Of a stretch of 33,944 bases of DNA, positions 1-33,944 are shown piece after piece. The DNA is from a virus. The translations under genes were made by a program, and so were the position numbers. Location of the stretch: the IMG/VR virus record IMGVR_UViG_3300045988_039608, positions 1 through 33,944 of that record; one strand, written 5' to 3'. The stretch's first letter is position 1; the number at the start of each line of letters is the position of its first letter. Below the pieces are notes generated by a model. The model made no database searches. It saw only the letters and a program-made list of their open reading frames with translations, and was not told where the DNA came from.

Positions 1-55
1 ATAGGACGGAAGAGGCAACGCTTTGTGACGGTAGAAAATTAATTGTTAAACCAGA
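1..55. repeat. Terminal overlap copy 1 (identical to 33890-33944)
   Basis: ATAGGACGGAAGAGGCAACGCTTTGTGACGGTAGAAAATTAATTGTTAAACCAGA is present at both ends. The fixed 55-bp length looks like an assembler k-mer closure rather than a biological terminal repeat. Confidence 0.95.
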
Positions 56-383
56 CATAATGGCAGATTTTAGAAATATGCCATATAAAGACGAAACATT
101 TCACCTTGTTATATTTGATCCACCACATTTATTAAGAGCTGGAGAAGAGTCATATCTGAAATTGAAGTATGGACGATTAGGGGAAGCATGGAAAGAAGAT
201 ATAAAGAAAGGCTTAGGAGAATGTTGGAGGGTGCTTAAAACAAATGGAACAATGATATTTAAATGGAATGAAGAGCAAATAACATTACCACAGGTAAAAA
301 AGCTGTTACCATGCGAGCCAATTATTGGACAACGAAGAGGAAAAACAATATGGTTAGTATTTTTTAAAAGTGAGGAAAAATGA
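1..383 (+). CDS. SAM-dependent DNA methyltransferase, C-terminal part (5'-partial in this window, first full codon at base 3)
   Basis: Contains VIFDPPHL, a (D/N/S)PP(Y/F/H)-type catalytic motif IV of amino-methyltransferases. Motif I comes before motif IV. The stop at 381-383 overlaps the next ATG (ATGA). Confidence 0.8.
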   Translation, partial: RTEEATLCDGRKLIVKPDIMADFRNMPYKDETFHLVIFDPPHLLRAGEESYLKLKYGRLGEAWKEDIKKGLGECWRVLKTNGTMIFKWNEEQITLPQVKKLLPCEPIIGQRRGKTIWLVFFKSEEK

Positions 384-469
384 ATATATGGGGACTATTC
401 GATGACGGAAACGGATGCTACAAACAAGCAGTAGATGAATTTAATATGAATGAGGGGGGGGCAGCATAA
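380..469 (+). other. 29-codon N-terminal fragment of the C5-methyltransferase-like gene, cut off by a frameshift in the G8 tract
   Basis: ATG at 380 is coupled (ATGA) to the upstream methyltransferase stop. It encodes MNIWGLFDDGNGCYKQAVDEFNMNEGGAA*. GLFDDGNG resembles the C5-MTase motif I glycine loop. Confidence 0.6.
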
Positions 470-1136
470 GATAATCTCCATAGGGATTGGGGATGCATGT
501 ATTAAGCAAGATTTGGCTGTTAATACATTACACCAACCAATGGCCCTATGGGATGTATTAGATAGATTAGAACCACCAGATGTAATTTTAGCTAGTCCAC
601 CATGTGAAAGCTGGAGCGTTGCAAGTGCCATGAAGGGCGGCAATGCATGTTGGAAGCAAGAACAAGGTATAACAACATCATTATTTGGAGGGTATGAAGA
701 AAGCAGTAAATTCACCATTAGGAATAAAGATGATTATAGTAACTATCAATTTAAATATGATAAATCATTTTTGACAAGAATAAACGGTGAAATGTGTATA
801 TACAACACGTTAAAAATCATTGATCACTATAAGCCAAAAATATTTGTTATAGAAAATCCTGCATATGGAAGGCTATGGGAATATATTGAAAATGTAATAG
901 GGTTCAATATCCCATATGAAAATCTGACATATTATAACAATTACGGATACCCAGTGCAGAAGGCAACAAAGTTTGGAAGCAACATAAATTTAAAGTTACG
1001 AAGTAAAAAGGTAAAAGGAAAGATTGGACTAAAGCATTACAACAATGGAGGTAATAGATATAATACCAGGTCAAATATTCCGATAGATTTAGTTAAAAGC
1101 ATATTGAAAGAATGTGAAGCATATATAAGTAGCTAG
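450..1136 (+). CDS. DNA (cytosine-5)-methyltransferase-like protein, main body (the full gene would be 380..1136 after frame correction)
   Basis: ILASPPCESWSVAS resembles motif IV (GPPCQxFSxAG). IFVIENPAYG resembles motif VI (ENV). NYGYPVQKATKF resembles motif VIII (GvPQxRxR). RSNIPIDLVKSI resembles motif X (GNAVPPxLaxxI). Confidence 0.6.
   Translation: MRGGQHKIISIGIGDACIKQDLAVNTLHQPMALWDVLDRLEPPDVILASPPCESWSVASAMKGGNACWKQEQGITTSLFGGYEESSKFTIRNKDDYSNYQFKYDKSFLTRINGEMCIYNTLKIIDHYKPKIFVIENPAYGRLWEYIENVIGFNIPYENLTYYNNYGYPVQKATKFGSNINLKLRSKKVKGKIGLKHYNNGGNRYNTRSNIPIDLVKSILKECEAYISS
454..461 (+). repeat. Homopolymeric G8 tract at the frameshift point
   Basis: Counted directly: tgaGGGGGGGGcagc. 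Removing one G (G7) or adding two (G10) fuses frame 380.. to frame 450..1136. Confidence 0.9.
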
Positions 1137-1147
1137 GAGGATAAGAA

Positions 1148-1411
1148 ATGCAAAGAAAGTGTCATAGATGTGATAGGTTATTTACACCAGATAGCCATAG
1201 CACATGGTATCCAGATTGTAGAGCAGGCAAACCAGTAAAGCCTAGAAAAACAAAGGAACAACTAGAGAAAGAACGTGAAGAACGATTAGAGAAAGCATTT
1301 AAATACACAAGATACTGTGTGCAGTGCGGAAAGAAATTTTATACTAACAAACAAAACAAAGTACTTTGTGGGGATTGGGTGTGTGAAGATAAACAACGGA
1401 AAGGGAAATAA
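1148..1411 (+). CDS. Small Cys-rich (zinc-ribbon-like) protein, function unknown
   Basis: RBS AGGAGG lies upstream. Cys pairs CHRC...C and CVQC...C..C are separated by a Lys/Glu-rich helix. Confidence 0.6.
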   Translation: MQRKCHRCDRLFTPDSHSTWYPDCRAGKPVKPRKTKEQLEKEREERLEKAFKYTRYCVQCGKKFYTNKQNKVLCGDWVCEDKQRKGK

Positions 1412-1413
1412 AG

Positions 1414-1911
1414 ATGAGAATACTAAGCATTGGATTTGGGGATAAAAAGAAAGTAAAGTATGAGAAAGCAAATAATACTGGTATTACTGAAACATATCAA
1501 TTAAGCACAGAGGACGATTTCAGACCAGAGATATTAGAAGCATATGTAAAAGCAAGAGCATTGGTATTTGAAATATTTAAAGTATTTAAGCTATTTGAAG
1601 AAGAGTGGATGAAGATTAAATCCATTAGCTTTAAATGGCATAAGGAAATGCCAAGGATAATTAATGAAGTAAAATATGTGCTTTTAATAACAAACAAAAA
1701 AGGGGATGAATGTACAATTAGCACTTCATGGCTTCCAGTAGATGAGGAAACACAAGACAAATTAATCCCATTGGTAGAAGAAATAGAAATGTTTGTAAGA
1801 GGGGCAAGAGCGCAGGGGAAACTATGGGAAGAAGAATTAGAAGCTGATGCGGTTGAGGGTGAAACATTTCACATCAATGATCTAGTAAAAGAAGGAGAAG
1901 AGAATGATTAA
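1414..1911 (+). CDS. Hypothetical early protein with an acidic C-terminus
   Basis: 165-aa ORF, packed tightly against its neighbours, with an RBS-like GGGAAA upstream. Confidence 0.55.
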   Translation: MRILSIGFGDKKKVKYEKANNTGITETYQLSTEDDFRPEILEAYVKARALVFEIFKVFKLFEEEWMKIKSISFKWHKEMPRIINEVKYVLLITNKKGDECTISTSWLPVDEETQDKLIPLVEEIEMFVRGARAQGKLWEEELEADAVEGETFHINDLVKEGEEND

Positions 1912-2254
1912 AAACCAATTAATTTATGTAGCACATCCATTTGGTGGAGATAAAGCTAATAAGTATTCCATTGATACAATTATGGAAAACTTAGTAATGC
2001 TAGATAAGAACAACACATATCTATCACCTCTTCACAATTTCAGCATGTTGTACTTTGATACACAGTATTCAAAAGGCTTAAAAATATGTTTGGACATGCT
2101 AAATAAATGTGATGCATTAGTATTATGTGGGGACTGGGAAACATCTAAAGGCTGCATTGGAGAATGGTCATTTGCAATAGCAAAAGGAATGCGAATATAT
2201 ACATGGAAAGAATGGACCGATAAATTAAAGGAACAGGGAGATAATAGCCGATGA
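1904..2254 (+). CDS. Nucleoside 2-deoxyribosyltransferase-fold protein (DUF4406/DUF1937-like)
   Basis: The N-terminal IYVAHPFGGD and C-terminal CDALVLCGDWETSKGCIGEWSFAIAKGMRIY match the pattern of this family as I recall it. Confidence 0.45.
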   Translation: MIKNQLIYVAHPFGGDKANKYSIDTIMENLVMLDKNNTYLSPLHNFSMLYFDTQYSKGLKICLDMLNKCDALVLCGDWETSKGCIGEWSFAIAKGMRIYTWKEWTDKLKEQGDNSR

Positions 2255-2676
2255 CAGGAAGGGAATATTTAAATCAGATACGTGATACTGATTTGAATAT
2301 CAAATGTAAGGAAAGAGAAGTGTTAAGGCTGCAACAAGATATAATGTATCTGCAAGCAATTGACTATAGCAAAGACATTGTAAGCGGAGGGCAACCGATT
2401 ACCTTTGAAGATAAGATAGCAAACATTGATGCACTATCAAATGAACTAATGAGAGAATGGAGTTCATACCTAAGAGAAAGGGAAAGAGCAAGATTTCTTA
2501 TTAATGCCATACCTAGTTCAAAACAAAAGAGCGTACTGATTGATAGATATGTTAATGGGCATACATGGGAAAAGGTGGCAGCATTAATTGGCTGTTCAGT
2601 GCAAAACATTCATAACCTACATAAAAGAGCAATTAGAAACTTTGAAGAAATTTTCAAAAAGGTTGATAGTATTTGA
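2251..2676 (+). CDS. Sigma-70 region-4-like / DUF1492-type phage transcriptional regulator (probable late-gene activator)
   Basis: C-terminal HTH SVLIDRYVNGHTWEKVAALIGCSVQNIHNLHKRAIRNFEE. It sits immediately before the packaging and late operon. Confidence 0.6.
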   Translation: MTGREYLNQIRDTDLNIKCKEREVLRLQQDIMYLQAIDYSKDIVSGGQPITFEDKIANIDALSNELMREWSSYLRERERARFLINAIPSSKQKSVLIDRYVNGHTWEKVAALIGCSVQNIHNLHKRAIRNFEEIFKKVDSI

Positions 2677-2701
2677 CTATGAATTTATGGGATACTATAT
2701 G
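2673..2701 (+). promoter_or_regulatory. Candidate promoter (TTGACT-17-TATATG) at the end of the regulator gene
   Basis: -35 at 2673-2678, 17-nt spacer, -10 at 2696-2701. The -10 is imperfect. Confidence 0.25.
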
Positions 2702-2760
2702 TGGGCATGGATGAAGAGAACACTTTCAACAAGCCTCCTAGAAAAACTACACACTATTAA

Positions 2761-2812
2761 GGACTACATCATACACAGGTCGCACAACACAGTATGATGC
2801 GGTCCTTTTTAG
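2761..2812 (+). terminator. Rho-independent terminator between the early block and the late operon
   Basis: GGACTACATCATA (2761-2773) pairs with TATGATGCGGTCC (2793-2805), one mismatch and one wobble, followed by TTTTT. Confidence 0.6.
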
Positions 2813-2829
2813 TTTATAAGGGGTATTTG

Positions 2830-3123
2830 ATGAAGCATAAAAGAATTACATCCAAGAGAACGATACAAGAAGTTCGCAAGACATATTGTGAAATATGCGG
2901 ACAAAAAACAAATATAGAACCACATCATATTAATACACGTGGAAGCGGTGGCGGAGATATTAAGGAGAACTTAATACAACTCTGTACACAATGCCATATC
3001 AATACACATAGTGGCCAATATCCAACCAAAGATGATTGCTTGAATAAAGTAGCAGAGCGTGAAGGTATTACATATGATGAAGCATATGTAATTAATCGTA
3101 GAGCAATGGGATATGATGTATGA
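2830..3123 (+). CDS. HNH endonuclease
   Basis: CEICGQ...EPHHINTRGSGGGDIKENLIQLCTQCHINTHSG (HNH/His-Me finger). I chose ATG 2830 because the longer ORF from 2794 overlaps the terminator hairpin. Confidence 0.75.
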   Translation: MKHKRITSKRTIQEVRKTYCEICGQKTNIEPHHINTRGSGGGDIKENLIQLCTQCHINTHSGQYPTKDDCLNKVAEREGITYDEAYVINRRAMGYDV

Positions 3124-3311
3124 CTAGGATATGTTGTAATAGGGATAGATGCTTAAATAATAAATATGGCATCTGCACTGCAGATACAATTGAATATGAA
3201 GGGATATGTAAAAGCTACATTACAACTAATGATGCAAGAAAACCCAATTGTGGATTATGTAGAAGAACGCATGGGAAGTTAAAGCGTAATAGTAATATGG
3301 TATTGAAGTAG
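3120..3311 (+). CDS. Small Cys-rich protein (DUF1540-like spacing)
   Basis: ATGA overlap with the preceding stop. ICCNRDRCLNNKYGICTADTIEYEGICKSY has the C-x4-C...C...C arrangement. Confidence 0.4.
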   Translation: MTRICCNRDRCLNNKYGICTADTIEYEGICKSYITTNDARKPNCGLCRRTHGKLKRNSNMVLK

Positions 3312-3321
3312 AGGTGATGCA

Positions 3322-3717
3322 ATGCTAAAAGCATGTAGCTATTGTGGAGGAATACATGAAGGAGAATGTCCACATAAACCAAAGCGCAACTACAAGCAGG
3401 AGCATGCAAATGCATCTGATAGCAGAAAGAAAGAACGGAAGTTCAGAAGCAGTGTTGAATGGCAAGACTGCAGAAGAAATATATTAGATCGTGATAAGCA
3501 TCTGTGTAGACTATGCTTGCACGAAGATAATTATATTAGTGTAGGACAACGCTTAGATGTTCATCACATTGAGCCATTACATGAAGCATGGAAGAAACGT
3601 ACTGATGAAAAGAACTTGATTACATTATGTAAGATGCATCATCACAAAGCGGACCATGGAGAATATAAGAGGGAGTACTTGAAAAAAATAATTAGTACCC
3701 CCCCTACCATAAAATAA
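3322..3717 (+). CDS. HNH endonuclease (terminase-associated type)
   Basis: CRLC...DVHHIEPLHEAWKKRTDEKNLITLCKMHHHKADHG. It lies directly upstream of the cos-like intergenic region and terS. Confidence 0.8.
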   Translation: MLKACSYCGGIHEGECPHKPKRNYKQEHANASDSRKKERKFRSSVEWQDCRRNILDRDKHLCRLCLHEDNYISVGQRLDVHHIEPLHEAWKKRTDEKNLITLCKMHHHKADHGEYKREYLKKIISTPPTIK

Positions 3718-3786
3718 ATTTTTTACAAAAAAGTCCAAGACCGTACTGCTCACCACAATTTACACAATTTTCCCTAATGGGACATG

Positions 3787-3796
3787 CGTGCGCACG
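3787..3796. promoter_or_regulatory. GC-rich perfect palindrome CGTGCGCACG in the HNH-terS intergenic region; candidate cos / terminase recognition element
   Basis: It is the only GC-rich island in the AT-rich 147-bp gap 3718-3864 and is followed by the AT-rich run AATATATATTTATTTATATA. Confidence 0.35.
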
Positions 3797-3864
3797 TGAA
3801 TATATATTTATTTATATAGGGACTATACAAGGATGCTGCAAGGCAGAGGAAAGGAGGTGGACAC

Positions 3865-4326
3865 ATGAGAAAAGCTGTATCAGCAAGGACTACAAAGAAG
3901 CACTTAACAAAGGCAGAAAAAGAAAAACGTATTGCTGTAGAAAATGCATTTATTGATGATGCGGAAATAGAACCGCCAAGCTATCTAACTAAAACACAAC
4001 TAGAAGCATTTCACTTTATTGTTGATGCATTAAGGCAAGCTAAAGTATTAAGCAAATTAGACACACAAACAATAATTCAAGCGAGCGTGGCTATTGATAT
4101 GTTACACACTGCAAATAAGCGTGTGGCAAAAAGACCAACACTTGCAATTGATAGAGAATTTGTAGCAACACAAGAGAAGCTGGTGAGAACATATTTAAAA
4201 TTATGTGATGAATTGTGTCTATCTCCACAATCTAGGGCGAAGCTTGGAGTGCTTGTAGCTAATCAAAAAGAAGAGGAACAAGATCCATTGCTTAATGTAC
4301 TGCAAGGGGGTGTATTGAGTGGATAA
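3865..4326 (+). CDS. terS: Terminase small subunit (P27-family-like)
   Basis: 153 aa with a strong RBS (AAAGGAGGTG). It overlaps the terL start, and its size and position are typical. Confidence 0.6.
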   Translation: MRKAVSARTTKKHLTKAEKEKRIAVENAFIDDAEIEPPSYLTKTQLEAFHFIVDALRQAKVLSKLDTQTIIQASVAIDMLHTANKRVAKRPTLAIDREFVATQEKLVRTYLKLCDELCLSPQSRAKLGVLVANQKEEEQDPLLNVLQGGVLSG

Positions 4327-6016
4327 AAAACATCCTGCCTATCAGTACGCAATGGACGTTGCAAAAGGGACTATCAATGCACCAAAGTATGTAAAATTAC
4401 AGGTTAAAGAGTTCTTAAATATTGCAAATAATAAGGATAGACAGTACATTATTGATGATAATAAGGTACGAACTATTGGAGAATTATTGAAATTATTAAT
4501 AATGCCTAAAGGGTTAAAGGCGAATATCACAGTATATGATGCCATGGCAGGGTTCCAATGGTTCTTTATAACTGCAATATTATGTACAGTTGAACGTAAC
4601 AATAAAGACAAAAGACGATATGAAAACGCAATACTTGAGATATGCAGAAAGAATGGCAAGACATTTATAATTGCTATTCTTTTTATTTTGCTATTTTTCA
4701 TGGAGCCTAAGTTTTCTAAGTTCTATTCTGTAGCGCCAGACGGCTCATTATCACGTGAGATAAAAACAGCAATAGAAGAAATATTGCGTAGTAGTCCTGC
4801 CATGCTAGGAAAGATGAATGGCAAGGAAAAGTTTAAAATGCTACGTGATTATATTCATTGCAATATTACAGATAATAGATATATTCCGCTTAACTATTCA
4901 ACAGGGCGACTTGACGGTAAATTGCCAAGTGTATTTCTAGTAGATGAAACAGGAGCCTTACCAAATACATATGCAATTGAAGCAATGCGTTCTGGGCAAT
5001 TAACAATACTAAATAAACTAGGATTTATAATTTCCACTAAATACCCAACTTTAAACAACCCTTTTGAAGATGAAGTTGATTATGCTAAGCGTGTATTAAA
5101 TGGCGCAGTAGATGATGATAAAGTATTTGCATTGTTATATGAGCCAGATGATACAAAAGGTTGGGCAACGAATGATGAAGTATTAGAGCAAAGCAATCCA
5201 TTGGCTATTGAAGTAACAGAAATCATGGAAGATTTGAAAGCAAAACGGCAAGTAGCTATTGAGATTGAAAGTAAGCGTGAAAACTTTATTACAAAACACT
5301 GCAACATCATATATAGCGGTGCTGGCAGTGAAAGCTTTGTAAATGTTGCTGACTTACAAAAAGGTGCAGTAGATCATATTGATTGGAATGGACGTGAAGT
5401 ATTCCTTGGTGTTGACTTAGCTTTATCTACAGATAACTGTGCTGTAGATATGGTTGCATATGACGAGGATGAGGGCAAAGTATATTGGGATGCAATGGCG
5501 TTTATTCCAGAAGATAGGGTGGACGAAAAATCAAAACTAGAACGCATTCCATATCGTGATTTTATTAATGCTTGCTATTGCATTGCGTGTGGCAATCGTA
5601 CTGTAGATTATGGGGCAATCGAACGCTACATAATGCAAATAGAAGCTAAATATGGGGTTACTGTAATGGGTATTGGCTATGATAGGTGGAATGCCTTATC
5701 AACCGCTCAAAAGTTAGAAGATGCTGGCTATACAATGGTAGAAATTAAGCAACATTCTAGTGTATTACATCCTGCTACTAAATGGCTTGCAGAGTTAGTT
5801 GCAGAAGGCAATTTAGTGTATGAAAAAGGGAATAAGTTACTAGAAATTAACTTTGAAAATTCAAGATGTGTATATGACACAAATATGAACCGCTATGTAA
5901 ATAAAAAGAAATCAAGGGGCAAGGTTGATATGGTAGTGGCAGGGATTAATGCTATGTATCTGTTACACCAAAACTACATGCTAAATAGCGCATTAGATTG
6001 GGTAGTACAAATGTAG
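4319..6016 (+). CDS. terL: Terminase large subunit (Terminase_1-like)
   Basis: 565 aa. Walker A-like RKNGKTF and Walker B-like SVFLVDE. GTG start overlaps the terS stop. Confidence 0.85.
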   Translation: MDKKHPAYQYAMDVAKGTINAPKYVKLQVKEFLNIANNKDRQYIIDDNKVRTIGELLKLLIMPKGLKANITVYDAMAGFQWFFITAILCTVERNNKDKRRYENAILEICRKNGKTFIIAILFILLFFMEPKFSKFYSVAPDGSLSREIKTAIEEILRSSPAMLGKMNGKEKFKMLRDYIHCNITDNRYIPLNYSTGRLDGKLPSVFLVDETGALPNTYAIEAMRSGQLTILNKLGFIISTKYPTLNNPFEDEVDYAKRVLNGAVDDDKVFALLYEPDDTKGWATNDEVLEQSNPLAIEVTEIMEDLKAKRQVAIEIESKRENFITKHCNIIYSGAGSESFVNVADLQKGAVDHIDWNGREVFLGVDLALSTDNCAVDMVAYDEDEGKVYWDAMAFIPEDRVDEKSKLERIPYRDFINACYCIACGNRTVDYGAIERYIMQIEAKYGVTVMGIGYDRWNALSTAQKLEDAGYTMVEIKQHSSVLHPATKWLAELVAEGNLVYEKGNKLLEINFENSRCVYDTNMNRYVNKKKSRGKVDMVVAGINAMYLLHQNYMLNSALDWVVQM

Positions 6017-6031
6017 AAAGGAGGTGAGAAA

Positions 6032-7282
6032 TTGAGTTGGGTTAAAAGTTTATTTGGATATGAAGTTAGGGAAGAGCAAGTATTAAATGAAAACTCATTC
6101 ATTGATACTGCAGATGATATTGATTTAAACCTTCCAAGCTATGATGCAACTACACGAGTAACAAGGCAGCAGGCTTTATCTGTGCCTGCAGTAGCAAGTG
6201 CATTATTTCTTATATCTGGGATTATTGCTGGTATTCCTGTACGAATGTATAAACGTGAAGGAAATACAATTGCAGAAATATTAGATGATGAACGGATTAA
6301 GTTGTTAAACATTGAAACTAATTCTATTCTTGGGGCATATGAAACAAAGCAAGCCATGATTAATGATCTAATTATGGAGGGGGCATGCTACTGTTATATT
6401 GGTAAGAATGGGAACAATGCAGAGTCATTACAGTACTTACCTAAACATAGAGTAAGCCTGTTAGATAACGGAAAGCTTATTGATAGACAAATATATTATT
6501 TAGTTGACGGAAACTATTATGATAATTTCAATATTATGAGTGCCGTGAGGAATTGTAGTGACGGAGTTCATGGGCGTGGATTATTAGATGATAATGCTAT
6601 GCATATTTCCAGTATGTACAATGCGCTTGTATATGAGAATGGAGTAATCAGCAAAGGTGTACGGAAAGGCTTCCTAAAATCGGAAGGAAGATTGACTGTA
6701 AAGGCCTTGGAAGCACTAAAAAAAGCTTGGAGATATATGACTTCTAAGCTTGGAACAAGTGATGTAATAGTACTGAATAAAGGGATTACATTTGAAAGTG
6801 CAGATAGTACAGCGGTAGAAAATCAACTTAATGAAAGTAAACAGACAAATGCGGACTTAATTTATAAAATATTTGGATTTACAGACAAAACTTTTATAGA
6901 TGAGAAAGCATTTAATATTTTTGTTAAGACAACGATAATGCCAATAGTAAACTGCTTCATTGAAGCTATTAATAGATCCTTATTGTTAGAAACAGAAAAA
7001 GGAAGCTACTATTTTAACTTGGATATGAACGATTTATTAAAAGCTGATATGTTGACACGCTTCAATGCCTATAAAACAGCACTTGAAAGTAATTGGATTA
7101 ATGTTGATGAAATCCGTAAGCGTGAAGATTTATCACCAATGGGTATTGATTTTGTGAGCATGAATTTAGCGAATGTATTCTATTACCCAAAAACTAAGAA
7201 AGTTTACACACCAAATACAGGTGCATTTGGGGATTTGACTACATTAAAAGCAGAGAAAGGAGGTGAGAATAGTGAAAGTTGA
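6032..7282 (+). CDS. Portal protein (HK97-family-like)
   Basis: 416 aa immediately after terL, with a TTG start preceded by AAAGGAGGTG. It sits in the portal position ahead of protease and capsid. Confidence 0.8.
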   Translation: MSWVKSLFGYEVREEQVLNENSFIDTADDIDLNLPSYDATTRVTRQQALSVPAVASALFLISGIIAGIPVRMYKREGNTIAEILDDERIKLLNIETNSILGAYETKQAMINDLIMEGACYCYIGKNGNNAESLQYLPKHRVSLLDNGKLIDRQIYYLVDGNYYDNFNIMSAVRNCSDGVHGRGLLDDNAMHISSMYNALVYENGVISKGVRKGFLKSEGRLTVKALEALKKAWRYMTSKLGTSDVIVLNKGITFESADSTAVENQLNESKQTNADLIYKIFGFTDKTFIDEKAFNIFVKTTIMPIVNCFIEAINRSLLLETEKGSYYFNLDMNDLLKADMLTRFNAYKTALESNWINVDEIRKREDLSPMGIDFVSMNLANVFYYPKTKKVYTPNTGAFGDLTTLKAEKGGENSES

Positions 7283-7874
7283 AGTACGTAATGGCGCTGC
7301 CACTATTGAGGGTTATGTAAATGTAACAGAACGATTAAGCAAGCCAATCCGTGATGTAAGAGGTAATTTTCTTGAAAAAGTAGCACAGGGAGCATTTAAT
7401 TCTGCATTACAACGCAATAATAATGTAGAATTGCGTTTTAATCACCGCAAAAAATTAGGGGACCAAAAAGACGGTTCGCTTGAATTGCGTGAGGATAGCA
7501 TAGGATTATACGCAAAAGCAACTGTGACTGATGAGGAAGTGGTAGAACTAGCAGAGAAAAGACAGTTAAAGGGCTGGTCCTTTGGGTTTAAGAAGCTAGA
7601 AGATGAATGGGAAAAACAGGATAATATGCCAGAAATTCGCACACTAAAAGAAATTGATATGAGCGAAGTTAGCATTTTATCTGTTAATCCTGCATACATT
7701 GCAACTTCTATTAGTGTGCGTTCTGATGCGGAGGAAGATTTACTAGAATGTAGATCCAATGAAAACGCAACAGGGGAATTAGAATATGATATTGAAGAAC
7801 GTAGTAAGACTGATGATAAGAAAGAAACCAGCAACGAAAAATATCATGATATTTTAAATAAAATGAAAGCTTAG
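7272..7874 (+). CDS. Prohead maturation protease (HK97 / S78-like)
   Basis: VKVEVRNGAATIEGYVNV... sits between the portal and capsid genes. GTG 7272 is better spaced from the GGAGG RBS than GTG 7263. Confidence 0.7.
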   Translation: MKVEVRNGAATIEGYVNVTERLSKPIRDVRGNFLEKVAQGAFNSALQRNNNVELRFNHRKKLGDQKDGSLELREDSIGLYAKATVTDEEVVELAEKRQLKGWSFGFKKLEDEWEKQDNMPEIRTLKEIDMSEVSILSVNPAYIATSISVRSDAEEDLLECRSNENATGELEYDIEERSKTDDKKETSNEKYHDILNKMKA

Positions 7875-7900
7875 CATCCATTTGTATGGATGCTTTTTTA
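7873..7900 (+). terminator. Intrinsic terminator-like hairpin directly upstream of the capsid gene
   Basis: AGCATCCA (7873-7880), loop TTTGTA, TGGATGCT (7887-7894), then a T-run. Confidence 0.6.
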
Positions 7901-7924
7901 TTACAGAAAAGAGGACAGTGTAAT

Positions 7925-9085
7925 ATGAAAAATTTAAAAAAATTAATTGAAAAACGCAATGAATTAGTAATGCAAATGGATAATCTTGTTAAAGTAGCGG
8001 ACGAAGAAACACGTGCGCTTAATGAAGAAGAAACAACAACATTTAAAGGCCTACAAAAAGAAGTAGCAGATATTGATAAAACATTAAAACTTGCACAAGA
8101 AGAACGCTCCTTAATGTCTGTATCTGATGATGAAACACCAGCTAAAACAGATGAAAAAGCAATGGCAATGGCAGAAGAACGTGCATTTGCAAATTTCTTG
8201 CGCACAGGTGAAACAACATTTAATGATGAAGAAACACGTTCCGATGTAAATTTAACAAAAGGCGATAATGGCGCTGTAATTCCTACAACAATTGCAGATA
8301 GAATTATTGCGACAGTTAAACGTGTAGCACCAATTCTTGAATTATCTGATTTCTATGATGTAAAAGGTGACTTAACCTTTGTAGTAGAAGATGAAGCTAC
8401 ATCTAAAACTACATGCGCATATGTGGGTGAGTTCCAAGAATTAGAAAGCACTACAAATAAATTCAAATCTGTAGTATTAAAAGGTAATGTTGTAGGTGTA
8501 CTTACAAAAGTATCTAAATCCTTGATTAATAATGCAGGCTTTGACATTGTTAATTATGTAATTACAAAAGTGGCAGAAGCTATTGTTACATTCCTTGACA
8601 ATGAAATGCTTAACGGCTCCGCTAAAATCCAAGGATTATTGCAAGCAAAACAACAAGTAACAGCTGGTGCAGCATCTGCATTAACTGCTGATGATCTAAT
8701 TAATTTGCAATTTGCAATCCCTCAAAATTTCCGTGGTAATGGTGTATTCATCATGAACCCAGAAACATTTAAAGCATGCGCAAAATTGAAAAATGCACAA
8801 GGCGAATATTTATTAAATAAAGACTTTACAAATGGATTTGGCTATACATTATTGGGCCGTCCTGTATTTGAGTCTGACAATATGCCAAAAGTTGCAACTA
8901 AAGCTAAAGTAGCTGTATTTGCAGACCTTAAAGGCTATGCAACTAAAATTAGTGGTGATAGCGCAGAAATCACAGTTCTACAAGAACGATTTGCTACACA
9001 ATATGCAGTAGGTGTTGCAGGCTATGTGGAAATTGACGGTAAAATTGTAGATGAACAACGCATTGCAGTATTGGCAATGGCTTAA
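7925..9085 (+). CDS. Major capsid protein, HK97 fold, with an N-terminal coiled-coil (delta/scaffold-like) region
   Basis: ATG 7925 is preceded by AGAGGA. The N-terminus KNLKKLIEKRNELVMQMDNLV is helical. Size and position after the protease fit a capsid gene. Confidence 0.8.
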   Translation: MKNLKKLIEKRNELVMQMDNLVKVADEETRALNEEETTTFKGLQKEVADIDKTLKLAQEERSLMSVSDDETPAKTDEKAMAMAEERAFANFLRTGETTFNDEETRSDVNLTKGDNGAVIPTTIADRIIATVKRVAPILELSDFYDVKGDLTFVVEDEATSKTTCAYVGEFQELESTTNKFKSVVLKGNVVGVLTKVSKSLINNAGFDIVNYVITKVAEAIVTFLDNEMLNGSAKIQGLLQAKQQVTAGAASALTADDLINLQFAIPQNFRGNGVFIMNPETFKACAKLKNAQGEYLLNKDFTNGFGYTLLGRPVFESDNMPKVATKAKVAVFADLKGYATKISGDSAEITVLQERFATQYAVGVAGYVEIDGKIVDEQRIAVLAMA

Positions 9086-9100
9086 TAAAGGATAGTCTTT

Positions 9101-9277
9101 ATGAAATATAAAGTTATAGTTGGCTATAGTGGGGTAGTATCTGCCCCACTTGGTAGTATTGTTGAAATCACAGATAAAGAAATTTCTAGTGATTTATTAC
9201 AAGCAGGTTATATTGAGCCTATTAAACAAACAAGAGCAAAAGCAAAAGAAGATGATGCGGTAGATACAGAGGACTAA
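9101..9277 (+). CDS. Small 58-aa protein between capsid and connector (not in the ORF track, below its length cutoff)
   Basis: ATG 9101 to TAA 9275-9277 encodes MKYKVIVGYSGVVSAPLGSIVEITDKEISSDLLQAGYIEPIKQTRAKAKEDDAVDTED. It fills an otherwise unexplained gap. Confidence 0.5.
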   Translation: MKYKVIVGYSGVVSAPLGSIVEITDKEISSDLLQAGYIEPIKQTRAKAKEDDAVDTED

Positions 9278-9280
9278 ATA

Positions 9281-9598
9281 ATGAAAGTTAGTAAACTAAC
9301 AATTGAAATTGTGGCTAACTATATCCGAGTAGAAGTAACCGCTGCAAGCAAGCCTATCCTTGACATGGTGCTACCTGCTGCAGTTGAATATTGTGCTACT
9401 TATACAGGCTTATCAAAAGAAGAGCTAGATGAATATGATGATATGGCAATGGCAGTAATGGCATTATGTGGAGAGTTTTATGACAATAGAACTTATACCG
9501 CAGTAGAAAATGCGATTGTGAACCCTACTACGCAAGCAATATTGGATAAGTACTCAATGAATTTAATGGAGGGGTACCAATATGTACAGAAAGGGTAG
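9281..9598 (+). CDS. Head-tail connector (gp6-like)
   Basis: 105 aa in the first position after the capsid. VANYIRVE...AAVEYCATYTG matches the gp6-like pattern. Confidence 0.55.
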   Translation: MKVSKLTIEIVANYIRVEVTAASKPILDMVLPAAVEYCATYTGLSKEELDEYDDMAMAVMALCGEFYDNRTYTAVENAIVNPTTQAILDKYSMNLMEGYQYVQKG

Positions 9599-9926
9599 AT
9601 TAAGCACTTTATTGCAACATGAAGCAGAAATACATGCTAATAGAAAATCTGATGTAATGAACGAACTAGGACAATATCCAATAGTAGATACTGTTTTAGG
9701 TAACATGTTTTGTGGGGTAATTCCACAAACAGGTGGACTATTAAGCGGTAGAGCAGCTGAAACCACATTAGCTAGAACCACACATAAGATTATTTGCAGA
9801 TACAGAAATGATATTGAGCCAGATATGTGGCTTATCATTGAAGGTCAAAAGTATAATATCTTATATGTAATGGATCCGTATCTTAACAAAGAGCGGTTAG
9901 AGATATTTACAGAGGTAGTAATCTAA
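9582..9926 (+). CDS. Head closure / head-tail adaptor protein (Phage_H_T_join-like)
   Basis: The C-terminal THKIICRYRNDIEPDMWLIIEGQKYNILYV pattern is typical of this family. Confidence 0.6.
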   Translation: MYRKGRLSTLLQHEAEIHANRKSDVMNELGQYPIVDTVLGNMFCGVIPQTGGLLSGRAAETTLARTTHKIICRYRNDIEPDMWLIIEGQKYNILYVMDPYLNKERLEIFTEVVI

Positions 9927-10384
9927 TGAGTGTTGATATTGAAACGGAAGGCCTAAGCGAATTTACTCAAGAGTTATTGGACTTAGCAAATAAAGATTTC
10001 CCAAAGGATACGAAAAACTTCTTGCAACGTGCAGGGAATAAATTTAAATCCAACGCTAGAAATAACTATAAAAAAGGGACCTCAACAGGGACAAAGAACC
10101 TAGTAAAGGGCCTAAAACGTGATAGAGCATATAAATATGGCAAGGATGAGTGGCAAGTACGTGTTAAAAATACAGCGCCACATGCATGGTTAGTTGAACA
10201 TGGACATGTAATGCTTGGGCATAAATCACAAGGAAAACCTAAGCTTATAGTTGGCAATACAGGGGAAGCCTTTGTAAGGGGTAAAAATATCATGGGTAAA
10301 ACGGCCAAGGCATTTCCTTCTGAATATCAATCTATGGCAGAAGAGTTTATTGATAAAATGCTAGATGAAAAGGGGTTAGGTTAG
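9926..10384 (+). CDS. HK97 gp10-family tail-completion protein
   Basis: HAWLVEHGH motif plus gene position. Confidence 0.55.
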   Translation: MSVDIETEGLSEFTQELLDLANKDFPKDTKNFLQRAGNKFKSNARNNYKKGTSTGTKNLVKGLKRDRAYKYGKDEWQVRVKNTAPHAWLVEHGHVMLGHKSQGKPKLIVGNTGEAFVRGKNIMGKTAKAFPSEYQSMAEEFIDKMLDEKGLG

Positions 10385-10386
10385 TA

Positions 10387-10842
10387 GTGGTTACAGCAGT
10401 AGACATTGTTAAAGCGCTAACAGTAAAATGCAGGGAACTACTGGGCTGTGATGTTAATGATAGGGATATATCAGAGGGTTTTGAAAGACCTTCATTTTTT
10501 ATTGAAGTAGTAGATTTTAAGAATGAGGATATAGGAACTATTCTCAGAGGGGACACTTTAAACATCTATATTTATTATTTCAATGAGAAACGTGAAACAG
10601 GATACCTAAGTTTATTGAAAGCACGTGAAAGCTTACGTGAAATGTTGGGTAATCCTATACAAGTAGTTGAAGGGTATAGCATTACAGCAGATGAAATAGT
10701 AGAAACTATTAACAAAGCAGATATGTCCTATATTACTAACTTTGATATTACAATTTATCAAAACAGACCAGAAGAAGAAAAACCATACATGGAAGAGTTG
10801 GCAGTCAATGGACAATTACAAAAGTCCACAGAAAATATATAG
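10387..10842 (+). CDS. Head-tail joining / tail terminator-position protein
   Basis: 151 aa with a GTG start after AAGGGG. It is the last gene before the sheath. The call rests on position only. Confidence 0.4.
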   Translation: MVTAVDIVKALTVKCRELLGCDVNDRDISEGFERPSFFIEVVDFKNEDIGTILRGDTLNIYIYYFNEKRETGYLSLLKARESLREMLGNPIQVVEGYSITADEIVETINKADMSYITNFDITIYQNRPEEEKPYMEELAVNGQLQKSTENI

Positions 10843-10868
10843 CATCCACAATTGTAGGTGCTTTTTTG
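10841..10868 (+). terminator. Terminator-like hairpin upstream of the sheath gene
   Basis: AGCATC...GGTGCT stem (one wobble) followed by TTTTTT. It shares the left arm AGCATCCA with the hairpin at 7873. Confidence 0.45.
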
Positions 10869-10889
10869 TTAAGCAGAAAGAGGTAAAAC

Positions 10890-12005
10890 ATGGCAATTGG
10901 CTTACCAAATATTGATATTGTCTTTATTCAAAAGGCAGTGTCTGCAGTGCTTCGTTCTGAACGTGGCACAGCGGTGATCATTGTTAAAGATGATAAACAA
11001 ACAACAGCAGGCTATGAAATTTATAAGTTTGAAGCAGATATTTCTGATAAAAAATATAATGCTGAAACCATTAAATTGTTAAAACGCTGCTTCTATACAA
11101 ATGTAAATAAATTAGTTGTATTACATGTACCAACAAAAACAACTGCATTTACAGATGTAAAACCAATCCTAGATAGAATTAAATATAACTGGGCATGCAC
11201 TCCAGTAGCGGAATGGCAAACAGATTTAGTGTCTTACACAAAAAGCCGCAATGTAATTTCTAAAGGGCGAAAAGTTAAATGCGTAGTAGCAAATGTTACA
11301 GTTGCTGATGATAAACATGTAGTAAATATGAAAGGTCAATATGTACATGAAGCTGATGCGGAAGCAGGTACTAATGTAAAAATGACAGATTATTTACCAC
11401 GAATTACAGCAATTTTGGCTAACTTGCCAATGAACCGTAGCATTACTTACTATGAACTAGAAGATTTGGATTATGTAGATAATTCCTATATTACGAGTGA
11501 AAAAGATGTAAACAAGTGGACTGATGAAGGCTGGTTACTTCTTATCAACGATGATGAAGATAATGTAGTACGTGTAGGCCGTGGGGTTAATACATTAACC
11601 ACATTTACATCTACAGAAACAGAGGACATGCGTAAAATCATTATTGTTGAAAGTATGGACTTGATCATGGAAGATTTATATTCTACATTCAAAAAATATT
11701 ATGTAGGCAAATATAAAAATCACCTGGATAACCAATATCTATTTATTTCTTCTGTAAACTCTTATTTCAAATCTTTAACTAAAGTAGTTAATGGCGAAGT
11801 ATTAGATCCAGAGTATGATAATCATGCTTATGTTGATGTTGAAAATCAACGTTTAGCGTGGCTATCTGTAGGTAAAACAGAAGCAGAGGACTGGGATGAA
11901 GATAAGGTTAAAAAAATGTCTTTCAAATCTACAGTATACCTTGCTGCTAAAATTAAAATTCTTGATGCAATGGAAGATTTATCCTTCCAAATCACAATGG
12001 AATAG
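10890..12005 (+). CDS. Contractile tail sheath protein (XkdK-like, short form)
   Basis: N-terminus MAIGLPNIDIVFIQKAVSAVLRSERGTAVIIVKDD. 371 aa, directly followed by an XkdM-like tube gene. Confidence 0.7.
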   Translation: MAIGLPNIDIVFIQKAVSAVLRSERGTAVIIVKDDKQTTAGYEIYKFEADISDKKYNAETIKLLKRCFYTNVNKLVVLHVPTKTTAFTDVKPILDRIKYNWACTPVAEWQTDLVSYTKSRNVISKGRKVKCVVANVTVADDKHVVNMKGQYVHEADAEAGTNVKMTDYLPRITAILANLPMNRSITYYELEDLDYVDNSYITSEKDVNKWTDEGWLLLINDDEDNVVRVGRGVNTLTTFTSTETEDMRKIIIVESMDLIMEDLYSTFKKYYVGKYKNHLDNQYLFISSVNSYFKSLTKVVNGEVLDPEYDNHAYVDVENQRLAWLSVGKTEAEDWDEDKVKKMSFKSTVYLAAKIKILDAMEDLSFQITME

Positions 12006-12015
12006 GGGGTAAATT

Positions 12016-12447
12016 ATGGCCAATAAAGATATTCATAATCAAATTTTGCGTGGTCAGTTTGGTAAAGTATGGATTGACGGTGAACTATTTGCGAATGTTA
12101 AAAGCTTTGAAGCTAAGATTTCTCTTAAATATGAAGCTGTAGACATTAACGGAGAAATGGGAGTTCATCAACGCTTGGTAGGTTTTGAAGGTGCAGGCAC
12201 GCTAGTACTTCACAAAATTGATAGCCGAGTTGCACAAAAAATTGCAGGCAAAATTAAAAATGGTAGTGTTCCAGACATTAAGATTGTGTCTAAAGTAACT
12301 GATCCAGATGTAAACGGTGCTGAACGTATCGAATTAACAGGGGTTACATTAGATGAATTGACACATGCATTTGAAAATAAGAAAGTGCAAGAGGAAAGTT
12401 ATCCATTCAAATTTGCGGATTATAACTACCTAGACTATATTCTTTAA
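12016..12447 (+). CDS. Tail tube protein (XkdM-like)
   Basis: 143 aa. ILRGQFGKVWIDGELFANVKSFEAKISLKYEAVDINGE pattern, positioned after the sheath. Confidence 0.7.
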   Translation: MANKDIHNQILRGQFGKVWIDGELFANVKSFEAKISLKYEAVDINGEMGVHQRLVGFEGAGTLVLHKIDSRVAQKIAGKIKNGSVPDIKIVSKVTDPDVNGAERIELTGVTLDELTHAFENKKVQEESYPFKFADYNYLDYIL

Positions 12448-12454
12448 TTTTAAT

Positions 12455-12487
12455 AAGGCGGTGCGAGTGTACCGCCTTTTATATTTT
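12455..12487 (+). terminator. Rho-independent terminator after the sheath and tube genes
   Basis: AAGGCGGT (12455-12462) pairs with ACCGCCTT (12471-12478), followed by TTATATTTT. Confidence 0.7.
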
Positions 12488-12505
12488 CATTAGGAGGATA
12501 ATATA

Positions 12506-12883
12506 ATGGCTAAAGTACAACTAGAAGATTTGCTAAATAGAACCATGAACGAGGGTTTTCAATCCAAAGATGTATATGTTAAGGGATTAGGTGGGGAATT
12601 AACTGTAATTCATCAACCACTACCGACTGTATTACGCATTATGGATGAAATTAAAGCAGATGCATCTTTATCTGTGGTAATGGATGCAATGGTACAACTC
12701 ATCTATGCATGTGTTCCATTATTTAAGAACAAAGAGCTACAAGCTAAATATGAGTGTGCAGAACCTACAGATGTAGTATACAAAGTATTAAATGATAGCG
12801 TTGAGGACATTACTGCATTGGGTGAAGCTATTTTAGAAATGTATGGAATTGCAAATCCAGTTGACGAAGTAAAAAAGCAATAG
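12506..12883 (+). CDS. Tail assembly chaperone, short (zero-frame) product (XkdN-like position)
   Basis: 125 aa between the tube and tape measure genes. It ends ...DEVKKQ*, with a slippery heptamer two codons before the stop. Confidence 0.7.
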   Translation: MAKVQLEDLLNRTMNEGFQSKDVYVKGLGGELTVIHQPLPTVLRIMDEIKADASLSVVMDAMVQLIYACVPLFKNKELQAKYECAEPTDVVYKVLNDSVEDITALGEAILEMYGIANPVDEVKKQ

Positions 12884-13035
12884 GGGCGGACAGGGAACTA
12901 ACTATGTTCCGCTATTATATGCGTAAGGGGCATACATTATCCTCACTACTTGAACTAGATCCATTGGAAAGAACATTTTATTTAGCATGTTTTGAAATGG
13001 ATATGGAAGATATAGAAAGGAGCAATAATGGCTAA
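12506..13035 (+). CDS. Tail assembly chaperone, long -1 frameshift product (slip at 12871-12877, then 12877..13035)
   Basis: The -1 frame adds AIGADRELTMFRYYMRKGHTLSSLLELDPLERTFYLACFEMDMEDIERSNNG with no stops. It ends 8 nt into the tape measure gene, as in gpG/gpGT-type pairs. Confidence 0.65.
12871..12877 (+). promoter_or_regulatory. -1 programmed ribosomal frameshift slippery heptamer A_AAA_AAG
   Basis: The zero frame reads GT(A AAA AAG) CAA TAG. The heptamer is in the correct X_XXY_YYZ register. The -1 frame is open from 12877 to 13035. Confidence 0.75.
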
Positions 13036-14944
13036 AAGCATTAATGTCTTGCTTAGCTTGAAAGATAAATTTACAGCTCCAATGAAAAAAGTAGGAGATA
13101 CTTCAAAGGATACTGAAAGAAAAATTTCTGCTATGAAGAACAAGCTAACAGGGTTTGGTAATGGCATTAATAATAAATTCTTAGGTATAGCAGGCAGCAT
13201 TGGGAAAATGGGCCTTGCAATGTCTGGCCTTGGTGCATTTGCAAGTGTGGGTGCTATTGTTGAATATGGCAAGAAAGCACTAGAAACTGCAAAAAGTGCA
13301 GAACTATCACAAACATTATTAAGAAATAGCTTAGCAAACAATAATTCCTTGTATGATAAATCTGCTGCTTCATTAGATGCTGCACAAAAGCAGTTAAACG
13401 ATTACGCAGCGAAATGGGGAAAAGTTGGGGTTATTTCAGCAGGGACTATACGTGCAGGCTATCAAGAACTGAACAAATGGAATGTTCCTGTAGATAAAGT
13501 TAATGATTTATCAGAAGCGCTTACAAATTTAGTGGCAGGTAAATTTGGTATTAATGCAACAGCAGAAGATGCACAGATAGCTTCACAAGCAATTGGCCGT
13601 GCATTTAATGGTGATGTTGCAGGCTTGAATAAGATGAAAATACCACTTACGGAAGCACAAAAAGAGATCATTAAGAATGGTACAGAAGCAGAAAGATTGG
13701 CAACAATCAATGAAATTGTTAATGGAACATTCTCTAAACAAAATGAAATCTTAGCAAATACACCAGACGGACAATTAAAAAGGATGAAAAATCAACAGGC
13801 TGCACTTATGGCTACCATTGGCAAGGGGTTATTGCCAATGCAAAAAGCATTTATTGACATGGTAAGCACAATCATGCCAATAGTGGCACCTGTAATACAA
13901 GACATATTTAATACCTTTAGTGGTGCATTTACTTGGATTGCACAAGTGATTACAGAAAACAAAGAAACAATTAAGAGCAACCTAACAGAAGCAATGAATG
14001 TTGTGAAAGGGGTACTAGCTACAGTAGGGAACGTAATTAAATGGTGTACAGAAAACTTAGGGTTTATGTTACCAGTAATTAAGGCACTAGCAATAGGATT
14101 TGTTGCATTTAATGTAATTGCTAAAGTAATTCCAATTGTAATGGCTGTAGTTAATGGGTTTATGCAAGTAATTAAAGTAGTTAGATTACTTAGCATGCTT
14201 ATGATGAGTAATCCTATATTACTTGCAATTACAGCAATAGCATTAGCAATCTATCTATTAATTACCAATTGGGAAACGGTTAAAGAAGTGGCATTAGCGG
14301 TATGGGATACAATTTCAAGCTTTGCTACAGAAATGTGGGATAACATTGTAAATGGATGCATGACATTTGTAAATTATGTAGTTCAGTTAGTAACATCTTT
14401 ATACAATAGCTTTATGCAAATCATGGCACCAATATTGGACGGAGTACAACAAATCTTCAATGGAATTATCACATTCTTAACAGGTGTATTTACTGGAAAC
14501 TGGGATATGGCCTTTAGTGGATTGGTACAAATCTTTACAGGGTATTTTAGTGTAATCAAGTCTGTGGCAGAAGGAGTACTTGGCTGGGTACAAGATAAGC
14601 TTCAATGGGCAGGCGATAAAATAGATGCCATTAAAGAAGGTGGAGCGTGGCTATATAACAATACTGTAGGACGAGTTACAGAAGGGAATAATGCAACTGG
14701 CACAGAGTATTGGAAAGGTGGCGCAACATACGTTAATGAAAATCAACGTGGCGAGATTATCAATCTACCTAATGGATCACAGGTAATACCACATGATGAA
14801 AGCATGCGCCAATTAGCTAATAACAGAGGAAATGTTACTGTTAATGTAACAGTGCAAGGGAATGTGATTGGTAATGAAGAATTTATGGATGCATGCGGTA
14901 ATCACATAAGCAATAAAATAATGTTAGCAATGGGCAATATGTAG
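13028..14944 (+). CDS. Tail tape measure protein
   Basis: 638 aa, Ala/Gly/Ile-rich with central hydrophobic segments, immediately after the chaperone pair. Confidence 0.8.
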   Translation: MAKSINVLLSLKDKFTAPMKKVGDTSKDTERKISAMKNKLTGFGNGINNKFLGIAGSIGKMGLAMSGLGAFASVGAIVEYGKKALETAKSAELSQTLLRNSLANNNSLYDKSAASLDAAQKQLNDYAAKWGKVGVISAGTIRAGYQELNKWNVPVDKVNDLSEALTNLVAGKFGINATAEDAQIASQAIGRAFNGDVAGLNKMKIPLTEAQKEIIKNGTEAERLATINEIVNGTFSKQNEILANTPDGQLKRMKNQQAALMATIGKGLLPMQKAFIDMVSTIMPIVAPVIQDIFNTFSGAFTWIAQVITENKETIKSNLTEAMNVVKGVLATVGNVIKWCTENLGFMLPVIKALAIGFVAFNVIAKVIPIVMAVVNGFMQVIKVVRLLSMLMMSNPILLAITAIALAIYLLITNWETVKEVALAVWDTISSFATEMWDNIVNGCMTFVNYVVQLVTSLYNSFMQIMAPILDGVQQIFNGIITFLTGVFTGNWDMAFSGLVQIFTGYFSVIKSVAEGVLGWVQDKLQWAGDKIDAIKEGGAWLYNNTVGRVTEGNNATGTEYWKGGATYVNENQRGEIINLPNGSQVIPHDESMRQLANNRGNVTVNVTVQGNVIGNEEFMDACGNHISNKIMLAMGNM

Positions 14945-14954
14945 GAGGTGTGAA

Positions 14955-15602
14955 ATGGGTTTTAAAGATAATGCTAAGCAAGTAATGACACAACGATTAC
15001 ATGCAAAGCAAGCAGAATTACAAAAACTTGCAGTAACACGTGCTACAAGATTTGCTGATAAAATATCACATGGTTTAGTAGGTAAAATCTTAGATTACGC
15101 TGAACGAAAACCAACAACAGATATTGTGTTTCATTCTGAACTAACCGATGAATATATTACATTGCCAGTAGTTCCAAATCCTTTGCCAACTATAAATGAG
15201 CCACAAACAAATGAAACATTTGCAGGATTAAGAGGAGATATTAAGTTAATTGGGCCATTAGGCTTACGGTCACTTACACTTGATAATATCCTTTTACCTG
15301 TGAATAAAGACTATTCATTTATTCGTGGTAATGGAACAGACGGCTTACAAGTGCTTCAATTTTTCCAAGCACAAAGGCAGATGAAGGCTGTGATGCGGAT
15401 TTGTATTATTCAATCAGACGGAAACGAGATATTAAATATGCCGTGCGTAGTGAATGATCTATCATATTCTTATGACAAAATAGGAGATATTAAAGCTACT
15501 ATAGGAATTGAAGAATATGTTTACACTAACACATCTACTACTACTCAATCTGCAACAGGTGGAGAAAATAAGGCCACTGATAGTAAGGCGGTTAAGCCAT
15601 GA
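14955..15602 (+). CDS. Tail/baseplate protein (XkdP position; no clear LysM motif seen)
   Basis: The call rests on position after the tape measure gene in an Xkd-like gene order. Confidence 0.4.
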   Translation: MGFKDNAKQVMTQRLHAKQAELQKLAVTRATRFADKISHGLVGKILDYAERKPTTDIVFHSELTDEYITLPVVPNPLPTINEPQTNETFAGLRGDIKLIGPLGLRSLTLDNILLPVNKDYSFIRGNGTDGLQVLQFFQAQRQMKAVMRICIIQSDGNEILNMPCVVNDLSYSYDKIGDIKATIGIEEYVYTNTSTTTQSATGGENKATDSKAVKP

Positions 15603-17080
15603 AGTTACAGTATACTAACACAACAAAAGGAAAAGACGGTAAAGACGTAACAGAAACACGTGAAATTACTGCATACACAAATAACTATCAACGGTCAGAC
15701 GGAATAGATACGCTAGGCCAAGAATTTACATTTGATTTAGTTGATAATCCATTTGATTTCAATATGATGAACCAAAGGCTGGCAATTGGTGGGAAAATTG
15801 AATTTTCAAATCAAGTTAGTAACAATAATAAAAGTGCTACCATGACACTTAATGAAGAACCAAAGGAAGAAATTGTATTCCAAGGTATCATAGTGGCAGA
15901 AAAACAAAGTGGCACAAATAAATACACATATACATGCTTTGATTATTGCTTCTATTTGAATAAATCAGAAATAGAAATTCAGTTCAATGGAGTTAGTGGA
16001 CTAGATGCAATTAAAGCGGTATGCAGTGAGAATAATGTCCCATTAGGAAATGTAGCTGATATAAAGACGAAGATAAAGAAAATATATCAAGGGCAACCTG
16101 TATCAGATGTAATAAAGGACATTATTAAGCAAGCAACAGAAGAAACAGGCTACAAATACAGATTGGAATATAGAGAGGGGAAAGTCCACGTAGAAGATTA
16201 TAAGGAATTAGTATTGGATAAGGTAATTACTCAACCAATAAATAACTACTCACGTGATCTATCTATGGAGGATATGAGAAATTCCGTTCTAGTTATTTCA
16301 AGCAAAGAAAAAAGTAAGTCTGTTAAATCGACAATTCAAGATGATGAAAGTATTAAGAAGTATGGATTGATTAAGAAAATTGTTAAAGTTGATGATAAGA
16401 AATCAGCACAAACCGCACAAATTGCCAAGAAAACAATTCAAGAAAGCAATAAGATTAAAGAAAATTTAAATTTAACGCTATTAGGTGATGATGCGGTACG
16501 AAGTGGCAGGGTTCTTATTATCGATGATTACACGGTTGATATTCATGATAAATTCTTAGTAACTAACTGCAAACATAATTATGGGGTTAATCACACAATG
16601 ACATTAGATTTAAAAAGGGTGCAAGCAGAACTTGATACAAGTAGTTATGCACAAGCGACAACTACAGTAGCTAGCAGTAATGGTGTAGGTGGTGCAGATG
16701 CTAAGCAAGTGGATGCTGGAATGCAAGCTATGAATGGTTATGAAAGTGTGTATAGAGATAATGGATGTGTAGATGTAGTAGTAAATACAGGCTCATACTA
16801 CAATCCATTTTTAAAACAACAAGCAGATATTGGAGTGGCCAATGTTGATACACTTGTAGGAAATGCACAAAATGCAGGGTATAAAGTTGAAGCTTTTAAT
16901 GGCTATGCTAATAAAGGGGATATTTTAGTATATGGCAACAATGATCATGTAGTTATTTCAGACGGTGCAGGCGGTGCATTTGGAAATAGTAGCAGTGCAG
17001 GTCATGCAATGTTTTATTCAGATGCAAATTATGCGTGGCATAATAATGAAGCACCTACTAAAGTAATAAGAATGTCATAG
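15599..17080 (+). CDS. Baseplate hub-type protein (XkdQ position) with a C-terminal Cys/His papain-like (CHAP/NlpC-P60-like) putative cell-wall hydrolase domain
   Basis: The C-terminal roughly 120 aa contain YRDNGCVDVV (Cys) and KGDILVYGNNDHVVISDG (His), spaced as in papain-fold amidases/peptidases. Confidence 0.5.
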   Translation: MKLQYTNTTKGKDGKDVTETREITAYTNNYQRSDGIDTLGQEFTFDLVDNPFDFNMMNQRLAIGGKIEFSNQVSNNNKSATMTLNEEPKEEIVFQGIIVAEKQSGTNKYTYTCFDYCFYLNKSEIEIQFNGVSGLDAIKAVCSENNVPLGNVADIKTKIKKIYQGQPVSDVIKDIIKQATEETGYKYRLEYREGKVHVEDYKELVLDKVITQPINNYSRDLSMEDMRNSVLVISSKEKSKSVKSTIQDDESIKKYGLIKKIVKVDDKKSAQTAQIAKKTIQESNKIKENLNLTLLGDDAVRSGRVLIIDDYTVDIHDKFLVTNCKHNYGVNHTMTLDLKRVQAELDTSSYAQATTTVASSNGVGGADAKQVDAGMQAMNGYESVYRDNGCVDVVVNTGSYYNPFLKQQADIGVANVDTLVGNAQNAGYKVEAFNGYANKGDILVYGNNDHVVISDGAGGAFGNSSSAGHAMFYSDANYAWHNNEAPTKVIRMS

Positions 17081-17091
17081 GAGGTGAAATA

Positions 17092-17469
17092 ATGGAAGAG
17101 TGGCACGGTCAAATTGCTGCCGCTTTGAAAGAACGCAATAACCCAGTGAGGATTGGTGCAGTTCTTGGCGAAGTAGTAAGTACATCACCTTGGAAAGTAG
17201 CAATCAAAGACGGTAAATTTATGATTGATGCTTCAAATGGGTATGTCTGTTTTCAATTAATTCACCACATTACAACGTATTCTTATAGGCATAGTGGGAA
17301 AATGACACATAAAGGCTGCCCTGCAGGACCAAAAACAGATTATGATGCACAAGGGGAAGGAAAAATAGTATTGAATGAACTATGGAAAACAGGGGATAAA
17401 GTGCTAGTAATACCAGATGAAAATGAACAACACTTTTTCATTGTTGATATAGTCAAGGAAGGTGTATGA
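17092..17469 (+). CDS. Baseplate protein, XkdR/DUF2577-like
   Basis: RIGAVLGEVVSTSPWKVAIKDGKFMID pattern, 125 aa, Xkd gene order. Confidence 0.55.
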   Translation: MEEWHGQIAAALKERNNPVRIGAVLGEVVSTSPWKVAIKDGKFMIDASNGYVCFQLIHHITTYSYRHSGKMTHKGCPAGPKTDYDAQGEGKIVLNELWKTGDKVLVIPDENEQHFFIVDIVKEGV

Positions 17470-17906
17470 TGTTTCCCACAGACTATAACTTTACAAATTC
17501 AATTCAATCAACTGCCACCGCCACTAATGCGCAGAAGAAAGTAGGAAGGTCATTTAAGTTTGACTATAAGACACACCGCTTTGTATTTGAGGACGGTAAG
17601 AATGTTGAGGATACACAAATAGAAGCTATAAAGCAATGGATTGAGTTATTTATCCGTACAGAAATGAAAAAATACTTAATCTATTCCGATAGCTTTGGAT
17701 TAGATTTAACTAAACTATTAGGGTACCGATTGCCAAGGGCATATAAAGTATCTGAAATTAAAAGAAGAATTACAGAAGGCATCATGAACAAAGTACCTTG
17801 CGTGGTAGTTGTCAAAGATTGGCAATTCAATGCAGGTATTTTTTATTTTACAGTAGTGACAAATACAGGTGAGGAGGTGAAGATAGAACATGAGTTCCAA
17901 TTATAG
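17466..17906 (+). CDS. Baseplate wedge protein, XkdS/DUF2634 (gp25/W-like)
   Basis: QWIELFIRTEMKKYLIYSDSFGLDLTKLLG pattern, 146 aa. Confidence 0.55.
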   Translation: MMFPTDYNFTNSIQSTATATNAQKKVGRSFKFDYKTHRFVFEDGKNVEDTQIEAIKQWIELFIRTEMKKYLIYSDSFGLDLTKLLGYRLPRAYKVSEIKRRITEGIMNKVPCVVVVKDWQFNAGIFYFTVVTNTGEEVKIEHEFQL

Positions 17907-18969
17907 TGTGGATACAATTCATAATACTATGCTCAGTAACATTGATGATGCATATCAAAAGACAGAAGGCTTTCCAACATATGATATTACAAGGGGCGAA
18001 GCGTTCGCACTCCTTGAACTGTGGAAAAAAGCGGAAGAAATTGAACGCAAACAGAATGTGGATAACTTAACAGGCGATGAATTAACAAGGGTAGTATTCC
18101 AACGCAAAGGAACGCAACGAAAAGTAGCCACAAAATCTGTGTGTAATTTACGAATTGTTGACGGAAACGGAACAATATACGAAGGAGATCTATTTGAAAG
18201 CGAAAGTGGTATTCAATATGAGTCGCTAGAGAATAAAGATGTAGTTAATAATTCAACAGTAAGGATTAGATGTACAAAAGCTGGAGCCATTGGTAATGTG
18301 CCTAAAGGAAGCATTACACAAATGCCAATTACATTGGCAGGTATCAATGCAGTAATTAATGATGATGCTGCAAAAGGTGGTGAAGATGAGGAAGCGGACG
18401 ATGATTTGAGAGAACGCTATTATGAAGAACTTCGTGAACCAGCAACAAGCGGGAACGATTACCACTATAAGCAGTGGGCGAAGGAAGTTGAAGGTGTAGG
18501 TGAAGCTAATATCATTGCACTTTGGAATGGTAACAATACTGTTAAAGTAGTAGTAATAAATTCTGAAAGAAAGGCCGCTAACACAGATTTAGTTAAGCGT
18601 GTACAAAATTATATAGATCCAGATAGTAAAGGTATTGGTGAAGGGCAAGCGCCGATAGGCGCACATTGTACTGTAGTTAGTGCAACAGAAGTCCCTATTA
18701 ATATTGATGTTAGAGGTGTACAGCATACAAGTACATCCACAAAATCAACTATTACAGCAGACATTACAGAAGCTGTTATAGCATATCTAAAAAGGATAGC
18801 ATTTAAGCAACTATATGTATCAGTAGCACAAATTAGTAATATCATCATTGATAGTACTGGTGTTGCAGACTATGAAAGTGTAACTGTAAATGGGAAAACC
18901 AATAAGATTAATTTAACAAAAGAACAAGTTGCCGTAATTGGTACAGTTAGCGTGACACTCAATGACTAA
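17890..18969 (+). CDS. Baseplate J-like protein (XkdT-like)
   Basis: 359 aa, located after the gp25-like gene. GGEDEEADDDLRERY and the WAKEVEGV region are typical of the Baseplate_J family. Confidence 0.65.
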   Translation: MSSNYSVDTIHNTMLSNIDDAYQKTEGFPTYDITRGEAFALLELWKKAEEIERKQNVDNLTGDELTRVVFQRKGTQRKVATKSVCNLRIVDGNGTIYEGDLFESESGIQYESLENKDVVNNSTVRIRCTKAGAIGNVPKGSITQMPITLAGINAVINDDAAKGGEDEEADDDLRERYYEELREPATSGNDYHYKQWAKEVEGVGEANIIALWNGNNTVKVVVINSERKAANTDLVKRVQNYIDPDSKGIGEGQAPIGAHCTVVSATEVPINIDVRGVQHTSTSTKSTITADITEAVIAYLKRIAFKQLYVSVAQISNIIIDSTGVADYESVTVNGKTNKINLTKEQVAVIGTVSVTLND

Positions 18970-19579
18970 GATTGATTTTAAAGAGTATGCCTTAAAGGCT
19001 ATCAATAAAATGTACCGCAATGATCCATGGGTGCGTGAGTTATATCAATCTGCAGGAATACAATTACAAGATATTGATGAATTGTTAGATGTGCTATTAG
19101 ATAATGGCTTCTTTGATGCGGTAGGTGATAGAGGGTTAAGAGTATACGAAAAAGATTTAGGCATCAAAGGTGATGGAACAGTAGAACAACGTAGGGCAAT
19201 AGTACAGATGCTTTGGAACAATAATGGCAAATGTACATTAGAAAAAATTAAAGCCATAGTAAAGACATTTGTGCTTGATGATGTTGAAGTTGAGTTTGTA
19301 GATGGCGTATTGAAATTAGAATTTAACAATTCAGCATTTGTATATGCTATACCTCAAATAAGGAGAAACTTAACTGTAGTTAAACCATCGCACATTGGTT
19401 TAAGTATTGATGATGTACATACAGTTGATACTGAACTATATACTGGGAGTGTTGTTACTACATTTGAAGTGGTAAACATTAACCCTATGACTGGATTTGA
19501 TTCTGAATTAGATGATGCACAAATTGTGGCTGCTTCGTACATATCTATAGGTAATGTTATTAATCGTATTAATTGTTAA
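18962..19579 (+). CDS. Baseplate/tail protein XkdU/DUF2313-like
   Basis: 205 aa, positioned after the J-like gene with an overlapping start. Confidence 0.5.
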   Translation: MTKIDFKEYALKAINKMYRNDPWVRELYQSAGIQLQDIDELLDVLLDNGFFDAVGDRGLRVYEKDLGIKGDGTVEQRRAIVQMLWNNNGKCTLEKIKAIVKTFVLDDVEVEFVDGVLKLEFNNSAFVYAIPQIRRNLTVVKPSHIGLSIDDVHTVDTELYTGSVVTTFEVVNINPMTGFDSELDDAQIVAASYISIGNVINRINC

Positions 19580-19590
19580 GGGGGTAAATA

Positions 19591-20943
19591 ATGCCTAGTC
19601 AATATCCACAAAATGTGGTTACAAAAAATGGTTTATCAATGATTGCAGAAAGTATTGCAACTCGTAAGAATTTAATTTTTACGAGAGTCGTAGTAGGGGA
19701 TGGAGATGCTACAGGAAGAAATTTCAACGATATGATCTCTGTAATTTCTCCTAAAATGAACATACCTGTAACAAGCGGTGTAAATGAGGGAAACGGTCAA
19801 TATCTTATTACCGCTACACTATCTAATAATAAGTTAGATGTAGGCTTCTTTCCTCGTGAAGTTGGCTTATACGCAAAAGTTGATGGAAAAAATGAAATGC
19901 TATATAGCTATACAAATGGTGGAAATAATGTTGGCTATGTACCAGACAAGACTACACCTATTGATAGTGAAATTTATAAAATAAGGACAGTAATTGGAAA
20001 TGCAAAGAACGTAATATTTAAGTTTGTTGATAGTACATTTGTTACAAAAGGCGAATTTGATTTACATAACAATAATATTGATGCTCATGAAAATAGGTTT
20101 AGAAATTACCTACCATTAACTGGCGGAAGTTTGAGTGGAGATGTAAAATTCACCAACGGAACATGGGCCATATTTGAGAATAACGATAATAAAGGTGGTA
20201 TTCGTATGCTGCCAAATGGAACTATGGATGTAGGTGTTAATTCGCAAGGTGCAACAACTAACCTTAATCTATGTTCAAATAATCGCCCAGGTTGGTATTC
20301 CCTGGCTAACGGTAATAAACAACTTGCAATAGTTGATGAAGTTAATGCAGTAAACAGTAGTTTAACCGAAGCTATGAATAACTACCTACTATTAACAGGT
20401 GGAACTGTTACTGGTGAAATTAATTTTAAGAATGGAAGCCTTAAAGGAAAAATTGCATTAAAACCAAATGGCAATTTAGATTTAGGCTCATTGGACACAA
20501 AATGTTCCGTGTTAAATTCTAGGGAACGTCCTTTATGGTATACAGGTGATAACCGTGGGGGAATGTTGGCATTAACAAGGGATATTGTTCCAGATCCAAC
20601 ACAATGTGTTAATTTGTATGATGCAAAAAGTGACGGGTTTCAAACTGGACGTAATAGGGACTCTTTTGACTTAAAAGACGCTTACACAAATTATGATTTT
20701 ATCATTATTGTACTTAGTGCGGATAGTGGTCAACATATGGGTGTGTCACAAATTAATGTTTCGTGGCTTGAAAAAACTAGAAAAATGAGTGTTGGCACAG
20801 GCCTTGAAATAATTAACATTGCCACAGTTGGGGATTTCTTTTGGGGGATTAGCAACAAATCCACACCAACAAAAATGATTACCAATAATGGGTATGAAAA
20901 TTCTCATATATGGGAAATCTGGGGTTATAAGATTACACGATAG
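19591..20943 (+). CDS. Tail fibre protein
   Basis: The N-terminal VVTKNGLSMIAESIATRKNLIFTRVVVGDGD...FFPREVGLYAKVDG resembles the P2 gpH-type fibre N-terminal domain. It carries repeated NYLxLTGGxxxG fibre motifs. Confidence 0.7.
   Translation: MPSQYPQNVVTKNGLSMIAESIATRKNLIFTRVVVGDGDATGRNFNDMISVISPKMNIPVTSGVNEGNGQYLITATLSNNKLDVGFFPREVGLYAKVDGKNEMLYSYTNGGNNVGYVPDKTTPIDSEIYKIRTVIGNAKNVIFKFVDSTFVTKGEFDLHNNNIDAHENRFRNYLPLTGGSLSGDVKFTNGTWAIFENNDNKGGIRMLPNGTMDVGVNSQGATTNLNLCSNNRPGWYSLANGNKQLAIVDEVNAVNSSLTEAMNNYLLLTGGTVTGEINFKNGSLKGKIALKPNGNLDLGSLDTKCSVLNSRERPLWYTGDNRGGMLALTRDIVPDPTQCVNLYDAKSDGFQTGRNRDSFDLKDAYTNYDFIIIVLSADSGQHMGVSQINVSWLEKTRKMSVGTGLEIINIATVGDFFWGISNKSTPTKMITNNGYENSHIWEIWGYKITR
20104..20586 (+). 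repeat. Internal tandem duplication (two modules of about 80-90 aa) inside the tail fibre
   Basis: NYLPLTGGSLSGDVKFTNG...LPNGTMDVG...NNRPGWYS aligns with NYLLLTGGTVTGEINFKNG...KPNGNLDLG...RERPLWYT. The units start at 20104 and 20380. Confidence 0.6.
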
Positions 20944-20952
20944 GAGGAAGCT

Positions 20953-21303
20953 ATGTATATTATATATAACAAAGAAACTGGTGATTTTGCGTATACAGAT
21001 ACAAATGACAATGCAGAATTGTTTGACGGAGTTAAAATTGCTGAAGTATCAGATGAAGAATATTGGCATGCCGTTGAGAATAATATGATTTATGACGGAA
21101 CTGCATTTGTAGAAAAGCAACCTATGGTGAAATCAAAGGCAGAACAGATTACAGATATTAAAAAATACTATGATAAACGATTTGATGCACTTGATAAAGC
21201 AGTATTGCGTAGACGATTAGCTAATACAGATATTACTGACTTGCAGACACAATATAAAACTTTACAAGCCGAAATGGTAGCTAAAATTAAGGCGGTGAAA
21301 TAA
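20953..21303 (+). CDS. Hypothetical protein downstream of the fibre (possible fibre assembly factor)
   Basis: 116 aa, good RBS (AGGAGG), helical C-terminus. The call rests on position only. Confidence 0.4.
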   Translation: MYIIYNKETGDFAYTDTNDNAELFDGVKIAEVSDEEYWHAVENNMIYDGTAFVEKQPMVKSKAEQITDIKKYYDKRFDALDKAVLRRRLANTDITDLQTQYKTLQAEMVAKIKAVK

Positions 21304-21452
21304 TGGAAGAAATCAAAAGCAATGTACCTGTAATGCATTTTTGTGAGTATTGTTGGGCCACATTAAATGAAGACGGCACTTGCCCTACAGAGGGATGCAT
21401 ACATGATGAATTGTTAGAAGAGGGTGATACCAATGCTTCCAGTCAAGCATAA
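21303..21452 (+). CDS. 49-aa Cys-rich mini-protein (not in the ORF track)
   Basis: TAATG coupling to the upstream gene. It encodes MEEIKSNVPVMHFCEYCWATLNEDGTCPTEGCIHDELLEEGDTNASSQA (CxxC...CxxxxC). Confidence 0.4.
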   Translation: MEEIKSNVPVMHFCEYCWATLNEDGTCPTEGCIHDELLEEGDTNASSQA

Positions 21453-21768
21453 TCTGACATCAGTAAAAGGTGAATTTATTACTTTCGTAATTGGATATAG
21501 TGAATTGATAGATGAAAGTGATTTATTTGCATGTGTTAGAAAGTATCCTTGGGATGAAGAGTATATAGCGAAATTTGATATAACAACGTCTACAGAAGAA
21601 CTAGCAAGCGAAGAAAAATGCAAGATTACACTGGTGCTTGATACAAATAAATTACAGTTTGGTAGTTATATGTATGATGTATTTATATGGGCAGGGGATA
21701 AACCTGTGAAATGTTTAGTTGAAGGTCATATTAATATTCATGAAGGAATTAGCAACAGGGGGAAATAA
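21433..21768 (+). CDS. Hypothetical structural-module protein
   Basis: ORF 21424..21768. ATG 21433 is better spaced from the GAAGAGGG RBS. Confidence 0.45.
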   Translation: MLPVKHNLTSVKGEFITFVIGYSELIDESDLFACVRKYPWDEEYIAKFDITTSTEELASEEKCKITLVLDTNKLQFGSYMYDVFIWAGDKPVKCLVEGHINIHEGISNRGK

Positions 21769-21769
21769 A

Positions 21770-22825
21770 ATGAGCGTAATCAATATTTATGTAAACGATG
21801 AAAACAAAGTTAATGTTAAAGACGATACACAAATTATTAAGATTAAAGGAGATAAAGGAGATCCAATGCGTTATGAGGATTTAACTCCAGAACAATTAGA
21901 GGCTTTAAAAGGCCCTAAAGGTGATAAGGGAGAAAATGGTAAACAGGGACCTAAGGGCGAGCCATTTAAGTACACAGATTTTACTGAAGAACAATTAGCT
22001 GCTTTAAAAGGCGAAAAAGGTGAAACTGGTGAAATGCCTAAAATCCCTAATACACTACGCCTTTTAAAAGAAAAAAATGTTTATTTAACTGACGATAACT
22101 TAGACACTGTATTAACTACAGTTTTGAATAGAATAAATGAAGGGATGAATTTCCTTTATGACTACGATAGTATTAAAAATGAATATCCATTTACAGTAGA
22201 TCAGTTTAACGACGGCGACGAAAACATCACAGTACACGGCTATAATCACTTCAAAGTTCAGATCGCAAATGAAGAACCTGTAGAAATCATCGATAATAAA
22301 GCTATCGTACCAATCCCTAAGAATACTGGCGATTTCATCAACGTTAAATATATCAACTATTTAGGCGATGTAGTTGAAACTAAAAACGTAGAAAAGGTTA
22401 AAGAAGATAATACTCCGGCTGTAATTTATCAAGAAAATAATAATCCTAATATGAAACTTAGTGTAAAAGGTACTAAAGCAGTACTTGAATTTATTCATGG
22501 TGGGCGCAACTCTTTAAGAAGAAATACCTTGAATCCTGTACAAAATAAAGTAAAACGCCTAATTATCGATTTAGCCAACGTTGATAGAATCAATGAATAT
22601 GTATCCCTTCCATTCGTACCGGAAAAAATCCAAATTATTAACTATAAGGCTAATAATTTTTATCCTGACTTTCAGGGCGATTATTACGGCGTTGTCAAAA
22701 TTGTATCCGATATGCCTGTTGCATATCACACTTTAAACAATGACGGCGAATATGAAGTATCTACTTTAAATGGCAAAAACTTAACATTTGGCGACAATAG
22801 TATTTACGTTAACGACGCATTATAA
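21770..22825 (+). CDS. Collagen-like-repeat tail fibre / receptor-binding candidate
   Basis: ATG 21770 follows AGGGGG. It has Gly-X-Y runs (KGDKGDP, KGPKGDKGENGKQGPKGEP, KGEKGETGE) and a globular C-terminal domain. Confidence 0.6.
   Translation: MSVINIYVNDENKVNVKDDTQIIKIKGDKGDPMRYEDLTPEQLEALKGPKGDKGENGKQGPKGEPFKYTDFTEEQLAALKGEKGETGEMPKIPNTLRLLKEKNVYLTDDNLDTVLTTVLNRINEGMNFLYDYDSIKNEYPFTVDQFNDGDENITVHGYNHFKVQIANEEPVEIIDNKAIVPIPKNTGDFINVKYINYLGDVVETKNVEKVKEDNTPAVIYQENNNPNMKLSVKGTKAVLEFIHGGRNSLRRNTLNPVQNKVKRLIIDLANVDRINEYVSLPFVPEKIQIINYKANNFYPDFQGDYYGVVKIVSDMPVAYHTLNNDGEYEVSTLNGKNLTFGDNSIYVNDAL
21848..22035 (+). repeat. Collagen-like G-X-Y segments with a duplicated Y-x-D-(L/F)-T-x-EQL-x-ALKG-x-KG-x-x-GE unit
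   Basis: RYEDLTPEQLEALKGPKGDKGE aligns with KYTDFTEEQLAALKGEKGETGE. Confidence 0.7.
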
Positions 22826-22866
22826 ACAAGAAAGTTAAAAATGAATAATGTAAGAAAGGAGTGCCT

Positions 22867-23196
22867 ATGTGGACATGGCAATTTGAATTAAATGACATCT
22901 TAACCACACTTACAATTGTAGGTGTGGTTGCAGGTGCAGGATATAGGCTTTTGATTATTCCATTACTTCAACAACTAGACTCACAACGCATGCAAGATAA
23001 TCTTATATTTCAAGAAAAATGGGGTGTTCTTACTGACACTCTTAAAGATTTAAAGGATGAAATTAAATTATCACGTGCAGAGCGCATTAAAGCTGAAAGC
23101 AAGCAAGTATTGCTGTCTGCAAAGGTTGAAGCATTAGAAGTACGTGTTGAGGATATAAGGGGGGAATTACATGAACACACATCCAAAACTCATTAA
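22867..23196 (+). CDS. Membrane-anchored coiled-coil protein at the start of the lysis cassette (N-terminal TM helix)
   Basis: ATG 22867 lies 5 nt after AAGGAG. ILTTLTIVGVVAGAGYRLLIIPLL is hydrophobic, followed by a heptad-like charged helix. Confidence 0.55.
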   Translation: MWTWQFELNDILTTLTIVGVVAGAGYRLLIIPLLQQLDSQRMQDNLIFQEKWGVLTDTLKDLKDEIKLSRAERIKAESKQVLLSAKVEALEVRVEDIRGELHEHTSKTH

Positions 23197-23503
23197 TTCA
23201 ATTAAGAACTCTTATAATTCAATAAGAATAGCCAACATTCATCCTACAGGGATGTGGGCAACAAGGGCGCTAGTACTAACAATGCTAGTGCCTATTTTAT
23301 TGGTAGTGGTGGAATACATAATGGTATTTATCAAAGGATATGTTACAGAAGATATGAATAAGTTGATTAATGTAGGGATAAACATTATAGATCATATCTT
23401 CATTCCTTCTGTTCTTACTGCATTAGTAGGATTCCTAGCATTATGGATAGATAAAGATGGCAATGGTATACCAGACCAATTAGAAAAGGAGGATAAACGA
23501 TGA
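23171..23503 (+). CDS. Putative holin (two TM segments, charged C-terminus)
   Basis: RALVLTMLVPILLVVVEYIMVFI and IFIPSVLTALVGFLALWI are hydrophobic, and the tail is EKEDKR. It lies directly upstream of the amidase with overlapping stop/start. Confidence 0.6.
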   Translation: MNTHPKLINSIKNSYNSIRIANIHPTGMWATRALVLTMLVPILLVVVEYIMVFIKGYVTEDMNKLINVGINIIDHIFIPSVLTALVGFLALWIDKDGNGIPDQLEKEDKR

Positions 23504-24018
23504 AAGTATTTATTAATCCGGGACACGATATTAACTTAGACAGTGGGGCGGTTAATCCTGTATACGGTACTCGTGAATGCGATGTAGCACGTGATGCAGG
23601 CAAAATGCTAGCACGCTATCTCGAAACAGCAGGATGTGAAGTACGTACTCTTCAAGATGATGATTTAGGGCTAGTATGTTCTGAATCTGATTCTTGGGGA
23701 GCAGATATATTTGTGTCCCTTCATTGCAACGCTTTTAATACGCAAGCTAGAGGTACAGAAACTTTGTACAAGTCCTTTAATGGGCAACGATTAGCAAACG
23801 ATATTCAAAGTCAAATCATTCGCAGCATTAACACCGTAGATCGTGGTGTTAAGAAACGTGATGACCTTTGGGTGCTAAATGGTACAGATGCAACAGCAGT
23901 TCTTGTAGAAATGGCATTCATCGATAACGAAGATGACCATGCTATGCTTACGAACGATTTAGACACTATCGTTCGTGCAATCGCTAGAGGGATTACCGAC
24001 TACGTAGGAGGACAATAA
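23500..24018 (+). CDS. N-acetylmuramoyl-L-alanine amidase endolysin (Amidase_3-like), catalytic domain only
   Basis: MKVFINPGHD...GAV, LHCNAF...ARGTE and VLVEMAFIDNEDD motifs. At 172 aa there is no room for a wall-binding domain. Confidence 0.8.
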   Translation: MKVFINPGHDINLDSGAVNPVYGTRECDVARDAGKMLARYLETAGCEVRTLQDDDLGLVCSESDSWGADIFVSLHCNAFNTQARGTETLYKSFNGQRLANDIQSQIIRSINTVDRGVKKRDDLWVLNGTDATAVLVEMAFIDNEDDHAMLTNDLDTIVRAIARGITDYVGGQ

Positions 24019-24419
24019 TGTATGAAAAGTACAAAAGTGTATTTGATAGCACTCGCAACCGCTATATTCTTATCGGTGGTATTGTGTTGCTCGTCTGCCT
24101 TTGCATCGGATATATCTTCATACAACCAAACAGAGGGGACTATAACGATACCATTAACACAGTGGAACGAATTGAAAAGCAACAACGAGAAAGCCTTGAA
24201 CTTAATAGAAGCATCCAGCGTTCCATTGAAAGAAGCACAGAACTTAGTCATGAAGCAAAAGAACGAGTTGATCGAAGCACACAATACAATCAACAAATTG
24301 GAAAACGAATTGATGAAAGCCAAAATTCAATCAATGAAGCAAGAAGTAACCTTAAACGAAATGCAGAACTCTTTGACAGAATTGAAAGGGCAAATAGAGA
24401 ACGACAAGAAAACCATTAA
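24018..24419 (+). CDS. Frame A: N-terminal TM anchor plus coiled coil (i-spanin-like topology)
   Basis: TAATG coupling to the amidase stop. RNRYILIGGIVLLVCLCIGYIFIQP is a TM helix with positive charge on the inside, and the rest is Arg/Glu-rich helical sequence. It is overlapped almost entirely by frame B. Confidence 0.4.
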   Translation: MYEKYKSVFDSTRNRYILIGGIVLLVCLCIGYIFIQPNRGDYNDTINTVERIEKQQRESLELNRSIQRSIERSTELSHEAKERVDRSTQYNQQIGKRIDESQNSINEARSNLKRNAELFDRIERANRERQENH

Positions 24420-24495
24420 ACGATTGCGGATGCAACGCAACTTATCTCAAGTATTAAGTGGTGGTGCAATTATAGGGGTAGCGTTCAAACATTAA
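24022..24495 (+). CDS. Frame B (+1 relative to A): signal peptide plus heptad coiled coil plus short C-terminal hydrophobic tail (u-spanin-like topology)
   Basis: MKSTKVYLIALATAIFLSVVLCCSSAFA/SD is signal-peptide-like (AxA). LENELMKAKIQSMKQEVTLNEMQNSLTELKGQIEN shows a heptad pattern. The C-terminal tail is VLSGGAIIGVAF. It ends closer to the operon terminator than frame A does. Confidence 0.5.
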   Translation: MKSTKVYLIALATAIFLSVVLCCSSAFASDISSYNQTEGTITIPLTQWNELKSNNEKALNLIEASSVPLKEAQNLVMKQKNELIEAHNTINKLENELMKAKIQSMKQEVTLNEMQNSLTELKGQIENDKKTIKRLRMQRNLSQVLSGGAIIGVAFKH

Positions 24496-24555
24496 GGAAG
24501 TGATCCATACATCTCCATAGCGTGTAATGGTGGATACACGCAACTATAAATAAAA

Positions 24556-24600
24556 GGCCTACTAACTTAGAAAATATCTAGGTTGGTAGGCCATTTTTTG
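24556..24600 (+). terminator. Strong rho-independent terminator ending the late/lysis operon
   Basis: GGCCTACTAAC (24556-24566) pairs with GTTGGTAGGCC (24582-24592), followed by TTTTTT. Confidence 0.8.
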
Positions 24601-24623
24601 TTTATAAAATTATAAATAAATGC

Positions 24624-24652
24624 TTGCATATAACACGAAAACGTGTTATAAT
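24624..24652 (+). promoter_or_regulatory. Near-consensus sigma-A/sigma-70 promoter of the moron operon (TTGCAT-17-TATAAT)
   Basis: -35 at 24624-24629, 17-nt spacer, -10 at 24647-24652. Confidence 0.65.
24630..24649. promoter_or_regulatory. Perfect palindromic operator ATAACACG-AAAA-CGTGTTAT filling the promoter spacer
   Basis: 8-bp arms read directly from the sequence. It overlaps the spacer and the first 3 nt of the -10. Confidence 0.6.
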
Positions 24653-24679
24653 GTAGACATAGGGAAGGAGGTGAAACCA

Positions 24680-24772
24680 TTGAAAAGGAAGAAAATAAAA
24701 AAGTGGCTACCCTTAGTAATAGCTATCATCCAACTAGCAACTGCGGTGATAACGGCGATTAATAAGGAGTAA
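24680..24772 (+). CDS. 30-aa basic/hydrophobic membrane peptide (type I toxin-like)
   Basis: AAGGAGG RBS lies 8 nt before TTG 24680. It encodes MKRKKIKKWLPLVIAIIQLATAVITAINKE. It is below the ORF-track cutoff. Confidence 0.45.
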   Translation: MKRKKIKKWLPLVIAIIQLATAVITAINKE

Positions 24773-24802
24773 CCACAGGGGCTCGAAAGAGCCCCACTCT
24801 TC
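24700..24802 (-). ncRNA. Hypothetical antisense RNA to the 30-aa peptide mRNA (ends approximate)
   Basis: Inferred from the minus-strand promoter. The 5' end would carry the GC hairpin, and a T-run (CACTTTTTTATTTT on the minus strand) lies near 24700. There is no direct evidence of transcription. Confidence 0.3.
24778..24795. other. Stable GC hairpin GGGGCTC-GAAA-GAGCCCC (no flanking T-run on either strand)
   Basis: Perfect 7-bp stem with a GAAA tetraloop, 6 nt after the peptide stop. Confidence 0.7.
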
Positions 24803-24808
24803 CTAACT

Positions 24809-24838
24809 ATTATAGCAATGGGATAGATATGATTTCAA
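24809..24838 (-). promoter_or_regulatory. Convergent minus-strand promoter TTGAAA-18-TATAAT pointing back into the peptide gene
   Basis: On the reverse complement the -35 TTGAAA is + strand 24838-24833 and the -10 TATAAT is 24814-24809. Confidence 0.5.
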
Positions 24839-24915
24839 GATTAACTTTAATCATTAGTATTATTGCCTTTGTATTATCTGTATATAATCTATTAGTAATA
24901 TTAGGAGTATTATAA
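24829..24915 (+). CDS. 28-aa very hydrophobic peptide (doubtful)
   Basis: It encodes MISRLTLIISIIAFVLSVYNLLVILGVL and has TAATG coupling to the next gene. The RBS is weak and the start overlaps the -35 of the antisense promoter. Confidence 0.25.
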   Translation: MISRLTLIISIIAFVLSVYNLLVILGVL

Positions 24916-25106
24916 TGAAACTAGAGGATGTAATGACTACACAAGAGGCTGGAGAAAGATGGAATGTACCAGCTGATTCAATTAAGCAATGCTGCTTAAA
25001 GAGATATGCAAATAAACAATTTACCGATGATGAAGCTAGAAAATCGGGAAAGAATTGGCTTGTAACCCGTCAAGGTATGGAAAGGCTATATGGTAAAGAA
25101 GTATAA
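24915..25106 (+). CDS. Small HTH DNA-binding protein (excisionase/MerR-like HTH_17 type)
   Basis: MTTQEAGERWNVPADSIKQCCL...KNWLVTRQGMERLYGK pattern. AGGAG RBS. Confidence 0.6.
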   Translation: MKLEDVMTTQEAGERWNVPADSIKQCCLKRYANKQFTDDEARKSGKNWLVTRQGMERLYGKEV

Positions 25107-25114
25107 ATAAAAGT

Positions 25115-25144
25115 TTGCCTTTTCATCATTTCTTCATGTATGAT
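25115..25144 (+). promoter_or_regulatory. Candidate internal promoter TTGCCT-18-TATGAT ahead of the Panacea gene
   Basis: Read by eye in the 97-nt gap 25107-25203. The hexamers are imperfect. Confidence 0.25.
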
Positions 25145-25203
25145 TAATGAAAGGATTATAAACTAATCTTAACAAAGGTTGTGATGTTAAGGAGGAAAAT
25201 ATA

Positions 25204-25668
25204 ATGAAAGGAAAAGGACAACAAAGTACTATCTATGATGTTGCAAAATACATAGTTGATAACTTTGGACCAATGTCAGCAATGAAGCTACAGAAGTTAG
25301 CTTTCTATTCTCAAGCAATGGCATTAGTGTGGGATGATGTTCCTATCTTTGAAGATGACTTCGAAGCATGGCCAAAAGGTCCTGTTTGTAGAAATCTATT
25401 TCAAACGCATAAAGGTATGTTCATGATTGAGGGTTCAGAGTTTTTAGAAAGTTATGAACCAGATGTAAACAGAATATGTGATGATCATAAAGCTACTATA
25501 AATGCAGTTTGTAATAGTCTTAAAGATGTATCTGGATATGATTTGAGCCAAATGACACATTCAGAAGCACCTTGGGTAGATGCCAGAGGTGGATTACCAG
25601 CTGGTGCACATTGCAATACTATTATTACCAAAGAATCCATGGAAGAGTATTATCAAGGAAACTGGTAA
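25204..25668 (+). CDS. Panacea / DUF4065 (SocA-like antitoxin) domain protein
   Basis: IYDVAKYIVDNFGPMSAMKLQKLAFYSQAMALVWDDVPIFEDDFEAWPKGPVCRNLF matches the DUF4065 signature (KLqKLlYy...AW..GPV). Strong RBS AAGGAGG. Confidence 0.8.
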   Translation: MKGKGQQSTIYDVAKYIVDNFGPMSAMKLQKLAFYSQAMALVWDDVPIFEDDFEAWPKGPVCRNLFQTHKGMFMIEGSEFLESYEPDVNRICDDHKATINAVCNSLKDVSGYDLSQMTHSEAPWVDARGGLPAGAHCNTIITKESMEEYYQGNW

Positions 25669-25669
25669 T

Positions 25670-26122
25670 ATGGCAAATAAAAAAGGCAGAGCATTAATAA
25701 CGAGTTCTGAAAAACCAATCTCTAATAGGCGTAACTTTGATACAGAGTTGTTTAAATGGTCTTTTAAATCATATTACAGTGAACATGAGTGTTGGTGTGG
25801 ATTAGATGGGAATGATGTTATTTCTAATATTATTCATAAATTAGAGGACTATTCTACACAAACTTGGTCTGTAGTGAAATCTGCATCAGGTGGAAAACGT
25901 GAAGGCAATGGGAGTAACAACCACTTTATTCCAGCCACTACATTACCAAAAGAATATCAAGAGAAATATATCAAATCTGGTTACATGAGAGACTTTGAAA
26001 GAGTATTCTCGTTACGATTAACTAGTAGAAAGAGATTAATTGGATATGTATCAAATGGGACTTTTTACCCATTATGGTATGATAATGATCATTTAGTATT
26101 TCCAGTTAAACATAAAAGATGA
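25670..26122 (+). CDS. Uncharacterised 150-aa protein translationally coupled to the Panacea gene; candidate toxin/effector
   Basis: ATG 25670 lies 1 nt after the TAA at 25666-25668. I recognise no family. The C-terminal FSLRLTSRKRLIGYVSNGTFYPLWYDNDHLVFP has a RelE/ParE-like strand pattern (weak impression only). Confidence 0.6.
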   Translation: MANKKGRALITSSEKPISNRRNFDTELFKWSFKSYYSEHECWCGLDGNDVISNIIHKLEDYSTQTWSVVKSASGGKREGNGSNNHFIPATTLPKEYQEKYIKSGYMRDFERVFSLRLTSRKRLIGYVSNGTFYPLWYDNDHLVFPVKHKR

Positions 26123-26255
26123 TAGAAGTTAAAGTCAATTTGATGGTACAGGGGATTTAGAAAAAGCGGCTAATACTTTCATTCAATAAAAGAAAAATAG
26201 CATTTGCCCCTTATTTGCCCCTTTTTAAAATGTAGAGTTAAAATAATGCGGTAGT

Positions 26256-26292
26256 GGTGCGGAGTATTGAGTATAAACCCTCAATCCGCACC
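26256..26292. other. Long imperfect hairpin between the repeat clusters
   Basis: GGTGCGG (26256-26262) pairs with CCGCACC (26286-26292), and ATTGAG (26266-26271) pairs with CTCAAT (26280-26285). There is a 3-nt bulge. Confidence 0.5.
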
Positions 26293-26314
26293 ATTTCTAC
26301 AAGCTAATTAACAG

Positions 26315-26405
26315 ATTGTAACGAATTGTAACAAACAATAACGGACACAGAAGTTATATAGCTATTTGGAAAGGGAAGGAGTAACAAATCGTAACGCATT
26401 GTAAC
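26315..26405 (+). repeat. Helically phased GTAAC repeats (arm-type recombinase/Xis site candidates)
   Basis: GTAAC occurs at 26318, 26328, 26381, 26391 and 26401. Spacing is exactly 10 bp within each cluster (ATTGTAACGAATTGTAAC and GTAACAAATCGTAACGCATTGTAAC). Confidence 0.55.
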
Positions 26406-26473
26406 GATAATTTGCCCCTTTTCTGCCCCTTTAAAAATAAATTATTTGCCCCTTTTATATGAGGGTTGAAAAA

Positions 26474-26506
26474 AGCCACTGCACATGATGCGGTGGCTCA
26501 TTTTTT
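26474..26506. terminator. Bidirectional intrinsic terminator shared by int (-) and the moron operon (+)
   Basis: 9-bp stem AGCCACTGC / GCGGTGGCT (one G-T wobble), with an A-run upstream and a T-run downstream. Confidence 0.75.
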
Positions 26507-27668
26507 ATTTATTTGCAAGTACTTTACCCATATTAGTAATTGCTGCATTTACTTCCTGTTTCATTTCATCTGTAACATGAGTATATATAGCAAGTGTAGT
26601 ACGTGGCTCATTGTGACCAACACGTTCCATAATTGCTTTTAAAGGGACATTGGACTCTGCAAGAATAGATATATGAGTATGTCTAAATGTATGTGTACTT
26701 ACTGGTTTATGAAAACCAAGTTTTTTTATAGTCCTATTTACATAGTGTAGATCATATGGCAAGCCACCGTCTGTTACAAATATATATCCTAGGTCAACAA
26801 ACTTTGATTTCCATAGGCGTCTTGCTTGATTTGCAGTAATAAAATGATTAATGATTTGTACTGCCCTAGCATCTAGCTTTACTTTACGGATAGAATGAAC
26901 ATTCTTTGGGGGTAAACGCATAGATGCATCTGCAAAGCTACCACGATTAGACAGAGTAGCGTTTATATCAATTTCAGCATTTTCAATGTCATAGTCTTGA
27001 GTGCGGAGGGCAACCATTTCACCAAATCTAAGACCAGTTAAAGATTGAAATTCACATAAGAGGGATACATGATGATTAATTTTATCTAATTGTGTAAGTA
27101 AATCTTTTAGTTCGTCTTTAGTTAGGAATTTAGAACGCTGCTTTTTAACATGATCTACATTAGCCACAGGCTTTTGTAGTTCAATATTATCTAAGAATGA
27201 AATATCACGAATATACTCCATGCGCCTTGCATACTTCAATGATTGCCTAATAAGACTAAGAGCAAGCTTAGTATAGTTATATGAATATTGGCAGGCGAAT
27301 TTATCAAAGGTACTTTGGATAATGTAAGGTGATAACTTAGATAATAATATATCAGTAGGGAACCATTTAATAACCTGCTTATGTAAATTATCCATACTAT
27401 ATTGAGTAGATGATTTTCTAAACGCACGCTTTGACTCTAAATATTCAGATATAACATCATTCAATGTCATATCCTTGGCAATGTCCGTATTAGTGGCCAA
27501 GTCAATTTTCTTTTGTAATTCAGCCTGTGCAAGCTTGTATGCTTGCCTACTGTTAGAAGTATAAGTGACGGATACTCTTTTTGTTTTACCACTGTATGTA
27601 TCTGTATAGCGTTCTTGAAATTTATATTTAGTAATACCAGCTTTAGTGGTTATAGTCTCAACCCACAT
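26505..27668 (-). CDS. int: Tyrosine recombinase / phage integrase
   Basis: 387 aa. C-terminal HTFRHTHISILAESNVPLKAIMERVGHNEPRTTLAIYTHV (HxxR ... catalytic Y). N-terminal SAM-like/arm-binding region. RBS GGAGG. Confidence 0.9.
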   Translation of the reverse strand: MWVETITTKAGITKYKFQERYTDTYSGKTKRVSVTYTSNSRQAYKLAQAELQKKIDLATNTDIAKDMTLNDVISEYLESKRAFRKSSTQYSMDNLHKQVIKWFPTDILLSKLSPYIIQSTFDKFACQYSYNYTKLALSLIRQSLKYARRMEYIRDISFLDNIELQKPVANVDHVKKQRSKFLTKDELKDLLTQLDKINHHVSLLCEFQSLTGLRFGEMVALRTQDYDIENAEIDINATLSNRGSFADASMRLPPKNVHSIRKVKLDARAVQIINHFITANQARRLWKSKFVDLGYIFVTDGGLPYDLHYVNRTIKKLGFHKPVSTHTFRHTHISILAESNVPLKAIMERVGHNEPRTTLAIYTHVTDEMKQEVNAAITNMGKVLANK

Positions 27669-27675
27669 TAAAAAA

Positions 27676-27762
27676 ATACCTCCTAGGCTAAAAATGGTAT
27701 AAGAAATAAGCCTTAGAGGTATGGTATAATAATGGTGGAGTAAAAATGAAATACCTCTAAGG
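27676..27762 (-). promoter_or_regulatory. SD-mimic / anti-SD / SD triad in the int leader
   Basis: On the int-sense RNA the order is CCUUAGAGGUAU (27762-27751), AUACCUCUAAGG (27722-27711) and CCUAGGAGGUAU (27687-27676, the int SD). The middle element is 12/12 complementary to the first and 10/12 to the SD. Confidence 0.5.
27722..27730 (+). promoter_or_regulatory. Extended -10 promoter TGGTATAAT on the + strand (antisense to the int leader)
   Basis: Perfect TGnTATAAT. No good -35. Confidence 0.4.
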
Positions 27763-27808
27763 TATGTAGTTTTTAATGGCCCTCACTGCGGTGGGGGCTT
27801 ATTTTTTT
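27737..27808 (+). ncRNA. Hypothetical small RNA of about 70 nt (extended -10 promoter to terminator) carrying an anti-SD for int
   Basis: Inferred from the promoter/terminator pair. It contains AAAUACCUC, complementary to GAGGUAUUU in the int RBS region. There is no expression evidence. Confidence 0.3.
27779..27808 (+). terminator. + strand intrinsic terminator between two minus-strand genes
   Basis: GCCCTCAC (27779-27786), loop TGCG, GTGGGGGC (27791-27798), then TTATTTTTTT. The T-run orientation fits only + strand transcription. Confidence 0.6.
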
Positions 27809-27812
27809 GTCA

Positions 27813-28316
27813 TTATTTAGATAATTGATTAAAAGGATAGACTGTTAATAGAATATCTTTTAATTGATCACGTGCATCATTGAAGTCGCTATCATGCAAA
27901 GATAGATATTCCTTTTTGCCAAACTCACCACGAGAATATAAAAACTCTTTGAATTTAGTAAGCGTAGATTGCAATGTATCAATTTTCTTCTTAATTTTTG
28001 TAATATCAGATTGGTCACTAATATCATTCAATATATCATCAATCTTATCATTATATGCATCTACTTTATTTAGATAGATTTCAGTATCAAAATAAGATTG
28101 TTTTGTATTTGATGATGAAAGAGAAACAGTAGGCTCATTTATTATATTTAACAACTCAAACAGCTGTTCAGCAGTAAGCATATATGGCTCATAGTCTACA
28201 TGTTCTGAAATAGTATTAGAAATATCTATTTGTAATGCATCAATAGTAATCGGATTAAGTCGAATTTCTGGCTTAGGTGTAAAAGAATTTAGCACTGATT
28301 TTAAAAATGAAAACAT
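27813..28316 (-). CDS. Hypothetical acidic 167-aa protein, last gene of the repressor (lysogenic) operon
   Basis: RBS AGGGGGA. No TM segments or motifs that I recognise. It lies between the ImmA-like gene and int. Confidence 0.6.
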   Translation of the reverse strand: MFSFLKSVLNSFTPKPEIRLNPITIDALQIDISNTISEHVDYEPYMLTAEQLFELLNIINEPTVSLSSSNTKQSYFDTEIYLNKVDAYNDKIDDILNDISDQSDITKIKKKIDTLQSTLTKFKEFLYSRGEFGKKEYLSLHDSDFNDARDQLKDILLTVYPFNQLSK

Positions 28317-28334
28317 AATAATTCCCCCTAATAA

Positions 28335-28601
28335 TTAAATATAGTGATGATAAAATTCTATATTCTCTAATAAATCATCAGTAAGTTCTTTGCGCCTTAC
28401 CATATGTTCAATTAAATTAACATGATGATCTATATGAAAATCGTCATTAATGATATGCAGTAATTCATGCTTTACTTCATTACGCATATCTTCAAAAGAC
28501 ATATTTTTGCGAATATAAATATTGTGTACACCTTCATCTTCCCCAACAGATGACACAGCCTTAACATTAGGAATATCACACTCAATAATATTAACAATCA
28601 C
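28335..28601 (-). CDS. ImmA/IrrE-type zinc metallopeptidase, unusually short (88 aa)
   Basis: HELLH (HExxH) motif. GTG start follows GGGGGA. It is immediately downstream of the XRE repressor, as in ImmR/ImmA pairs. Confidence 0.6.
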   Translation of the reverse strand: MIVNIIECDIPNVKAVSSVGEDEGVHNIYIRKNMSFEDMRNEVKHELLHIINDDFHIDHHVNLIEHMVRRKELTDDLLENIEFYHHYI

Positions 28602-28625
28602 TCTCTAACATCCCCCATTATAAGT

Positions 28626-29024
28626 TTATTTGTGTTTAAGTTTGAGTAGTTCTATATATTCTACAGCTTTTTCCATATCCTCCTTAGAGATACCACGAGA
28701 TGCGGAGAATAACATACGCATTTCTGGACGAGTGCGAAGCATTTCCGCATATTCTGCAGTTTCTGCATCTAAATAATAATCTTCTGTTTGAGTAGAGTGA
28801 GAAGTTGTAGATGCTTTATGCGACTCTTGCCAGCCCATTAGATATGCAGGTGTAGTATTTAATGCTTTGGCCAAAGGTTCAAGAACATCAATTGGCATAT
28901 TTTCAATATCACCATTTTCATATCTATATATAGTAGCTCTATTTTTATTTAACAATTTAGCTAGTGCATCTGCAGTATAACCTAGTTCTAATCTACGTTG
29001 TTTAATACGTTCTCCAATTCTCAT
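28626..29024 (-). CDS. XRE-family (CI/ImmR-like) phage repressor
   Basis: N-terminal HTH IGERIKQRRLELGYTADALAKLLNKNRATIYRYENG. It is divergent from the Cro-like gene. Confidence 0.85.
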   Translation of the reverse strand: MRIGERIKQRRLELGYTADALAKLLNKNRATIYRYENGDIENMPIDVLEPLAKALNTTPAYLMGWQESHKASTTSHSTQTEDYYLDAETAEYAEMLRTRPEMRMLFSASRGISKEDMEKAVEYIELLKLKHK

Positions 29025-29053
29025 GTGATAACCTCACTTTCTCCTTTGTTTAC

Positions 29054-29082
29054 ATAATACAATACAATTCGCAAAAATGCAA
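29054..29082 (-). promoter_or_regulatory. Repressor promoter (minus strand TTGCAT-17-TATTAT)
   Basis: -35 is + strand 29082-29077 and -10 is 29059-29054 on the reverse complement. Confidence 0.55.
29068..29082. promoter_or_regulatory. Operator-like imperfect palindrome TTCGCAAAAATGCAA overlapping the repressor promoter -35
   Basis: It shares the TCGCA half-site with the three other palindromes. Confidence 0.4.
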
Positions 29083-29107
29083 CAAATATTTTTAAATAAA
29101 ACATAAA

Positions 29108-29124
29108 TTCGCATAAAATGCGAA
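29108..29124. promoter_or_regulatory. Operator: perfect palindrome TTCGCAT-AAA-ATGCGAA between the divergent promoters
   Basis: 7-bp arms read directly from the sequence. Confidence 0.6.
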
Positions 29125-29132
29125 AAATATTG

Positions 29133-29161
29133 TTGACATGCAAATTTTTATGGGGTAATAT
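29133..29161 (+). promoter_or_regulatory. Early rightward promoter TTGACA-17-TAATAT
   Basis: Consensus -35 at 29133-29138 and -10 at 29156-29161. Confidence 0.7.
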
Positions 29162-29174
29162 CTAGATAAAGGAA

Positions 29175-29190
29175 GTCGCATATAAGCGAC
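29175..29190. promoter_or_regulatory. Palindrome GTCGC-ATATAA-GCGAC in the early leader
   Basis: It is followed by AAATAAGAAAAGG plus the RBS. It is paralogous to the element at 29425. Confidence 0.5.
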
Positions 29191-29214
29191 AAATAAGAAA
29201 AGGGGGGAATAGAT

Positions 29215-29433
29215 ATGGTGAATATCAGAAAGCTGAAAGCTAAATTAGTGGAAAAAGATATTTCCATTATTGAGTTAGCAAATGTACTTGGGATTGATAA
29301 ATCTACAGTATATAGAAAGCTTAATAAGTCTGGGGAAAACTTCACAGTAAAAGATGTTGAAAAAATTTCTAAGGCGCTATCTTTAACATATGATGATATT
29401 AATTCTATTTTTTTTACTGATATAGTCGCATAA
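29215..29433 (+). CDS. Cro-like HTH regulator
   Basis: 72 aa. ISIIELANVLGIDKSTVYRKLNK is an HTH. It is the first gene of the early rightward operon. Confidence 0.7.
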   Translation: MVNIRKLKAKLVEKDISIIELANVLGIDKSTVYRKLNKSGENFTVKDVEKISKALSLTYDDINSIFFTDIVA

Positions 29434-29441
29434 TATGCGAC
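29425..29441. promoter_or_regulatory. Perfect 17-bp palindrome GTCGCATA-A-TATGCGAC overlapping the cro-like stop codon
   Basis: It is followed by AAATAAAAAAGG plus the RBS of the next gene, the same context as at 29175. Confidence 0.55.
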
Positions 29442-29463
29442 AAATAAAAAAGGATGTGTAGTA

Positions 29464-29682
29464 ATGGAAAGTGTTCAACCAAAGTATGTTCCTATTAGCA
29501 CATTAGCTAAGATATGGGGACGCAGCAAAATGTATATCTATAGAAGAATAGATATGATCCGCAATGAAGGTAGATTTAATGAAATCTGTATGCAACTAGG
29601 ACCGCAACAAACGTTAGTACATGTAGAAAAATTTGAAGCATGGATGAAAGGGCAGCACATGAAGTGGCTAAAGGGGGCATAG
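29464..29682 (+). CDS. Excisionase-like HTH protein (HTH_17 type)
   Basis: YVPISTLAKIWGRSKMYIYRRI...VHVEKFEAWMKG pattern. Confidence 0.5.
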   Translation: MESVQPKYVPISTLAKIWGRSKMYIYRRIDMIRNEGRFNEICMQLGPQQTLVHVEKFEAWMKGQHMKWLKGA

Positions 29683-29685
29683 AAG

Positions 29686-29916
29686 ATGAACATTATAAAT
29701 CTAATTACAACCGTGCAATGGTGCTTAGGGATATTAGGGTTAGGACTATATGGAGGAATTGAGCAAGCAGAAGGCTGGCAAATATTAATCAATATGTTTC
29801 TAACACTAACAACTGGCATCACAATTTGGATGTTAGGCAGGGTTAAGGAGGTGATAAAACATGAAAGACAAAAAAGAAAAGGCACTAGACCTACTAAAAA
29901 CATATTTAATGCTTGA
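29686..29916 (+). CDS. Small membrane protein (two TM segments)
   Basis: WCLGILGLGLYGGI and ILINMFLTLTTGITIWMLG are hydrophobic, and the C-terminus is basic. Confidence 0.5.
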   Translation: MNIINLITTVQWCLGILGLGLYGGIEQAEGWQILINMFLTLTTGITIWMLGRVKEVIKHERQKRKGTRPTKNIFNA

Positions 29917-30148
29917 TGATGAAGAAATACAAGTTTTAAGGGAACGAATTACATCAATTAGCGTAAGCAATAAAAGCACAAGTTTAGATTTTACTATTCT
30001 TGCTAATAGATGCGCTATTTTTGTTAAGCGAAAAACAGGGGAATATGTATTACGCATAACAGGTAAAGGCCCAATTAAAGAGTACAAGGTACATCTTGCA
30101 TTAACGGCAAGAGAAATATTGCTTGATGCGGTGATGAATAATGAGTAA
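29861..30148 (+). CDS. Hypothetical early protein
   Basis: Strong RBS AAGGAGGTG lies 7 nt upstream. It overlaps the previous gene by 56 nt. Confidence 0.55.
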   Translation: MKDKKEKALDLLKTYLMLDDEEIQVLRERITSISVSNKSTSLDFTILANRCAIFVKRKTGEYVLRITGKGPIKEYKVHLALTAREILLDAVMNNE

Positions 30149-30320
30149 ACACTGCAGCATATGTGATGAGTGCAATAAAAAAAGCCATGCCTACATACAC
30201 TGTAGACAGGCTAAAGGAATTATATGTATGGAACATTGCGATGCATGCCAATATTTAGAGATTGAACAAGGTGACATGCATTGCAATTATCCTAGGCAAA
30301 AAGAAAAGGCCACTAATTAA
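30141..30320 (+). CDS. 59-aa Cys-rich mini-protein (not in the ORF track)
   Basis: It encodes MSKHCSICDECNKKSHAYIHCRQAKGIICMEHCDACQYLEIEQGDMHCNYPRQKEKATN. Confidence 0.45.
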   Translation: MSKHCSICDECNKKSHAYIHCRQAKGIICMEHCDACQYLEIEQGDMHCNYPRQKEKATN

Positions 30321-30337
30321 AGTAGCCTAATCAAGCA

Positions 30338-30469
30338 CGTAATTACGCACCAAACCTAACGTAATTATATCACACATGGGCATGAAAGACTAGAGAAAAG
30401 CTTATTTCAAGGCTTTTCTTATTAACTAGATATAACATATTAACAAATCAACCATGGGGAGTAATTACG
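30338..30469 (+). promoter_or_regulatory. Candidate replication origin region upstream of rep
   Basis: GTAATTA motif occurs three times: the 10-bp palindrome CGTAATTACG at 30338-30347, plus 30361-30367 and 30461-30467. There is a hairpin at 30395-30418. AACTAGATAT at 30424-30433 resembles the CTTGATA-type nick core. Confidence 0.4.
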
Positions 30470-31267
30470 ATGAGGAAGCGTAAGAAGGTCATATCTAAAA
30501 ATATGATAGAGGTACTTGATTATCACACATCAAGAACCTATAGGAAGAATGGCAAGCGTGTAAAAAAGAAAAACATCACACCAGAAGCCGTGAAAAAGCA
30601 AAATGAAAAACAAGCGGAAGCAATGCTGCGTATGTTGATTGATAATAACTTCACTACAAATGATTGTTATCTCACATTAACTTACAAAGAACAGCCTGCA
30701 ACATGGGAAGATGCAAAGAAAGATATTCAGAATTTTATAAGACGGCTTAAACGTAGATATAAAAAACTGGATAAAGAATTGAAATACATTTACATAGCGG
30801 AGGGAAAAACAAGAATACATTTCCACATGATCATCAACAATGCAGAACTATATTCGGATGAACTGAATGAACTTTGGCCACATGGGATGCATAAGCTGAT
30901 GTTGTATCAAGGAAGATCAGAAGATGCAGTGAGATTAGCAAGTTACTTTGTAAAAGAAAAAAGAAGTGCATGCTATTCAGACAAAGAAGATGCATTTAAG
31001 CGCAGGTGGAATAGTAGCAAAAACTTAGAAAAGCCAAAAGTAAAAACAGAAATATTGAAGCCGAGCGAATGGAGAGATTACATCCAACCGCCAAAAGGCT
31101 ATTACGTGGAAACCGATAGTGTAGTTGAAGCTGTATCTGATGAAGGTTATCCTTACAGATTTTACAGACTAATAAGAATTGAGGAGGTAAAACATGGCAC
31201 TACTAGGAATAGGCATTGTGATAGGAGCAATGCTAGGAGTATCAATAATGGCATTATGCGTAATTAG
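30470..31267 (+). CDS. HUH-superfamily rolling-circle replication initiator (Rep)
   Basis: Motif 1 CYLTLTY, motif 2 RIHFHMII (HUH) and motif 3 ASYFVKEK (catalytic Tyr context). Confidence 0.7.
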   Translation: MRKRKKVISKNMIEVLDYHTSRTYRKNGKRVKKKNITPEAVKKQNEKQAEAMLRMLIDNNFTTNDCYLTLTYKEQPATWEDAKKDIQNFIRRLKRRYKKLDKELKYIYIAEGKTRIHFHMIINNAELYSDELNELWPHGMHKLMLYQGRSEDAVRLASYFVKEKRSACYSDKEDAFKRRWNSSKNLEKPKVKTEILKPSEWRDYIQPPKGYYVETDSVVEAVSDEGYPYRFYRLIRIEEVKHGTTRNRHCDRSNARSINNGIMRN

Positions 31268-31316
31268 TAAAGAATGTGAGAAATGGGAGGATGAAGTAAA
31301 TGATAAACGTAAATGA
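31194..31316 (+). CDS. 40-aa single-TM mini-protein overlapping the rep 3' end and the ssb start (not in the ORF track)
   Basis: GAGGAGG RBS lies 5 nt upstream. It encodes MALLGIGIVIGAMLGVSIMALCVISKECEKWEDEVNDKRK. Confidence 0.4.
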   Translation: MALLGIGIVIGAMLGVSIMALCVISKECEKWEDEVNDKRK

Positions 31317-31671
31317 AGTATTTTTGAGCGGTAACGTAGTAGCAGATGCAGAACTACGATACACAAAAACAGGGAAGCCAGTACTCACATTTAGAATGGC
31401 AACCAACAAATATGTGAATGAGCAACAAAGTACACAATATCACAACATTGTATGCTGGGTTGATGCGGAAAAATACAGTGGATTAAAGAAAGGTGATTTT
31501 GTATCAGTAAATGGAGAATTAAGGACTAGATCATATGAAAAAGACGGAAGTAAAAGATACATCACAGAGATTGTGGCCAAAGTCCTTACATATGGGTTGA
31601 AAGAAAATGAAAGTAACACAAGCAATTTTGAAAATGGGTTTGTAGACGATGATGAACCTATTCCATTCTAG
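31300..31671 (+). CDS. ssb: Single-stranded DNA-binding protein
   Basis: OB-fold N-terminus VFLSGNVVADAELRYTKTGKPVLTFRMA and acidic tip DDDEPIPF. Confidence 0.9.
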   Translation: MINVNEVFLSGNVVADAELRYTKTGKPVLTFRMATNKYVNEQQSTQYHNIVCWVDAEKYSGLKKGDFVSVNGELRTRSYEKDGSKRYITEIVAKVLTYGLKENESNTSNFENGFVDDDEPIPF

Positions 31672-31681
31672 GAGGAAATAA

Positions 31682-31888
31682 ATGCGAAGAGGTAGACCAA
31701 GAAAGATATGTAGCCACTCATTTAGACCAGCAAAAAGCGGTGCATTATGGGTAAAAGCATCATGTCCAAAAGGAAAAACATCAATTAAAGTATTCAAAGG
31801 CAAGACAGCAGGCACTTTACATTGGCTGAAAAAAGAAGAATGTGAAGATTGTCCTGCATATAGTCCAACAAAGGTTTATGCAAAATAG
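31682..31888 (+). CDS. Small basic Cys-containing protein with an N-terminal RGRP (AT-hook-like) motif
   Basis: MRRGRPRK..., 68 aa, RBS AGGAGG. Confidence 0.45.
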   Translation: MRRGRPRKICSHSFRPAKSGALWVKASCPKGKTSIKVFKGKTAGTLHWLKKEECEDCPAYSPTKVYAK

Positions 31889-31899
31889 GAGGAAACAGC

Positions 31900-32193
31900 A
31901 TGCAAAACACAAGCATGGCAGGTGTACCGATGAATTGCATAAATTGGTTAGCACTAGGTGCAGTAGTATACGGTGCAATGGAAAAGAAAAAAGCATTAAG
32001 AGTATTAGGCCTAAAAGAGCAATATAAAACGATTGGCGAAATTAAATACGATGAAGTAATGGCATTAGTTAATAAAGGGGTAAGTTACAAAGAAATAGCA
32101 GATGAAATGGGAGTAAGTTTAACATCATTTAAAAATAGATGTAAAGAACTAGGAGTAAAGTCTAAAAGGGGCAGAAAACGCAACAAGAATTGA
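31900..32193 (+). CDS. Hypothetical protein with a C-terminal HTH
   Basis: VSYKEIADEMGVSLTSFKNRCKELG is an HTH, followed by a basic tail. Confidence 0.5.
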   Translation: MQNTSMAGVPMNCINWLALGAVVYGAMEKKKALRVLGLKEQYKTIGEIKYDEVMALVNKGVSYKEIADEMGVSLTSFKNRCKELGVKSKRGRKRNKN

Positions 32194-32217
32194 TGCGGAA
32201 AAACTAGGGGGCAGACT

Positions 32218-32991
32218 ATGAACCATGTAACAACACTATTTAACAGTAATGAGTTTGGGGAACTAAGAACAATCATTATTGAAAATGAAGTGTACTTTGT
32301 GGCCAAGAGCGTAGCAACTGCACTTGGCTATAAAGATACTGCAGATGCAATAAGAAAACATATTGATGAAGAAGATAAGCTGCGTTGGCAAATTGCCGAT
32401 ACAGGTCAGAAGAGGGACACGTATTTAATCAATGAGTCTGGACTATATTCCTTGATACTGAAATCAAAGATGCCAAGCGCTAAGAAATTCAAACGATGGG
32501 TAACTAGCGAAGTACTTCCACAAATTAGAAAAACTGGTAGTTATGATCTACACATTCCAAAGACACTACCAGAAGCATTGAGATTGTATGCAGACGAAGT
32601 AGAAGCACATAACCAATCAAAGGCAATCATTGAGCAACAGAAACAACAGATTGCGGAGTATGAACCAAAGGTTGATTACGTAGATAAAATCTTGAGTTCT
32701 ACAAATGCAATGACTGTAACGCAGATTGCTGCGGATTATGGTCTTAGTGCTAAAGCATTAAATAAGATACTTCATGATGCTCATATTCAACGTAGCGTAA
32801 ATGGTCAATGGATTTTGTACAGTGACTTAATGCGTAAGGGATATACAAAGACTAAGACACACACATACATGACTACAGACGGTAGATTGGAGTGTAAAGC
32901 ATCTACACGTTGGACACAAAAGGGAAGATTGATGATACACGAGTTACTAAAGAAGTTGGGCATCAATGCAGTGTGTGAGGAGGTAGCATGA
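32218..32991 (+). CDS. Antirepressor, Bro-N plus KilA-C domain architecture
   Basis: N-terminal FGELRTIIIENEVYFVAKSVATALGYKDTADAIRKHIDEEDK (Bro-N). C-terminal MTVTQIAADYGLSAKALNKILHD (KilAC-like). Confidence 0.75.
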   Translation: MNHVTTLFNSNEFGELRTIIIENEVYFVAKSVATALGYKDTADAIRKHIDEEDKLRWQIADTGQKRDTYLINESGLYSLILKSKMPSAKKFKRWVTSEVLPQIRKTGSYDLHIPKTLPEALRLYADEVEAHNQSKAIIEQQKQQIAEYEPKVDYVDKILSSTNAMTVTQIAADYGLSAKALNKILHDAHIQRSVNGQWILYSDLMRKGYTKTKTHTYMTTDGRLECKASTRWTQKGRLMIHELLKKLGINAVCEEVA

Positions 32992-33395
32992 AGCCATTAA
33001 TATATAAAGGCCTAAGAAAGAATGTAAACAGGTCCGAATGGGTTAGTAGTGATGAAATAAAGCAAAGCTACACACAAATTAGATTATTAGCAGTAGAAAA
33101 TGATACATATGCATGGGTACCAATAGAGGACGGAACACTATGTAGAGGAAGCGAAGCAAAAGACAATACAGGGCAAAGGATATACGAAAAGGACCATATA
33201 GAGTTTGATTGTAAATCAGTACAAGATACTCCATTGGTAGCGGAAGTATATTACAGTACAGATAAATTTCAATGGCGATGCAAAGCAATCAACCAACAAA
33301 CTGATGCGGTCCTAGATTTTGACTTAGCCTTTGTGGTGAATAATGGGAAAGTAAAAGTAATAGGCAATAGATTAGAGGGATATGAGCATGAATGA
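32988..33395 (+). CDS. YopX-family protein
   Basis: DNTGQRIYEKDHIEF ... KVKVIGNRLEG matches the YopX pattern (GkeIYEGD ... VIGNi). Confidence 0.6.
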   Translation: MKPLIYKGLRKNVNRSEWVSSDEIKQSYTQIRLLAVENDTYAWVPIEDGTLCRGSEAKDNTGQRIYEKDHIEFDCKSVQDTPLVAEVYYSTDKFQWRCKAINQQTDAVLDFDLAFVVNNGKVKVIGNRLEGYEHE

Positions 33396-33612
33396 TAGAT
33401 TTAGAAATTTAAAGAAAGCACATGATCATATTGTAAAAGGGCGCTCAAAAGAAGTTATAAAGGTATTCATTCCGCATTGGGGTTATGTATTTGTATCATC
33501 TGATGCATTGATAAAAGCAAGAATACGAAGAGACGAACTAAAGGGGAACAAAGTATTTAATCAATGGGCAAGGAGTTATTATGAAACCACCATGCAGGGA
33601 GTGCAAATTTAG
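33382..33612 (+). CDS. Hypothetical early protein (alternative start ATG 33388)
   Basis: 76-aa ORF in the tightly packed early operon. Confidence 0.45.
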   Translation: MSMNDRFRNLKKAHDHIVKGRSKEVIKVFIPHWGYVFVSSDALIKARIRRDELKGNKVFNQWARSYYETTMQGVQI

Positions 33613-33790
33613 AGAAGTAGGTTGCCATTCTAAATGTGAAAGTTACATTCAATGGAGAGCGCAGCTAGATAAATATAATGAGCAGAAGAACATGCAAGGA
33701 GATGCCTACAAATATATTGGGGATAACGTAAGAACTATTAGACACAGAATGAGAAAGCTAAAAGGATATAGCTGTACTGTAAGAGATTAA
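33581..33790 (+). CDS. Small Cys-rich protein
   Basis: PCRECKFREVGCHSKCESY. RBS AAGGAG. Confidence 0.5.
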   Translation: MKPPCRECKFREVGCHSKCESYIQWRAQLDKYNEQKNMQGDAYKYIGDNVRTIRHRMRKLKGYSCTVRD

Positions 33791-33801
33791 AGAGAACTCA
33801 A

Positions 33802-33944
33802 ATGAAGAATAAAAAGATTTTAGATGCATGCTGCGGTTCAAGGATGTTCTGGTTTAACAAAGAAAATACAAATACTGTTTACATGGATAATAGGACGGAA
33901 GAGGCAACGCTTTGTGACGGTAGAAAATTAATTGTTAAACCAGA
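33802..33944 (+). CDS. SAM-dependent DNA methyltransferase, N-terminal part (continues at 1..383 across the circular junction; about 156 aa in total)
   Basis: ATG at 33802. Translation is MKNKKILDACCGSRMFWFNKENTNTVYMDNRTEEATLCDGRKLIVKPD..., with LDACCGS as a SAM-binding motif-I-like loop. The frame is continuous with ORF 60..383 once the 33889-bp offset is applied. Confidence 0.8.
   Translation, partial: MKNKKILDACCGSRMFWFNKENTNTVYMDNRTEEATLCDGRKLIVKP
33890..33944. repeat. Terminal overlap copy 2 (identical to 1-55)
   Basis: Same 55-mer as bases 1-55. Confidence 0.95.

Follow-up and report, generated by a model that had tools for sequence, protein, structure and literature searches.

A very probable dual-coding gene pair closing the lysis operon of a temperate Veillonella phage, and its candidacy as a lipoprotein-independent spanin equivalent

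We describe two overlapping genes, A and B, located at nt 24018-24495 of the window, by which we refer to the complete 33,944-nt stretch of IMG/VR virus record IMGVR_UViG_3300045988_039608, belonging to a tailed dsDNA phage. We interpret this region as the last unit of the lysis operon of a temperate Veillonella phage (prophage), a pair of genes read in two frames with a function most likely equivalent to that of the spanins but independent of lipoproteins, and we hold this explanation as a whole, spanin-equivalent role included, with moderate confidence. Dual coding is in itself very probable, and both proteins are presumably produced from the pair. A lysis function, for which gene position and topology constitute the basis, is likely, and disruption of the outer membrane specifically comes close to an even proposition.

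The organization of the lysis operon is outlined in Table 1. The product of tm110 is probably the holin, as suggested by its place before the endolysin and by its hydrophobic segments, and the amidase endolysin contains no wall-binding domain. The amidase stop codon (TAA, 24016-24018) overlaps the ATG of A in a TAATG arrangement, the start codons of A and B lie 4 nt apart, and the two frames overlap for 398 nt, with B in the +1 frame of A. A preliminary description of the region had placed the two start codons (24018 and 24022) 5 and 9 nt from a single GGAGGA, with TAATG coupling to the amidase, and had reported 133- and 157-codon frames overlapping for about 400 nt, with B in the +1 register of A as Rz1 is to Rz; the coordinates, the extent of the overlap and the frame relation agree with those computed here from the sequence, as does the claim that no other same-strand overlap of similar length is present, which holds among window ORFs of at least 80 aa. 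On the far side of the lysis block, the pair borders the lysogeny/moron region. A 107-aa minus-strand ORF at 24000-24323 was considered as a third gene and rejected as a chance ORF, since it is not conserved and contains 1.7 stops per relative. Viral contigs related to the 34 kb window are mostly 30-50 kb in length.

Table 1. Features of the lysis operon and of the A/B pair in the window.
Feature	Position (nt)	Strand	Description
hol111, first lysis-block gene	22861..23196	+	111 aa, N-terminal transmembrane segment and coiled coil, 'hol-like'; phrog_8369 E = 2e-11
tm110, probable holin	23171..23503	+	110 aa, multi-transmembrane; phrog_27828 E = 1e-50 (function unannotated)
Endolysin, N-acetylmuramoyl-L-alanine amidase	23500..24018	+	172 aa, Amidase_3 single domain; PF01520 E = 5e-35; phrog_435 endolysin E = 7e-62
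Shine-Dalgarno GGAGGA, common to A and B	24007..24012	+	5 nt to ATG of A, 9 nt to ATG of B
Gene A	24018..24419	+	133 aa, predicted type II membrane protein; phrog_18860 E = 1e-45
Gene B	24022..24495	+	157 aa; predicted signal peptide, TITIPLTQWNELK motif, long helix, C-terminal hydrophobic anchor
Intrinsic terminator closing the lysis operon	24556..24600	+	16-bp stem, then T-run

The second half of the region (24141-24419) is rich in A (47%) and poor in T (18%), and the preliminary description had cautioned that one of the frames could be open by chance as a result of the scarcity of T. This explanation is contradicted by composition shuffles, codon resampling and the avoidance of T at critical sites, and was rejected. 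The 18 stop codons in 24141-24419 fall without exception in the third forward frame; upon shuffling of this stretch, either frame was open in just 0.1% of trials, and both were open in none of 20,000. Holding the B protein fixed and drawing its codons from the phage usage, frame A closed after 22 codons on average and never reached 133 (0/20,000). Conversely, with the A protein fixed and its codons resampled, frame B closed likewise after approximately 20 codons (0/20,000 open). The window sequence of B contains 22 codons that could end in T before AA, AG or GA, where T generates a stop in A, and T is used in none of them, compared with a T usage of 56% at such sites in other window genes. Across relatives, T is avoided at 1,631 of the 1,638 B codons where it would make a frame-A stop. 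Among nine subfamily representatives, the openness of each frame is in every case improbable given the protein encoded in the other (P ≤ 0.003, mostly < 2e-4).

The preliminary description had also proposed that aligned relatives be analyzed for purifying selection on each frame, and such selection is found on both A and B. Rather than a single open or conserved frame, close relatives display both frames open and the ATGnATG preserved in 86 of 87 cases, and their 75 distinct sequences align without gaps save for one 3-nt indel. Diversity in the overlap is highest at the third position of B codons (0.265), followed by the second (0.129) and the first (0.109), and past codon 133 of A it takes on the normal pattern of a single gene (0.46 / 0.07 / 0.18). 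The B-synonymous diversity in the overlap amounts to 0.36, as opposed to 0.46 in hth63 (n = 14) and 0.55-0.63 in hol111, tm110 and the amidase of the same loci, the amidase protein being too conserved to constitute an ideal control but normal in its synonymous diversity. The drop is confined to the stretch of B overlapped by A. The dNN/dNS ratio of A is 0.65 (0.48-0.90), whereas four single-coding genes read in the same relative frame give 0.94-1.74, and the dNN/dSN ratio of B is 0.28. Column-wise permutation of B third positions yields 8.2 frame-A stops per sequence, compared with 0.09 observed, and the observed identity of A (0.700) was exceeded in none of 200 B-only permutations (0.626 ± 0.007). 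Permutation of dNN/dNS alone gives a modest difference (0.653 versus 0.721, P ~0.015), and is over-conservative because its column-permutation null conditions on the patterns at B first and second positions that selection on A would itself shape. Measured against the criteria for dual coding, the pair combines openness beyond composition and codon usage with purifying selection and reduced synonymous change.

The A/B arrangement is ancient. Both frames are open in all 11 subfamilies examined, including two more distant groups beyond the nine represented above, and B is always in the +1 frame of A. The overlap spans approximately 400-470 nt across the family and covers 85-100% of both genes, an unusually complete overlap for a tailed dsDNA phage that is kept down to about 25% protein identity. 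Between subfamilies, the identity of the alternative frame exceeds its null expectation whichever frame is taken as fixed (z of 3 to 8 for most pairs); for B identity against the A-only null, z is 3.5 to 7.9. An ATGnATG or TTGAATG located 5-7 nt past the Shine-Dalgarno is present in seven of the nine subfamilies and again in groups L211 and L212. In the L170 group, the start of B lies 40 nt inside A and is served by its own AAGGAG, which indicates that B is initiated independently. The family comprises 2,552 B homologues, 59 B clusters at 50% identity with the same layout and 3,047 database proteins called in frame A, and originates from oral, gut and rumen samples. The most distant subfamilies have a GC content of 39-50%, come in some cases from the rumen, and may have hosts other than diderms.

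Readings in which a single frame is the gene are already contradicted by the openness, diversity and identity tests. The proposal that only B is a gene, with frame A as a by-product of A-rich, T-poor coiled-coil codons, can appeal to the third-position diversity excess and stronger constraint of B, to the paucity of T in the region and to annotations in which gene callers report one frame per record. Yet it is very improbable, for frame A closed in every one of the 20,000 codon resamplings and in 99.9% of the shuffles that preserve composition, T is avoided throughout the relatives wherever it would truncate A, the start codon and open frame of A persist in 11 subfamilies, the identity of A surpasses the B-only null both within and between subfamilies, and B-synonymous diversity is reduced solely where A overlaps. 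The converse possibility, that only A (PHROG 18860, 'T2SS protein M' in GenBank) is a gene and B its by-product, is hardly credible: the sole strong PHROG match is that of A and thousands of database proteins are called in its frame, but diversity peaks at the third position of B and not at that of A, B has a dN/dS of 0.28, its frame closes when A is held fixed, its identity exceeds the A-only null, and its 59 clusters form a family with conserved signal peptide, motif and C-terminal anchor. Programmed ribosomal frameshifting would generate a fusion of the A N-terminus and the B C-terminus instead of two products, and chimeric frames do occur in the public assemblies P0245, P0263 and L204. These chimeras are, however, rare and traceable to a 1-nt deletion (CGAACC to CGACC) or an N-containing assembly, and B has retained a start codon and a signal peptide of its own throughout the subfamilies, with an internal Shine-Dalgarno in the L170 group; a fusion protein is thus extremely improbable, and was rejected in favor of indel or assembly errors.

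Gene callers annotate either frame about half the time, and as a result of this single-frame calling one protein of the pair is absent from every record carrying it. In GenBank, frame-A proteins are labeled 'T2SS protein M'. When 50,697 deposited phage genomes were searched by blastn and tblastn, the queries being the region, A, B and two distant relatives of B, no real match emerged, and the only one returned was spurious, to a Bacillus phage (E = 6e-3). Pfam and NCBIfam returned nothing past cut-off for A or B, with sub-threshold coiled-coil noise at most, and a PDB sequence search and Foldseek against BFVD yielded either coiled-coil noise below threshold or no match. Neither protein has significant similarity to known spanins in PHROG, Pfam or NCBIfam. 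The best Rz-like PHROG match is phrog_739 (E = 8e-4), against E = 1e-45 for the unannotated phrog_18860, and Rz-like matches of about 1e-3 or weaker are uninformative, since this level is expected of any protein combining a transmembrane segment and a coiled coil.

Protein A is predicted to be a type II inner-membrane protein with its N-terminus inside and an i-spanin-like topology. The transmembrane segment encompasses approximately residues 16-35 (nt 24063-24122), within a hydrophobic stretch (14-38) preceded by K and R, and the AF2 model (pLDDT 83.5) contains helices at 12-35 and 39-132, the second one comprising 94 residues with a 3.5-residue periodicity. Hydrophobic segment and helix are kept in all nine subfamilies and can be recognized in the A-like ORFs of L210 and L211 as well. 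The earlier portrayal of A as a positive-inside transmembrane helix followed by a charged helix, in the manner of an i-spanin, is borne out by both the segment analysis and the AF2 model.

Protein B begins with a predicted signal peptide (residues 1-28, nt 24022-24105) of the signal peptidase I (AxA) type, with predicted cleavage between AFA and SD; across the B family, the conserved cleavage site takes the form x-F-A followed by S, Q or A. The conserved TITIPLTQWNELK motif comes after the signal peptide, and no motif of the family is more conserved than the one at the mature N-terminus, T-I-x-V-P-L-x-x-W-N-x-L-K. The AF2 model places a heptad helix of 109 residues at 45-153. The C-terminal hydrophobic anchor (L141-F155, nt 24442-24486) ends in KH, and in all nine subfamilies (9/9) B has an equivalent segment of 15-19 residues with K, R or H at its end; the helix, too, is conserved across the subfamilies. 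Mature B has approximately 129 aa, is nearly all helical and contains no conserved periplasmic cysteine. The AxA-type signal peptide, heptad coiled coil and C-terminal hydrophobic tail attributed to B at the outset are all recovered, and its likening to a u-spanin stands as regards topology but fails on the lipoprotein signal. Position 22 varies among C, G and A (VVLC, VVLG, VVLA) and a strict lipobox, [LVI][ASTVI][GAS]C, is matched by just 7 of 177 B family members, on which grounds B was rejected as a lipoprotein. No outer-membrane targeting signal is recognizable in B, and the predictions anchor both proteins in the inner membrane, which gives neither of them an evident route to the outer membrane. 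On its predicted periplasmic side, the C-terminal anchor of B is flanked by a basic cluster, KRLRxQR, an unusual feature for a stop-transfer segment.

The pair is found directly 3′ of the endolysin in all loci examined, and always ahead of a terminator, whether the endolysin is of the Amidase_3, amidase_2-like, GH25 or peptidase M15-like type, and together with differing holins, including Phage_holin_4_1. A lipoprotein signal for the outer membrane is a requirement of all known spanins (PMC6139136). In no Negativicutes genome was a homologue of LolA or LolB found (PMC5007114), and V. parvula has so far yielded neither outer-membrane lipoproteins nor Lol homologues (PMC10665443). We found no paper connecting Negativicutes phages with spanins, which also go unmentioned in a comparative study of 485 Negativicutes prophages. 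The window contains no canonical spanin candidate, and no plausible lipobox ORF in or near its lysis block. It is this conjunction of a host genus without Lol or known outer-membrane lipoproteins and a window without a canonical spanin candidate that makes the spanin-equivalent role the most likely one. Negativicutes hosts lack the pathway on which every known spanin depends, and the means by which phages of diderm Firmicutes cross the outer membrane have so far not been described; the pair represents a concrete and widespread candidate, each frame having over 2,500 homologues in databases. V. parvula is genetically tractable.

An alternative that accepts both proteins as real is that they do not disrupt the outer membrane, acting instead in lysis timing (as antiholin or holin partner), in tethering or activation of the endolysin, or in a prophage membrane function such as superinfection exclusion. 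The predicted anchoring of both proteins in the inner membrane, with no outer-membrane signal in either, the location of the pair at the border of the lysis block and the lysogeny/moron region, and the lack of homology to spanins are all compatible with such a role. We nonetheless consider it unlikely. The Shine-Dalgarno of the pair and the overlap of its first start codon with the endolysin stop, together with its place ahead of the operon terminator, point to late expression with the lysis genes. A specific partner among these genes is made less likely by their variety, the pair occurring with endolysins of four unrelated families and holins of at least two types. No other candidate for outer-membrane disruption is present in the window.

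Under the preferred spanin-equivalent reading, a single Shine-Dalgarno would serve two starts in different frames, each initiating ribosome making either A or B. A would be inserted in the inner membrane by its N-terminal segment, N-terminus inside, and extend into the periplasm as a helix of about 14 nm. B would be exported, cleaved by signal peptidase I and held by its C-terminal transmembrane segment, with a helix of about 16 nm and a free mature N-terminus bearing T-I-x-V-P-L-x-x-W-N-x-L-K, and the pair would act last in lysis, after holin and endolysin, as a spanin equivalent without an outer-membrane lipoprotein. The membrane topology, any interaction between A and B and the outer-membrane role thus enter this scheme as predictions. 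Tentatively, A and B could represent an unrecognized class of outer-membrane-disrupting proteins without lipid anchor in diderm Firmicutes, and perhaps in other Lol-less diderms, in which both helices span the periplasm from the inner membrane and the cleaved N-terminus of B (TIxVPLxxWNxLK) engages the outer membrane or the OmpM tether. In its predicted cleaved N-terminal tip, heptad helix, membrane-proximal basic/aromatic region and C-terminal anchor, B is akin to a class I viral fusion subunit.

The closest known arrangement is that of lambda Rz/Rz1 and other embedded spanins, which the pair resembles in being the last unit of the lysis cassette, straight after the endolysin, in having the second gene in the +1 frame of the first and in carrying export or membrane signals on both proteins. 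Like Rz, A combines an N-terminal transmembrane segment with a long periplasmic helix or coiled coil, and has the topology and lysis-cassette location of an i-spanin, but it has neither a lipoprotein o-spanin partner, B being devoid of a lipobox, nor sequence homology above chance. Rz1 is an insert of about 60 codons, whereas B is as long as A and overlaps roughly 85-100% of it, and the A/B starts differ from those of Rz/Rz1 in lying merely 4 nt apart on one Shine-Dalgarno. Mature Rz1-like o-spanins have about 40 aa, are proline-rich and contain a periplasmic cysteine, as well as a signal peptidase II lipobox and outer-membrane sorting. B displays none of these features in a host without Lol, and has instead a C-terminal transmembrane segment; conserved periplasmic cysteines are absent from A also. 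With the u-spanin T1 gp11, B has in common an N-terminal export signal, a periplasmic domain without cysteines, a C-terminal transmembrane segment and placement in the lysis cassette, but u-spanins are defined by the outer-membrane lipoprotein signal (lipobox and Cys) that B lacks. Moreover, the periplasmic domain of T1 gp11 is predicted to be rich in beta strands and the protein is unimolecular, whereas B forms one long alpha helix and is always paired with A.

The use of one ribosome-binding region by two close starts, so that a single mRNA gives two lysis proteins whose ratio depends on initiation, is reminiscent of lambda S105/S107, but the lambda S starts share a frame and yield near-identical proteins, whereas those of A and B lie in different frames and encode unrelated ones. 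Another parallel is phiX174 (B in A, E in D), with long overlaps on one strand and a functional protein encoded by each frame. The phiX174 overlaps are found in tiny ssDNA genomes under size pressure, in contrast to the tailed dsDNA phage analyzed here, and the A/B pair departs from them in that its overlap is near-complete for both partners and both of its products are predicted to be membrane-targeted helices.

Two same-strand reading frames that overlap over almost their entire length, A and B, close the lysis block of this temperate phage or prophage (~35% GC), and we consider it very probable that the A/B stretch is dual-coding. The layout of the pair is as the preliminary description had it, with every coordinate correct.

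Features of the window in and around the lysis block
Feature	Position	Strand	Remarks
Tail-fibre-like protein	21719-22825		collagen-like G-x-y repeats (KGDKGD...GPKGDKGENGKQGPKGEP)
'Hol-like' protein	22861-23196		lysis block; 111 aa, transmembrane segment and coiled coil
Probable holin	23171-23503		lysis block; 110 aa, multi-transmembrane
Endolysin	23500-24018		lysis block; 172 aa, single-domain Amidase_3
Amidase stop (TAA)	24016-24018		overlaps ATG 24018 (A start); second ATG (B start) at 24022
Shine-Dalgarno GGAGGA	24007-24012		5 nt before A ATG, 9 nt before B ATG
Frame A	24018-24419		133 aa
Frame B	24022-24495		157 aa; +1 of A; 398-nt overlap
Antisense ORF	24000-24323	minus	107 aa; opposite A/B
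Strong terminator	24556-24592		followed by T-run; downstream of pair
Region of ~30-aa ORF	24620-24800		TTG 24681 after GGAGGTG
28-aa ORF	24831-24917		nearly all hydrophobic (MISRLTLIISIIAFVLSVYNLLVILGVL)
HTH_59 / excisionase-like gene	24915-25106		starts where 28-aa ORF ends
SocA/Panacea-domain protein and overlapping ORF	25204-26122		SocA/Panacea protein 154 aa, Pfam E = 2.7e-17; ORF 180 aa
Integrase	26505-27668	minus	

The preliminary description had cautioned that one of the two frames might be open by chance through T-poor composition. In the second half of the overlap adenine is abundant (47%) and thymine scarce (18%), and all 18 stops there fall in the third frame; shuffling this half kept a given frame open in just 0.1% of trials, and never both (0/20,000). 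In a codon-redraw test, one protein was kept fixed while its synonymous codons were redrawn according to phage codon usage. With B fixed, A stayed open over 22 codons on average and in no trial over all 133 (0/20,000); with A fixed, B was likewise never fully open (0/20,000). These shuffles and redraws contradict the caveat. When the synonymous codons of each gene were instead shuffled among themselves, P was 0.001 for A and 0.096 for B. The means by which A stays open is directly visible, because B codons avoid T before AA, AG or GA: T is used at none of the 22 such codons able to end in T in the window, and at 7 of 1,638 when relatives are pooled, against 56% in other window genes. The minus-strand ORF, used as an internal negative control, is not conserved (mean 1.7 stops per relative) and results from the unusual composition.

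Homologues have been called 3,047 times for A and 2,552 times for B, gene callers choosing either frame about equally often and public records each annotating only one; those named belong to Veillonella or 'Caudoviricetes sp.', and no family member was present among 50,697 deposited phage genomes. For the close family we retrieved 89 loci, 87 of them usable; their sources were V. parvula, V. dispar, V. denticariosi, Veillonella MAGs and IMG/VR. Both frames are open and start with ATGnATG in 86 of them, the sole exception (L007) having both frames broken. B has 157 or 158 aa in every case, while A is polymorphic among these loci (L003-L089), at 127/128, 133/134 or 160-162 aa. The switch from 133 to 161 aa occurs at 24417-24419, where ATT to ATC, silent in B, abolishes the TAA of A. 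The extra A tail appears unconstrained, since it is low-complexity and B synonymous diversity rises past codon 133 in all sequences.

Selection was assessed on an alignment of 75 distinct sequences, gap-free apart from one 3-nt indel. Inside the overlap, diversity is 0.265 at third positions of B (first of A), 0.129 at second positions of B (third of A) and 0.109 at first positions of B (second of A); beyond A codon 133 the corresponding values are 0.46, 0.07 and 0.18, the single-gene pattern returning after A ends. B is certainly coding, because third-position diversity is highest in its frame, and constraint on its synonymous sites coincides exactly with the overlap by A. OLGenie-style counts gave dNN/dSN = 0.28 for B and dNN/dNS = 0.65 (95% CI 0.48-0.90) for A, the latter estimator yielding 1.50, 0.94, 1.74 and 1.43 when applied to the equivalent frame of four single-coding neighbours in the same loci; synonymous diversity is 0.36 in the overlap versus 0.46-0.63 in these controls. 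A permutation null was generated by permuting third positions column by column, keeping the B protein alignment, first and second B positions and tree structure. It produced 8.2 frame-A stops per sequence versus 0.09 observed; A-frame identity under it was 0.626 +/- 0.007 and never exceeded the observed 0.700 (0/200 permutations). Against this deliberately conservative null the reduction in A dNN/dNS is modest (0.653 vs 0.721, P ~0.015).

A search of 1.8 billion representative proteins with the B profile returned 59 clusters, whose full-length members (all 144-177 aa) share one layout: a signal peptide whose cleavage site is small-x-small, the TIxVPLxxWNxLK motif, a long heptad region, the basic stretch KRLxRQRNxW and a hydrophobic C-terminal segment whose last residue is K or R. 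DNA was recovered for eleven subfamilies (the window itself and loci L090, L101, L128, L151, L170, L175, L206, L209, L210 and L211). In all eleven, an A-like ORF of 117-167 aa, with an N-terminal transmembrane segment and charged helix, overlaps the B-like ORF, with B in +1 of A. Start arrangements vary between subfamilies while the frame relation is kept. Starts lie 4 nt apart in eight (ATGnATG, TTGAATG or ATGGATG); in L206 (5001-5005) and L210 (1501-1505) they overlap as NTGTG (TTGTG or ATGTG), B coming first and the A GTG 2 nt later, a different solution to the same +1 relation; in the L170 group B has an AAGGAG of its own and begins 40 nt into A. L151 carries a 42-nt insertion through which both frames remain open and helical. 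Members of different subfamilies share 0.17-0.46 identity in A and 0.21-0.57 in B. For nine representatives each frame is improbably open given the other's protein (P <= 0.003, mostly < 2e-4), and alternative-frame identity exceeds the main-frame-only expectation in both directions (z 3 to 8 in most pairs, 1.1 in the weakest). Both frames have therefore been kept as separate proteins since before the subfamilies diverged to ~25% identity.

Because a single Shine-Dalgarno precedes both starts (5-7 nt before A, 9-11 nt before B), either is open to an initiating ribosome, which would pick A or B. The arrangement recalls the two starts of the holin S105/S107 dual-start motif, but here they serve two frames. 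The separate internal Shine-Dalgarno of the L170 group indicates that B is initiated on its own and not by frameshifting. Rare frames in public assemblies (P0245, P0263 and L204, 2392-2976) fuse the A N-terminal transmembrane segment to the C-terminal part of B; P0245 has a 1-nt deletion (CGAACC to CGACC) and the L204 assembly contains an N. Such chimeras are probably errors arising from single-base indels or N-containing assemblies, but may be natural frameshift variants.

A has basic residues 1-15, a transmembrane segment at ~16-35 and one continuous AF2 helix over 39-132 (pLDDT 83.5, >90 over residues 70-125). B has a signal-peptide helix (3-21) with predicted cleavage between AFA and SD after residue 28; AF2 leaves the mature N-terminus disordered, followed by the conserved motif and a single helix (45-153) running into a C-terminal anchor, L141-F155, and a final KH. 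Hydrophobic periodicity is 3.5 residues in both, and neither has conserved periplasmic cysteines. Searches of families, solved structures and viral predicted folds yielded no match for A or B beyond coiled-coil noise; among PHROGs, A hits phrog_18860, an unannotated entry, at E = 1e-45 and Rz-like entries only at E ~1e-3. The i-spanin-like topology initially proposed for A and the u-spanin-like topology proposed for B both stand as predictions. B is not a lipoprotein as a family trait, given that position 22 alternates between C, G and A and a strict lipobox occurs in only 7 of 177 members.

The pair lies directly 3' of the endolysin in all cases, whether this is Amidase_3, amidase_2-like, GH25 or peptidase M15-like, and adjacent holins differ too (Phage_holin_4_1 among them); this position and independence from endolysin and holin type are as expected of spanins. 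Phages of diderm hosts usually have single-domain endolysins, as here. An outer-membrane lipoprotein signal is a defining feature of two-component and unimolecular spanins alike (PMC6139136). LolA and LolB are absent from Negativicutes (PMC5007114), and in V. parvula neither outer-membrane lipoproteins nor Lol homologues have been identified (PMC10665443). Given the spanin-like position and modularity, a host without Lol and the lack of any plausible lipobox ORF near the lysis genes of the window, the best-supported reading is that A and B form a lipoprotein-independent counterpart of the spanin, with A resembling an i-spanin, B, though no lipoprotein, resembling a u-spanin in topology, and the gene architecture that of embedded spanins, the overlap being taken to near-completeness. 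A function in lysis is likely; disruption of the outer membrane is close to an even proposition. We found no literature linking Negativicutes phages to spanins, which are nowhere mentioned in a comparative analysis of 485 Negativicutes prophages.

A serious rival, less likely in our estimation, is that the pair serves lysis in another way, for example in its timing or in handling the endolysin, and the predicted anchoring of both proteins in the inner membrane speaks for it. Under the spanin-counterpart reading, helices of ~14 nm (A) and ~16 nm (B) would extend outward from that membrane, and contact with the outer membrane or an OmpM tether, which we only infer, would most likely be made by the processed N-terminal motif of B.

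Several neighbouring features were also observed. The tail-fibre-like protein has almost no close counterpart in related loci and is consistent with a swapped host-range module. On the L206 contig, a radical-SAM gene (5520-6359) lies directly 3' of the pair, and a faint reverse-transcriptase (RVT_1) match among tail genes (2256-3566) may represent a diversity-generating retroelement. Just downstream of the lysis-operon terminator, the ~30-aa ORF encodes KRKKIKKW followed by a hydrophobic helix; it has a separate sigma-70-like promoter (ttgcat-17-tataat), precedes a GC hairpin and resembles a small membrane peptide of the moron type. The SocA/Panacea-domain gene, which lies between the lysis block and the integrase, shares 89 nt with a 180-aa ORF (weak phrog_8366 match), the two forming a probable Panacea-type toxin-antitoxin pair.

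What the first reader, a model, noticed from the sequence alone, without database searches (positions are those of the whole stretch)
24915..26122. Prophage moron: HTH + Panacea (DUF4065) protein + coupled 150-aa protein of unrecognised family - candidate new toxin-antitoxin / defence module
The block lies in the classic accessory slot between the late-operon terminator (24556-24600) and attP/int, and it is served by its own promoter(s).

ORF 25204..25668 carries a clear DUF4065/Panacea signature (MKLQKLAFYSQ...FEAWPKGPV). Panacea domains are known as promiscuous antitoxin adaptors that pair with many unrelated toxin families.

The next ORF (25670..26122) starts 1 nt after the Panacea stop codon, so the two are translationally coupled. 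I cannot place it in any family. It has a Ser/Gly/Asn-rich middle and a C-terminal block, FSLRLTSRKRLIGYVSNGTFYPLWYDNDHLVFP, which only loosely recalls RelE/ParE-type beta strands.

A small HTH gene precedes the pair and may bind the perfect palindrome in the operon promoter. If the partner is a toxin, it would be a previously undescribed PanT-type effector carried by a phage.
Basis: partly seen in the sequence, partly recalled or inferred. Interest (0 to 1): 0.8.

Follow-up and report, generated by a model that had tools for sequence, protein, structure and literature searches.

The report
Prophage Panacea antitoxin with RNase-like partner
A prophage carries a two-gene toxin-antitoxin-like pair, a Panacea antitoxin plus a predicted RelE-type RNase, that belongs to the catalogued but never validated "T1" partner family of Panacea, so it is a new member of a known kind and not a new system.

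Summary
ORF 24915-25106 is an HTH_59 protein. ORF 25204-25668 is a stand-alone Panacea/DUF4065 protein. ORF 25670-26122 starts 1 nt after the Panacea stop codon and matches no Pfam or NCBIfam model.

The 150-aa protein is not a new family:
- It has 937 cluster representatives at E<=0.001.
- In 98 genomes from more than ten phyla, a Panacea gene lies directly upstream on the same strand wherever upstream DNA is present.
- It corresponds to cluster T1 of Kurata et al. 2022 (217 of 1,268 predicted PanAT pairs, class "mRNase"). Of three T1 toxins tested there, one was toxic but not neutralised and two were not toxic.

What I add:
- An AlphaFold model (pLDDT 84) whose best PDB matches are all RelE-superfamily RNases, though the scores are weak.
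- Near-invariant His85, Arg122 and His141.
- Homology of 99 of 129 members to the C-terminal "PB-BECR1" RNase domain of the Menshen defence protein NsnC.

The HTH gene occurs only in close phage relatives, so the core module has two genes. The palindrome is specific to this window.

Verdict: a new member of a known, still unvalidated, PanA-PanT kind, carried as a prophage moron.

The parts
24556..24600 (+). Intrinsic terminator that ends the late/lysis operon
   Evidence: 16-bp stem, 5-nt loop and T-run. Conserved in relatives.
24624..24652 (+). Candidate promoter of the accessory block: TTGCAT, 17-nt spacer, TGtTATAAT. The spacer holds the perfect palindrome ATAACACG-AAAA-CGTGTTAT (24630-24649).
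   Evidence: Read from the sequence. The -35 and -10 elements are conserved in relatives but the palindrome is not. The consensus scan did not list it.
24680..24772 (+). Small ORF of 30 aa, LKRKKIKKWLPLVIAIIQLATAVITAINKE. It has a basic N-terminus and one hydrophobic helix, and follows the ribosome-binding site AAGGAGGTGA.
   Evidence: Translation. The same position in relatives holds an allelic 30-aa hydrophobic peptide. Function unknown.
24779..24796 (+). GC-rich hairpin GGGGCTC-GAAA-GAGCCCC between the two small ORFs
   Evidence: Sequence. Relatives have a different hairpin at the same place, GGCGGG-TGAAAG-CCCGCC.
24829..24915 (+). Small ORF of 28 aa, MISRLTLIISIIAFVLSVYNLLVILGVL. Its stop codon overlaps the HTH start (TAATG).
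   Evidence: Translation. Relatives carry an allelic hydrophobic peptide.
24915..25106 (+). HTH_59 protein of 63 aa. It is either a phage-lineage-specific regulator or an excisionase-like protein, and is not part of the conserved PanA-PanT core.
   Evidence: PF20038 at 1.2e-29. phrog_2655 'excisionase' at 1.4e-17. Found only in the window and L001-L008 among 119 loci.
25107..25203 (+). HTH-PanA spacer with a promoter-like site (TTGCCT, 18 nt, TATGAT, 25115-25144). It also holds the direct repeat TAATGAAAGGA at 25145 and 25202.
   Evidence: The spacer is almost identical in all relatives, although the flanking HTH gene has diverged.
25204..25668 (+). PanA: stand-alone Panacea (DUF4065) protein of 154 aa, the predicted antitoxin/sensor
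   Evidence: PF13274 at 2.7e-17. phrog_1281 at 5.9e-31. Below the SocA equivalog cut-off, 39 against 190 bits.
25670..26122 (+). PanT of cluster T1, 150 aa. It is a predicted BECR/RelE-fold RNase with near-invariant His85, Arg122 and His141 (also Trp66, Gly125, Trp136, Asp138).
   Evidence: Family size, conservation, model and Foldseek search, NsnC C-terminal homology, identity with Kurata's T1.
26190..26471 (.). Probable attP region with arrays of short repeats (ATTTGCCCCTT-type and TTGTAAC-type)
   Evidence: Direct-repeat families D1 and D2. It lies between the module and the integrase gene.
26505..27668 (-). Tyrosine integrase of 387 aa. It is context, not part of the module.
   Evidence: PF00589 at 2e-21.

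Best explanation
The core is a two-gene PanA-PanT operon (25204-26122) carried as a moron at the integrase-proximal end of a temperate phage.

The 150-aa product belongs to PanT cluster T1. I read it as a RelE-superfamily (BECR) endoribonuclease. His85, Arg122 and His141 would form the active site, most likely cutting mRNA, possibly on the ribosome.

The upstream stand-alone Panacea protein is made in fixed proportion through translational coupling. It binds the RNase directly and keeps it inactive.

In a lysogen the pair is expressed from its own promoter(s), independently of the terminated late operon. Loss or displacement of PanA would free the RNase and stop translation. A protein of a superinfecting phage could cause this, as proposed for Panacea acting as a sensor. 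The result would be abortive-infection defence and/or stabilisation of the prophage.

Shown here: domain identities, gene coupling, near-obligate PanA-T1 linkage, family identity with T1, and homology to the NsnC effector domain.

Inferred: RNase activity, the catalytic role of the three residues, direct neutralisation, and the defence role.
For: Domain identities and family membership
- Panacea domain.
- The family has 937 cluster representatives, almost all 145-165 aa.
- Family identity with Kurata's T1. The D. alcoholivorans DSM 5433 pair is listed as T1, order A|T, gap -1, which matches L092. Phage Emek YP_006560566.1 (T1) hits my family HMM at E=2.3e-16.
- T1 is classed 'mRNase' in Kurata's Table S1, and the C. 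cadaveris T1 toxin was toxic in E. coli.

Linkage to Panacea
- Four independent lineages have Panacea directly upstream.
- In a pattern scan of 185,579 species genomes, all 98 loci found carried true family members. Nearly all had a Panacea ORF immediately upstream on the same strand. The few exceptions were family hits at a locus edge or fragmentary ORFs.
- Pfam confirmed Panacea in 9 of 9 sampled neighbours.

Fold and active site
- The AF2 model has pLDDT 84.
- The top 20 Foldseek PDB hits are all HigB, YoeB, RelK, YafQ, HP0894 or ParE-type toxins (best E=0.023, probability 0.77).
- His85 and Gly125 are invariant. Trp30, Trp66, Ser114, Arg122, Trp136, Asp138 and His141 are at least 90% conserved in the unbiased set.
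- The strand pattern FSLRL..RLxG..WYDxxH aligns without gaps to HigB WSITV..WRITF..NYEDYH. This places Arg122 on HigB Arg73 and His141 on His92 (HigB roles from PMC5027501).
- The non-toxic Emek variant has Lys and Phe at the Arg122 and His141 positions.
Against: - No T1 pair has been validated as a toxin-antitoxin system. Two of three tested T1 proteins were non-toxic in E. coli. The toxic one was not neutralised by its PanA.
- Structural similarity to RelE toxins is weak (E>=0.02, target-normalised TM 0.4-0.54).
- Profile-profile comparison with HigB is not significant (probability 0.3%). No Pfam RelE-type model is hit above threshold.
- The residue equivalences are inferred from a model I could not superpose.
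- Nothing here shows expression, toxicity, complex formation or phage defence.
Confidence: 0.6

Rival explanations
1. The pair is not a classical toxin-antitoxin system. The T1 protein is harmless on its own. It would be an RNA-binding or conditionally activated effector that needs a phage cue, or PanA itself, to act. Alternatively it has a regulatory role for the phage.
For: Two of three T1 proteins were not toxic in E. coli, and the third was not rescued by PanA. NetFlax authors favour a sensory rather than purely neutralising role for Panacea (PMC10440598). In Menshen the homologous domain is an effector controlled by partner proteins.
Against: Both non-toxic proteins are the enterobacterial Emek-type variant, which lacks the conserved Arg and second His. 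The strictly conserved His-Arg-His residues and tight antitoxin-first coupling across phyla are typical of an active enzyme kept in check.
Confidence: 0.2
2. PanA acts like SocA, a type VI antitoxin. It would be a proteolytic adaptor that hands the partner to ClpXP, rather than inhibiting it by binding.
For: The Panacea domain is shared with SocA, with a weak NCBIfam SocA hit at 6.6e-10.
Against: The score is far below the SocA equivalog cut-off, 39 against 190 bits. The partner is unrelated to SocB. Kurata et al. report that tested PanAs form complexes with their toxins, characteristic of direct (type II) neutralisation (PMC8832971 abstract, quoted).
Confidence: 0.05
3. The block is a three-gene system in which the HTH_59 protein is the dedicated transcriptional regulator, binding the palindrome at 24630-24649.
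For: The HTH gene lies directly upstream in the same orientation. It is retained with the pair in eight related prophage loci. There is a perfect 8+8 palindrome in the promoter spacer.
Against: The HTH gene is absent from all other PanA-T1 loci. The palindrome is absent in relatives that keep the HTH gene. The best PHROG match is an excisionase family, which fits its position next to attP and int. The conserved 97-nt spacer with its own promoter-like site suggests the pair can be transcribed separately.
Confidence: 0.12

Closest known systems
PanA-PanT pairs of toxin cluster T1 (Kurata et al. 2022, PNAS, PMC8832971)
   Same: Stand-alone Panacea gene first, with a tightly coupled partner of about 150 aa and no database domain. 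There is HMM-level homology to T1 members, including phage Emek and D. alcoholivorans. T1 pairs also occur on phages and prophages.
   Different: This copy is about 40% or less identical to homologues in reference genomes. It sits in a low-GC (35%) gut-metagenome phage lineage. Unlike the two non-toxic enterobacterial T1 proteins, it keeps the full His-Arg-His set.
Ribosome-dependent RelE-superfamily mRNA interferases (HigB, YoeB, YafQ, RelE)
   Same: Predicted topology: N-terminal strand, helices, then a four-stranded antiparallel sheet. His, Arg and a C-terminal His fall at positions equivalent to HigB His54, Arg73 and His92. It is encoded next to an antitoxin.
   Different: It is about 60 aa longer, with a basic disordered N-terminus and an inserted Gly/Asn-rich loop plus helices. 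No sequence-profile match is significant. The antitoxin is Panacea, not HigA, YefM, DinJ or RelB.
PB-BECR1 effector domain of NsnC in the Menshen (NsnABC) anti-phage system (PMC12065111)
   Same: Significant HMM matches of most family members to the C-terminal roughly 100 positions of the NsnC model. The same H-R-H signature is described for that domain.
   Different: There is no inactive-PIN N-terminal domain and no NsnA (ParB-DUF262) or NsnB (ABC ATPase) neighbours. Control would come from Panacea, not an ATPase.
SocAB (type VI toxin-antitoxin system, Caulobacter)
   Same: The antitoxin carries a Panacea domain.
   Different: The partner is not SocB. The PanA scores far below the SocA equivalog threshold. 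Gene order and the proposed mode of neutralisation differ.

Membership tests
PanAT, toxin cluster T1 (Kurata 2022) | The antitoxin carries a Panacea/DUF4065 domain | tested here: met
   PF13274 at E=2.7e-17, 64.2 bits against a cut-off of 25.7
PanAT, toxin cluster T1 (Kurata 2022) | The partner is homologous to listed T1 members | tested here: met
   Phage Emek YP_006560566.1 hits the family HMM at 2.3e-16 over its full length. The D. alcoholivorans T1 pair corresponds to locus L092, with the same order and gap of -1.
PanAT, toxin cluster T1 (Kurata 2022) | Conserved two-gene neighbourhood across distant taxa | tested here: met
   Panacea lies immediately upstream on the same strand in nearly all of 98 genome loci. 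The exceptions are hits at a locus edge or fragmentary ORFs. The same holds in four metagenomic lineages. Pfam confirmed 9 of 9 sampled neighbours.
PanAT, toxin cluster T1 (Kurata 2022) | Toxicity of PanT and rescue by the cognate PanA | not testable with these tools
   Published tests of T1 members gave one toxic but not neutralised and two not toxic.
RelE/ParE (BECR) superfamily RNase toxins | Microbial-RNase fold: helices packed on a four-stranded antiparallel sheet | tested here: inconclusive
   The model has pLDDT 84 and matching element order. All top Foldseek PDB hits are RelE-type toxins, but with E>=0.023 and TM 0.4-0.54.
RelE/ParE (BECR) superfamily RNase toxins | Match to a curated sequence model (PF05015, PF05016, PF06769 and others) | tested here: not met
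   No Pfam hit for the window protein. Only 3 of 129 relatives give sub-threshold HigB or YoeB hits. hhalign against a HigB alignment gives probability 0.3%.
RelE/ParE (BECR) superfamily RNase toxins | Conserved acid-base residues at the active-site positions | tested here: inconclusive
   His85, Arg122, Asp138 and His141 are 98-100% conserved. Their equivalence to HigB His54, Arg73 and His92 rests on a gapless motif alignment and topology, not a superposition.
Menshen NsnC | C-terminal PB-BECR1 effector domain | tested here: met
   The window protein matches the PADLOC NsnC model at 3.6e-4, residues 54-142 against model positions 204-279 of 284. 99 of 129 relatives match, best 3.7e-9.
Menshen NsnC | N-terminal inactive-PIN domain, plus NsnA and NsnB genes alongside | tested here: not met
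   The protein is 150 aa and matches only the C-terminal part of the model. Its neighbours are HTH_59 and Panacea, with no PADLOC hits.
SocAB type VI toxin-antitoxin system | SocA equivalog score and a SocB partner | tested here: not met
   NF047745 scores 39 bits against a cut-off of 190. The partner is unrelated to SocB.

The most novel reading that the evidence does not exclude
Cluster T1 is one of the two largest predicted Panacea partner clusters (217 pairs, against 218 for the MqsR-like T2). It would be a free-standing version of the PB-BECR1 RNase that serves as the ancestral effector of the Menshen defence system. On this prophage, PanA would act as a phage-protein sensor that releases this His-Arg-His RNase to abort superinfection. 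The earlier failures to validate T1 would then be explained by testing a catalytically degenerate enterobacterial variant (Lys and Phe in place of Arg122 and His141).
Probability: 0.35. Interest if true: 0.55.

Novelty: new member of a known kind. Interest (0 to 1): 0.3.

Why it matters
T1 accounts for about one sixth of all predicted PanAT pairs, yet it has no Pfam model and RefSeq calls it "hypothetical protein". It has never been validated as a toxin.

This work gives experimenters three concrete things:
- a predicted fold;
- a three-residue active-site hypothesis;
- a link to the effector domain of a validated defence system.

It also offers a simple explanation for the published negative toxicity results.

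For this window the practical message is more modest. The prophage carries an ordinary accessory module of a catalogued kind, not a new class of system.

Tried and rejected
- Megablast of the region against GenBank phages found nothing. tblastn of two family members found only one unannotated faecal phage contig.
- The word-index protein search found only close relatives. The exhaustive profile search was needed to see the family.
I replaced it with a hand-made degenerate DNA pattern.
- The first AF2 model, from 12 close sequences, was too poor to use (pLDDT 60).
- A profile search of PDB sequences gave only chance hits.
- Foldseek against viral predicted structures gave nothing usable.
- hhalign against a HigB alignment was not significant. 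That alignment was shallow, at 59% identity or more.
- I fetched the wrong phage record (JQ806764 is phage Oslo) before finding Emek.
- The 281-aa relative P0135 turned out to be a tandem duplication of the T1 domain, not an NsnC-like protein.
- Rfam gave no match near any gathering score. No tRNA genes were found.
- I considered and rejected membership in Menshen and in SocAB (see the membership tests).
- I could not identify the host organism.

Full report
**Observation**

- 24915-25106 is a full-length HTH_59 protein (PF20038, 1.2e-29).
- 25204-25668 is a stand-alone Panacea/DUF4065 protein (PF13274, 2.7e-17).
- The Panacea stop TAA ends at 25668 and the next ATG is at 25670. Homologues start at the same Met.
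- The 150-aa product has no Pfam or NCBIfam hit. It weakly matches phrog_8366 (unknown function) and the C-terminus of the PADLOC NsnC model.

The context is as described.
- The endolysin (Amidase_3) is at 23500-24018.
- An intrinsic terminator lies at 24556-24592.
- A tyrosine integrase is at 26505-27668 on the minus strand, followed by a cI-like repressor.
- The window looks like a circularly permuted temperate phage of 35% GC.

**The 150-aa protein is a large family tied to Panacea**

An exhaustive profile search found 937 cluster representatives at E<=0.001, nearly all 145-165 aa. In a 129-sequence alignment, His85 and Gly125 are invariant. Trp30, Trp66, Ser114, Arg122, Trp136, Asp138 and His141 are at least 90% conserved.

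Four separate lineages all have a Panacea gene directly upstream:
- close relatives of this phage;
- a 35%-identical protein in a different prophage, between integrase and lysis genes;
- a copy inside another phage's lysis region;
- a copy beside a 1,248-aa gene.

I then scanned one genome per species (185,579 genomes) with a degenerate DNA pattern for the motif FSxRx(4)RLxG(10)WxDxxH.
- This returned 98 loci, and all of them contained true family members by HMM.
- They come from Firmicutes, several proteobacterial classes, Chlamydiae, Planctomycetes, Verrucomicrobia, Acidobacteria, Cyanobacteria, Actinobacteria, Chloroflexi, Spirochaetes and Bacteroidales.
- Nearly every one had a Panacea ORF immediately upstream on the same strand. 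The few exceptions were family hits at a locus edge or fragmentary ORFs.
- Pfam confirmed Panacea in 9 of 9 sampled neighbours.

The linkage is close to obligate.

**The family is already catalogued**

Dataset S1 of Kurata et al. 2022 (PMC8832971) lists 1,268 predicted PanA-PanT pairs. Cluster T1 has 217 of them, spread over many phyla and always in the order antitoxin then toxin.

Two T1 entries can be tied to my family.
- The Desulfovibrio (now Solidesulfovibrio) alcoholivorans DSM 5433 pair has order A|T and gap -1. It corresponds to my locus L092, where the two genes overlap by one base.
- Salmonella phage Emek YP_006560566.1 scores E=2.3e-16 over its full length against my family HMM.

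Their SI Table S1 classes these proteins as "mRNase" and reports three tests in E. coli:
- the Clostridium cadaveris protein was toxic, but its PanA failed to neutralise it;
- the E. coli MOD1 protein was not toxic;
- the phage Emek protein was not toxic.

I found no later paper on T1. "Previously undescribed effector" is therefore wrong, while "unvalidated" is right. RefSeq still annotates the Emek-type partner as "hypothetical protein" in 48 complete E. coli genomes.

**What the protein probably is**

With the deep alignment, AlphaFold gave a confident model (pLDDT 84, pTM 0.77). Its elements in order are:
- a disordered basic N-terminus;
- a short strand;
- helices;
- a strand carrying His85;
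- two inserted helices;
- three long strands.

Foldseek against the PDB returned only weak scores (best E=0.023, probability 0.77, target-normalised TM 0.4-0.54). However, the top 20 hits are all RelE-superfamily toxins: HigB, YoeB, RelK, YafQ, HP0894 and ParE-type.

Sequence evidence for that superfamily is not significant.
- There is no Pfam hit.
- hhalign against a HigB alignment gives probability 0.3%. It does pick the gapless alignment of FSLRL..RLIG..WYD with HigB WSITV..WRITF..NYE.
- That register places Arg122 on HigB Arg73 and His141 on His92. His85 sits on the strand that carries HigB His54. These are the residues assigned to catalysis in HigB (PMC5027501).

Independent and significant support comes from PADLOC.
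- 99 of 129 family members match the C-terminal roughly 100 positions of the NsnC model, best 3.7e-9. Even the divergent Emek protein matches, at 4.4e-6.
- That paper does not mention Panacea.
- His85-Arg122-His141 fits the triad.
- The window protein is not an NsnC. It lacks the inactive-PIN domain and the NsnA and NsnB partners.

The Emek variant has Lys and Phe where the family has Arg122 and His141. The identical pair is the one found in E. coli genomes, so the tested E. coli MOD1 protein was probably the same degenerate variant. A loss of catalytic residues would explain why those two tested proteins were harmless. This is an inference.

**Mechanism I consider most likely (confidence 0.6)**

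This is a PanA-PanT module. The T1 protein is a RelE-type RNase. The coupled stand-alone Panacea protein holds it inactive by direct binding, as shown for other stand-alone PanAs. The module is expressed in the lysogen from its own promoter(s) and serves abortive-infection defence and/or prophage retention.

Rivals:
- a non-toxic or conditionally activated partner (0.2);
- SocA-like proteolytic delivery (0.05; the SocA equivalog score is far below cut-off);
- a three-gene system with the HTH protein as regulator (0.12).

**The HTH gene and the promoter**

- A jackhmmer search from the HTH protein over all ORFs of 119 loci found it only in the window and its eight close relatives. It is therefore not part of the conserved module.
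- Its best PHROG match is an excisionase family, which suits its position near attP and int.
- The promoter elements at 24624-24652 are conserved in relatives. The perfect palindrome is not.
- The 97-nt HTH-PanA spacer is nearly identical in all relatives although the HTH gene has diverged. It contains a promoter-like site and a duplicated TAATGAAAGGA. The pair may therefore have its own regulatory region.
- Promoter-like sites in the region are no more frequent than in shuffled sequence.

**Verdict**

This is a new member of a known, catalogued but experimentally unresolved kind.

Two things here appear to be new: the link between T1 and the Menshen PB-BECR1 domain, and the His-Arg-His hypothesis with its explanation for earlier negative assays. 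Both are inferences that need the experiments listed under next steps.

Noticed in passing
window 24018-24495: Two long ORFs overlap almost completely in different frames just after the endolysin. One is 24018-24419 (133 aa, N-terminal membrane helix plus coiled coil). The other is 24022-24495 (157 aa, signal-peptide/lipobox-like N-terminus LSVVLCC, coiled coil, C-terminal hydrophobic tail). Both stay open in the five relatives examined (L001-L003, L005, L006) despite marked N-terminal divergence. This may be a dual-coding, spanin-like pair. If so, it hints at a diderm (Negativicutes-type) host.
   Followed up: partly
window 24680-24772 and 24829-24915: Two small ORFs for hydrophobic peptides (30 and 28 aa) lie between the late terminator and the HTH gene. 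Each has a ribosome-binding site or is coupled to the next gene. Relatives carry different alleles at the same positions. A GC-rich hairpin lies between them, and relatives have a different hairpin sequence at the same place. They could be small membrane toxins, lysis regulators or exclusion peptides.
   Followed up: partly
window 26190-26471: Dense short repeats lie between the module and the integrase gene. There are five ATTTGCCCC(T)-type units and about six TTGTAAC/TCGTAAC units. They are probably integrase arm-type and core sites of attP. No tRNA gene is nearby.
   Followed up: no
L001 198-1049 (also L002-L008); no counterpart seen in the window: Close relatives of this phage encode a 283-aa tyrosine recombinase on the opposite strand, just upstream of a variable collagen-repeat tail-fibre gene. 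In the ORF list of the window (ORFs of 80 aa or more) I saw no counterpart. This may be a tail-fibre inversion (host-range switching) system.
   Followed up: no
protein P0135 (281 aa): One family member is a tandem duplication of the whole T1 domain. The first copy has lost the C-terminal His (WYDENP) and the second copy is intact. It may be a self-inhibiting or pseudo-dimeric variant.
   Followed up: partly
L123 5765-6638 (phage Emek) and 48 E. coli genomes: The Emek-type PanA-T1 pair is at least 95% identical in 48 of 5,426 complete E. coli genomes. There it is annotated 'Panacea domain-containing protein | hypothetical protein'. Its T1 protein has Lys and Phe in place of the family's Arg122 and His141.
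   Followed up: partly
L001 10681-11158: In one relative, a DUF6290-ParE toxin-antitoxin pair lies about 4 kb downstream of the PanA-PanT pair, beyond host-type genes such as an MFS transporter. It is unrelated to the finding.
   Followed up: no
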